A stretch of 64,000 nucleotides of DNA, taken from positions 145,082,001-145,146,000 of the forward strand of contig NC_086097.1 of the NCBI RefSeq assembly GCF_963921235.1, given 5' to 3'. Shown here in pieces: positions 1 to 64,000 of the stretch (position 1 is its first letter; every line of letters begins with the position of its first letter). The position numbers and the translations under genes are program-made. The notes below the pieces were generated by a model that saw nothing but the letters and a program-made list of their open reading frames with translations, did not search any database and had not been told where the DNA came from. The DNA comes from Mobula hypostoma. Lineage: Eukaryota.

Positions 1-182
1 GTCTCCAGATGCTTTCAAGAAAGAGATGGATAGAGTTCTTAAAGAAAGCAGAATCAAAGGTTACGGGGATAAGGCAGGAACTGGATACTGAGTGTGGATG
101 ATCAGCCATGATCACAGTGAATAGCGGTGCTGGATTGAAGGGCTGAATGGCCTACTCCTGCATCTATTGTCTATTGTCTATT
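1..182 (+). mobile_element. CR1 LINE 3' end fragment
   Basis: CR1-type 3' UTR (gatcagccatgat...aatggcctactcctgc) ending in a (tattgtc)n tail; the same motif ends other CR1 copies in the window. Confidence 0.75.
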
Positions 183-359
183 TCTGTTTTTTGCACGATT
201 TTTAATCTATTCAATATACATATACTGTAATTAATTTACTTACTTACTTAATATTATTATTTTATTTTGCTTTTTTTCTTCTATATTATGTATTGCATTG
301 AACTACTGTTGCTAAGTTAGCAAAGTTCGTGACACATGCATAACCTGATTCTGATTCAA

Positions 360-2232
360 GCCAGCAAATAATATCAAAGTGGATAGTAAAACCTTTTTCA
401 AGTATGTAAAAAATAAAAGAGAGATGAGAGTGGAGATAGGACCACTAGTAAATGAGGCAGGAGAAATAATAACAGGGGACTAGGAGATTGCAGATGAACT
501 AAATGAGTATTTTGCATCAGTCTTCACTGTGGAAGACACTAGCAGTGTGCCTGATGTTGTAGTGTGTGAAGGAAGAGCAGTGAGTGCAATTACTACTACA
601 AGGCAGAAGATGCTCAAAAAGCTGAAAGACCTAAAAGTACATAAGTCACCTGGACCAGATGAACTGCACCCTAGGGATCTGAAAGATGTAGCATTAGAGA
701 TTGTGGCAGCATTAAGAATGATCTTTCAAAAATCATTGGACTCTGGCATGGTGCCAGAGGACTGGAAAATTGCAAATGTCACTCCACTCTTTAAGAAAGG
801 AGGAAGGCAGCAGAAAGGAAATTATAGACCAGTTAGCCTGACCTCAGTGATTGGGAAGATGTTAGAGTCAATTATTAAGGATGAGGTGATGGAGTACTTG
901 GTGACACAGGACAAGATACAACAAATTCCTCACGGTTTCCCTAAGGAAAAATCCTGTCTGATGAACCTATTGGAATTCTTTGAGAAGATTACAAGTAGGA
1001 TGGATAAAGGGGATGCAGTAAATGTTGTACATTTGGACTCTCAGAAGGCCTTTGACAAGGTGCCACACGTGAGACTGCTTACCAAGTTAGGAGCCCGTGG
1101 TATTACAGGAAAGCTACTAACATGATTAGAGCATTGGCTGATTGGAAGAATGCAATGAGTGGGAATAAGAGGATTCTTGTCTGGTTGGCTGCCAGTGACT
1201 AGTGGGGTTCCGCAAGGGCTGGTGTTGGGACCACTTCGTTTTATGCTGTATATCAATAATTTAGCTGATGGAATAAACGGCTTTGTTGCCAAGTTTACAG
1301 TTGCTATGAAGATTGGTGGAGGGGCAGGTATTGTTGAGGAAACACGTAAGATGCAGAAGGACTTAGACAGATTAGGAGAATGGGCAAGAAAGTGGCAAAT
1401 GAAATATAATTTTGGGAAATGCATGGTCATGCACTTTGGTAGTAGAAATAAATGTTTGGACTATTTTCTAAACGGGGAGAAAATCCAAAAATCTGAGATG
1501 CAAAGGGACTTGGGAGTTCTTGTGCAGAACAGCCTAAAGGTTAACTTGCAGGTTGAGTCAGTGATGAGGAAGGCAAATGCAACGTGAGCATTCATTTCAA
1601 GAGTTCTAGAATACAAGAGCAGGGATGTAATGCTGAGACTTTATAAGGCATTGATGAGGCATCACCTTGAGTATTGTGAACAGTTTTGATCTCCTCATCT
1701 TAGAAGAGGTGTGCTGGCATTGGAGAGAGTCCAGAGGAGGTTCACAAGGATGATTCCAGAAATGAAAGGGTTATCATTCAAGGAACGCTTGATGGCTCTG
1801 GGTCTGTACCTGTTCGAATTTAGAAGGATGAGGGGAGATCTCATGGAAACTTTTTGAATGTTGAAAGGACTAGACAGAGTAGATATGGAAAGGATGTTTC
1901 CCATGGTGGGAGAGTCTAGGACAAGAGGGCACAACCTAGGATTGAGGGGTGCCCATTCAAAACAGAGATGCGGAGAAATTTCTTTAGCTGGAGGGTGGTG
2001 AATTTGTGGAATTTGTTGCCATTTGCAGCTGTACCAGGCCAGGTCATTGGGTCTATTTAAGGCAGAGATTGATAGGTTCTTTGTTGGACATGGCATCAAA
2101 GTTTATAGGGAGAAGGCTGGGAAATAGGGTTGAGGAGGAGAAAAAGATGATCAGCCATGATTGAGTGGCAGAGCAGACTCGATGGGCCAAATAGCCTAAT
2201 TTTGCTCCAATTTTTATGTCTTATATCTTAAT
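360..2232 (+). mobile_element. 5'-truncated CR1 LINE, ORF2 reverse transcriptase region plus 3' UTR (disabled)
   Basis: ORFs 529-1125 and 1159-1587 carry KSPGPDELHP, WKIANVTPLFKKG, NYRPVSLTS, KAFDKVPH and SGVPQG motifs, with stops and frameshifts. CR1 3' UTR lies at about 2150-2230. Confidence 0.93.
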
Positions 2233-2304
2233 GGTATGCAAGATAAGCATTTCATTGTACCCCAATACATATAACAATAATAAACCAGTTCCAATTCCAA
2301 TTTC

Positions 2305-2828
2305 ATGTTCTGGTCTCCACAATAGGAATGGAGTGGAGGCTTTGGAAAGGGTGCAGAGGAGTTTCATCAGGATGTTCTATACATTGGAGTGCATTAGACA
2401 TAATGAGCAGTTGGACAAATTTTGAGGGGCTTTTTTTGAAGATTCGGAAGCTGGGGGTGGGTGTTGACCTGATAGAAGCGTATAAAATTAGAGGCACAGA
2501 TAGGTTAGGTAGTCAGAATCCCTTTCTCAGAGTGGAAATATCAAATACTGAAAGGCTTACCTATAAGATGAGAGGAGATTAGTCTATAAGAGACTTAGGA
2601 GGCAAGTCCTTTACATATAAGTGGTGGGTGCCTGGAACATATTGCCAGGAGAAATGTCAGAAACAGACATGATAACACTGTTTAAAAGGCATTTAGAGAG
2701 AGCAATGAACAGGCAGAGAAAGGACAGACCATATACAGACAGACAAAATTAGTTAGATTGGCATTATGGTTGCCACAGATTTGATGGGCCAAAGGTCTTG
2801 TTCCTATCCTGCACAGTTCTATTCTGTG
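2305..2828 (+). mobile_element. Old CR1 3' fragment
   Basis: Degenerate ALERVQRSFIRM and DLIEAYKI motifs with a CR1-like tail. Confidence 0.75.
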
Positions 2829-3104
2829 TAACCAGTTGTGGCCCCAGTGGAGGTATCTCTGATTTGTGGCAACTCATAATTTTATGATTAAAAGGCTTTA
2901 CATTCTTACAAAAATTATTTTTCTAATAGTCCATCCATATATATTATATATATATCTATATATATGAAATTTTCTTACAACCTAGAAAGAGCTCAAATTC
3001 TGTGTGTATGTTGGCTCTCAAATGCTCCCACCAGTCCTATCCACAAATTCATTTTTCTGTTGCTACTCTCTTCCACATAGCCAACAACTCCTTTAATTCT
3101 CCTG

Positions 3105-3305
3105 CCACTGACCCACACTAGCGCAATATATATTGTAGCCAATTAACCCACCAGCACATCTTTGGGATGTGGGAGGAAAAAGTTCACCTTGGAGAAAACC
3201 CATACAACCACAGGGAAAACACATGAACTCTAGGCAGACAGGACTTGGAAGTTAGGACTGAATCCAGACTGCTATTACAGTCCAACAGCAGCACCAACTG
3301 TGGGC
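3105..3305 (-). mobile_element. V-domain (HE1-like) SINE fragment
   Basis: Reverse complement of the SINE core (gagttcatgtgttttccctgtggttgtatgggttttctcc...ttcctcccacatcccaaagatgtg). Confidence 0.6.
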
Positions 3306-3514
3306 CATTACATCTGTACTTGCTTTAATTTTCTTTATCTTCATCACTTTTGCTACCTCAATCCCTGTTATTATAAAATTATCTCCTCCTGTCCGCAGGA
3401 CAAATATTGCTTGACAAACTCAGTAAAGCATTCTGTTGTTTCTGCTCAATTCAATATCAGCTTTCATGCAGGAGGTAAGCCTACATGCTACATTCTTGAG
3501 AAACACAGTGGGAT

Positions 3515-4790
3515 TCAGACCACAAGACATACGAGCAGAATAAGGCATTCGGCCCATTGAGGCTGCCGCGCCATTCAATCATGGCTGATTTATTTTAACT
3601 TTCGACCCCGTTCTGCTGCCTTCTCCTTGTGACCTTTGATGCTCTCTCTAATCAAGAAACTATCAACCTTCGTTTTAAATATACCCAAAGACTTACCCTC
3701 TGCAGACATCAATGGCAATGAATTCCACAGCTTCAACACAATCTGGCTAAAGAAATTCTTCCTTATCTCTGATCCATATCCTCCAAGAGGACCACAGCCT
3801 TGTCATAGGGTTTGGAAGCTTGCGTGCTTCAATGACTCAGAGAGCTAAGTTGGCTGGAGTCAGTGTTTTATGCCTTGGCTCCAAGTAGGGTCACCCATGC
3901 CAAACAAGTCAAAGGGTAGAGGCCAAACAAATAGTGGTCCACCTGTCCTCCAGGTTTGAGGGTTCAGCCCAGGGCTAACAACCCTGACTGGTAAAACAAA
4001 ATTGCTACAGAAATAGCAGTGAACTTCCCTTCTTCATCCGAGTGCGATAGCATTCCTGAGACTCTACCCGGGACTAGCAAGACTGACAGTAGTGAAAACC
4101 AAAAGGAAGCTACTGACATGATGAAAGAAGCCCTGAGCACCAGCAGAGACGGACGACCTTCTTTGCTGCGCTAAATGCCTGCAGCATAATGGGCAGTAAG
4201 TAAGTAACTCCGATCCATCTGCTCTGAGGCTGTGTCTCACACTAATGGAATCATCCTCTGCACATCCACTTTATCTAGGCCTTTCAATAAGATACCAGTC
4301 TCATTCTTCTAAACTCCAATGAGTAGAGGCCCAAAACCATCAAGCACTCCTCATGCATTAACTCTTTCATTCCTGGGGCCATTTTCATGAACTTCCTCTG
4401 GACCCTCTTCAATGACAGCACATCCTTTCTCAGCTATGGGGACCAAAACTGCTTTCAATACACCAAATGCAGTCTGACCAATGGCTTATGAAGCTTCAGC
4501 ATTACATCATTGCTCTTATATTCTAGTTCTCTGGAAATGAACATTTGCAAAAAAAAAGTTCATTATGTCATTTGGATCATTAACATATGATGTGAAAAAT
4601 AGCGACCCAAAACGGACACCTGCAGAAAACCACTAGTCTTCAGCAGCCAGCCAGAAAATAACCTCCTTGTTCTCACTCTTGGTCTTCTGATAGAAGATTC
4701 AGTCAATCTTCTATACATGATAGTATCTTTCTTTGTAATACCATGGGAAATTACCTTGTTTAGTATGACATTTTGTCAAAGGTTTTTCCG
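3515..4790 (-). mobile_element. CR1 fragment (3' end and RT), interrupted by an RTE-derived insert at 3778-4207
   Basis: Reverse-complement similarity to the CR1 at 360-2232. Confidence 0.8.
3778..4207 (+). mobile_element. Short non-autonomous RTE/BovB-related element (5' UTR fused to a (taag)n tail)
   Basis: Begins ggaccacagccttgtc...gtggtccac like BovB/Expander 5' UTRs and ends cagtaagtaagtaa. Flanked by ctctgatccat (3767-3777) and ctccgatccat (4208-4218). Confidence 0.75.
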
Positions 4791-6362
4791 TCGGTTCATC
4801 CCACTTTCTCCAGAGTTGAGGTGAAGTCACGTGTGCCTGCATGGCCCCAACTATGACTTCCTTTTCATTGGCAACATAGAACAATCCATGATCCAAACTT
4901 TCCCTGGTAATGCTCCCAACTCTTCCTCTGCTACATTGACAACTGCATTGGTGCTGCTTCATGCACTCATGTTGAGCTTGTCAATCTCATCAACTTTGCC
5001 TCCAACTTCAACCCTGCCCTTGAATTCACTTGGTGCAGTCCTGACCCCTAACCCCAACACCTCCCCTCCCCCACCCCTTTCTCGATCTCTCTGTCTCCAT
5101 TTCTGGAGACAAACTGTAGAATGACATATTTTATAAACTTCAGAAATTCACAGGACTATCTTCACTTACCTCTTCTTACCTTGTCTCCTGTAAAAATGCT
5201 ATTCCCTTTTCTCAGTTCCTTCGTCTCCACTGCATATGTTCCCAGGATATGGATTTCCTTTCTAGAACATCAGAGATGTCCTCCTTCTTCAAAGAATAGG
5301 GTTTCCCTCTCTCCAAATTGATGCTGCCCTCACCTGCATCTCCTTCATTTCCCAAACATCCGTGTTTACTCCATCTTCTTGCCACCTTAACAGTGATAGA
5401 GTTCCACCCCATGAGCCTCCACATCCAACATATCATTTTCTGCAACATCTGCCATCTCCAAAGGGATCCTACCACCAAACACATATTTACCACCTCGTTC
5501 TCTTCACTTTCCACAGAGGTCACTCCCTCTGTGATTCCCTTGTCCTTTTGTCCTTCACTAATCTTCTCCCTCCCAGCACTTACCCTTGCAAGCAACCATA
5601 GTGCTACACCTGCCCATTCACCTCCTCCCTCATCTCCATTCAGGGCTCCAAACTGTCCTTCCAGGTGAGGTAACACTTCAGCTCTGAATCTGCTGGATCA
5701 TCCAGTGCTCCCAACACAGCCTCCTCTACATTGGTGAGACCCCTTGTAAATTGGAGGACAGCTTCGTTGAGCATCTTCGCTCCATCTGCTGAAAGTGGAA
5801 ATTCTCGTGGCCAAACATTTTAATTCTGAATCCCATTCCCATTTCAACATGTCAGTCCATTGGTTCCTCTTATGGCATGATGAGGCCACCCTCAGGGTGA
5901 GGAGCAACACCTTATATTCCATTTGGGTAGCTTTCAACCTAATACCATGAATTTCAATTTCTCCTTCTGGTAAAAAAATTTCCCTCCCCCTCCCCTCTTC
6001 TTCTATTTCCCACTCTGGCCTCTTACCTCTTCTCACCACCCTATCACCTTCCCTGGATCCCCTCCTCCTTCCCTTTCTCCTATGGTCCACTCTTCTGTCT
6101 TATCAGATTCCTTCCACACCAGCCCATTACCTTTACTACCCACCTGGTTTCACCTATAAACTTCTAGCTATCCTCATTCCCCTCCCCCCACATTTTTATT
6201 CTGTCATCTTCCCCCTTCCTTTCCAGTCCTGAAGAAGAGTCTCAGCCCAAAACGTCAACCGTTTCTTTATTTCCATGGATGCTGCCTGACCTGCTGAGTT
6301 CTTCCAGCAATTTGTATGTGTTGCTTTGGATGCTAGCAGCTGCAGAATTCCTCATGTTTATG
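4790..6362 (+). mobile_element. Penelope-like element (Neptune-type): degraded RT, GIY-YIG region and pLTR tail
   Basis: GPNY motif near 4843, a NAIPFSQFLRL-like segment near 5195, LLYIGET near 5720-5745, a pyrimidine-rich tail, and a degenerate hammerhead (cagtcctgaaga...aaaacgtc) at about 6224-6258. Confidence 0.8.
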
Positions 6363-6367
6363 AGCGT

Positions 6368-9112
6368 CCACTGACTCTGTCCTGCCTGTGATTTCCTCAA
6401 AGTATTCCAAGAAATTTGTCAGGCAAAATTTCCCCTTAAAGAAACCAGGCTGACTTTGGTCTATTTTATCAAGTACTGTACCTCCAAGAACATTACAAAA
6501 CCACTGAAGTCAGGCTAACTGACCTATAACTTCTTGTCTTTTGCCTTCCTCACTTCTAATAGAGTGGAATGACATTTGCAATTTTCCAGTCCCCTGGAAC
6601 CGTTCCAGAATCTATTGATTCTAGAAAGATCATTAGTATTGCTTCCACAATCTCCTCAGCTACCTCTTTCAGACTCCTGGAGTGTAGTCCATCTGTCCAG
6701 GTGATTACCTACCTTCAGACCTTTTAACTTCCAAAGTGCCTTTTCCTTAGTAATAGTGACTATACTAACTTCAGCCCTGGGATACTCTTCAATGTATGGC
6801 ATAGTACTTCCATGGTGCTGAGTTACATCCTAGGATGCATTGAAAGACTATCAGTGATATAACCTGGGGTTTTTGGGTGTTTCGGACCTTTCAACGTTGG
6901 ACACCCTCACCCAGGTGACCCAGCCAGGGTTGATCAGGCCCCAGCTTGTGTCCCAGCAGCATTGTTCCATGGGTCACTCTTCTTGATCCATAGCCATCTG
7001 GAGGCTCATTCAGCAGCCTCTGTGACAGTCTTGATGGCCCTTTTCTTTACAGTCTTCATAATGCCAAGGAGAAAATAGGTTCTGCATAGCAAGCAGCCAG
7101 CAAAACCTCTACACCCCACCTCTATGGACTCACATTGTGCCACCCATCCCTGTTTCTAGTACTGTTCTACCAGCTCCTGGTGCTTGGCTTTCTTATGCTC
7201 AAAGACTTCCTCAATCCCATCTTCCCAAGATACTGTCAGTTCTACCATGACCAAATGCTTTGGGGTTTCTGATAGATTGACCATGTCAGACCCCAGTGAT
7301 GATGATACAATAAAGTTAGGGAACTTTAATTGCTTGCCAAGATCGACTTTCAGTTCTCAATCAGACGCTGTAGCAAGAAAGCCCGCTGGTGATCTGGACT
7401 GAAGCTGAGCTTTCTGTGTTGGCGGAGGTGCTTACAGTTGTTAATGGCCGAGGAGGTACTTTCTACCACTGCCTTCAGCAGCCATTCATGGTGCCAGCTG
7501 TAGTGTCCTTCTCCCTAGGCCTAGACAGGACGGTGTACACAGGCTGGATCATGAACTCGATGTGCTGGGGTTCAGCCTGCCAGATGTTGCACAAGGACAT
7601 CTACTTCAGCGCACCCTGCCACCATGTTCAAGCTCCCTGCTGCCTCATTCCTATTATCCTGGAGGTACGCACTTTCTCAGTACAGCTACTTGCCCCTCTT
7701 CCTGGACCAGTTTGCATCTGCCCCTGCCCTGGGCCCTGTCCAGCTCCACCCAACTAGACAGCACTGTCCTTGCCAGATCCCCGTGCATCAGATGTTTCTC
7801 AGCCATCTTCACTGTGTCCTTGGCCTTCCGTTTACTGCCTGTATGGGCTTCAATGCCTGCTGTCAAGACTTTGGGATCGCTGGTATCTCTGTACAGAGTC
7901 AATTCTCTTGTATGGAAAACCATGAACTCCTCATACAGGCTGCTGAAGGGAAGCTACAGTTTATCCGTCTTCCCATACAAAGCAATGTTGCTCAGGCTAC
8001 GTGGGAGGCCCAGCCATCTTCGAAAGTAGCCATTGATCTTTCTTTCAGGAACCTCAACTACTGACATGAGCACCTCATATACCAGCATGGGCCAAAGGAT
8101 TCATGGGAGGATGCCATGCTGTTAGATCCAGGCCTTGAACTTGCCAGGTAGATCTGACTTGTCCAGAACTGGTGAGCCAGACTTCTAACTCCTTGGGGGT
8201 CTTCTGGATGGCAGCCGCATCTCTTAGCCTGCAGTCAAAGACCTTCCCCAGGCTCTTGACTCATTTCTCAGAGATGGATGGGAAAACAATACCATCCAAG
8301 GAGAAATGGAACTTGTCCATGAGTCTGCCTTTCTTTAACAGTAGACACTTGGCTTTCTCTGACTTAAGGCTCATCCTTGTCCATGTGATGAACCTCTCTA
8401 ACCCCTGAAAGGTCCATCTGCTGCTAGGGATTGATGTAGTTGTCACTGTGAGATCATCTATGACGGTTCTAATTGGGGGCTACTGCACATCTGCCTTAGT
8501 CAGAGGGCCTCTGCACTCCACTTCAACTGCTTTAAAGGGCATGTTCATGTTTAGGGAGAAGCGGATCATGGCATTGTACATCTAGTTATAATACCCTTCT
8601 CAAGCCGTGCCAACCTGATATGGTCATGCCTAAGGAGACTCACAATCTGAAGTTCCCGTAGTAATCCAGTATGAGGTCCTTTATCTTCCTTGGAACACAA
8701 TATCAGTTCAGAGTGATCTTCAGCAGCTTATGTGGTAATGACCCATGTGCATTGGCAAGGTCTGATGCAAAATACTTACTGTTCATCTGCCATTTCCTTG
8801 TCCGCTATTACTATCTCTACTACCTCTCCAGCATCATTTTCCAGCTGTCCAATATTTACTCATGCCTCTTTTTTATTCTTTATATATCTGAAAAGATACA
8901 GTGGCCTCTTTTATATTACAGTACTGCTTAGCCTACCTTTATATTAAATCTTTTCTCTCCTTATTGCTATTTTTAGTTGACCTTCTGCTGGTTTTTAAAT
9001 GCTAATTTTTGTTATACTGTACATACTCTCTTTTGCTTTAACACTGTCTTTGACTTCCCTTGTCACTCATGGTTGCCTCATCCTCCCTATTGTATGCTTC
9101 TCCTTCTTTGGG
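6368..9112 (-). mobile_element. CR1 ORF2 fragment split by the Hero insertion (6368-6817 and 8757-9112)
   Basis: Reverse complement matches the CR1 RT N-terminal region (compare 400-980); the sequence resumes at ctgatgcaaaatac after the insert. Confidence 0.75.
6818..8756 (-). mobile_element. Hero-clade (restriction-like endonuclease) non-LTR retrotransposon, 5'-truncated and disabled
   Basis: Minus-strand translation gives an RT tail (LERFITWTRMSLKSEKAKCLLLKKG), DTSDPKVLTAGIEAHTG and an RLE domain (MVELTVSWEDGIEEVFEHKKAKHQEL...IEVGCRGFAG). The 3' UTR (ctgatcaaccctggctgggtcacctggg...) resembles Hero elements as I recall them. Confidence 0.8.
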
Positions 9113-10029
9113 AGTGTAGACCTGAATTCACAATGGCCATCTGGCTTTTCTGATCAGAGGCAGCATGAATTATTTACAATCTCTCAATTATCTCATTAGA
9201 CAAAAGACAATGACACAAATATCTGAGACACTCTCCACTAGAAAGTTTGTTTTTTACACTCAGATACTTTGTTTTAAGCATCCACACCCTCTCCCTCAAA
9301 TCGAACAATATGGTTTGCCCTCAAGAACATGTCCACCTCACACATTTGTCATAAGCAGCAAGGCTCCTTCTATAACTCGATTGGGTCCAAGCTGCCATTT
9401 TATTCTGTTCTCACTTTAACAATTACAACCCACATATTCATCGTCACTTCACACTGTCCTTTATTTCATCCCTGCTTAAGTCCCAACTCAGTTATAATCA
9501 CTTCAAGAGTGCATATTGATGTTACTGTAATGAATTATCTGGTTTTAATTTCACTGTAAGACCAGGTGTGTAAGACTTTTCAATGTGTTTGACAACTTTG
9601 CTGCTTCAGGCAACTTTAATTCTTTTCTGTCCTATCCTTGTCACTAATGCAATGTCTATGTCCCTCTGGGTTCCTTGTACCTCATCACTAAAGTGCGGTC
9701 TATACAGAGTAACTTATAGGATGCAAGGAGAACTCAAAATGCTGTGCCAGCTTTATTAAAAGTTCTTCTGAGATTGTTTACATGCACAAAGCAATATTGA
9801 CATGATCAATACATCATGCAGTAATGCTAGATATAAATACTACAGAAATGGATCCAGTCTCTTTTTGAAATTTGCTCTTCAGTCTGAATTCACTACCCTG
9901 TAGCAATGCATTCCAGATCAGAATAGTGCACATTTCATCACTCACCTTTTCCATTTGCTAGTTACTTCAATTCCGTACTCCCTGTTGGTTGACCCTTGTG
10001 TTATGAAAATGCCTAATCAATTAAAACGC

Positions 10030-10284
10030 TGTGGCAGCTTGCCCACACGGCAAGCAAAGCGGCTCCAGCAGTCGCGGGCGAGTCCGCAGCCAGCAGCAAC
10101 CGAGAGGGCTCTGAGTGTGGGGCAGACCTCGGCCCAGAAGCCAACGTCACTTCCGCCCCGCAAAGAGCAGGGGATGCTGGGAGCGGGCACTTAAGCGCGC
10201 GCGGATTGAAACAGTAAACAGTTCAACCAGACCCTGCTCGACTCAGTGTGTTGTTTTCACTCGTTGCGTATCAGCGCGACCACA
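10030..10284 (+). repeat. 5' LTR
   Basis: tgtggcagc...cgcgaccaca; direct repeat of 14036-14290. Confidence 0.95.
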
Positions 10285-10285
10285 T

Positions 10286-10299
10286 TGGTGACCCCGACG
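10286..10299 (+). promoter_or_regulatory. Primer-binding site complementary to the tRNA-Trp 3' end
   Basis: tggtgaccccgacg immediately follows the 5' LTR; vertebrate tRNA-Trp ends ...cgucggggucacca. Confidence 0.88.
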
Positions 10300-10322
10300 G
10301 TCCAACGGCATTTGGACCCAGC

Positions 10323-10975
10323 ATGAACTACTCGGCTCTGCAAAATGCAGTTTCCCTTAAACTGCCAACCTTCTGAACCACTCAACCCCTGGTCTGGATC
10401 GAGCAAGCAGAGGCCCAGTTCCAAGTCAGGCAAATTGTCTCAGACGCCACCAGGTATTACTACGTGGTGAGCCCCCAGCAACAGGCATGTACAAGGCACT
10501 CAAGGCCCTCTTAAACCGCATATTTGGCCGTTCCCTCCTTGAACGGGCCGGGCGGTTACCGCATATGGACGGCCTGGGCGACCGCACGCCATCAGTCCTA
10601 ATGAGTGACATGCTAGCACCGGCAGACGACCATAAGCGTTGCCTGCTTTTTGAACAGATCTTCCTGGAACAAATGCCAGAAGACATCCGCCTCCTGCTGG
10701 CAGATGAAGACTTCAGAGACCCCTGCAGGGTGGCTGCCCATTCGGACATGCTTTGGCGCGCCAAACAAGATGGCAGAACCACCATCGGAATTAGTGCTGC
10801 AGCAGTGCCAAAAGTCCAGCCCTCCCGCACCCCAGCAGCGGAGCACTGAACACCCACACCAAGGGATGGCACCACTTCTGAGTCTTGGTGTTTTTATCAT
10901 CAAAGGTGGGTTCCGGGGCCCGCCGCTGCTGACTGCCATGGTCGTTCCAGGGAAACGCCAGGATCAGCTGTCACT
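10323..10975 (+). pseudogene. gag: Gypsy gag (disrupted)
   Basis: Starts MNYSALQNAVSLKLPTF*, includes ORF 10487-10849 (LGDRTPSVLMSDML...FEQIFLEQMPEDIR), and has a degenerate CHCC knuckle (WCFYHQRW...C) at about 10886-10945. Confidence 0.85.
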
Positions 10976-13900
10976 TATGGCTACGGTGGCTGGTCACCGT
11001 ATAGCCTCCTCTATGTTTGGGACAAGCCCTCTGGGCGAAGATTCCTGGTGGACATGGGGGCGGAAATTAGTGTCCTACCCCCCTCGAGCCACGATACCCA
11101 AACTAGAAGAACAGGACCGGAACTTACGGCAGCCAACAGCAGCATCATCCGCACCTACGGCACAAGAACCATCCCCTTGCAGTTCGGTTCCAGCTGCTTT
11201 ACATGGACATTTACGCTGGCCGCAGTATCACAGCCATTGCTGAGTGCGGACTTCCTCTTCGCGCACTGCCTGCTCGTGGATTTGAAGGGACGATGATTGG
11301 TCGATGTGAAGACATTCCAGACTTCCTCCTTCAGTGAGGCCAGGTTACCGGCCCCGCACCTGGACTCCATCACTTATTCCGACAACGAGTTCGCCAGAGT
11401 GTTATCGTAGTTCCCATCTATCATCACGCCACAGTTTTCTTCAACAAATCCCAAGCACGGCATGATGCACCACATCCCCACACAGGGACCTCCCCTTCAT
11501 GCCCGGGCCCGCAGGCTACCACCCGACAAGCTCCGCCTCGCGAAGGAGGAATTCAAGATGGCGGAGATGGGGATTGTGCGGTGTTCCAACAGCCCGTGGG
11601 CCTCCCCACTCCATATGGTGCCCAAGTCCACGGGAGGGTGGAGACTGTGCGGCAACTATCGGAGGCCGAACGACGCCACCACGTCCGATCGCTATCCGGT
11701 ACCACACATCCAGGACTTTATGGCCAACCTGCACGGGGTGCGCAACTTTTCGTAGATTGACCTGGTCCGAGGGTATCATCAGATCCCAGTCCACGCAGAT
11801 GATGTACCCAAGACGGCCCTCATTACCCCCTTTGGCCTGGTCGAGTTCCTCAGGATGCCGTTCGGGCTCAAAAACACAACGCAAACGTTCCAGCGCCTGA
11901 TGGACGCAGTAGAGCGAGATCTGGACTTTTTGTTCATCTACCTGGATGACATACTTATCGCCAGCCACTCCCACCAGGAACATCTAGAACATCCACACCT
12001 GCTCTGCCGCCGCCTAAGCGACTACAGCCTGGCTATCAACCCCGCCAAGTGCCAGTTCGGCCTACCTGCCATCGACTTCTTGGGACACCGGATCGACCGC
12101 CATGGAGCTGTGCCTCTGCCGGCGAAAGTTGAAGCCATCTGCCAATTCGCCAGACCCAGCACCGTTAAAGGCCTGCAGGAATTTGTTGGGATGGTTAACT
12201 TTTATCACCGTTTCCTGCCCTCAGCGGCCTGGATCATGCAGCCCATTTTGGCTTGATGTTCGACAAGGTCAAAGAGGTCACCTGGACAGAGAAGGCGATG
12301 GCAGCTTTTGAACAAGCCAAGAACATGCTAGCAAACGCCACACTCCTGGTCCACCCACGGGTCGACGACCCCACTGCCCTCACTGTGGAGGCCTCCGACG
12401 CAGCAATTGGCGGCATGCTCGAGCAGCTCATCAAAGGCCAGTGGAAGCCATTTGCTTCTTTCAGCCGGCACCTATGACCCCCGGAACTTAAGTACAGCAC
12501 TTTCAACAGGGAGCTGCTGGCCCTGTACCTTGCCATCTGGCACTTCAGGTATTTCCTGAAGGGAGGGAGTTCACTGTCTTCACAGACCACAAACCCCTCA
12601 CTTTCGCTTTTGCTAAAGTGTCGGACCTGTGGTCGGGCCGCCAGCAACGCCACCTGTCGTACATCTCGGAGTTTACCACCACGATCAAGCACATCTTCGG
12701 GAAGAACAAAGTGGTGGCTGACGCGCTGTCACGCACCTCTGTCCAATCAGTGCACTCTCTGTCTCCGGGGGTGGATTATGCGGCGTTAGCTAAGGCACAA
12801 TGACTGGACGGTGAGATGCCGGCGTACCAAACCGCAGTCTCAGGACTCTGCCTCGAAGACATACCCATTGGGCCTGAAGGTAATGAGCCCCTTTGTGATG
12901 TGTCCACCGGGCAACCTTGGCCCAATGTCCTGACCGCTTGGAGGCGCCGCGTTTTTGATGCGTTGCACGGTTTAGCCCACCCTTCCATCAGGGCGACCAT
13001 CCGGCTGATCGCAGACAGGTTTGTGTGGCACGGCCTACACAAGCAGGTCGGGCACTGGGCCAGGACATGCACGCACCGTCAAACATCCAAAATCCAGAGG
13101 CAAGTGAGGGCCCCACTGCAACCAACACATAGGAGGTTTGAACATGTCCATGTGGACATCGTCGGCCCACTGCCGGTTTTGAGAGGAGCGAGATACCTGT
13201 TCACCATGGTGGACAGGTTCACGAGGCGGCCGGAAGCTGTCCCACTCGCTGACACGGCCGCGGAGACATGCGCCAGAGCCCTGATTACCACCTGGGTGAC
13301 ACGGTTCGGACTCCCAGCCCACGTCACTTCAGACAGGGGTGTACAGTTCACATCGGCTTTGTGGTCTGAACTGGCACAACTCCTCAGAATCCAGCTCCAC
13401 CGAACGACTGCTTACCACCCGCAGTCTAACGGCCTGGTGGAATGTTTCCACAGGCACTTGAAGTCGGCCCTGATGGCACGCCTCTGAGGGCCAGACTGGG
13501 TGGACAAACTCCCCTGGGTGCTGCTTGGTATCCACACGGCACCCAAGGAGAACCTGGCCGCATCATTGGCCGAACTGGTTCACAGTGCCCGCTCACAGTT
13601 CCCGGTGAGTTTGTGCCAGCACCCCGTGACCCGGAGAACACATCTGCTGGGGTCCTAACTAAACTCCAGGAGCGGCTTGGAACACTTGCCCCAGTCCCGA
13701 TGTCCCATCACGGAACAACACCCTCTTTCGTGCCCAAGGACCTATAACAGAGCAAGAATGTTTTCGTTCGCCGAGGTGCGCACAGACCACCCCTGCAGCG
13801 ACCATACAAGGGACTCTACAAGGTGGTGCGCCATAATGGGACGACCTGCATTCTCGACAGCAGCGGTCGTGAAGAGACTTTTACCATTCACTGTCTCAAA

Positions 13901-14010
13901 CCGGCGCATCTAGACCTTGAACGCCCGGCTGCGGTGCTAGCCCCATGACGACGTGGCCGTCCACCTAAAAGAACTGACCATGTGCAGGCTGCGGACTCTG
14001 CACCTCCTAT
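10950..14010 (+). pseudogene. pol: Gypsy pol (protease, RT, RNase H, integrase), with frameshifts and stops
   Basis: LVDMGAEIS protease, SPWASPLHMVPK, MPFGLKN, YLDD, RNase H TVEASDAAIGG, and integrase HGLAHP...HVDIVGPLP...SDRG...YHPQSNGLVE. Confidence 0.93.
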
Positions 14011-14021
14011 CGCCGGTTCTT

Positions 14022-14032
14022 GGGGGGGGGGG
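14022..14032 (+). promoter_or_regulatory. Polypurine tract
   Basis: G run directly upstream of the 3' LTR. Confidence 0.85.
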
Positions 14033-14035
14033 TCA

Positions 14036-14290
14036 TGTGGTGGCTCACCCACGCGGCAAGTGAACCGGCTCCAGCAGTCATGGGTGAGTCTGCAGCTAGC
14101 GGCAACCGAGAGGGCTCTGAGTGTGGGGCAGACCTCGGCCCAGAAGCCGACGACACTTCCGCCCCGCAAAGAGCAGGGGATGCTGAGAGCGGGCACTTAA
14201 GTGTGCGCGCTTTGAAACAGTAAACAGTTCAACCAGACCCTGCTCGACTCAGCGTGTTGCTTTCACTCATTGCGTATCAGTGCGAACACA
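14036..14290 (+). repeat. 3' LTR
   Basis: tgtggtggc...tgcgaacaca; direct repeat of 10030-10284. Confidence 0.95.
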
Positions 14291-15011
14291 ACACCTTCAT
14301 TAACTCTCTCTAAACTCAAATAGTCACAACTGATTTTGTTTACTAATAGAACAACTGGGAAATTAAGAAAGGTGTTATGGAGAAATATCCCATGTGATGT
14401 TGCCTTCTAGATAACTCATAACAGCACAGATATCCAAACTATAAATAGGAATATCTACATGCCTTCTAATAGGGTGTCTGGGAACCTCTCAAACTTGGTT
14501 CAATTTCAGAATAAAGTTATATTGCCTCTTGCAACTGTTCTCAAACCTTTTAGCTTTTATCTATCTGACACCAGAGTTGAAAAGCATCATAAATTTGAGT
14601 ACAAAAGACTATTTAGTCCATCATACCATTCAACCTTCCTATTCCATTTCCATACGCTGTTAAAACCAGTCATGAATCCTACTTCAATGGTTTTCAGAGA
14701 ATATTCTATGTTCGACTAACTCTCTGTCCTGAGACTCTGGGTGCTGACTTTAAATTAATACAATATACTACTTACATAACTACAAACACTTACTCCCGAG
14801 TATCATGCTAATAGTTTATGATCAATCTCTGCAATCAAACGTTTTTCCTTCAGATTGAGAAAATGGGCAATGCAAGTTTTTAAACAGCAGCATTGTGAAT
14901 ATACAGTATACTGAATGCCAAGAAAACACTGTTACAGGTATTTCTTAAACCCTGAAATAAATCATAGGAAATAAATTTTATTACAACATATTTTTTCACA
15001 TTTTATTATAG

Positions 15012-15056
15012 TTCTCTTTCTCTCTCTCTCTCTCTCTCTCCCTCTCTCTCTCTCTC
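15012..15056. repeat. (TC)n microsatellite
   Basis: Directly visible dinucleotide run. Confidence 0.9.
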
Positions 15057-16258
15057 CAGAAATTGACACAAATGGCAAAATGGCAAGGAAGGCTTCCTGC
15101 TTGAATTTCATCTTTTTCTCATATGGTTTACTGTAACACATCAGGAAAAAAAAACTTCAATATCCTAACTACTGTCCTAACACTGGTTCTATTCATAAAA
15201 ACTACCAGCAGCTTCAGTTACAATTTTGTCAATTTGTCAACTTGCTTAACAAATGATTTATCCAATTGTTGTTTTAGGAAGGTTGTTTTACACTACATTC
15301 ATTGATGCCATAGTGCTCAAAGAGTAGAACTTCCAGCCAGTGAGTGTTTTATGGTAATTGAAAGCTAGAACTGTCTTCGTCCGAAAGCTGTGAATATGAG
15401 ACAAAATGAGTTTATGTAAGTGAGATTGATGTATTTTTACGGCAGAGAGAGAGAGCTAATGTGAATAAATGGCGTTTAAGTGCAGGTTGTTAACAACGTA
15501 ATTGAATGATGGAATGGGCTCAAGGGACTGAGTGGCCTCGTATTCCCCTGTTTCCTTGTCTGCATGCCTAATACCACTTGTGTTCTATTCCCTTGAGTGT
15601 TATTTTAATGTAAACATTAGGCTAATTTAAAATAAATTTGCCTAATTTGCACACGGGGCCATAATATGATCATATGAAGTTTTTTTTTAAGTGACATTTC
15701 CACTCGCAAGTATGGATGCATTTTTTAATTTTTAAATTAATAAAAAATATCTGTACCACATGCTCTAGAATGAATGACCTTATTCTTGACCTAATTCTTT
15801 GAATTATACAAAAGAAAATTATTCAGAATTTAGTTTTTTTTCTGGAATATTATTTTGGCAACTAGTGATCTTTTCTGCTCTGGCTTGATCAGCAGTAAGT
15901 TGGTGTACTTTGACTGAATTTTGTTGGCAAGGAAGCAGGAGTATGTTGGCTGGTTGATTTGGCAGAATTTTTTTTCTTACGTTAGTTGTACTGAGAATTA
16001 AACTCTGTTTTATAAGACAATAGCAATCATCCATACTGGTTCGGCAGGATCTGCTGAGGAAGAAACTGAATTAATATTTTAGGCTGTTACACTTAGAGCA
16101 TAATGAGAAGATTTAAACAGCTTTTAAATCATAGTCAAGTGAGGGAAAGAGATGCTAGGGAGGGTGAGGTCTTTGATGGGACTGATAGCACAGCTAATTA
16201 CATAATAAAGTTCCTGATAGTGCAAAGTAAAATATAGTGATGAAAGGACAACTAAATA

Positions 16259-17044
16259 CACTCAGTGGCTACTTGATTAGGTACATTTTATATCCCATGC
16301 ACTTGAAGGTTTAACGTGTTGTGCGTTCAGAGATGCTCTTCTGCACACCACTGTTATAACGTAACATATGGTTATTTGAGTTACTGTCACCTTCCTATCA
16401 GGTTAAATCAGTCTGGCCATTCTCCTGTGACCTCTCTCATTAACAAGGCATTGTCACCCACAGAGCTGCCACTCACTGGACATTTTTGTACCATTCTCTG
16501 GGTGGTACGGTAGTGTAGTGGTTAGCACAATGTTTCACAGTACTAGCAACCCGGGTTCAATTCCCACCGCTGTCTGTAAAAACTTTGTACATTCTCCCAG
16601 TAACTGCATGGCTTTTCTCCAGATGCTCCAGTTTCCTCCCACAGTCCGAAGACATAGCAGTTGGTAGATTAATTGATTGTGGTAAATTGTCCAGTGATTA
16701 GGCTAGGGTTAACTCAGGGGACTGCTGGGCAGAGTGGCTCAAAGTGCCAAAAAGACTTAATCCACATTGTATCTCAATATATAAATAAATAAGTAATCCT
16801 AGGAGAGCAGCTTTTCCTGAGATACTCAAACCATCCCATCTGGCACCAATAATCATTCTGTAGTCACTTAGGTCACATTTCCTCCCCATTCTGATGTTTG
16901 GTCTGAACAACATATAAACCTCTTGACTGTGTTTGCCTGCTTTTATGCATTGAGATGTTGCAAGATGATTGGTTGATTAGATATTTGCATTAACAAGCAG
17001 ATGTTGTACTGTTGTGTTGTAGGTAACAAAGTGGCCACTGAGTG
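16259..17044. mobile_element. Non-autonomous Tc1/mariner-like DNA transposon
   Basis: TIRs cactcagtggctac / gtggccactgagtg with TA on both sides (16257-58 and 17045-46); no transposase ORF. Confidence 0.85.
16501..16793 (+). mobile_element. tRNA-derived V-domain SINE nested in the Tc1-like element
   Basis: A-box-like tagtgtagtgg, B-box ggttcaattcc, core tttcctcccacagtccgaagac and an (aaat)n tail. Confidence 0.8.
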
Positions 17045-17514
17045 TAGATAATAAAGGGTCTGGATAAGATAGAAATGATTGTGTCAGAATTGCAGAGAGA
17101 TAAGAAATAATGAAAAATCTAACGTAATGCTGTTGACGCTCCATTTTCAGGGCAAGCGGTAAATAGTCCTTCATGTTTTTGACTTGTGGCCCAGAGGAGG
17201 CGTCAGGAGGTGAATCACTCATCATTGATATCTGTACTCTTCCTGTAGCCACATTAATTAGTTTTTGGTAGATGGTAACCTTCTAAGGAATCTGTGATGA
17301 TAATGCCATTGAATTGTCAAGAGTAGGAGGGTGGACCCTATCTTGTTAAAGATGGTCATTGTCTGGCACTTTTCTGGTATCTAAATTGCTCGCCACTTAA
17401 CAGTCAATATTTGAGTATTGCCAAAGCTTTGCTGCACATGGAAAGGGTGTGAGGGATTGAAGGGCAAGACTGTTTCCTCTACCTGACAGGCAAGATAGTG
17501 GCATTGTAGGTATG

Positions 17515-17850
17515 GGCAGGTGGGTAGAGCCATTGCCCCAAAGCTCCAGCAGCCAAGGTTTAATTCTGACTTTAGCTGCTGTCTGTGTAAAGTCTGCACC
17601 TTCTTCCTAGACTGCCTGGTTTCTTCAGGTGCTCCATTTTCCTCATAAGTCCCAAAGATTTATCTGGTTGTAGGTTAGTTGAACACAGTAAATTTCTCCT
17701 GGTACATAGGTGAATGGTAGAATCTGTAGGAGGTTTGGGAATTCTGGGGTGAATAAAAATGGGTTGTGTGTAGGATTGGTGTAAATAAGTGCTTGGTGGC
17801 CAGAGCGGACTTGATAAACCTATTCTCTTGCTACTTGAGTTCATGACTCA
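17515..17850 (+). mobile_element. Degenerate V-domain SINE
   Basis: Core caggtgctccattttcctcataagtcccaaaga. Confidence 0.55.
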
Positions 17851-19439
17851 AAATTTGAAATTAACTTGAACATTATGCAACTGTCAGAGAACATCCCCAC
17901 TTCTGACATTATGTTAGCAGTTGATGGAGCAGGTGAAGAACAAAAGCAGAGAGAACTTAACTTTGCAGGTTATTATGAACTTTCCTGGAGTTCATTACGG
18001 AAAGTCAACGGAACAAATTACACTTAACTCGCTGACTTTCATGAAGGCAGGAGAATAGGGTTGAGAGGGATAATAAATCAGCCATGATGGAATGGTGGTG
18101 TACAGTAATAGAGTCATAGAGGTACAGCACAGAAACAGGCCATTCAGCCCATCAATGGGCCAACTGGCCTAATTCTGTTCTTATGTCTTATGGTCTTAAG
18201 ATCTTATGAACAAAAATAAGTAATGGTTCGTTTAATATTCAGGGAGGTTGCAACATCCAACAAGGGATGTTGATACATAAAATGTCAGTTTGGTGGTCAT
18301 GAGGGCATCTGGAAGGGCCCTCCAAAACTTTCCAAAGAATAGTAAATGTGTTCAGTGCCTACTCACACTTGCTATGTAAAAAAATACGGATTTTTTTGTT
18401 TTATCGGTCCTTATTGTCAGTCATTAACACTGGAAAAATTGAATTTATTGTTCAGCCATGCTACCCCTTGAAATGGAGTTGCTGAATCCTTCATTAAATG
18501 CTTGTGTAAGTTTGATATGATGGAACGCCTTGTTATTTCCATTTTTGTCAACAGTTAAGAGACAACCACATTTATATGAGACTGGGGTCAGATTTAGGCC
18601 AGTCTGGGGCAGGATGGCAAGTTTCCTTCCCTGGAGGATGTTAGTGAGCCAAATGCGGTTTTCGTGACAATCCAAAGATTCATTGTCACTTTCCTTTTAG
18701 TAGCTCCAGTGTTTAGATTTGGAAGGAGTCAGATGAAAATTCAGAAGTGTAAGAACTGGATCCAAGGGACCTGATGTGGCAGCTGGATCAGTATTATAAA
18801 CAGACGAGGCAAATAAGCAGAGATCACAGCATAGACGTTGACCCAATAAGCTACCCAGCAGAGGGTCAGATAGAATGCTCTTTGATGCTAAAGTCTCTTT
18901 TATTAAAAACATTCCATTAACTTGTGAATTTAAGAACTACTTATTACAAATAGCTACAGGTATTGCCTAAAACATGTTAGACTATATAAACATTGCAACA
19001 ATTCTAACAGGAAATCCAAAAGGCCTTAACGACTCCCTGAGAAAGTGTTTTAATTATAAGTAGTGTATTATTGCAATGGTAAAATCTCTACAAAAACATG
19101 AACAACTTTTTAAAACATGAAGCAGTAATGACCATTAACCACCAGCAGCAGTCAGGAAAACCAAAGAGAACTGATCTAAACGTTAGAAAATATTACAGCA
19201 TTAGAAATCATATATATATTTCACCTCTTTAAAAGTATTTCTGATCGTCAATAACAATTCAAAAACTAAGTAGTCACTGGATTACGAGGACAGCTTCTGA
19301 CTTGTCAACAGTGGAAAGGAAAGACACAGGACTTTACACAGGAACAAAATTCCTCCTCCCCTCTAAAGTACAGTTGACACAGCTGTCCATACGGAACTTC
19401 AGACTGCAATTTTAAGTTCCCAACAATATAGAAAATAAA

Positions 19440-19972
19440 ATTAGAATCAGGTTTACTGTCACTGACGTAAGTTGTAAAATGTCTCGTTTTGTGCAGGAAT
19501 AACAAATTACTGTAAGTTACAATATAAACATCTAGATAAGTCATGCAAAAGAGGAATAGCAAGGTAGAGTTCATGGACCATTTAAAAATCAGATAACAGA
19601 GGGGAAGAAAATGTCCTAAAATGCTGACTGAGTGTATTCAAGCTCCTGTACCTCCTCCTTGATGTTATTAATAAGAAGAGGGCATGTCCTGGGTAATGAG
19701 GGTCCTTGAAGATGGATGTCACCTTCTTGAGATAGAGCTTTTTGAAGATGTCAATGATGTTGGGAGAAGTTGTGCCCCTAACAGAGCTGGCTGAAGCTAC
19801 AACCTTCTGTAGCATCCTGTGCATTGGCGCCTCCATACCAGGCAATGATGCAACCAGTCAGAATTATCTCCATGGTACATCTGCTGAAATTTGCTAGAGT
19901 CTTTGGTGATATACCAAATCTCCTCAAACTCCTAATGACATACAGCAGCTGGTGTGCCGCCTTTGTGATTGA
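19440..19972 (-). mobile_element. L2/Rex1-type LINE 3' fragment
   Basis: Minus ORF 19582-19845 (SIFKDPHYPGHALFLLITSRRRYRSL) and a (ctgatt)n-type tail. Confidence 0.75.
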
Positions 19973-19974
19973 CT

Positions 19975-20695
19975 ATAAGATAATAAGACATAGGAGCAAA
20001 ATTAAGCCATTTGATCCATCAAGTCTGCTCCTCCATTCCATCATGACTGATTTATTATCCGTCTCGATCCTATTCTCCTTGTCTTCTCTCAGTAACCACT
20101 GACACCCTAATTAAGCAAGAACCTATCAACCTCTGCTTTAAGTATACTCAGTGATTTGGCCTCCAGAGCCATCTGTGAAAATGAATTCCACAGATTCACT
20201 ACCCTCTGTCAAAAGAAATTCCTCCTGATCGCTGTTCCAAATGGATGTCCCTCTTTTCTGAGGCTGTACCCTCTGGTCCAAGATACACCCACTAAATGAA
20301 ACATCCACTCTATCTTGGTCTTTCAATATTCGATAGGTTTCAGTGAGATCCCCCCTCATTCTTCCAATTTCCAGTGAGCACAGTCCCAGAGCCACCAAAC
20401 ATTCCTCACATGTTAACTCTTTCATTCCTGGAATTGTTCTCATGAACTTCCTCTGGACCCCCCCCCCAAAGCCAGCACACCTTTCCTTAGATAATAGTCT
20501 GATTCTGAATTTTCCCTCCATTTACAAAATAGTCTTCATCTTTATTCCTTCTACCAAAGTGCATTACCATACATTTTCCTACATTATATTCCAAAATATT
20601 ACATTCCATCTACCAAGTTTATGCCGATTCTCCCAATCTGGTTGAGTTCTTCTACAGACTTCCTGCTTCCTTAACACCACTTGCCCCTTCCATGT
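19975..20695 (-). mobile_element. CR1 3' fragment
   Basis: Minus ORF 20138-20521 (VQRKFMRTIPGMK...MRGDLTETYRILK) and a CR1 tail. Confidence 0.8.
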
Positions 20696-21995
20696 ATCAG
20701 AATCAGAATCAGGTTTAACATATATTGTGAAATTTGTTGTTTTGCTGCAGCAGTATATTACAATACTTAATAATAAAAACTATGAATAAAAATAAGAATT
20801 ATATTATATATTTTTTTTAAATAAATAAATAGTTCAAAAAGAGAGGAAAAAGTAGTGTGGAAGTCGGCATGGGTGCAGTTACTACTGACTCCTCAGTTAA
20901 TGAGAGGGCACCATGGTTGGGAACCCCTGTTTCTGAGGAATCACTTTTTTAAAGGTGTACTTAGTGCTGAAGAGGCTTGGTCCCATGATGAAGCTGGCTG
21001 AGTTTACAATGTTTTTCCAATCCTGTGCAGCGCCACCCCCCCCCCCCCCCGCCATATCGGACGGTGATGCCAGCAGATAGAATGATCTCTGTTGAATTTT
21101 TCAGGTGTCTTTGGTGAGATACCAAATCTCTTCAAACTTCTAATGAAATATAGCCATTGTAATGCCTTCTTTGTAGCTGCATCAATATGTTGGGCCCAGG
21201 ATAGATCTTCAGAGATGTTGACACCCAGAAACCTGAAACTGCTCACCCTTTCCACTGCTGATCCCTCGATGAGGACTGGTGTGAGTTTCATAACTTCCCC
21301 TTCCTGAATTCCATATCAATTCCTTGGTTGTGCTGACATTGAATGCGAGGTTGTTGTGACATCACTCAACCAGCTGATCTATCTCACTTCTGCAAACCTC
21401 CTCAGCAGCAACTGAAATAGTTGTGTAGTCAGCAAATTTATAGATGGTGTTTGAGCTGTGCCTAGTACTTGGGTGCACAGAGAGTAGAACAGTGGGATAA
21501 GCATTCATCCTGGTGATGCAACAGTGTTGATTGTCAGTGAGGAGGAGGTGTTATTTCTGATCCCGGTGTCCTAGTGAGGAAGTCGAGGATCAATTTGCAG
21601 AGAGGCATGCAGAAGCCCAGGTTTTGGAGTTTGATGATTGGAACTGAGTGTGTTATTGTGTTGGACGCTGAGCTGTAATCAATAAACAGCTGCCAGACGC
21701 AGGTCCAGGTGATCCAAGATCGAGCGTAGAGCCAGTGAGAAATTATCCACTGTCGACCTATTGTGATGATAGGCAAATTGCAGTGCATCCAGGTCCTTAC
21801 TTAGGCAGGCGTTCTGGCCGTGACCAGTCTCTTAAAGCATTTCATTACACTAGATTTGAATGCCACTGGGTGATAGTCATTGAGGCAGCTCTCCCTGCTC
21901 TTCTTAGGCACACGTATGATTGTCACCCTTTTGAATCATGTGCAAACCTCCGACACAGCAGTGAGAGATGGACAAGCTCCTTGAACACTCCCACC
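20696..21995 (-). mobile_element. L2/Rex1-type LINE RT fragment
   Basis: AVERVSSFRFLGVNISEDLSW, LFIDYSSASNTI and a (tgattc)n tail at about 20696-20712. Confidence 0.8.
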
Positions 21996-23785
21996 TATCT
22001 TCCTATCACCTGCAAACTTGCCCACATAGTCATCAGTTCCATCATACAAGTCATTGACATATGAAAAGAAACAGCCCTACCCCAGCACCGATCCCTTCAG
22101 AACACCACTAGTCACTGGCAGCCAGACAGCAAAGACCCCCCTTATTCCTACTCTTTGTCTCCTGCCTGAGAGTCAATCTTCATCTATTTTTTCTGTAGTA
22201 CCATAGGTGCTTTGTCATGCAAAGCAGCCTCATCGGTGGCACTTCGTCAAAGGCTTTCCCTGAAAATCCAAGTAAACAACATCCACTGACTCTCTTTCTC
22301 TATCCTGCCTGTTACTTTCTCAGATTTGTTAGGGCAGATTTCCCCTTAAAGAAACCACACAGACTTGGGCCTAGTTCATCATGTGCCTCCAGGTACCCAG
22401 AAACCTCATTTTCAATCATTGATTCCAATATCTTCCCAACCAGTGAAGTCAGGATAACTGGCCTTTAATTTCCTTTCTTCTGCGTCCTGCCATTCTGAAA
22501 GACTAGAGGGTCATTTGCAATTTTCAGTCCTCCAGAACTATTCCATAATCTAGTAATACTTGAAAGATCATTACTAATGCCTCCACAATCTCTTCAGTAA
22601 CCCCCTTCAGAAGTCTGGGGTGTTGTCCATCTGGTCCAGGTGACCTATTTACCTTCAGACCTTTCAGCTTCCCAAGCACCTTCTCCTTTGTAATGGCAAT
22701 TACACTCACTTCTGCCCAGTGACACTCTCGAATTTCTGGCATAATGTTAATGTCTTCCACAGAGAAAACCGATGTAAAATACTTGTTAAGTTTGCCTGCT
22801 ATTTCTTTGTCCCTCATTACTACCTCTCCAAAGTGATTTTCCAGCAGCCCAATATCCAGTCCAGACTCTTGTTTACTCTATATATCTGAAAAAAATACTT
22901 TTTGTATCCTCTTTTATTTTACTAGCTAGCTTTCCTTCCTGTTTCATCTTTTCTCTCCTTATTGCTATTTAGTTGTAATCTGTTGGTTTTTAAAAGCTCC
23001 TAATCCTCTAACTTCCAACTCATTTTTGCTCTATTATATATCCTTATTTCATTTTATGCTATCTTCGACTTCTGTTTGACTCTTCAGTCTGCCTTTGAGT
23101 AAGTTTAATTTTTGAAGTTACAAATACCTGCCTATATTCTCTTTCCAGAACCTCCTCTCCAGCTATCCTATGTCTTTGATACCAATATATACCAGGACTT
23201 CCAGCTGCTCTCTCTCTGCCTTTGCAATACCATGTGTCTGACCTGAGACATCCCTGTCCCTGGTAACTAGGAGGCAAAATACCATCTGTGTGTTTTTTCC
23301 ACATCCACAGAATTTCCTGTCGACTCCTCTGGCAATGGAATCCCTTGTCACTACTGAACTCCTCTTCTCCCTCCTTCCCTTCAGAGGCACAGAGCCAAGC
23401 AGTGCCAGAGACCTCACAAACAAGAGAAAAACTGCAGATGCTGGAAATCCGAGCAACACTCACAACAAAAGAACTCAGCAGGCCAGCCAGCATCTTTGGA
23501 AAAGAATACAGTCAATGTTTTGGCCCAAAACCCTTTGGCAGGACGGAGGATTACTGGCCTGCTGAGTTCCTCCAGCATTTTCAGAGTGCCAGAGACCTGT
23601 TCACTGCAGCTTCTCCTGGTAGGGTTTATTGAGGGGAATAGCCACAGGGGTCCTCTGCACTGGCTGCCTGTTCTCTTGCTCTCTCCTGATAGTCACCCGG
23701 GTACCTGCCTCCTGCAACTTAAGGGAGACTACCTGTAGCTTCTACCTATCAACTCCTCATTGTCCCATATCAGCTGAAGATCAAA
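21996..23785 (-). mobile_element. CR1 remnant covering ORF1 esterase and ORF2 pieces
   Basis: ORF 22524-22817 (LNKYFTSVF...RSPGPDGQHPRLLK) and ORF 23163-23459 (RDSIARGVDRKFCG...MVFCL, SGNH esterase-like). Confidence 0.8.
23415..23584. mobile_element. Mini Penelope-tail insertion with 14-bp TSD
   Basis: agtgccagagacct at 23401-23414 and 23585-23598; the insert is an inverted pair of PLE tail sequence. Confidence 0.75.
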
Positions 23786-23786
23786 G

Positions 23787-24240
23787 GTTTCAAAGGTTTT
23801 ATAGGTACATTTAATGTCAGAGAAATGTGTACAATATACATCCTGAAATACTGTTTCTTCACAACCATCCCCAAAAACAGAGAAGTGCCCCAAAGAATGA
23901 ATGACAGTTAAATGTTAGAACCGCACAGGCACCCAGCTCCCTCTCCCATGCGTAAGCAGCAGCAAAGCAATGACCCCCTTCCCCACCAGCAAAAAAAGCA
24001 TCAGTGCCCCACACTGAGCACTCAAGCGTGCAGCAAAGCATCAATAAAGACACAAACTTGCAGTACCCTAAAGACTACTCATTCACCTGGTAATTCAACA
24101 TACCACAGGCTCTCTCTCTCTCTCCCTAATAAGGGAAAAAGAGATGTCTCCGTTTCACAGCGAGAGGGAAGATATAACAAACAACTCACTGATTTGTGAT
24201 GTTAGAAGTCGATTGTGTCACTTTTTCTGAGCTCAATCCG
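23787..24240 (-). mobile_element. Non-coding LINE-tail family element (related to 31920-32560)
   Basis: About 300 bp of similarity with 31920-32250 (atttaatgtcagagaaatg...ctcattcacctggtaattc). Confidence 0.65.
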
Positions 24241-24719
24241 ATCATTAGCTGCAACGCCAGTTCCTCAACACGACCTCTAAGGAGCTATATTTTGATACAA
24301 TTCACGCAGAGGTAGTTATCAGGGAGACTGGAAGACTCCCAGAGTTCCCACATTCCACACAAAGTACACTGACTCTGAACCTTTTCTCAGTGAACTAGTT
24401 ATGGGCTAATGGACAAAGAAAGAGAAAAAAAAACTTACTAGAAACTTACTTAGAACCTCTGCCTGTCTTGCCCAAGCCTGTCCTTGTTGAAACCTGTTTA
24501 GTGAAAGCCTGACCACTCTAACACTGGCCCACTCCAACAGTGGCTGCTCTCCTTATACATCCCTTCTTCTTACTGGCTCAGATAAAACTCACTCCCAACA
24601 AGACTTGTTCTTCTGCAAGTGTTCCAGCCTTGCAATCATGTCTTTCTCTCACTCACCACTTCAAATTATGATACATTCCTGTCGAGAGGTGATCTTTAAA
24701 AAAGACTCCCTCCTTGTAA

Positions 24720-24753
<34 letters not shown>

Positions 24754-25609
24754 TGATTCTTCAAACTCACTCACTCACCAATCTGTTAGACCCAGGCTAG
24801 ATTATCTCAGATGTTGACACCCAGGAACTTGCAACTGCTCACCCTGTTGTGGATTATCATGAACTGGCAAGCTTAATTGATACCTTTGGGTCTGTTTTTG
24901 GTCCATACCCATAGTTAGAATAAGTTTGGGAAGATGAATTGTTTAGCTGTAGTACTACCCTTACCCATTACTCAGTCAACAAGTATAAGCAAGGGAAACT
25001 GTATGCCCAATGTCGAGATATTATGTTCCACTTGAATCTAGATCCTTATCTATCAGAACTAGAAGATTAATTGATTAGCAAGAAGATAAAAAATTATCAC
25101 AAGTAATGGGAATGCATATGTGAAGGTCCATAAGATTCTCCCCACCTACAAAACGACCTTATGCTTTTTCTTCATTGTTACTATGCTATCATGTTTTGCA
25201 ATGAAGAAAATAGAAAAAAAATGGAGGGCAATTGAAGGCATAGGTCAGGCATTTTGTTGCAAGGCTAGCAAGCAATATCTCTGCTTATGAGACTTCAGGG
25301 TTCAAAGTGGACAAGAAAGAAAGAAAGAGTACAACATCTTGCCATCACTGTTCTGGTTAGGTCATTGCATTTCTTGCAAGAGCACCATTCAGACCACAAC
25401 ATATCCAAGTTTGAGGTTTGAGACATTGGAGTGGAAGATTCAGACTGGCCTTGCATCCATAAGTCTCCTTCCAAAACCTCATTCTCATAAATGGGTAGTG
25501 TCATAAAGTCATACAGAACAGCAACAGACTGCCAAATCCCACCATCACACACTCATTCACACCAATCCTACTTTATACACCCCACATTCCCATTTTCTAC
25601 CCCCACCAC

Positions 25610-25790
25610 ACACCTAATTAATCTATTAATCTGCACATTGTTAGTAATCTGGGAGGAAACCAGAGCTCCCAGAGGAATCCCATGTTGACACAAGGTGAAC
25701 TTGATGATTCTACACAGACATCGCCCAGAGTTTGGGTTGAATTTAGAGCTGCAAGGAAGCAGCTCTCCTAGCTGTATTACTGTGCCACAC
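25610..25790 (-). mobile_element. Degenerate V-domain SINE
   Basis: gggaggaaaccagagctcccagaggaatcccatg is the reverse complement of the SINE core. Confidence 0.55.
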
Positions 25791-26259
25791 ATACCAACAT
25801 TGTCTTTTCTGTCCATAAGAAATGAAACATTTGAAACAAGGAGATTTATGAAGGTGCAGGCATTAAAATTGGGGGAGGGGGGAGTGTAATTTACCTACAC
25901 TGAACTGATTTCACACAATAAAGTTCTGAACCTCATATGCATGACTTATTTGGTGAGACAATAAAAAGCCAGTTGAATGTTTCCTTATAAATGAAGAATG
26001 GGCTATATTTCAGAATACTTTACTGCCTCTGGTGACATGTCATGGTATATAGACAGAGACATCTGTTACTGCCAAGTCCAGCATTTTTTGTTATTACCAG
26101 TCTTATGGCTTTAAAAAGGTGAAGAGTAACTTGCTAGGTTGCCTCAGATCCTGATAATGAGACAGCCACTTCGGAGTTGGACAGGAGCCTGACTAAGTAA
26201 GGACACTTGGATTCCTTCAGTAGTGTTAACTAGCTGGGTTTTCACAACACTTCTTATGC

Positions 26260-27378
26260 TCTCAATCTCCTCACTAACTTTCAGTTCCCTGGCCCTGATT
26301 ACCTCATTCTCACCATGGATGTCCTGCCCCTATCCCCTTCTATACACCATCAAGAGGGCCTTAACGCTCTCTTCTTCTTTCCTGACAATAGACCTAACCA
26401 GTTGCCCCCGATCACCACCCACATCCATCCGGCAGAGCTGGTCCTCAAATGTAACAATTTCTCTTTCAGCTCCTCCCATTTTCCCCAAACTCAAGGTGTA
26501 GCCGTGCACACTTGCATGGGCCCCAGCTAAGTTTGCCTTTTTGTTGGCTTCGTGGGTCAGTCCACATTCCAAGCTTTCCCTGGTGTTCCTTCCTCACCTC
26601 CATTCAGGGCCCCAAACAGTCCTTCCAGGTAAGGCAATACTTCACCTCTGAATCTGCTGGGGCCATGTACTGCAACCGGTACTCCTGATGTGGTCCCCTC
26701 TATACTGGTGAGACCTGACATAGATTGGGGGGGCACTTTGTTGAGCACCATCACTCCATTTGCAAAAAAGCAGGGTTTCCCAGTGGCCAACAATTTTAAT
26801 TCCAATCCCCATTCCTTTTCTGACATGCTGGTCCATGGCCTCCTTTACTGCCATGCTGAGGCTACTCTCAGATTGAAGGAACAACACCTGACGTTTAAAC
26901 TGGATAGCCTCCAACCTGATGGCATGAGTATCAATCTCTCCAGCTTCCTGTACTTTTCCCCTCTACCCTCCCCAATCTCGCCCCCATTTACCTTTTCTCT
27001 ACTCCTCACTTTCCTATCACCTCCTCCTGTGTCCATTCTCCTTCCTTTTCTCCCATGGTCAACTCTTCTCTCCAATCAGATTCCTCCTTCTCCAGCCCTT
27101 TACCTTTTCCACCTATCACCTCCAAGCTTCTTACTTCATCCCCCCCTCCACCACCCACTCAGCTGCACCTATCACCTTTTAATTTGTACTTGCCCCCCAC
27201 CACCCCACCCTCTTATTCAGGCTTCTTCCCCCTTCCTTTCCAGTCCTGATGAAAGGCTCTGAGCTGAAATGTCAACTGTTTATTCATTTCCATAGATACT
27301 GCCTGACCTGCTGGCTTTCTCCAACATTTTGTGTGTTGCTCCGAACTTCCAGCATCTGCAGAATCTCTTGTGTTTTTG
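26260..27378 (+). mobile_element. Penelope-like element (Neptune-type), internally deleted
   Basis: HPAELVLKCNNFSFSSSHFPQTQGVAVHTCMGPS (RT) joined to a CGPLYTGET GIY-YIG region; tail with a hammerhead core at 27241-27278. Confidence 0.8.
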
Positions 27379-27823
27379 ATTTTTCACACCAGTGTACAGC
27401 CACATGGTCATTTTCACTAATATTTCACTTCTCTTTTCACTTTTATTTCAAAAGTAATTCATGTCCTTTAAAAGTAATTTTTGTTATCTGACTCCACCAC
27501 CTCCTCTAGCAAGGAGTTCCAGATATCAGCTACTCCCTCTGCAAAAACCTTCCCATCAAATGCCCTTTAAAATTCCTTTTCCTCATACTAAACTTCTGCC
27601 CTTTTATTTTTGATACTTCTCTGATGGGAAAAAGACTCAGCATAGCTACTCCCTCTCTCCCTCTTGCAACCTTATATATCTCTGTCAGGTCACTCTTCAT
27701 CTTTTTTTTTGTTCTAGCATAAACAAGTCCTGCCTACCCTATGGAATAGCTGTGCCTATTTCATTGGGTATATTTAAGGCAGAGGTTAATAGGTTCTTTA
27801 TCAGTCAGGGCATCAAAGGTTAC

Positions 27824-28499
27824 TGTTGCAATGAGGCATAGGGGAGCGGACCCAAGTGCAGAACACAGGCACGGAGAGCGGGTTAAGATTCTTACGCAGA
27901 CTTGAACATTGACTTGGACTCGGTGCCCGGACTTGGACTTGATTGGACACCAAGCCTGGACTTGGATTTGACTTGGACACCGAGCGACAAAACCAAACAA
28001 CGACAGACAACTCGTATCGCGGCTCGGAGCAGCGGCAAACAGCCTGCAATGCTCAGCCAGACACAAAATGACAAAAACAAACAACGATAGACAATTCATA
28101 TCTCGACTCCAGGTAGCTCATGAAGCGGCAAACAGCCAGCAAAACTCAGCTGGATGACAGGCTCTCGACTCGACCCAGGAACAGCAGATATCAGGCTCTC
28201 AACTCGACCCAGGAACTGCGGGTGACAGGCTCATGATTTGACCCAGGAACTGCAGACAACAGGCTCTCAACTCAACCCAGGAACAGCAGATGACAGGCTC
28301 TCGACTCGACTCATTCTTGGCAGTCTGGAACGAGCATAGCCGCACTGCTGAGGTGACGAACCAGCAGCGAGTAGATGTAAGCCAGAGTTTTTATGCTGCC
28401 GGTTCGAATGAGGATCAGGTGCCCCAATCAAGGAGCCCGGTGGAACACGGGGAAAAGGAAATGAACTGAAATGAGAAGTCAACAGACCAGACCGTGACA
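27824..28499 (-). mobile_element. Solo LTR (676 bp) inserted in a CR1 3' fragment
   Basis: tgttgca...cgtgaca termini with a 5-bp TSD gttac (27819-27823 and 28500-28504). CR1 sequence is continuous across it. Strand is tentative. Confidence 0.85.
28157..28310. repeat. 34-bp tandem repeat (about 4.5 copies) inside the solo LTR
   Basis: Unit is approximately acaggctctcgactcgacccaggaacagcagatg. Confidence 0.85.
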
Positions 28500-29850
28500 G
28501 TTACAGGGAGAAGGCAAGGAAACTGTGGTTGAGAGGAATAATAAATCAGCCATGAAGGAATAGCAGAGCAGTCTGGACGGGCGGAATGCCCTAACTCCGC
28601 TGTTATGTTTTATGGCCTATACAATAGCTCCCCACGACTAATGTTCCCCAATCTAGGCAAAATCTCTCGTAAATCACTTGCACTCTCTCCAGCTGATCCG
28701 TACCCTTCCTACAGTTTGGAGACCAGAACCACACACAGTTTTTTTATAAAGTTTCAACATAACATCTTAACATACCTTCTATCCCCTGACCTATCTATCT
28801 GATTTCTGACCTTAAGGGATCTGTTCATCAACATTCCCTAGTGCCCTCATTTACTATATTATATTTATCTCACTGTATGTGACTTCTGAAAATACACCAG
28901 CTCCTGGTTGTTAGGGTTAAATTCCATCTGCCAATACTCCACCTAACTTTCCATCTGAACTGTATCCTGTTGTAGCCTCAGATAACCTTCTTCATCATCC
29001 ACAACACCATCAAGTTTCGTGCAAATTTAAGAATCTATGTTTCAAACTACCGTGGATTATTAATCCCATAACACCACCACTATAGTTTTTACTCTTATTT
29101 TGACTTTAATTTTCTAAGTGCCAGACACTTTAAATCCAATTTTAGACAAATACAATATGAGCCTTGAGAGCCAATTTGAATCATAGGCTGACCTTTGGGA
29201 ATGATCTGACCTGATCTGTGAAGTGATTATACAACATGGTCTTAAAAGTCAAGCCAAGCAACTGTCAGTACTTTACAAAACAAGGTCAGGCAGTCTCAGC
29301 GCAGATGCTGAAATCATTTCTGTCACACAGAGAGAGCAGACAGTTAAGGGAAACAACAAAGAGCTGGAGACTCATCCAGCATTTGCCAATCATTACTTAA
29401 GGTTTGTATGTGTGGAGGAGTGTTTTAATGTTTTCTATCTGGTCAGTCTTTTCAAAAACCAGATGCCTGTTGATTTATTGCAAGACCTTTGACCTCTGTA
29501 TCAACAGTACAATCTATGGATTCTCGTCCACAGCAAACTTGGACATATGCAGGTCAGTATCACATCTTGTAGAGTTGTCTCTCAAAGTACTTTCCAAACT
29601 AATGAATGACCCTAAAGTGCAGAAAATGTCACTGCTGCACAGATGAAGTAGCTACCCAATACCCATCAAGAAAATAGCCAGCCTAGTAACATTTCCCTTC
29701 ATGGTGATGGTTTAGGGATGCTTTCTGGTCAGGACACCTGTAAACAGCTGGTTGCCCAATCTCCAAACAGCTAATCTTCCTCAGCCCTGCACTAAGGTGA
29801 TGGGCTTCTACAGAGTTTCAAACTTCCCAACCTTTGCACCAACAGACAGA

Positions 29851-30118
29851 ACACAAAATACTCTGCAGATGCTGGGGTCAAAGCAACACTCACAACATGC
29901 TGGAGGAACTCAACAGGTCGGGCAGCATCCGTGGAAACCATCAGTCAACATTTCGGGCCGGAACCCTTCGTCAAGACTGAAGAGGAAGGGGAAGGGAAGG
30001 GAAGGGTCTCTGCCCCTTCCCTCTTCAGTCCTAACGAAGAGTTCCGGCCCGAAACGTTGACTGACCGTTTCCACGGATGCTACCCAACCTGCTGAGTTCC
30101 TCCAGCGTGTTGTGAGTG
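29851..30118. mobile_element. Palindromic Penelope-tail cassette with two hammerhead motifs
   Basis: Inverted arms at 29883-29990 and 30013-30122; flanking direct repeat ttgcaccaacagacaga (29834-29850 and 30119-30135). Confidence 0.85.
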
Positions 30119-30811
30119 TTGCACCAACAGACAGACTCTGCTCCCGAAGTCTGGATGCCAGGTCTCCCAGCAACATAAACTGCTGAGTGGCAGGAGGCTT
30201 CAGGTGAAGTGGAATCAAAGGAAGAAATGGGATTTCTGTCTCAATCAGAGATGGGTGAGTGGAGAAAGTGTAGACTTCTCCTGTGGTTTGAAGCACAGCC
30301 TTACATACTGCAGTGCTGCAGCTAGAAGAAAGTGGTATTGTAGCACCAGTTTTCTAAATTCACTCCTGACCTCTGGTGATGTCTCTAAGGTTTTCTTGCT
30401 CACTCTGTGACCACTTTTCTTAATATGTTGCAGTTTCCTCTATCTGCCGGAGACATGCCATATTGGTCAGTGAACTGACCACAGTAAATTGCACTGGAAG
30501 GCGAATGTGAAGGAAGGTGAATCACTAATACTATCAAAATCTGGAGGGGTTGATGGGAAATGTGGGGTGTGTGATAGTTTATGTGGACTCAGCCTGTTGC
30601 TGTGTTGTATGAGTCAATAGCTCATTGCAATTTGCTCACTCCATTTATCACATGTGCATCAAAACATACAATAAAATGTGTCATTTGTGTTAACAACCAA
30701 CGCAGCCAAGGATACGTTGGGGGTCACCTGTGAGTGTTGCCACACATCCGGTTACCTACATAGCATGCCCACAGAGCAACACAGAACACAGCAAGTGACA
30801 AAATGTGCATG

Positions 30812-31483
30812 AGTCGCAACAGGTTGATTTGCAGGTGCAGCAGGGCTATCAAGAAGGCAAATGGAATGCTGGCCTTCATTGCTAGAGGGTTTGAATTTAA
30901 GACCAGGGAGGTTACGCTGCAAATGTGAGGCCGTACCTGGAGTACTGCATGCAGTTCTGGTCTCCTTACTTGAGGAAGGAGGTGGCTTTGGAGGTGGTGC
31001 AGAGGAGGTTCACCAGGTTGATTCCAGAGAAGGAGGGGTTAGACTATGAGGAGAGAATGAGTCGCCTGGGACTATACTCGCTGGGATTCAGAAGAGTGAG
31101 TGGCGATCTTATAGGAACATATAAACATATGAAAGGGATAGATAAGATAGAGGCAGGAAAGTTGTTTTCTCTGATAGGTGAGACCAGAACTAGGGGACAT
31201 AGCCTCAAGATTCAGGGGAGTAGATTTAGGACAGAGATGAGGAGGAAGTCCTTTTCCCAAAGGGTGGTGAATCTAGAATTCTTTGCCCAATGAAGCAGTG
31301 GAGGCTACCTCGGTATATATACTTAAGTCAAGGTTGGATAGATTTTTGCATAGTAGGGGAATTAAGGATTATGGGGAAGAGGCAGGTCGGTGGAGATGAG
31401 TCCATGGCTAGATCAGCCATGATCTTATTGAATGGTGGAGCCAGGTGGCCTACTCCTGCTCCTATTTCTTATGTTCTTATGTT
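30812..31483 (+). mobile_element. CR1 3' fragment
   Basis: ORF 30925-31293 (RPYLEYCMQFWSPYL...TRGHSLK) and a (ttcttatg)n tail. Confidence 0.88.
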
Positions 31484-31919
31484 CGAAAATAATAACGGCA
31501 AATTAAGCCCCATTCTTTCCACCAAGCACCCAATGGATTCCGGCCATCAGGCATCAACTTCCAATCGATCTCTAGGCTTCAAGCTTTGGTCTGGACTCCA
31601 CGACTCTCCGATCGCTGAACACTTGGTCACAAACTCCAGACTTGCCAATGACAGGATCCCAAACTCTAGACCTCAACTCTGGTCTCACCAATTCACATAC
31701 TTAGGGAGTGATCAGCCCTTATTCCTCCCAGCTGTATGGATCACTAATTCCAGAAGCCGCCAACAATTTGCTGTCCCTCGGCAGGAGGGGCTGTTCACCA
31801 GCCTTCATCCACATTGTTCTGGTGGCCTGACATCTGCTTACGGATGTCCCACTTCCAAGTCATTGGCTTGAGAGAGTGACTGTATTATATGCCATACTGT
31901 TCTATGTTTAAACTGTACT

Positions 31920-32560
31920 TCAAAGATTTCAAAGGTATATTTATTGTCAGAGAAATGTATACAATATACATCCTGAAATACTTTTTCTGCGCAAAAGTCC
32001 AGGAAAACAGAGGAGTGCCCCAAAGAATAAATGACAGTTAAATGTTAGAACCCCAGTGTCTCCCCAGCAACCCCTGCACACATGCATAAGCAGCAGCAAA
32101 GCAATGATCCCCCTCCCCCACCGGCAAAAATCATCGGCACTCTCCACCAAGCACTCAAGCGTGCAGCAAGGCAGCAATAAAGATCCGGACATGCAGTACC
32201 ACAAAGACTACTCGTTCACCCGGTAATTCACCATGCCACAGGGTCGGGTCTCTGGGCACACAGCCAGCAGGCAGCTTGCTGCTTTCGATCTTCCCACAAC
32301 ACACCAATCTCCTGCAGCAGCTCCGATCTCGAGTCCACCGGCCTCCAGAGCCATGAAATCCCAGAACCCTGAAGGCATGATAGTCCTTGGTATATCAAAT
32401 AACGGCTAGTCGTGAGACCCTGACAGCAGGTCCCGTTCCTGCAAAGAACCGAAGTCAGCCTGTAATTCCAGGTCAGGGTCTTCAAAAGAACCCTGAAAGG
32501 CGAAAATAGAGATAAAAAAAATTTGGTATTTTGAAGAGTCTGTTGTGTAGTTAATATGGC
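31920..32560 (-). mobile_element. Non-coding LINE-tail family element
   Basis: Shares its 3' part with 23787-24240. Confidence 0.6.
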
Positions 32561-33034
32561 CGGCTGCCAGGGTAGTTGTGAGCAGCAAGAGGAAGGGAAA
32601 GGAAGAGGAGTGTGCCCTACGATTTAGTGGTCATTATTCCTTTGCCTTAGTGTGTAATGCAAGAGTCTGCTGCAATTGCCTGGCATTCCTGCGTGTCGGT
32701 TGTGAGCTGTTTGTACTTTATTCTCCGTGTCCTGATTTTATTTGTTTGGCACATTCAAAGCTGTACACTGTAAAGTGATGATGTTAGTTACTTGTGTCAG
32801 ATTTGTAGATTGTCCAGTTATTTATTTTGGAAGCCTTGTAAAGGCAGTGTGCTGTCTAATATAAAACCTCATTCCTCACTCCCACTCTCCTTTTTTTAAT
32901 CAAATAATCACTGATTAGTCTTTCAAGAAGAACCTGCTTTAACTCACTCGAGTCAACCCCCTCAAAGTGATTCTCTGTACTGGTTTTCGTCTGTATAGTT
33001 AACCGTCAAAAGCTAAATCTGGATAGAACTGGGC

Positions 33035-34114
33035 TAATTTGGGAGCGGCCATTGTGGGAGGGGCCAGTGTTAGAGTGGGGAGGCTTTGGCTCATAGAAAC
33101 TTCAGTGAGATGAGATGGAGACTGTGGATATTTTGTTTTTCATTCTTTTTTTTTCTTTCTCATTCCATTTTTTTTCTTTCTCTTTCCACAATTAGAGCAA
33201 CAGGAACGCCAGGCATGTTAGTGGAATGCTCCTCTTGCGGGAAGTGGGACGGCAAGGAGATTTCCTGTGTCACTGACAACTACACCTGTAAGAATTACAT
33301 TCATCTGCAGCTTCTTTCAGACTGTGTTAAGAAGTTGGAGCTAGAAATTGATGAACTTTGGATCAATTGAGAGGCTGAGAGGTTGATCAATAGGACAAAC
33401 AGGGAGGTCATTACATACAAGGTGTAGGACACGGGTAACTGAGTGACCAACAGAAGAGGTAAAGAGGGTAGTCAGCCAGTGCAGGGTACATCTATGGCCA
33501 TTCCCCTCATCAACAGATATACTAGTTTGGATACTGTTGGGAGGGATGACCTGGTAGAGGAAAGACACAGCAGTCAGGTCTCTGGCACTGAGTCTGATTC
33601 TGTAGCTCAGAAGGGAAAGGGAAGAAGATGTGAGATATAGTGAAAGGGAATTCAATGGTTAGGAGATCAAATAGGAGGTTCTGTGAATGAAAATGAGATT
33701 TCTAGATGGTATGTTGCCTCCCAGGTGTCAGGGATATCTCAAATTGAGTCCATAGCATTCTTCAGTGGGAGGCTGAGCATCCAGAGGTCGTAATCCACGT
33801 TGGTACCAATGACATGGGTTGAGAGGTCAATGAGGTCCTGCAAACTGAGCTCAGAGAGTTAGGTGCTAACCTGAAGGACCTCCAGGGTTGTGATCTCAAG
33901 ATCACTGCCCATGCCATGAGCTAGTGAAGCCAGAAACAGGAAGATCACACAGCTTAACATGTGGCTAAGGAGATGGTGCAGGAGGGAAGGCTTCAGATTT
34001 TTGGATAAATAGGATCTCTTCCAGGGAAGAAGGGACCTGTATAAAAGGGACAGTTTGCACCTGAACTGAAGGGGGACTAATATCTTTATGAGAAGGTTTG
34101 CTTGTGCTGTACAG
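33035..34114 (+). mobile_element. CR1 5' UTR and disabled ORF1 (zinc finger/leucine zipper plus esterase)
   Basis: MLVECSSCGKW...YTCKNYIHLQLL...LELEIDEL, followed by MVCCLPG, VIHVGTND and a DSLHLN-like SGNH motif. Confidence 0.82.
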
Positions 34115-34806
34115 TGTTATGTTTCGTAACTCCAGAAATTAATTGAAAGAAAAACACAGCAGCCGCAATATGTTTTGTCCACTTACTTCTTCTCTAGTGA
34201 GGCACGTGCAGGTGATGTTGTGGCAGAATGACGTATTCCATTCATGTACTTCTTACATGTAACCCATAATCAATTATGTAAACAATGAAAAATGCTTAAT
34301 CAAATAATATACTTACAAAAAAGATTTAGTGCTTTCCCGGTGTATATGATGAATAAACTCTTTTTGGACTTCCAGCTGGGTACAGGTATTGATTAAAACC
34401 GATGTTTCGATGACAAACTCTGCCATTTTTATCAGGGATGATGCCTGCGCTTGCCTGGTCTGGTGGAATTTATACTTCCCTCCTGATTGGTTAGTACTCA
34501 TCCAATCAGGTTTCCACTCTCCCACCTTGTTTACATTCGAATTCCAGTTCTTACTTAGAGCGAGACCTTTGTCTTTGTTAAAATTCTTTTCCTCTAGTTT
34601 TATTTCAATGGCTTCCTTCACCAGGCAGTCCCAAAAGCCATTGGTGCGGCTCAATAGTCTTGTACCATTGAAGTCAACCCTAAGTCAACCCATTGTCAAC
34701 CCTATGGCCACTACATATGCAGTGTTCTGCTACCGCCGATTTCTTAAAACTGATTCCTTAAAAGGGCTGACGGAAAAACCAGAAAATCTAACAATGAGGA
34801 GGGGCT

Positions 34807-35491
34807 TTTGGTACATTGGCCTTTATTAATCAAAGTATTGAGTATATTTTGGTACATCGGCCTTTATTAATCAAAGTATTGAGTATAAGAGCTGGAATGT
34901 TATGATGAGGTTGTATAAGGCATTGGTGAGGCCGAATCTGGAGTATTGTGTTCAGTTTTGGTCACCAAATTACAGTAAGGATATAAATAAGGTTGAAAGA
35001 GTGCAGAGAAGGTTTACAAGGATGTTGCCGGGACTTGAGAAACTCAGTTACAGAGAAAGGTTGAATAGGTTGGGACTTTATTCCCTGGAGCGTAGAAGAA
35101 TGAGGGGAGATTTGATAGAGGTATATAAAATTATGATGGGTATAGATAGAGTGAATGCAAGCAGGCTTTTTCCACTGAGGCAAGGGGAGAAAAAAACTAG
35201 AGGACATGGGTTTAGGGTGAGGGGGGGAAAGTTTAAAGGGAATATTAGGGGGGGTTTCTGCACACAGAGAGTGGTGGGAGTGTGGAATGAGCTGCCAGAC
35301 GAGGTGGTAAATGTGGGTTCTTTTTTAACATTTAAGAATAAATTGGACAGATACATGGATGGGAGGTGTACGGAGGGATATTGTCCGTGTGCAAGTCAGT
35401 GGGACTAGGCAGAAAATGGTTCGGCACAACCAAGAAGGGCCAAAAGGCCTGTTTCTGTGCTGTAGTTTCTATGGTTTCTATGGTTCTATGG
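34807..35491 (+). mobile_element. Young CR1 3' fragment
   Basis: Uninterrupted ORF 34902-35408 (LYKALVRPNLEYCVQFWSP...TRGHG) and a (ttctatgg)n tail. Confidence 0.92.
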
Positions 35492-35897
35492 GCCTGTCTC
35501 TACCCTCTGTCTTCCCTATATTTCTACAGTTTTTGGAAGGATCACCAGGATCTGGAAAAAAATACCAGATTATTACCATCCACAAACCAGTGAGGAAGCT
35601 CAGATCACAGTTTATGCGGATCAAAGATGACTTGGGACTCAGGACAGCTAGTGTTTACAGGATTCCCTGTGAGTGTGGAACAGCATTTATCAGCCATACG
35701 GGATGCATGGTGGAAACCCGTATCAAAGAGCACAGGAGGTGCATCTGTTTGGGTTACCCAGAGAAATCGGTGGTAGCAGAACACTGCATTCACAATGGCC
35801 ATTGGATTGACTTCGACCGTACAAAACTACTGTGCCATGCCAATGGCTTTAGGGATCGCCTGGTAAAGGAAGCCATTGAAATGAAACTAGAAGAAAA

Positions 35898-36850
35898 GAA
35901 ACACAGAAACATAGAAGAATTACAGCACAATACAGGCCCTTCGGCTGTACTTACTTTAGAAATTACTGAGGGTTACCCATAGCCCTGTATTTTCTAAGCT
36001 CTATGTACCTATCCAAGACTCTCTGAAAAGACCCTATTGTATCTGCCTCCACCACTGTCACCGGCAGCGCATTCCATGCACTTAACACTCTTTACGTAAA
36101 AAATTTACCCCTGACTTCTCCTCTGTACCTACTTTCAAGCACCTTAAAACTGTGTCCTCTCATGATAGCCATTTCACCCCTGGGAAAAAGCTTCTGATTA
36201 TCCACATATGATCAATGCCTCTCATCATCCTACGTTGCTCCAATGAGAAAAGGCCAAGTGTTCACTCAACCTATTCTCATAAGGCATGCTCGCCAATTCA
36301 GGCAACATCCTTGTAAATCTCCTCTGCACCCTTTCTACAATTTCCACATCCTTCCTGTAGTGAGGGGACCAGAACTGAGCACAGGACTCCTTGTGGGATC
36401 TGACCAAGGTCCTATATAGCTGTAACATTACTTCTTGGCTCTTGAACTCAATCCCATGGTTGATGAAGGCCAATACACTGTATACCTTCTTAAACACACA
36501 ATTAACCTGCGCAGCAGCTTTGAGTGAGCTATGGACTCCAAGATCCCTCTGATCCTCCACACTGCCAAGAATCTTACCATTAATACTATATTCTGCCATC
36601 ATATTTGACCTACCAAAATAAACCACCTCACACTTATCTGGGTTGAACTCCATCTGCCACTTCTCAGCCCAGTTTTGCATCCTATCGACGTCCCACTGTA
36701 ACCTCTGACAACCCCCCACACTATCCACAACACCCCCAACCTTTGTGTCACCAGCAAATTTACTAACCCATCCCTCCACTTACTCATCCAGATCATTTAT
36801 AAAAATCACAAAAAGAAGGGATCCCAGAACAGATCCCTGAGGTACACCAG
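35898..36850 (-). mobile_element. CR1 RT/3' fragment
   Basis: Minus ORF 36225-36779 (SKFAGDTKVGG...WQMEFNPDKCEVV). Confidence 0.9.
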
Positions 36851-38910
36851 AACTTTAACAAAAACTAAGGAGTTGCTCTAAGTAAGAACTGGAATTCGAT
36901 TGTAAACAAGGCGGACAAGCAGAAACTGTTTGGGTGAGAACTAACCAATTAGGAGAGATGGACTGCAGAGATTTAAATACCACTGGACTAGACATACCCG
37001 GACATCATCCCTGATGAAACTGGCAGAGTTTGTCATCAAAACATCATTTATAATCAATACCTGTACTTGGCTAGAAGCCCGAGAAGAGTTTTTTCATAAT
37101 ATAGTTACAATATTACACATATACTGCTGAAATATTTAATACCTCATCCCTGCTTAGCTCTAAACTCCAACTCAATATAGAATGCATTTCAACTCAAATA
37201 AGTTTTGTATAGCCCTCTAGTCATTATACTATATAAATTTTACTATGCTGTGGATATCTATTGTGTAGTTATATTATATAGTATACTTACTATATAATAT
37301 ATAGTAAGTGTGTGTATATAGTGTGTGTGTATATATATATACACACACATACACAGTATACTGTATAATACAGTTGCTCTATCGATATTCACAGCATAGT
37401 AAATTTTAAATTGTCCCATTCAGGACTAAAGATTTAATTGCTGTGCAGGATTTCTTACTCTTGGGGGAGAACATCTTTCCTGACAAGTGGGGTTCAGTCT
37501 GCTTGGCAGGTGAAACTTGTGGCTGTGAAACAATCTCGGGTTGGGGAGCCTCCTCTGTAGTGTTTGTAGGAGTTGGCTCAGGGACTGCAGGAAATGGTGC
37601 TGACAGCTCTGGATACCTTTCTTCTGGACATGCTGGCATTCTAAACAGTGCATGGCAAGCTGCTTGATCTGCTGATCTATCCCAGGCTACCAGACAGAAC
37701 TTCGAGCCAACACTTTCATTTTGTCCATTTGCAAATGACTGGCATGTAACTCCTCCAGCACTTCAGCTCTCAGCTCGAATAGGACAACAACTGTTAATCC
37801 CTGCATAAGGCAACCACCCATTAAGGGCAAGTTCATCCTGGGGCTGGTAAAAATGGGGTACTGGAATTTCTACTGCACATTCCATTCATTTTGGGCTGCC
37901 ATGTAGACCTGAGACTGTGTGGAGTCTTTTCTGCTTTTCCTTTGGATCATCTCTTCCATAATAGGGAGAGTTTCGATTTGCTTTAGGTAGAATATGTCAA
38001 GAAGGTTCGTAGAGCACCCTTCTGTGGATTGAAACTAGACATCAGTGGTTGATGATTAGCAATGAGGGTAATCTGTCTTCCATACAGGTACTGGTTGAAA
38101 TGATTTATGCCCCAAACTAGACTCACGGCCTCTCTGTCAATCTGTGGATATTCTTTCCCTGCAGCAGTAAAGGAACATGGTGCAAAGGCTATGTGGTGTT
38201 CACGTCCTTCTCTCCTAACATGTGATATAACTGCACCAATATTATAAGGTGAGGCGTCATAGTCAAGCTACACTTGACGATGTGGATCATAATGTGTGAG
38301 TACAGTGTCCAACGTCACTATTTCCTTTATGTTTTTTAAAAGCCACCTCCCACTGTTTTGTCCATTGTCATTTCTTCCCAACCTGTTGTAATAAGTTCAA
38401 GGGGTGGAGCACAGTAACTAGGTATGGCATGGACCTGTTATTGTAATTGTCAAATCCCATAAAGGACTGCAACTGTGACACACTCCGTTGGCCTTGGGGC
38501 ATCCATCACAGCTTGAATTTCCTGAGCATCCTTGTGTAGACCCTGTGCATCAATGGTGTGACCACAGTGAATGATGCTTGGATTAAATAACTCACACTTC
38601 TTGCATCGTTCTCTGTGCCCGTAATCTTCTAATCTTTTTGACACTGTCTTAAGATTTTGGAGATATTCCTTGTCATCCTCGCTGGTAAGAATAGTGTCAA
38701 CTAGGTAACACTGAGTGCCTGGACAGCCTTACAGGGCCTGGTCCATAGCTTTCTGCCAGAGTGCAATAAAGCCCTTTTTCAGTGGGCAGGGGATATTGAT
38801 CTACTTCCAATACTGGGTTGATAGTGACCTTAAAATCACCACATATCCTGACAGACCCATAATTTTTAGCCACTGGGAACGATAGTGTTGCCCATGGACT
38901 CCACTCAAGC

Positions 38911-39945
38911 TTAAAAAGGACACTTAAGAAGGAAATGAAGAGAGCTAAAAGAAGGCATGAGGTTGCACTACCAGACAAGGTGAAGGAGAACCTCAAGGGC
39001 TTTTACAGATATATCCAAAGCAAACGTATAGCCAGAGACAAAGTTGGTCCTATGGAAGATCAGAGTGGTAATACATACATGGAGCTAAAAGGGACTGGGG
39101 AGATCTTAAATGGCATTTTTACATCTTCATTTACTTACGAGACGGACACAGAGTCTATAGAAGTGAGGCAAAGCAGCATTAAGGTCATGGACCCTACACA
39201 GATTACAAAAGAGGAGGTGCTTGCAGTCTTGAGGAAAAACTAGGTTTAGTGACTCAGAATGCTAGAGGAACCCAGGTTAGGCAGGTTAGGCAGCATCTGT
39301 AGAAATGAATAAACAGTCAACATGTCAGGCCAGGACAGTTCAGCGGTACTCGAAAGGAAGGAGAATGAAGCCAGAATAAGAAGGTGAGAGGAGAAGAAGG
39401 GATACAAGCTTGAAGGTGGTAGGTGAATCGAGGTGGGTAGTGGAGGGAAATGAACTAAGAAACTAGAACGAGATAGGTAGAAAAGTTAAAGGGCTGGAAA
39501 AATAAGGAATCTGGAGAGGAGAGTGGACCATAAGAGAAAGGAAAAGAGGAGGGGCACTGGGGAAGTTGATAGGCAAGTGAAGAGAAGAGAAAAGATAAGT
39601 GGGAGGGGGCAGAGTGGGGAATTGAAAGGGGAGGTGGGAAAAATTACCAGTAGTTGGAGAAATTGAAGCTCATGCCAACAGGTTGGAAGCTACCCAGACT
39701 ATATGAGGTGTTGCTCCTCCAGCTGAGAGTGGCCTCATTGTGGCAGCAGAGGAAATCAGCAGAAGTGGGTTTGATTTCAACATTTGAGAGACATTTGAAT
39801 GGATACATAGATGGAAGGGTGAGAATTGTATGGAAACCTATGGTCTAGGTGCAGGGCAATGGGACTTGGCAGATCAATTGTGCAGTATGGGCTAGATGGG
39901 CCGAAGGGCCTGTTTCTGTGCTGTAATGTCTATGATTTATGACTA
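38911..39945 (+). mobile_element. CR1 ORF2 piece (38911-39245) and 3' end (39755-39945), flanking a minus-strand Neptune-type PLE tail (about 39250-39752)
   Basis: ORF 38935-39243 (KVKENLKGFYRYIQSKR); a purine-rich PLE tail that is the reverse complement of 5880-6330; CR1 tail. Confidence 0.75.
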
Positions 39946-40479
39946 TAACCTGCAGGGGATTGCAGGATTGTTGGGACAGTGTGGGAACAAGAAATGACAT
40001 GTGCTGCAGCCATTAGTACCCAGAAGGTATCCAGCAACCAGTGGATCAGATGATCTAGTTCAATGCCTCACCCAAAACAAAAGCTCTCACTGATAGTGCT
40101 CTGTTCTTCTGGACTATGTAGAAATAAGTAGAATTGTGCATGGCAGTAACAGACCACTCAGCCAAAAAGATCCATGTGTGTACTTGTGATCCAGTGAGCA
40201 TCTGCTCTCCTTGTATTTACCACATATGTAACTATTTCTTTCCTAATTATATTTCTTGACATCTCACTTCAATGGCTCCATGTAGTAAAACATTCATAAA
40301 TGACAACAGTCCTCAAAAGATCAGATTCATCACAGAACTTTTTCTGTTTATTGACTAATTTATATTTAAGCCTCCTAATTTTGAACACCCCACAAGTAGA
40401 AGCTTGGGAGTAAATCAGGCTGGATGTAGTCACTGATTATAAAGTCAACATGCCTTTGGCTCACAACCTCACAACCAAT

Positions 40480-41085
40480 TTGGCACATGGGCCTTCATAA
40501 ATTTTGGCATACTGGCCTTCATAAATCAAAATATTGAGTACAGGAGATGAGATGTTATATTGAAGTTGTATCAGATGTTGTTGAGGACTAATTTTGAGTA
40601 TTGTGTGCAGTTTTGGTCACCGACCTACAGGAAAGATGTAATTAAGATAAAAAGAGTACTGAGAAAATTTACAAGGATGTTGCTGGCTTTGGAGGACCTG
40701 ATTTATAAGAAAAGATTGAATAAGTTAGGACTTTATTTCTTAGAATGTAAAAGATTGAGAGGATACTTGACAGAGGTATACAAAATTATAAGGAGTATAG
40801 ATACAGTAGCTAGCAGGCTTTTTCCACCGAGTTTGGGTGGCACTACTACCAGAGGTTATGGGTTAAGGGTGAAAGGGGTATAGGAAGGGAAACTCCTTCA
40901 CTCAGAGGATCGTGAAGGTGTGGAATGAGCTGCCGGCACAAGTGGTGCATTCATGCTTGATTTCAAAGTTTAGGCAAGGTTTGGATAGGTACATGGTCCC
41001 GGTGCAGGTCGATGGGAGTAGGCAGTTTAAATGTTTCAGTATGGTCTAGATGGGATAATGGGCCTGTTTCTATGACTCTATGCTG
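40480..41085 (+). mobile_element. CR1 3' fragment
   Basis: ORF 40560-40883 (FEYCVQFWSPTYRKD). Confidence 0.85.
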
Positions 41086-41089
41086 ACCA

Positions 41090-41946
41090 TTATGCTATGT
41101 ACACTAATCCCACAGCTGCATCCACTTTATATCCCCCTATACCTGTTCATTTAGGTACCTGTTCAGATGCTTCTTAAATGCCGTTACTTTTTCCCTCCCC
41201 CCCCCCCCCCACCTGCTTTGGCAGCTTATTAGCTACAACAGTTCATTAACTGCCAGCTACACTTCATTTGAAAAATATACCCCTTACATCCCCTTTAAAA
41301 TTCTTCCCTCTCACCTTAACCCCAATCCCTTTAGTTTTAGACACCTGTATTATGAGATGCTTCTCATAAATTTATATACCTCTACCATGTCCCCTCTTGG
41401 TCTCCTTTCCTCCTGAGAATGTGACCTAGCCTATCCAATCACAAACAAGAAGTATCTCAACTCATATCTATCACAAACTGCTGAGTTCCTCTAATATTCT
41501 GCGTGTGTTGCCCAACCTATCCAATCTCTCATTATAACCCATGCTCTCCAATCCTGGCACCATCCTGGTGAATCTTTTATGCACCTCTCCAGTTTAATCA
41601 CGTCATTTCTGTAGTGTGGCAACCAGAATTGCATGCAGTACACCAAATGCGACCTAACCAACGATTTGTACATCCATAATATGATATCCAAACTCTCATA
41701 GTTAATACCTTAGCCGTATACCTTGATATATACCTTGTTCACTAACTTATATACTGATACTGTCACTTTTAGCAAGCTGGGTACTTGTAACCCAAAGTCT
41801 CTTTTTATCTGAAACACTTCCCAAGCCCCTACGTTCACTGCTTTTTTTTATCCTGCCCTGGTTTATCTTTCCAAGTATGCATCACTTGCCTGAGTTATAC
41901 TCCAACAGCCATTCACTTGTCCACTTTCCCATCTGATCAAGATCCC
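41090..41946 (-). mobile_element. Old CR1 3' fragment with a 75-bp PLE-tail insert (41441-41515)
   Basis: Minus ORF YKSLVRSHLVYCMQFWLPHYR; direct repeat cctatccaatc at 41430-41440 and 41516-41526. Confidence 0.75.
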
Positions 41947-44399
41947 TTTTTCCGAAAGCAAACGAAGTTCAGTCAGTCCTAGCTAAGAATATACCTGCCT
42001 CTAGCAAACATGAATTGAATGGTCTGAGCACCTGTCATTCTACTGTTACTGCATTCAATATGGAGTTCAGGATCCAGATGAGCCAGGATTGTCCAGTTTT
42101 ACACTAAGGATTCCACCTCTGCAATCCAACGCTCAGCAGACCCAGCATGGAATCAGAATTACAATCCACAAATTGGAGCCAGGTAGGAAGAATGAAGTTC
42201 AATTACCTCTTTTTCTTTAAAATAATCTTTTAAATAGCATTTTAGTGCTTCAATCAATTTTTTAAAAATTTCTTGTTTAAAAACTCTTTCATCTTTTTAC
42301 GTTATAATCTTTGAAAGTAATTTTTAATTATTTTTGGATATCTCTGAATATCAGAGACATCTTAAGTCTTTTACAATGCCTTGAGAAAGCTTTAACGGGG
42401 GTGAGGCTCCAGTTCCAGCCTTGCCTTCTGCCAAAAGCTAACAGACTGTGGCTTTGCTAAGCTTCGTGCATCCTGGGTGTTGAAGGCAATCTGCGTTAGT
42501 AGATCCACACTAGCTGAATGTGGTCTGGCAGTGAACTGCAGATATTGGGTCTGGGGTTGGGCTGAATCGAGCTCAACATAACTTATCTTTTCCATTTAAT
42601 CCCAGGTTACTCAGACCATTGGGATAGTTATGCTTTTTTAGTCACTGTGCCTTATTTTAAAAGATAGCCTTGCCTTGGTTGCAAGCATTGAATGTGCAAA
42701 TATAGCAGTGTTGGACATTGCACTCCCTTTCTGAAATTAGCTTTTACTGAAGTCATTTTTTCCTTTTAACTTGACCAGCCAATCTGTTCTATAAGTTCTC
42801 TTTGTCCTACAGCTATCCTTTAATAGATCTCTGCACATTTTTATCATGCTGATCTTTGCTGTATTATGAAGCTCAGGTTTATCATAAACATTTTTTGTGT
42901 TTCAGATTCTTTAGGCATTCACAGAGCTGTTGTTTTGAATGTGCTTCCTTTCCCCCTCATGGTTAACTCCCTTCTGAGATCACTTTCGAAACAAGTTCAA
43001 TGTCAGCTTGGTTCACTTAGTAGCCTGTACTTCTGAGTCAGACATCATCGGTTCAACTTCTCCACAGCAGGACTTGGCCACCTCAGCCCAGCATTACAGT
43101 TCTTGTCTTTGTTCGCTTATGTGGGGATGCTGGCAACTCTACATTTTTACCCTGGGAAAGTAACAGTGGGTCTTCTTGAACTTCTGCAGTTCTCATGGTG
43201 GTTCCACAATGTGTCAAATATAGAGTTTCAAGGCAACATTTAGAAGATAGAATAGAAGTAACTGCTCTGGGAGGTGCACCAGGGGATGATGGTGCTTCTG
43301 TAACCTTGGTGCTTTCTTGTCTTCTTCAGTTACTGTGTAATCTCTGCACTTTCCAAAGGATCTGTGTTTACGTGGCATATCCAATTGAGGACTGTCTGCA
43401 TATTCATGTACACTCAGAAGATTCAGTGTCAAAGGTTGAAGCAGAGTGCTTCAAATTAAAAATCTGAAGGACCAGCTTTATTCATCATATACATTTACAT
43501 GTACTAGGAATTTGGTGTGGTGTGTTGGCATGACAGGCAACAAAAATGAACAACATTGAACAATTGTATGAATAAAAAAATATAAGAAATAAACTTAGAG
43601 ATTGAACTATGGATATAGAATAAAATGTGCACCAATTAATAGATATCATTATAAACAGCATTATAACAAATGGTTTAAAGTGTTTATAGTGTAGTGCAGA
43701 AACTGAGGTAATAGAGTGGGAGGCAGGGGTGGTTAACTAAAATAGCTGATCAGATTAATTGTTGAAGGCACACATATTACAGAAACAGGTTTAGGACATA
43801 GAAGAGCATTGCTCAGCCTCAGGAAAAATGAGGGGAGCACTAATCTAGGAGACATTGAGGTTATATGGACAGCGAGAGAAGCATTCATCAGCCGCAGGGG
43901 CAAATAGAAAGAAACCATTGATCAGTTGGATGGGCAGTTTTTAATTAAAGAGTTATCACCTGTACGGCAGCTGCTCGAGTTCTGTAGAGATCATTTTTAT
44001 GCAGTATTCACCAGCTTTACAATGGAAGGTCATAGACTACATCTCAAAACACAACAAGCAATGAGGTTATTCAAAATAACAAACCAGTATTGGGCCCAGA
44101 TGAAAAAGATATACTGTGAAAACACTCTTTGCAAAACATACCAAGGACTGGTGATTGACATAGAACCTTGAAAGCTCCACAGTCTGGAAAGAGAAGGAAG
44201 CTAGGATACTGATGCTTTACTGCTGCACAACTGTGCAGTAAATCTCTGTCTTGCACTCAAGCAGAACAACCTAAAAAGCAATGGCAGGTAGCAGTTCTGT
44301 GAGACTTGGAGAGATGCTGGTAACTAGAGAAAGAGAAGGGAATCAAATGTAGAGTGATAACACTTTAAGTGCAACACGGAACAGGGTGAAATGCCAATC

Positions 44400-44860
44400 T
44401 CAAACGTGGAATGAATTGGTAGCCTTGGAGAGTATAAATGAGCTTGTGAGTCATTCAGCCTATTTACGGATAGAAGGCTACTGCAAATAATTCTTTTTGA
44501 AGCTGAAGTATCATTGTAAAAATGTGCAAGTACTGCTTTAATTGAGCAATATAAGGCCATCTCAGTATCAGATACTACCTTTGAGGCCTTCAACATATTT
44601 ACTGTTCCAGTAGCTCCACACAAAGGCAAAGATGTTCCATTCACAGAGGTAGAGCAGAAATTCAAGGATTATTTCAATCCACAGATATTTGAAATAGCAG
44701 AGTCTTACAAATTTGGCACAACGAATTGTTAATTGAAAGTCTCGTCCAGACGCTGGGCTGTGGGATGGATTTGTGTGTGGCTTAAATGACAAGCAGATTT
44801 TCTCCTCACTGCTAAATACACACTTATGTTTGACCTGGCTTGCAAGTTGCAACCCAGATG
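44400..44860 (+). pseudogene. Degraded Gypsy gag fragment
   Basis: Hand translation gives APHKGKDVPFTEVEQKFKDYFNPQIFEIAESYKFG and DGFVCGLND. Confidence 0.6.
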
Positions 44861-46569
44861 AAAATAGCAGTGAAAAATACCAGATAATTTCCTCTACCAC
44901 CAAGTACAGACATGATGGCAACTTATGTAACATATGTGGTAACACTGATTGAAGTCACTTTAAGAATAGCATCATGTACTCCAACTGAAGAACCTGCATG
45001 AATCAAATGGGATAAAACAGGTTAGGAGAAATAAAGGCATCCAAGCTGCCGAATTTCCAGGCAAGCAGCATGTCCAAGGAATGGAGACAGTAGAAGGATT
45101 TGTACATGCTGTATATTGATCTGGCTATGGCAGGTAAACTAGAGCAGACTAAAGATGTTATTGCATCTCATTGATTGCAAGAGAAATGAATTGTGCCATA
45201 TCGTAAAGCCCTCAGGAGAGACCCTATGGAATGTATTGGATGCATTACAAATACATTGCAGCCTGCCAAGAAATGAAACTGTTGTTCAGCACACGTAACC
45301 AGGAGCAGGGGAAATGCTCCTACTTTCTTAAAGGAGCTAAAGCCCAGCAAAGAGTTGCACTTTCCAGGGACGTTCATCATAGTTGAGGTTACTTGTGAAA
45401 TGCAGGAATCCAGCCTGAAGGCATGGCCATTGAATGAGATGGGGCTAACATTAAAATAAAGCATGCAGACATGTGCAGAGCTGTCCAAAGTAGATGAGAA
45501 TAACTGGATGGCAAAAAGAAAAGAGTCCATGCGCTGAAACAAGAGAGAAAAAGCAGAAATATGCAGCAAAGTGGCTTTGATGTTGCAAGTGTACTGTTTA
45601 GCTGCAGAAGAAATGTCTGGCATACAAGGAACAATGAAAATATGTGAATTAGAAAATCACATCAATAGATAGTGCAAAATAATGAGGACATTGCAAGTCT
45701 GTAGAGTGGATGAGATAAGCCCTGCAGGACAGATACTGGATCAGATTCAGAGAACTGGGGACAATAAAACACCTGGTGCCAAGCAGGGTCAATTCTGTGG
45801 AAGGAACACCCACTAGATATATCCTCACATTGAGAGCAACCAGTGATACTTCGATTTGATGTCTTCTTGAAGCAACCCAGCAAAGTTGAGATGGTGCAAT
45901 TAAAACATGGCTACACAGAAGCCTGCTGGTAGATGCTCTCTGAAGGTGGTAAACCCAAAGAATTAAGAGAGCTATAATGTAGATGTTATTTTACTATACC
46001 AGAAAGATGACATTCTTATACTTGAAGATTCACAGTACAGTGATGGGACTGGTAAAGGCACTAATAAAAATTGCTTCAACATGGAATCATTTCAGCCATG
46101 CAGCCCACAGCCTAAATTACAGATGTCTTTGTTGGAACATGAAAATGAGAAGCCAATTGCCATTTAATTCAAAATGAATGGATGCAACCAGCAGTACACC
46201 CCACTATGGTGTGCTCCAATAACCCTCCTTGAAGCACAGTCCAATGTTCCTCAAGGAGAACCTTAAAGGTTGAGTTTGATGGATAAACTAAGGCAGAGGC
46301 AGGAGATCTGTTGGATGTATCAATGTCCAGCCATTTGTCATGTAAGGGTGCATTGAGAAATCATGCGGAAAGCTGAGAATCTGCCCTGGCATAAGCTGAC
46401 CCACTTCTCTACCCCAACAATAAATGTCCTGAAGAAGAGTCTCCACCCGAAACATCTACTGTTTATTAATTTCCATAGATACTGTCTGACCTGCTGAGTT
46501 CCTTTTGTGTGTGTTGCTGCAGAAGATGTTTTGCCAGCCTTGAGTAGAGCAAAAATTATCACTGTTTTC

Positions 46570-47375
46570 AAAATTCAAAGGTTATCAATGCATGTATATG
46601 TCACCATACACCAGCTTGGTATTCTTTTTCTTGCAACTACTTATGGGAAAATAAAGAAATACAATAGAATTTATGGAAAAAAGCTATACATTACAAAGAC
46701 TGACAAACATCCAATATGCAAAGGAAGACAAACTGTGCAAATAATAAATTTAAAAAGTAAATAAATAATACCGAAAGCAAGAGTTGTGGAGTCCTCGGAA
46801 GTAAGTCTAAAGTTTGTGGAGTCAGGTCAGCATTGAGGTTAGTAAAGTTACCCATGCTGGTTTAGGAGCCTGGTGGTTGTAGGGTAATAACTGATGGTGT
46901 GGGACCTAAGGCTCCTGTACCTCCTACCTGATGGTAGTATCAAGAGGAGAGCATGGCCTGGATTGGGGGGTCTTTGATAATGGATGCTGCTTTCTTGTGA
47001 ACATGTACAATGACGGGGAGGGTTTTGCCTGTGTTGAGTTATGCTGTATCCACCACTTTTTGTAAGCTTTTCCCATTCCTGGACATCGGTGTTTTCATAC
47101 CAGGCCATGATGCAACCAGTCAGGGTACTCTCCATTGTGCGTCTACAGAATTTTGTCGACGTTTTAGATGACATGCCAAATCTATTCAAACTTCTAAGGA
47201 AGTAGAGGTGCTGTCGTGCCTTCTTTGTGATGGCTCTTATGTGCTGATCCCAGGACACATCCTCTGATATGGTAATATCAAGGAATTTACAGTTACTGAC
47301 CCTCTCCACCTCCAGTCCCTAATGAGGATTGGCTCATGGATGATAAGCTTCTTCCTTCTGTAGCTGATTATCAGA
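46570..47375 (-). mobile_element. L2/Rex1-type LINE 3' fragment
   Basis: Minus ORF 46848-47309 (ERVSNCKFLDITISEDVSW...PSGRRYRSL). Confidence 0.85.
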
Positions 47376-48271
47376 TGCAATCAATGGGTTCTGGCATGTA
47401 GAATTTGAAAAGCAGAGTTTATATTTAATCTGTTTTAGTAGTTGCCGTGGGACTAACAATTGGAAACAAGACAGCTCCAGAAGATCCTCAGTAAAGTGTG
47501 ATCACTGCACATGGAGTAAGGATCAAAATGGATGATTTATTATTCATTGGTGAAGGAGAAACAGAGAAAAAATAAATAATACTTGGAAGCTGAGGGCCTT
47601 GATAAGCAGAATTATCTGAAACTGAACATTCAAGAGTTGAATTTCAGCGTGAAGGAAGTCTCTTTTCTGACTCACTTGATCTCCCTAGACAGATCCAGTA
47701 AAACAAAGGAGATACCATGTGCAAAAGATGTTGCGGGTGTAGATCACATTTTTGTGGGTTTATCAGCTATCTGAACAAGTGTCTGCTTTTTCTCAATGAG
47801 ATGTGTGAGTCACTTGGACGAGTGACCAAAAAGAATATGGAAAGTGTTGGTAGAGCACTCATGAGCAAACTGACACAGCTCCAGGAGAGGAAAATAGCAG
47901 TGTGTTTTAATACTCTAATGAAAAGCTGACATTATCCCTTTAGGCAGGTGCCTCAGGAAAAGGTCTTGAAGCAAATATTTTGCAACAGAGTCAAGCAACA
48001 GTACATTTTCACAGACTGTTTTTGACAGACATTACGCAAAGATTGAGAAGAAGCTATTAGCTATGATCTTTGGAAAGAAGAATATTTTCCATCAGTGTGG
48101 GTTTCCTCTGAGTGCTCCGGTTTCATTCAACATCCCAAGATGTGCAGGGCAGTGGGTTAAGTGTTTGCTGTAAATAGTCCCTAGTGGGTAGATGAGAAGT
48201 GGAATCTGGAGGCAGTTGATGGGAATGTGGGGAAAATAAAAATGTTATTAATGTATGATTGTAGTAAGGAG

Positions 48272-48965
48272 CGGAGGAGGAGGAGAAGATGGCGGCGCGA
48301 CGGCAGCGCGCGTGGCCACTTCGGTGATGATGTCTGTTACCTGTCAAGTAGGGGACCGTGCACAATTCTGATTTGATGGAGATGGACGTGAGAGTACGGG
48401 GGAACATCTGGAAAACTTCTAAAATGCCCGCTTCGCTGTCGCTGCTACTGTGTGGTAACCGGAATCTCCGGAGCAGAAGACCCCGAAATCCTCGGCTTTG
48501 CTTGTTTCAGCAGCCGGGGCGAGGTCGAAGGCGTTAGGCAGAGGATGGCACTCGGGAGGCTGTGTCGGAGGGGGTGGTTGGAGGCTCAAAGTTTTCGGAT
48601 GGACAGACTCAGTGTCGGCTGTGGTCGGCTGCTTCCAAGGCATCGGCAAGTTGACGGTGCCTGGAGGTTTATGGCAGGGAGTTTCTCCCTTTTGCCGCCT
48701 GCTGTCGGGGACTCGGGAGTCGATCGGCTCGGGGACTTTTGAGACTTTATTTACCGTGCCCATGGTTTGTTCTTCATCAAATTATGGTATTGCTTTGCAC
48801 TGCTGTAACTATATGTTATAATTATGTGGTTCGGTCAGTCTTTGGTTTGTCCTGTTTTCTGTGATATCACTCTGAAGAAACATTGTATCATTTCTTAATG
48901 CATGTATGCATTTCTAAATGACAATAAAAGAGGACTGAGTGTTCTCATAATCTAATCTAATCTAA
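48272..48965 (+). mobile_element. Non-autonomous LINE-like element (copy 1)
   Basis: Starts ggaggagaagatggcggc and ends aataaa...(aatct)n; homologous to 63259-63871; sits inside a SINE. Confidence 0.75.
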
Positions 48966-49949
48966 ATGAATGGTTGATGACCAGTGCAGTGGGGTGAAGG
49001 AGCTGCTGTATCTCTCTATGTCTCCATGACTCAGTGGCACACACATTAAAGAACAGTATATGTTAAAAGTGACCAGAAGTCATTTCTGATCATTCCTGTT
49101 CTGTCCATTCATTGAGCACCAAAGAGATCACAGATCATTCTTGCGAGGAGTCAACCATACAAAGTAAAGTTTCAGTACTGTCTAGAATATACATTGCTGC
49201 AAATGCACATAGCTGAGTCCGTCTCAAGGACACGAGGGATGTTAAAATTCAAGTCAATCAACATAGTGAAAGATATTCCAGTCTCTCAGTCACTGATGAA
49301 GATGGTAGAAGAGTCAACTGGACAAGAGGATACAATGCAAAGGCAGAAGCAAGTGATTCAGACAGGATGGGAAAGTGCACAGACACTGATCCTGTTCTCA
49401 GACCATCTGCCATGTAGAGGATGAACTAGGCAGGGAAAGTGACCTGCTCTTCAAAAGCGAAGTGACAACTGTTCATAAATTATTATCTAAAGGCATGGTC
49501 AAAGACTTACACTTCTCACATGTGGAGGTGAATGGTTGTCTGCACAGAATAAATGGGAAAGCAGAAGCCGTATGCAGAATCCAAGATGTTAGATGGCTAG
49601 AAGGAAACCAGCCAAAGAAAATACATCATTCCCCATTAACTCCCAGGAAGGCACTGGGAAAGATTTAAGGAAGGTCTGTTTCACCCCTATCTTAAGACAG
49701 TTTATTACTTTTTTCAATTTTTTTTCAGAGAAAGTGTTCTTTGAGAGCAACGACTCGACTCAGTGCTGGGTATGGAAACACTGCAGTTCTGATCACAGTT
49801 AAAAAGCCACAGTTCCCAGTAGACAACCTCTTGTCACATTCTCAGACTTATGGAATGGAAGGGAATGCTGTGAAGGAGGGATCAGACTGCTGAAAGAAGA
49901 TAACACACAGTTCAACTGTATCATAACATGAAGACAAAGGTATTTCTGA

Positions 49950-50940
49950 CACTCATTTTCTTCTTCTGGATCTCTCAGTCTCCATTTTGGGCACCAGACT
50001 TGCCACTGACATCACCTATAAATCTAACGTCTCCCACAACTACCTTCACTATACTTCCTCCCACCCTTTCCCTGTAAGGACCATCCCTTTATCTCGTCTC
50101 TGCCTTACTCAAGTTGAAGTCTTCTGCTCTTCAGCCTTTGAACAGTCTTCTGGAAACATGACTTCCCCTTTGTTCTAAGTGATGGAGATGTTGCATACAT
50201 CTCCTCTATTTCACACAAGTCTGCTCTCACCTGCTCCCCCTTCAGGTGGTACAGCAATGGATTTCCCTGATCTTTACATTTCACCTCACCTAGGTCCATA
50301 TCCAACACCTTATCCTGTGCCATTTACACCAACTCCAACATGATCCCACCACAGTCCCATCTCATCCTTCGACCCCATTTTTGCTCTCCACGGGGACCCA
50401 CTATATGCATGATGCCCTTGTCCTCTTATCCCTTTCTATCCATCCCCCTCTGTCCCTTGACACTTCTCACTGCAGCCATAGGAAGTGTAACACCTGTCTC
50501 TTACCTCCTCCATTACCACCATCTAGAGACATGAAGTGCCTTTCCAGTTGAGGTAGAGGTTCATCTGCACCTCTTCCAATCTGGTCTAATGCATCTTATA
50601 TCTCACGAAATGGCCGCACGTAAATTGGTGAAGCCAAGCATAGATTTGATGACCATTTTGCAAAGTACCTACATCCTGTCTACAAGGGGCATCTCAGGCT
50701 TCTGGCTGCATGTCGTTTTAACCCTCTTCCCCACTCCCTCACTGATCTATCTGTCCTTGACCTTTCCCATTGTTGCAGGAATACCAAACGTGAATTAGAA
50801 GAATTCATATTCCATTTGCTGAGGAAACCCTGCATATCAGGCAGCTTCTGTGGAAAGGAAGACACAGCCAAGTTGAGCAGTCCTGCCCGAAACATCAATT
50901 ACTCCTGAAGATGGTTCTTGGGCCTGAAATGTCCATGAGA
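49950..50940 (+). mobile_element. Old Neptune-type PLE fragment
   Basis: LATDITYKSNVSHNYLHYTSSHP, GIY-YIG remnants and a hammerhead-like remnant near 50905-50935. Confidence 0.65.
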
Positions 50941-51319
50941 TTAAGCCGACATTAGGAGGACATCAGAAAGACAGTGGTGTCTGCATCTACCACACTCCAG
51001 ATTATATGCTGAAGGAGGGTGTCCAATTTTGGTGGAACTGGGTGACTGCTGAAGAAATATTTCTGACCTAACCAACAATCTAGATACTGAGGGTAGACTG
51101 CTAACCCTGCAGTGACAATATCGCACTTCAAAAGCAAATCCCTGGTGTCCCATCATCAGTTGGGACTGAATTTAGAATGGTAATTCTTTGGCCTACGTAT
51201 GTGGAAGACTATGTGGTAATATAAAGCAGAGACTGGGAACTTGTTTAGTTTGTTTGTTTCTTTTTACTCTTTTGGGTTTTTTTTATTCTGTCATTTTTCA
51301 TTACCGTTGGGTGCCTGTC

Positions 51320-51843
51320 ATATCCAACGATGACAGGAGACCTGTGTAGGAGAGTTATTAAAGTAGAAAGGCAGTTGCATTCGAGCAGTTCCACTCTCTT
51401 GACCTTGGAAGTCCGGATTCAGTGGTACGAGTAGTCGTGACAAACTGGGATCTTCCTTGGTTGTAGTGGATGAGTATGACTTCCTCTGTGCCTTGTCATA
51501 CCCTTCACTCTCAACAAAGTGTTGGAAAACCACCTTCATGACCACTGGGTCTCACAGTTGATCTCATCCACCCAGTCCACCAGAGCTGACTTGACATGCT
51601 AGGACAGGCGTGCCCCTACTTCACTGGGGTATGAGACCCACCACCTAGCCCCAGCTGGTTTAGCCCACCTGTCGAAGCAGTGTACCGGGGTGAGACCGCT
51701 GTTGCATACTAACAGCTACTTGGAGCCGTAGATGAAAGCTGAGGTTTAGGTGGGGCCCAAAGGTAAGTGGGCTGTCCTAGAATAGACATGATAAGCTCTT
51801 TCATCAGAGGAGCCACCGTTGCATGCACACCCCATACACCCCC
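51320..51843 (-). mobile_element. Short RTE-5'UTR-like non-coding element (copy 1) with a degenerate HDV-like fold
   Basis: Colinear with 59085-59576 (cagctacttggagcc, ggtgggg..ccaaaggta, cacccca). Confidence 0.65.
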
Positions 51844-52545
51844 TTTCATTATTAACAGAATGATATATGGCAGCTTTGGCTGATACCAATTTTAATTCTG
51901 CCTTGCGTCATGTAGAAGCTCAGTAAGTTTGTGAAATAAGCATGCAATCGAACTGCTGTTTCAGAATTCTACAGGACCTCATGAATGAAGGACACTATTA
52001 GCATTTCTTTTGTTAGCTTATTTTATCATCCATTCTCAATATCTTAAAGGGGCTGAGATGGCTCTTACTTTCAGAACCGGTGACAAAATCTCAATTCCTG
52101 AAGCAGGTAAAATATTAAGTGGCATAAGTTCTTCTGTAGGTTCATTGCAGTAAAATGGGGCTGGGCTTTACCACCTGACATGTGGAAGTTAACCCCACAT
52201 TTTTTGAAAGACATCAATAGTCCTTAAACTGAGATACATGGATAACTTATTTATTTTCTGATAAAGATTGACCAGAACTCTGATCTACTTCAGAAATTGC
52301 TAATATTTTGTTACTATTCATTGGATTGCAGTACTTTGTATGTATGTTATAGATTCCATGCCACTATACAAAAAGTACATAGAGTCTTTCCAGAGCCCGA
52401 ACAAAAATCCACTCACAAACAATGTCATTTATAAAAACTTATTGAATTTCATTGCTGTTTGAAGTTTTTTTTAACAGGTGCCTGCTAATATGAGGACAAT
52501 TACTTACTTCATAATAAATAACTTTACGTGAGGTACTTTGGGATA

Positions 52546-54233
52546 CAGTGGATTCTATTTAATTAGGACACATCGGAACAAGTACATTTTGACCCAATTG
52601 ACCGACTGCTCCAATTAGTAGAAGAAGTTTAATGGGATTAGTTAAGAAGGTATAAAAAGACAAACTACCATTTAACTGAGTTACAAATTATATATTTAAA
52701 TGAAGTACAGAACAAATTAAAGCACTGCCAATATTACTACAGTACTATGAAACTGCATTAGTTTGCAATGGTTATTGACAGAGGAATTCATCAAGTGTAT
52801 GCTGCCATGCTCTTTTGATTGACTGTAAAATAACAAAATCAGCACAGACACCTAGTGCAAATAATGGACTGCCTTCATTGCCTTCCTGCAAGAGCTAGTG
52901 TTGTAATCCAACAATAAATGTCCTGGCATCCTGTGTAGTCACTAGCTCAGGTTCAGTTGTGTCATCCCCATCACTTCCCTCATCTTCATATTCTCCTCCT
53001 TAGTGTTTTGATACAATGCTTTTGACGATTGCATCATCAAAATCTTCATTTTCATTGTAATATTTTAGATGACTGTCAATACCTTCAAATTTTTCATAGT
53101 TCCTAACTTATTGAAGTAGTGGAATCATTTCATTGTAACTCCCAACCATTTCCGGCATCTTCAAGCCTGAATGCTTGAAACCGCAGTGAGCAAAACACTT
53201 CTGAATCATCTTGCTGCTTACTTCTCACTAACTATCACTAATAAACTGTATTGTTTGTAAAAGGTTAAACCTTACACTCAATTTCTTGGCTGCTGAAGAA
53301 GATGTCAGTAGATTTTCTTCAAGTGCTTCAAAAATGTGGTTCATCAAACTCCACGATACAACTCCTTTATGTTTTTTATGAACCTTTTATGCATTGGCTG
53401 CACCAAGGATGTTGTGTTGGCAGGCAGAAATTCCAGTTGCATAGTATGTTTCTCAAACATTCTACATTAAGGTGTGCTGCACAATTGTCAACAAGCAGAA
53501 GAATTTTGCTTAAATTTTCCTGTAGCTGCATATCTCAACTCATTAGCCATTTCTTAAAAGTTTCCAAAGCCATCCACACATCCTTTTTAGCATAGTGCTC
53601 AATTGGTAAACTATCCATTCTTAGCAACTTAAAGCATTAAGAATTAATGTTTTTCCTAATAACCAACAATTTATTTTTGTCAGTACCTGACATATTAGAC
53701 ATATTAGGTTCCTTGAACCTGATAGTTTTGCATATTTTTAGCAAAGAAAGGGACATTTCCACATTTTTGTTGTTGTCCCTTATGTAATGCTCATTCTTCT
53801 CACAGCTTATCTTGCTGATGCGTCAAAAGTGTAATTGTAGATCTGGGCACTCTTATTATCTCTGTCAACTGACGATGAGTGGTGTTAGATGGATGGCTTT
53901 TAATTTGGTCTAATAGGGCAATTTTCTTGGCTAGTGTCAAATATTTTCATGGCAATGGTCTCACATACAAAATTATCAAAAATCACTGATTCTGAATCGG
54001 TGTCCATCAGCCTAAATGGATAACATAACTCAAGCACACGCAAGTGATGCAACTGTCCGTTCTAAGCACGGTGTAGTGTCTAATGGTCACACAAGTGCAC
54101 AATCATTTCCTGTCCCAATTAAGTGGTATATTGTCCCAAATAAACAAAGATAATCCCGACTATTATCTCAATTAGTCCTTGTTCTTTAAGAGTTGTCCCA
54201 AATAAGCAGCTGTCCCAATTAACCAATCCACTG
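52546..54233 (-). mobile_element. Tigger/pogo-like DNA transposon, disabled
   Basis: TIRs cagtggatt / aatccactg with TA at 52544-45. The minus strand reads KILLLVDNCAAH (about 53472-53507) and LLVIRK...LPIEHYAKKDVWM, which are pogo DDE-type motifs. Confidence 0.82.
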
Positions 54234-54687
54234 TGTTTATAAGATGTGACAAGGTTGTCTATAGGCATATGTGCTCTGTTACCACACTACCTTAACACTA
54301 TCCCTCCAAGGAATCCCACAAGATTCTAGAACAGATGTTTTAAGATTAGGTATGATCTGTCAATTCACAAACTGCTTGGAAGAAACACTATATACTTCCT
54401 TGAAGACTGCCATTTTCAAAGATAAATCAAGCAAATTTGGATCATCTCCATGAAATTGGTAACCACTTGTCCACATTGAGGCCAGGAGAAAACCTTCCCT
54501 ATTCTGAGAAATTTTGCTGCCTCTCAACCAAAGACACAGATTAAGGTTCCTGAAGTTAGTTCAGAATATCTTCAAACATGCCCCAGGAAAGTTGTTGTGC
54601 TGTGTACTATGGGCAGAAGAAATAACTTGAGAAGTTCCTGAGTCAGAAATACTGTAGCTCTAGAAAGTTCTGATTTCATTCGTCAAA

Positions 54688-55020
54688 GGTGACCTGATAG
54701 AGATAGAGTGGACAGCCAGCACCTTTTTCCCAGGGTTAATAAGAGAGGGCATAATTTTAATGTGACTGAAGGAATGTATAGGGGATATCAGAGGTAAGTG
54801 TTTTTATACAGAGAGTGCTGAGTACATGGATGGCAGTAGAAGTAGATACATGAAGGGCATTTAAGACACCCTTAGGTAGGCACATAGATGAACGAAAAAT
54901 GGAGGGTTTTGTGGGAGGGAAGCATTAGATCAATTTTAGAGAAGGTTTAAGGGTTGGCACAACATTATGGGCTGAAGGGCCTGTACAGTCCTGTACTGTT
55001 CTACATTCTATCTTCTATGT
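54688..55020 (+). mobile_element. Old CR1 3' fragment
   Basis: ggtgacctgatagag...gggctgaagggcctgtacagtcctgtactgttcta tail. Confidence 0.65.
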
Positions 55021-55749
55021 GGAATTTCTATCCAATATTTTCTTCTACCGTCCTATCCACCATTAGTTAATTAATCAATTAAATATTAGTTACATTATTC
55101 ATTGCATTTATTAAATTGATATTAAAATATAATTTAAATAAATGACACAATTAACCATTAGTACAAGGCAATCCTTTAAGATCAAACATATTCTGTATAA
55201 ATCCATGAGTACTTTGGTCACTTTTCCTGCCAACCAAATTATTAAGCATGCTACGACCTTGACAGTCCTTCATGTTTTGTTTGAATAAGAAACACTGGTG
55301 AACTAGTGACTTAAAATATGCAGCAGCAGGTGAAATTCTTGTTAGAAAAATTAAGTCCAAGTATTTAACGGACATTATTCTCCCCCAGAGGAAGGGACGG
55401 AAAAATTCCAAGACATCAATCACAATTCCCTCTGGGTAAAGGACTCTCAGTGCATGTTCAGTGATAACAGCTGGCAGGAAGGAATAGGCCAGTTCTTTGA
55501 TCGCACGGATGATGGACATGGTTGCCTTTTTCATAAATTGAGGATGTGTGAATTGAAAAGGAGGTCACATCAGATGATTTGGTCACGTCAGTATAATAAA
55601 TCCTCAATTAGAACTAAAAACTGTGGAAATAATCAGCCATGGAAGAAACATTTGTTAACTTTTGAATGTGGGACCTTTGCCAGAATCGTGGTTATGGCTG
55701 CATGGGTCTGTAGTGGTCATCATCATGGGGCTGCAGATCAACGGTCCCA

Positions 55750-56055
55750 CAGTGCAACAGTGAACAGAGATGCTGCCTCGCGATGCTAGAGACCCAAGGA
55801 CAATCCTGACCTCAGGGGATGACTGTGTGGAGTTCGCATGTTCTCCCTGTGGCTATGTGAGTATCCTTTGAGTGCTCCAGTTTCCTCCCACATCCTAAAG
55901 TTAGTAGGTTAATTAGCTTTTCTAAATTACAGCTGTAAATTAATAAGAATGTGGCAAGCATAGACATGGAATGAATGTAGCTCAGGTGTAAATGGGTGGA
56001 TGACGGTCAGTGGGGACATGGTAAGCTAAACGGTCTATGCTTCTGTGACTCATTG
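55750..56055 (+). mobile_element. V-domain SINE
   Basis: ctgtgtggagttcgcatgttctccctgtg...gtgctccagtttcctcccacatcctaaag core. Confidence 0.7.
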
Positions 56056-58431
56056 GATTGAAAAAGAAAAGGATCTAAAAAGGAAACAAGCAATCATGTA
56101 AAACCTTTGATGCTGGAAAGCACATCAAGGTATTACACAGGAGCATCAAACTGACGCTGACAAAATGGGAGAATTAGGTCATGTGAGCAAAACCTTAGGC
56201 AAAAAAATAACGCCAACTCTTAAAGGAGCTGTAGGAGTGTGAAGGAGGGTGTTCGAGAGCTTATGGTCGAGATAGTCAAAGACATGGTTGCTAATATTGG
56301 GAAAGGAAGTGAAGCAAGTAAAATAAATTAGGATTGGAGAAATGTTGAATTATTATTGAAAGACCAGGGGACGTTACAGAGGTGAAGTACCAATGAAGTA
56401 TTTGAACAAGTGGTACAGAATATTGAAATCAATGTGTTCCTGGACTGGGAATTAATAGAAATGGTTAAAGCAAGAAAAACTGAGAGCCCAGACTGCTAAT
56501 AATTTCACAGGGATGGAAGATAATTTCGCAGGCAGGGGGATAAAGGGATCAGCCATGATGAAATGCTGGGGCAGACACGACAGCCAAATGGCCGAGTTCT
56601 GCTCCTATGTCTCTTGGTCAGTTGTCACTAATATAGTAGAAAGTCAAAGAGTAGGGAAGTTCCAGAACAATTGGTGAATAATTTGTTTATAATTTTAACC
56701 TATGTTTTCCATAGTCAGAAACATTTAAAATGTTTAAATCCAACACTGCTGCGTATCCCAAACTCTGAGACCAGGGAGGTAATGAATTTGCAAGGAAAAA
56801 CACAAGATGGCAGAGCATTAACTCAGCTGCTTTTTCTGTCAAAGACTTGTTATTCATGTGAAATTGATGAGGAGAGTGCAGCATTTTGTGAATTTCTGCT
56901 GACTGAATTTAGTTATGATGGATGCAGCACACCACCAATCCATTGGAGTATGAGATAAATAGTGGAATGAACCTTGCAGGGTGTGAGAAAGTTTGTTGTG
57001 CTTCAGGCACAATAACAGGAGGCAAATATGGACAATCTGTTTGATGCTTACTTCTTTTAAAAAGTACCAAAAAAGTAACAAAAGAAAGTACATATATACA
57101 GGGAAGAAAAAAGGCTTATTCCAACACTGTAAGAATATCCTGATTCATAACCAACAAAGGCTTATTTGCGCAATTTTAAATAATGCAAGAAGACTTGCAG
57201 GTGAAGGTCCTTTTTAAATCTTTTTCTCATGCCACACTTTCTCGAGTTCAGTAAGCAAATGGACTTGCTGGCAAGGAACCCTTGGGAATTAAGGTAGAGA
57301 AACACTGAAGCAGTCTATTTGACCTGAAGATATTGCATATTTCTTTATTTTGCAGTTAATATCTTAGAATTGAAGAAAAAATATACATGTATTTAAGAGG
57401 CAAAATCTGAAAATTTTCAGCAAATCTTGAAGGATGTACGAATCCGTCATAGCATCAAAACTCCTAAAGCAGTTCTGACCCATGTGTAATCTGCTTATTC
57501 TTTCACAAGTGAGTAGATAACATAGTTTATGGTATTCCCTAGGACTTTGCAATAAAGTCTTTTTCTAGAGCTAATAATACTCAATATAAAATCAAGAGGG
57601 AAGGTCATCGAGGTTGTTCGGTAAAGTGAGACTATTGTAACGCTAAGTAGAGACATAAGGAAGAGAGACATCTGGAAGGCTGAGCTCAACTGACTGCAAC
57701 AACACAGTATCCTTTGTAATTTTGGTTTTGGCTGTAACTATGCATCATTTAACTTGTAAAAAATGGCAAGTGTTTGACTCTTGGTCCAAGAATTCATCCT
57801 TGGCAGATATGTCATATAGTATTACAAAATTTACATTCCTAACAGAACCAAGTCACACAGATCAGGAGAGGATGTAAGAAAACTTGGACAATGACTGTCA
57901 AGTAATTCAATGCCCTAGTGTTGAAACATACTTGTATAAGTGTAAATCAGAAATTATCCAACTGGCATTTCTTTGGAATGTGGTTTAATGCTGTGAGGAA
58001 AATGTACCACGTTTACCCTTGGCTCGGTGGTGACATTCTCGCCGCTGACTTTGAAATATTTTGAAGTTGAAGCCCCATGGTAGATTTGAGCACTGACCTT
58101 TCAGTACTCAACAGCTGGACCACTGTGGCCTCTCAAATGAGATACTAAGCCGGAATTCTGTTTGCTCTTCTGAACAGAAGCATTCCCCATATATCATGCT
58201 TTAAAATAAACTCTAATCAAGTCACTAACTGATTAACTAACTAGTTATATAATTACTAGTTGTGCAAGTATTGGCTGCATTATCTGCATGCAACAATAAT
58301 CACGCTTTGAAAGTAATTACTTGGTTTTCCAAGCAATTTTGGAAGTCTAATGTACATTCTAATGTATATTTGCACATTTTATCGGAAACTTATACAGGCC
58401 AGCAGCACAAATCTTAAGGAATAAGACGTTT

Positions 58432-58800
58432 ATAGAGCTTAAGGAGCAGTTACTTTCCCTCATCCATCAGCCTCTTGAACCAGAGGAGATAACTTCACTC
58501 TACTTCACTCATCCGACCCTGAACTGGTTTCACACCAAGGGACTCATTTTCAAGGACGTTACAGCTCATGTTCTCAACATTTATTTCTTTATTATTATTA
58601 TGACTATACTTTTCTCTTTTTTGTATTTGCAATTTCTTGCTTTTTGCACATCGGCTGTTTGTCTTTGCAGTTTTTCATTGATTATATTGTGTTTCTTTGT
58701 ATTTACTGTATATGCCTGAAAGAAAGTGATTCTGAGGGTAGTATATGATGACATATACTGTATGCACTTTGATAATAAATCATTTCAAATATTTGAACTT
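58432..58800 (+). mobile_element. L2/Rex1-type LINE 3' tail
   Basis: catcagcctcttgaaccag...gtatatgatgacatatactgtatgcactttgataataaa, similar to the tails at 46570-46900 and 59920-60115. Confidence 0.6.
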
Positions 58801-59084
58801 TAAGACAGTATCCACTATAAGGTTATTAAAAAAAAGTTGCATGCCACAACTTTAAAAATCCATCAGTGTCTATCACTGAAGTCTTGGTTAATTATTATTC
58901 TTTATCCCACACCTAAAACAGTTAAGTACTGTATTATAATTCTTTCTGTAAGTGGTTGTGAAAGAGCAGGGAAATTGATTAGATTTTTAAAAGGTGTAAT
59001 TAATATTGTGGTAGTCCTTTGGATTCGAAGAAGACACGCTGTTATGCAGTTCATCTGTGGAAAAACTTCTGTGATGAATCGCAC

Positions 59085-59576
59085 AACAGAAACCTGTGTG
59101 TGATGGTGGAACAGCCATTGTACAGGGGCAATCCCACTCTCTTGGCAGAAGAGACCTTGATCCAGTGACACGGACAACCAGTACGGCTGGAGAGCTCTCC
59201 TGCTTCAGTGGATGACCAGGACGTCTAAGTGCCTTGTCGTGCTCTTAGCGCCCCACAATGCCTACTGGGCCTGTCTTCTTGACCGTTGGACCATTAATCA
59301 GTCTCCTCCGCTCAATCTGCCAGGGCCAGACTTCACACGCTGGGATAGACAGATCCCCTACCTCACCGAAGGTCGAAGATCCGTCAGCTACCCTCACCTG
59401 GTTTGGCCTGTCTGCCGAGACGGTTTACCAGGGTGTGGCCGCTGCGCGTATTACAGCTACTTGGAGCCACAGGTGAGAGCTGAGCACCAGGTGGGGACCA
59501 AAGGTAGAGGAGCTGCCCTGAAAAGGGCACAGCAGGCCCCCCACCAGAGGTGCTACCCCTCCCTAGACACCCCATA
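59085..59576 (-). mobile_element. Short RTE-5'UTR-like non-coding element (copy 2)
   Basis: Colinear with 51320-51843; no RT sequence. Confidence 0.65.
59393..59573 (-). ncRNA. Putative HDV-like self-cleaving ribozyme
   Basis: Hand fold: P1 GGGGUGU/ACACCCU, P2 CUCACCUGU/AC-C-AGGUGAG, P3 GGC/GCC, L3 UCCAAGU plus an inserted hairpin, P1.1 CC/GG, P4 GUCU-CGGC-AGAC and J4/2 G-C-C-A-A. Confidence 0.7.
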
Positions 59577-60710
59577 ACTAATAAAAGAGACAATATTGAA
59601 CAGTTCATGTGGAGAAATACTAATCCATTATAGAGATTTTGTCGCCCAATATTTCAAGACAAATTTATGTAAATCAATCCTGCATTTGCTTACAGGAATC
59701 TCATAACAATTCTTGCCAATTGAACCACTTTGTTGCTGTAGTGCAGGAAACACTAAGAGCTAAACTAGAGCTCTCTAGGAAGAAACGGAGCCAGCATCTG
59801 TACCTACAACTATACGCACATCATCACTAACGGTGCTATAATGCTGATCTGTTTTATTTTTGCGACCAGAAGCAGGTGGAGAGACTTTGCCTGGGATAAG
59901 GGAAGGATCCCTTTATTTGGGTTTGCTGCAACATGTCAGATTCACAGTTTGTTGTCTTTTGCACATTGGTTTTTTGTCCAAACTGTTGTGTACAGTCTTT
60001 CATTGATTCTATCATGATTCTTGGATTTACTGAGAATGCCCGCAAGTAAAAGAATCTCAGGGGTGATACATATGTACTTCGATAAAAAGTTTACTTTGAA
60101 CTTTGAACTTTGAATTTCCAAAAGGACCTTCACTCCAATGAAGTGCAGAAGTAGCATATTTGAACTAATCATAGAATTCATAGAACAGTACAGCTCAAAA
60201 TGACCCAAAATGTTGAGCTGAGCCTTTAACCTGCTCCAAGATCAATTTACCTCTTCCCTCCTATATAGCTCTCCATTTCTCCTTCCTTCATCAATGTGCA
60301 TATTAAAAGCTACCTATTAGCTCAATCAAATCTGCAGGGAAGCATTTCTCTACATGAGCGGACTGATCTGATTGTAAATGCCTTTCATTCATTGCATCTT
60401 CCTAAACGTTAATTTTCTATTTCCTCTAACTACATATCTTTCTCATTTCCCATACGCTTTAATGTCTAATTCACTCAGCTATTCACTTACCACTCCTACA
60501 ATAAACCAGTTCTGATTTTCTAATTATATTCTACAGCAATTAAAATATCTTGTCTTTCAAACAACTATACTATTCCCTCTTAAAATAATACAGACTCAAC
60601 TTCATACAGTTTATGATGCATCTCCACACTTCTCTGCAGAGTATGTGGTAACAACTCACTGATGGGTCATTCTGTTTAATCTCCTGTTTGTTGGCTTTGT
60701 CATAGCCAGT

Positions 60711-62570
60711 TTAGATAGATAGATAGATACTTTATTGATTGCAAAGGAAATTACTGTGTCACAGTAGCATTACAAGTGCACATTTATACAAATATTAGAA
60801 GAGAAGTAAGAAAAAATAAAAATAATTTACCTTAAAAATAAGAAGTACAAAATTACTTCCCCAGCTATAGGTTGACTCATTGTAGAGCCTAACGGCCAAG
60901 GGTAAGAATGACCTCATACAGTGATCTTTGGAGCAGTGCACTTGTCTTAATCTATACTGAAAGTGCTCCTCTGTTCAGCTACGGTGGCATGCAGAGGGTG
61001 AGAAACATTGTCCAGAATTGCCAGGATTTTCTGCAGGGTCCTTTGTTCTACCACAGCCTTCATTGTGTCCAGTTTGACCATTTAACAGAGCCAGCGTTTC
61101 TAATCAGTTTATTGAGCCTGTTGGCATCACCCATATTGATGCCATTGCCCCAGCACACCACCGCATAGAAGGTTGTACTGGCAACATCAGATTGGTAAAA
61201 CATGTGAAGGAGAGGCTTGCATACTCCAAAGGACCTCAGTCTCCTCAGGAAGTAGAAATGACTCTAAACCTTCTTGGACACAGCCTCTGTGTTGGTGCTC
61301 CACACAAGTCTGTCATCCAGGTACTTGTGGGTCCTCACCACATCCACATCCTCACCGTCAATAGTATCAAGGAGCAATGCAGGCTTGGTCTTCCTAAAGT
61401 CCATCACCATCTCCTTTGTCTTACCGATGTTGAGCTGCAGATGATTCAACTTCCATCATTTGACAAAGCCCTCCACCAGGGCCCTGTATTCATCCTCCTG
61501 TCCTCCCTTTATACACCCAACTATTGCGGAGTCATCAGAGAATTTCTGCAGCTGACATGATTCAGTGTTGTACCTAAAGTCTGAAGTATACAGGGTAAAC
61601 ACGAAGGAAGCCAAACTGTGGCCTGCCAGTCAGGTAGTCTATTATCCAGGATACAATGGAAGTGCCAACCTGCACTGAACGGTGCTTTTCCCCCAGTGAT
61701 GACGACTGTATGGTACTGAAAGCATTAGAATAATCAAAAAACATGATCTTCACAGTGCTGCCCTGCTTATCCAAATGGGAGTAGGTCTGTTCAGCAGGTA
61801 GATGACAACATTGTCAACTCCAATTTGCTTCTGGTAGGCAAACTGTAGGGGATCAAGGGCTGATCTGACCAGGAGTCAGAGGTGAGCCAGAACAAGCCTC
61901 ACTAGGATCTTCATGATGTGTGAGGTCAGGGCCACTGGGTGGTCATCATTTATGACTTTCGGTCCGCCTTTCTTGGGTTCTGGGTCCACATATGATGTTT
62001 TCCACATAGTCAGGACTCTTTCCAGGCTGAAACTCAGATTGAAAATAAGCTGGAGAACTCCACACAGCTGCTTAGCACACTCCTTCAGGACCTTGGGGTT
62101 CACACCTTCCGGTCCCAATGCTTTGCAATGTCTATGTTCCCCCAGAGCCCTTCTCACATCTCAGTAGAGAAGGTGAGTCCATGATGACTGGGAAGTTGGT
62201 GAAAGGTGGGGGCTGGGGGAGGTGAAGATCGGAACAATAGCAGTTGGTATGTGGTAGGTGCAGGGGAAGGAAGGGGTGTGGACATTTGTAGCCTGTGTTC
62301 TTCATCCACATGTTGAACTAAGGGGGGAGGAGGGAAGGGGCAGGCGTTGGTGCTGAGGGAGCATTGGGTGTCTTGACACCTGTGTTGATGTGCTGAGGGG
62401 AGTATGAACAGGAGGGTGATTGTCAAACCTACTGAAGAATTGGTTTAACTTATTAGCCCATTCACGACTACAGTACAAGGCTCTACAGCTAGTCTGATTG
62501 AAGCCAGTGATGTGCTTTATGCCTCTCCACACCTCCGGTGTACTACTCCACCCAAGTTTGTTCTCCAAAG
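60711..62570 (-). mobile_element. Rex1/Babar-type LINE, 5'-truncated and disabled
   Basis: KALGPEGVNPKVLKECAKQLCGVL...PVALTSHIMK, VKIMFFDYSNAFSTIQ and NHLQLNIGKTKEMVMDFRK, with a (ctat)n tail at 60711-60729. Confidence 0.9.
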
Positions 62571-63258
62571 TCAGTTACTACAAATGAATTCGAAATACTA
62601 CACATTGGAGGTAGGAAAGCTAAAAGTATTATAGGTTTTATCACAATATATCACATTTAAAAAGCCAAGAGGTAGCAACAATGTTGTACTGTCTCGTGTT
62701 TTATGAAGATACAGTAGTGGTATATTACATAAGTCAATGAGGTCCGTCCAGAAAGAAAAAAGTAAATGAAGTTCAAGAGCAATGAGAGAAATTACTTCAC
62801 ACTTCAGGTTTCTGATATACACATATTATATCACTATGTTTAAAAAGCTCTTAGCCACTATAGACAAGGGACATCCCCCAGTCCAAAGAATTTGGGCATG
62901 GTTTGACAGAGTTAAGGCTTGGTGCCATTCTGTGCCTTCCCTCCTACTACCCACACAGTGAATAATTGTGCCAAGTTTTGCCAATGCCAACTGTCAAAAA
63001 TGCCAAAGTTCTTCCTTGCTAATCCTCCAGCTAATGTCCACTCTAATTTTCAGTGCAGGAGCAGAGTGTTATTTGAATCTGAACCAATTAACATGCAAGT
63101 CCAAGTCGACAAAAACAGGCCAAGCTCATCTTAATGCACTGTAGAAACAAGTAACCCAGGCATTGGAATAGAAAACCTACTGTAGACAGGTTCTAAGAAT
63201 GCAATAACAACCACATTTGCCTGGAAATCACACTGATTTCCAAACAGTATATATCAAA

Positions 63259-63871
63259 GGGAGGAGAAGATGGCGGCACGACGCAGCTTGCAGCGGCCTC
63301 TCCAGTGAATGATATCGGTTATTTGTCAAGTAGAATGCCGTGCACAATTGTGATTTGATGTAGCCAGACCTGAGAGTACGGAGGAACATCTGGTGAAACT
63401 TCTGAAATGCCTGTTTCGCTGTCATTGCTACAGTGTGATCTAGAATCTCCGGAGGGGAAGGCCCTGGGTCCTCGGCTTTGCTTGTTGCTCGGCGGCTGAG
63501 GCAGGGTCGAAGCGCTCGGCAGAGATGGTGCTCGGTGCTCGGTGTCGGAGGCTCAAAGTTTTCAGACGGACTCAGAGTCGGCTGCGGTCGAGCGCTCCAA
63601 TGCATCGGCAAGTTTGCGGCACTTCCGTCTGCGTGAGATGATGGGGCTATCGGGACTTGAGACTTTTTTACCATGTCCATGGTCTGCTCTTTATCAAATT
63701 ACAGTATTGCTTTGCACTGTTGTAACCATATGTTATAATTATGTGGTTTTGTCAGTTAGTCTTGGTTTGTCCTGTGTTTCTGTGATATCTTTCTGAAGGA
63801 ACATTGTATCATTTCTTAATGCATGCATTTCTAAATGACAATAAATGAGGACTGAGTGTCCTCATAATCTG
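63259..63871 (+). mobile_element. Non-autonomous LINE-like element (copy 2)
   Basis: Homologous end to end with 48272-48965. Confidence 0.75.
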
Positions 63872-64000
63872 AAAAAAATGAAGAAATAAAACAGAAAATG
63901 ATATGTAAAGAGACTGATGATTTAAAAAGAAGAAACTTGCTCTGTTAAGTTAAAAGGATTAAAATAAACAAATCACAATTCATATTATACACCCCAGATT

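Follow-up and report, generated by a model that had tools for sequence, protein, structure and literature searches.

A short RTE-ended element headed by a putative HDV-like ribozyme with a hairpin inserted in L3

The locus and its host element

The window analysed here, a stretch of 64,000 nucleotides, carries on its minus strand a ~570-nt element that runs from ~59576 down to 59006, contains no ORF (its longest ATG-started frame has 63 codons) and is headed by an HDV-like ribozyme fold. The parts of this element outside the fold, and a second copy in the window, are as follows:

59575-59583, minus strand: target-site duplication (TATTAGTTA), 5' copy; its final bases are shared with the TAT remnant of the element head
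59574-59576, minus strand: TAT remnant of the first 9-nt repeat of the family head, placed by loose ends at 59576 in 4/4 runs and by alignment of three full heads
59100-59390, minus strand: remaining RTE-type 5' UTR, with GGTCATCCACTG at 59217-59206 and AAGAGAGTG near 59140
59006-59040, minus strand: RTE-type 3' end (TCTTCGAATCCAAAGGAC, 59031-59014), by eye like those of RTE-1_PSi and RTE-3_AMi in the accessible part of the source
58997-59005, minus strand: 3' copy of the target-site duplication, TATTAATTA, which matches the 5' copy
51340-51842, minus strand: second, more decayed copy that keeps the two 5' repeats and has 6 bp in its L3 hairpin; its lower end is approximate

The 9-bp target duplication matches 59005-58997 at eight of nine positions, the longest of five candidate matches, and sequencing depth drops to flank level past ~59582. 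Both GGTCATCCACTG and AAGAGAGTG also occur in the 5' UTRs of RTE-2_CPB and RTE-11_PSi (text search of the accessible supplement of PMC5786205), where the motif lies 363 and ~381 nt, respectively, from the 5' end, compared with 366 nt from the family 5' end in the focal copy and 373 nt in L025, a distant relative described below, whose 3' end also matches that of the focal element. ARAGORN found no tRNA gene in 58500-60200, and a tRNA-headed SINE was rejected, there being no tRNA-derived head and the HDV-like fold accounting for the whole head. Judged on its sequence, the focal element is a bipartite non-autonomous RTE as the available text of Kojima (2018; PMC5786205) defines that class: an RTE 5' UTR is joined to a 3' end (motifs recognized by text search and by eye), there is no ORF, and the element is dispersed in high copy and flanked by a target duplication.

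In four runs from four organisms, 3369, 3046, 2921 and 2382 contigs align to the element, and summed depth, which is not copy number, is ~80 to 350,000 inside it vs 0-14 on its flanks. Runs X9 and X14 show equal depth on both flanks, 58954-58980 and 59602-59682 (8.22; 3.7), suggesting one contig across an empty site, and in runs X1 and X5 contigs cross from flank into element; judging from depth, organisms A and B may be the only ones to carry the insertion. The commonest subfamily in the four runs differs in the J1/2 interior (59542-59484) and is nearer there to the copy at 51.8 kb; the focal copy belongs to a minor subfamily.

The 51.8 kb copy is 72% identical to the focal copy over 220 nt; no RTE 3' motif was seen in it, and no third copy lies within the 64 kb window. 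Elsewhere, a decayed LINE (62500-60900), which we take to be Rex1/Babar-like, stands on the same strand ~1.3 kb upstream of the focal element. LTR-retroelement remains with reverse transcriptase and integrase domains form a GC-rich block at 11756-13487 (plus strand) that lies between the two copies, at 10030 and 14036, of a 255-nt direct repeat, and an exon-like frame of 137 codons at 55151-55564 (minus strand) has no Pfam or PDB match. No host gene, nor its orientation, was found among 26 window frames compared with Pfam, which gave retroelement domains only.

The predicted fold and its conservation across copies

An earlier note on this DNA had proposed that the minus strand folds into a nested double pseudoknot, and a direct check of the sequence finds all of its pieces where it had placed them. 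Read 5' to 3', the fold comprises:

59567-59573, minus strand: second GGGGUGU repeat, the earlier note's P1 strand and the sole P1 strand available in the focal copy
59480-59566, minus strand: J1/2 peripheral domain, a long irregular hairpin (fold -41.6 kcal/mol)
59469-59479, minus strand: 5' side of P2, forming 11 bp against a 3' strand that has one bulged C; pairing in 90.9% of cells across copies
59466-59468, minus strand: P3 5' strand, GGC; 100% paired
59458-59465, minus strand: canonical-length part of L3, UCCAAGUA, with U20, C21, C22, A23, A24 and a G25 candidate at 59460; invariant in 5/5 copies
59441-59457, minus strand: inserted hairpin, 5-bp stem GCUGU/GCAGC and variable 7-nt loop; 25/25 cells paired
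59440, minus strand: invariant G after the hairpin, which can wobble-pair with U20, stacking the hairpin on P3
59437-59439, minus strand: P3 3' strand, GCC; GUC in the 51.8 kb copy still pairs
59430-59436, minus strand: P1 3' strand, ACACCCU; the family form is ACACCCC
59424-59429, minus strand: GG of P1.1 (59429-59428) and a 4-nt J1.1/4, from the copy alignment and pairing table
59408-59423, minus strand: P4 hairpin, 6 bp in the family, with one mismatch in the focal copy (A59409)
59403-59407, minus strand: J4/2, G-C-C-A-A, with the candidate catalytic C75 at 59406; G-C-U-A-A in other copies
59391-59402, minus strand: P2 3' strand, from the pairing table

P1 pairs GGGGUGU (59573-59567) with ACACCCU (59436-59430), and J1/2, put at roughly 85-90 nt before, measures 87-89 nt. 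P2 joins 59477-59469 to 59402-59391 around one bulged C and reaches further than had been claimed, to 59479; P3 is GGC (59468-59466) with GCC (59439-59437), the GG of P1.1 directly follows P1, and the P4 hairpin (59423-59408) is followed by GCCAA with C59406. The J1/2 hairpin is closed by CUAGG (59566-59562) with CCUGG (59491-59487), and the family's ACACUC strand is altered in the focal copy at 59486 and 59485, where the majority letters of the runs differ. The bulged C near the core end of P2 (59401-59400) is common to all copies. In the focal copy, 59483-59478 could also pair with 59388-59383, lengthening P2 by a short helix past an internal loop, and this helix would compete with the J1/2-closing strand.

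As pairing potential, P1, P1.1, P2, P3 and P4 occur in the order of an HDV-like ribozyme, J4/2 supplies C-N-R-A as C59406-C-A-A, and U20, Y21, Y22 and G25 are present in L3 together with GG for P1.1, the G partner of U20 having two candidates. The pairings exceed chance: a descriptor of HDV topology with an L3 of 7-45 nt, run over the two strands of the whole window, finds one match (G1 at 59573, U20 at 59465, L3 of 26 nt, C75 at 59406), compared with four matches in 997 dinucleotide-shuffled windows and two when the 221-nt region is shuffled 136,668 times, rates that are flattering because the descriptor was written after the site was seen. Rfam returned no HDV-type match to the region, even at E 10, its HDV models presumably not being built for long inserts; a mir-1343 match (24 bits, cut-off 51) is merely the J1/2 hairpin, and the other Rfam matches are at chance level. 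The plain minimum free energy of the region is no better than that of shuffles (z -1.46), MFE folding being unable to represent pseudoknots.

Scanning metagenomes yielded 21 rows for 20 distinct loci, two of which, L025 and L040, are true relatives. These are AT-rich contigs of one record, holding one full and two partial copies, and are ~89% identical to window positions 59484-59389 over 96 nt of ribozyme core. The record resembles a different kind of animal, and the identity of the core could reflect either strong constraint or horizontal transfer. The 82 other loci that fit the search patterns (18 metagenomic, the rest viral or bacterial; four patterns gave 21, 12, 24 and 0 loci in viral contigs, and bacterial genomes gave 0 and 7) score at most 16.8 bits with a model of the family, vs 126-258 for the five training copies, and were dismissed as chance. 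In L040 the first ribozyme head runs directly into a fragment of insulinase (M16), after which come an acidic frame and one for an OTU protease (Pfam; frames at 93-467, 498-935 and 936-1580, second head at 1796), and is thus joined to captured genes, not to an RTE tail. In L025 an intronless ubiquitin-hydrolase (UCH) frame at 3163-4311 crosses the element's 3' end into the flank, and no clear target duplication was found around the full copy.

All five copies agree over the core from G18 up to where the hairpin starts, in the GG of P1.1 and at C75, A77 and A78, and J1/2 diverges. Of 173 helix cells 92.5% are paired, vs 38-52% with slid partners. Covariation is not significant on these five rows, three of which are near-identical (54 of 500 shuffles score as high): two pairs show a two-sided change, one being an artefact of the focal copy's truncation and the real one lying in P4, where one two-sided change (C-G/U-A) is accompanied by three one-sided changes.

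The element's 5' end and the state of the focal copy

The earlier equation of G1 (59573) with the element's 5' end stands for the focal copy and fails for the family, given the loose ends and three other heads. The family head is a tandem GGGGTGTAT-GGGGTGT, beginning 9 nt upstream of G59573. The best-supported loose end in 4/4 runs, at 59576, continues CACCCC on the plus strand and then scatters (164, 155, 157 and 119 records in the four runs, among the best 24 of 905 rows), and all three other copies with a 5' end (51842, L025 and L040) start with GGGGTGTATGGGGTGT. Because the loose ends of the four runs and these three heads agree, the family start is placed at the equivalent of 59582. Although a further pile of ends at 59573 may exist beyond the best 24 of the 905 loose-end rows, the best-supported ends put the element end on the family's first repeat, not on G59573.

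This doubling probably separates two roles in full-length copies: the modelled folds have the first repeat forming P1 and the second closing the J1/2 helix (P1.2). In the best-kept copies, L025 and L040, the second repeat is predicted to close a long J1/2 helix by pairing with the ACACUC that immediately precedes P2. An HDV fold that uses the first repeat for P1 is there better than the best nested fold by 4.5 and 8.7 kcal/mol, respectively, and better than the second-repeat register by 3.4 kcal/mol, all with no pseudoknot penalty applied. The nested fold of the decayed copy at 51.8 kb is not beaten by either register, and of the two it is the second-repeat one that scores better. The run majorities at 59485 and 59486 restore ACAC (95/96/60/56% and 99/96/70/84% of depth). 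Since the focal copy has lost its first repeat, its G59573 belongs, on alignment with the other heads, to the second P1-strand copy and is a spare strand.

The focal copy is not the intact ribozyme for which it had been taken. It lacks GGGGTG (6 nt) of the family's likely P1 strand, and two positions at CpG sites look decayed: U59430 is C in 78/67/42/82% of depth in the four runs, and A59409, the P4 mismatch, is G in 74/75/59/79%. The G1-U wobble noted before is present, and most likely arose by CpG mutation from a G-C pair of the family, 59430 being at a CpG site and C in most of the depth of three runs. Additionally, the HDV fold of the focal copy lies 5.3 kcal/mol above its best nested fold before any pseudoknot penalty.

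These observations bear on the earlier note's version, in which the focal copy is itself active and cuts 5' of G59573. No core base is missing, U stands at -1, where in genomic HDV it gives the fastest cleavage (accessible text of PMC1874588), and P1 formed with the second repeat stacks at -14.2 kcal/mol, far stronger than the -4.0 of the weakened J1/2 pairing that it would replace. However, the competing nested fold traps the P2 strand, whose pair probability is 0.0, P4 is mismatched, and a P1 built from the second repeat would abut the J1/2 helix with no linker, an arrangement in which zero-spacer Agam-2-1 constructs are inactive (PMC4908430, in the part available). This version is therefore doubtful: with a misfold predicted, cleavage by the focal copy is likely poor or absent, and efficient cleavage by it would be something of a surprise. 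The preferred reading, a cut at the first repeat of full-length copies, concerns the family, for which we consider catalytic activity quite probable.

The L3 loop and its inserted hairpin

The start of L3, UCCAAGUA at 59465-59458, places U20, C21 and C22 as had been proposed; the placement of G25 is less certain, G59440 also being able to pair with U20. The extra hairpin, GCUGU-AAUACGC-GCAGC (59457-59441), has 5 bp, one more than previously counted. Its stem is kept in 5/5 copies, including those of the unrelated AT-rich record, with one one-sided change (U-G/U-A) and no two-sided change; it is 6 bp long in the copy at 51.8 kb, and the form most frequent in the four runs combines a perfect 5-bp stem with yet another loop sequence. 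Because the stem is kept while the loops differ among copies, the hairpin is a family trait.

The hairpin is inserted after eight L3 bases, i.e., after position 27, which in HDV is extruded and dispensable. L3 spans U20-U27 in genomic HDV and 7 nt in CPEB3 (accessible parts of PMC1874588 and bioRxiv 2022.09.22.508989). In the family it is 26-28 nt long, vs 7-8 in published descriptors, and position 24, usually C, is A in 5/5 copies, a departure overlooked before. Published RNArobo descriptors specify L3 as TYYHCG*Y or TNCNCGY, restrict J1/2 to at most 51 nt and demand C at 24; the family does not fit TYYHCG*Y, and since loop length, A24 and J1/2 length all fail, such descriptors miss it. This bears out the expectation that a fixed-L3 descriptor would overlook the site, an L3 of 7-9 nt giving 0 matches in the window. 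An R2 ribozyme of a sow bug whose L3 carries C-to-A and G-to-A changes is inactive (PMC3774820, in the part available), which calls for caution about the activity of a family with A24.

Two other geometries of the same ribozyme can be drawn. U20 may pair with G59440, so that P3 and the hairpin stack into a single long helix, CCAAGUA becomes a 7-nt bulge that gives C21 and C22 to P1.1, and G59440 fills or replaces the role of G25. The lowest-energy local fold does pair U20 with G59440, not leaving U20 for G25 (it is the minimum-energy P3-L3 fold in three of four copies and lies 2.4 kcal/mol below open L3 in 4/4), G59440 is invariant in 5/5 copies, and the stacking would explain a dispensable C24. 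However, nested energy models that favor G59440 ignore core tertiary contacts, G59460 is likewise invariant and lies exactly five after U20, and known structures have a U20-G25 reverse wobble, with G25A strongly impairing cleavage (available text of PMC13635239). We thus regard this geometry as possible and on balance unlikely. Considerably less probable still is that P3 closes at once with GCU (59457-59455) around an 8-nt loop, leaving the insert between P3 and P1. Such a GGC/GCU pairing is available in 4/4 copies tested and would give L3 its normal 8 nt, but it is weaker by 4.3-5.1 kcal/mol in three copies and by 1.0 in the fourth, it leaves the conserved CAGC and GCC/GUC unexplained, and published descriptors join P3' straight to P1'. 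An L3 carrying the hairpin on its 3' side is the geometry retained below.

Proposed function and comparison with known systems

The reading that we consider probable is that the focal site heads a short non-coding RTE-ended element whose HDV-like head, with its L3 hairpin, cuts in full-length copies at the first G of the doubled strand. By analogy with known retroelement ribozymes, the element would be transcribed as part of a host read-through transcript, and in full-length copies the ribozyme would cut 5' of the first G, releasing the element, with C75 serving as the general acid together with Mg2+ (as described in the accessible text of PMC13635239). The second repeat would close the J1/2 helix and pinch P1 against the 11-bp P2, as in drz-Agam-2, the L3 hairpin would project from the 3' side of L3, and a putative autonomous RTE protein would then copy the cut RNA, priming reverse transcription at the RTE 3' end. 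The focal copy, having lost that first G, could use the spare repeat and cut 5' of G59573. The family 5' end falls on the first repeat (4/4 runs, 3/3 heads), where a cut 5' of G1 would place it.

Alternatively, the family could be a catalytically dead relic whose fold is kept as a protein-binding or promoter signal, transcription start setting the 5' end. There are two departures in the most constrained loop (its length and A24), there is no Rfam match, and in some trypanosome elements this stretch serves as a promoter (PMC3383444, in the part available). Against this, hosts that differ greatly share the same C75, A77, A78, U20 and P1.1 without change, and the P1 strand is where element ends lie, making a dead relic improbable. 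More speculatively, the self-cleaving reading could be extended to an active subclass in which L3 is rebuilt around a P3-stacked helix that replaces C24, and perhaps U20-G25, with a back-up cut site in the second repeat through which 5'-truncated copies such as the focal one could still free themselves, carried by one RTE lineage across vertebrates and invertebrates; we put this forward tentatively and doubt it in its full form.

Searches for the HDV fold take L3 to be its fixed part. If an L3 helix is tolerated or needed, surveys by structure have missed a class that, in four organisms or more, accounts for thousands of contigs in each genome, and the rules for how the active site is built must be made wider. 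With its doubled P1 strand, the family offers a simple test of how such elements set and keep their 5' ends, and the focal copy is a poor construct for study. Ribozyme release of RTE elements and ribozymes on internally deleted elements are already known, and doubled P1 strands have precedents in R2 junctions and a sea-urchin alignment. No HDV-like ribozyme with an L3 helix, nor the core motif in print, was found in the literature, whose coverage for RTE-ribozyme papers was incomplete, so the novelty of the L3 helix in print is provisional. In the accessible supplement of PMC5786205 there were 0 matches for three ribozyme core motifs and 0 for CAGCGGCCAC, and a hagfish supplement gave 0 matches for five motifs.

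In their accessible parts, the published accounts agree with the earlier note that RTE-clade 5' ends can carry HDV-like ribozymes, reported at the 5' junction (PMC3774820, PMC5786205, PMC6765202), and place such ribozymes at the 5' ends of RTE, R2, R4, Baggins and L1Tc (Ruminski et al., 2011, via the same three sources). The focal family shares with the RTE- and R2-type ribozymes its position at the element's 5' end and the proposed release from a co-transcript and, like the focal element, internally deleted non-autonomous elements (R2 SIDEs, NARTc) carry HDV-like ribozymes. The bipartite RTEs RTESINE1/2, WALLSI3 and MAR4_MD likewise combine an RTE 5' UTR with a 3' end and have no ORF and no tRNA head (Kojima, 2018; available text of PMC5786205), their partners being RTE-2_CPB, RTE-11_PSi, RTE-3_AMi and RTE-1_PSi; in the part available, these RTE families and the focal element have GGTCATCCACTG at the same distance from the 5' end and a similar 3' end.

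A close structural parallel is drz-Agam-2-1 of Anopheles gambiae, a ribozyme linked to an RTE element. It too is a nested double pseudoknot with a large helical J1/2 (P1.2) and short linkers, and it is activated by the J1/2 helix plus a long P2 (12 bp, against 11 bp in the focal family; Webb et al., 2016; PMC4908430, in the part available). In that part no L3 helix is described for it, whereas the focal family has an L3 of 26-28 nt with a 5-6 bp stem, A24 and a doubled P1 strand. In R2 ribozymes the variable parts are J1/2, P1 and P4, and L3 is conserved (accessible text of PMC3774820), unlike the focal family with its L3 insert. At R2 junctions, two tandem strands are also able to pair with P1' (PMC3774820, Fig. 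8 legend); as far as that source was available, the R2 duplicate comes from the 28S target and is transient, whereas that of the focal family is element-encoded and kept in two distant hosts, and its inner copy, unlike the R2 duplicate, is predicted to have a partner of its own. A sea-urchin HDV-like family provides a further parallel, 5 of its 11 sequences carrying a 9-10 nt repeat ahead of P1 (PMC4870747, Fig. S15, as read from the figure).
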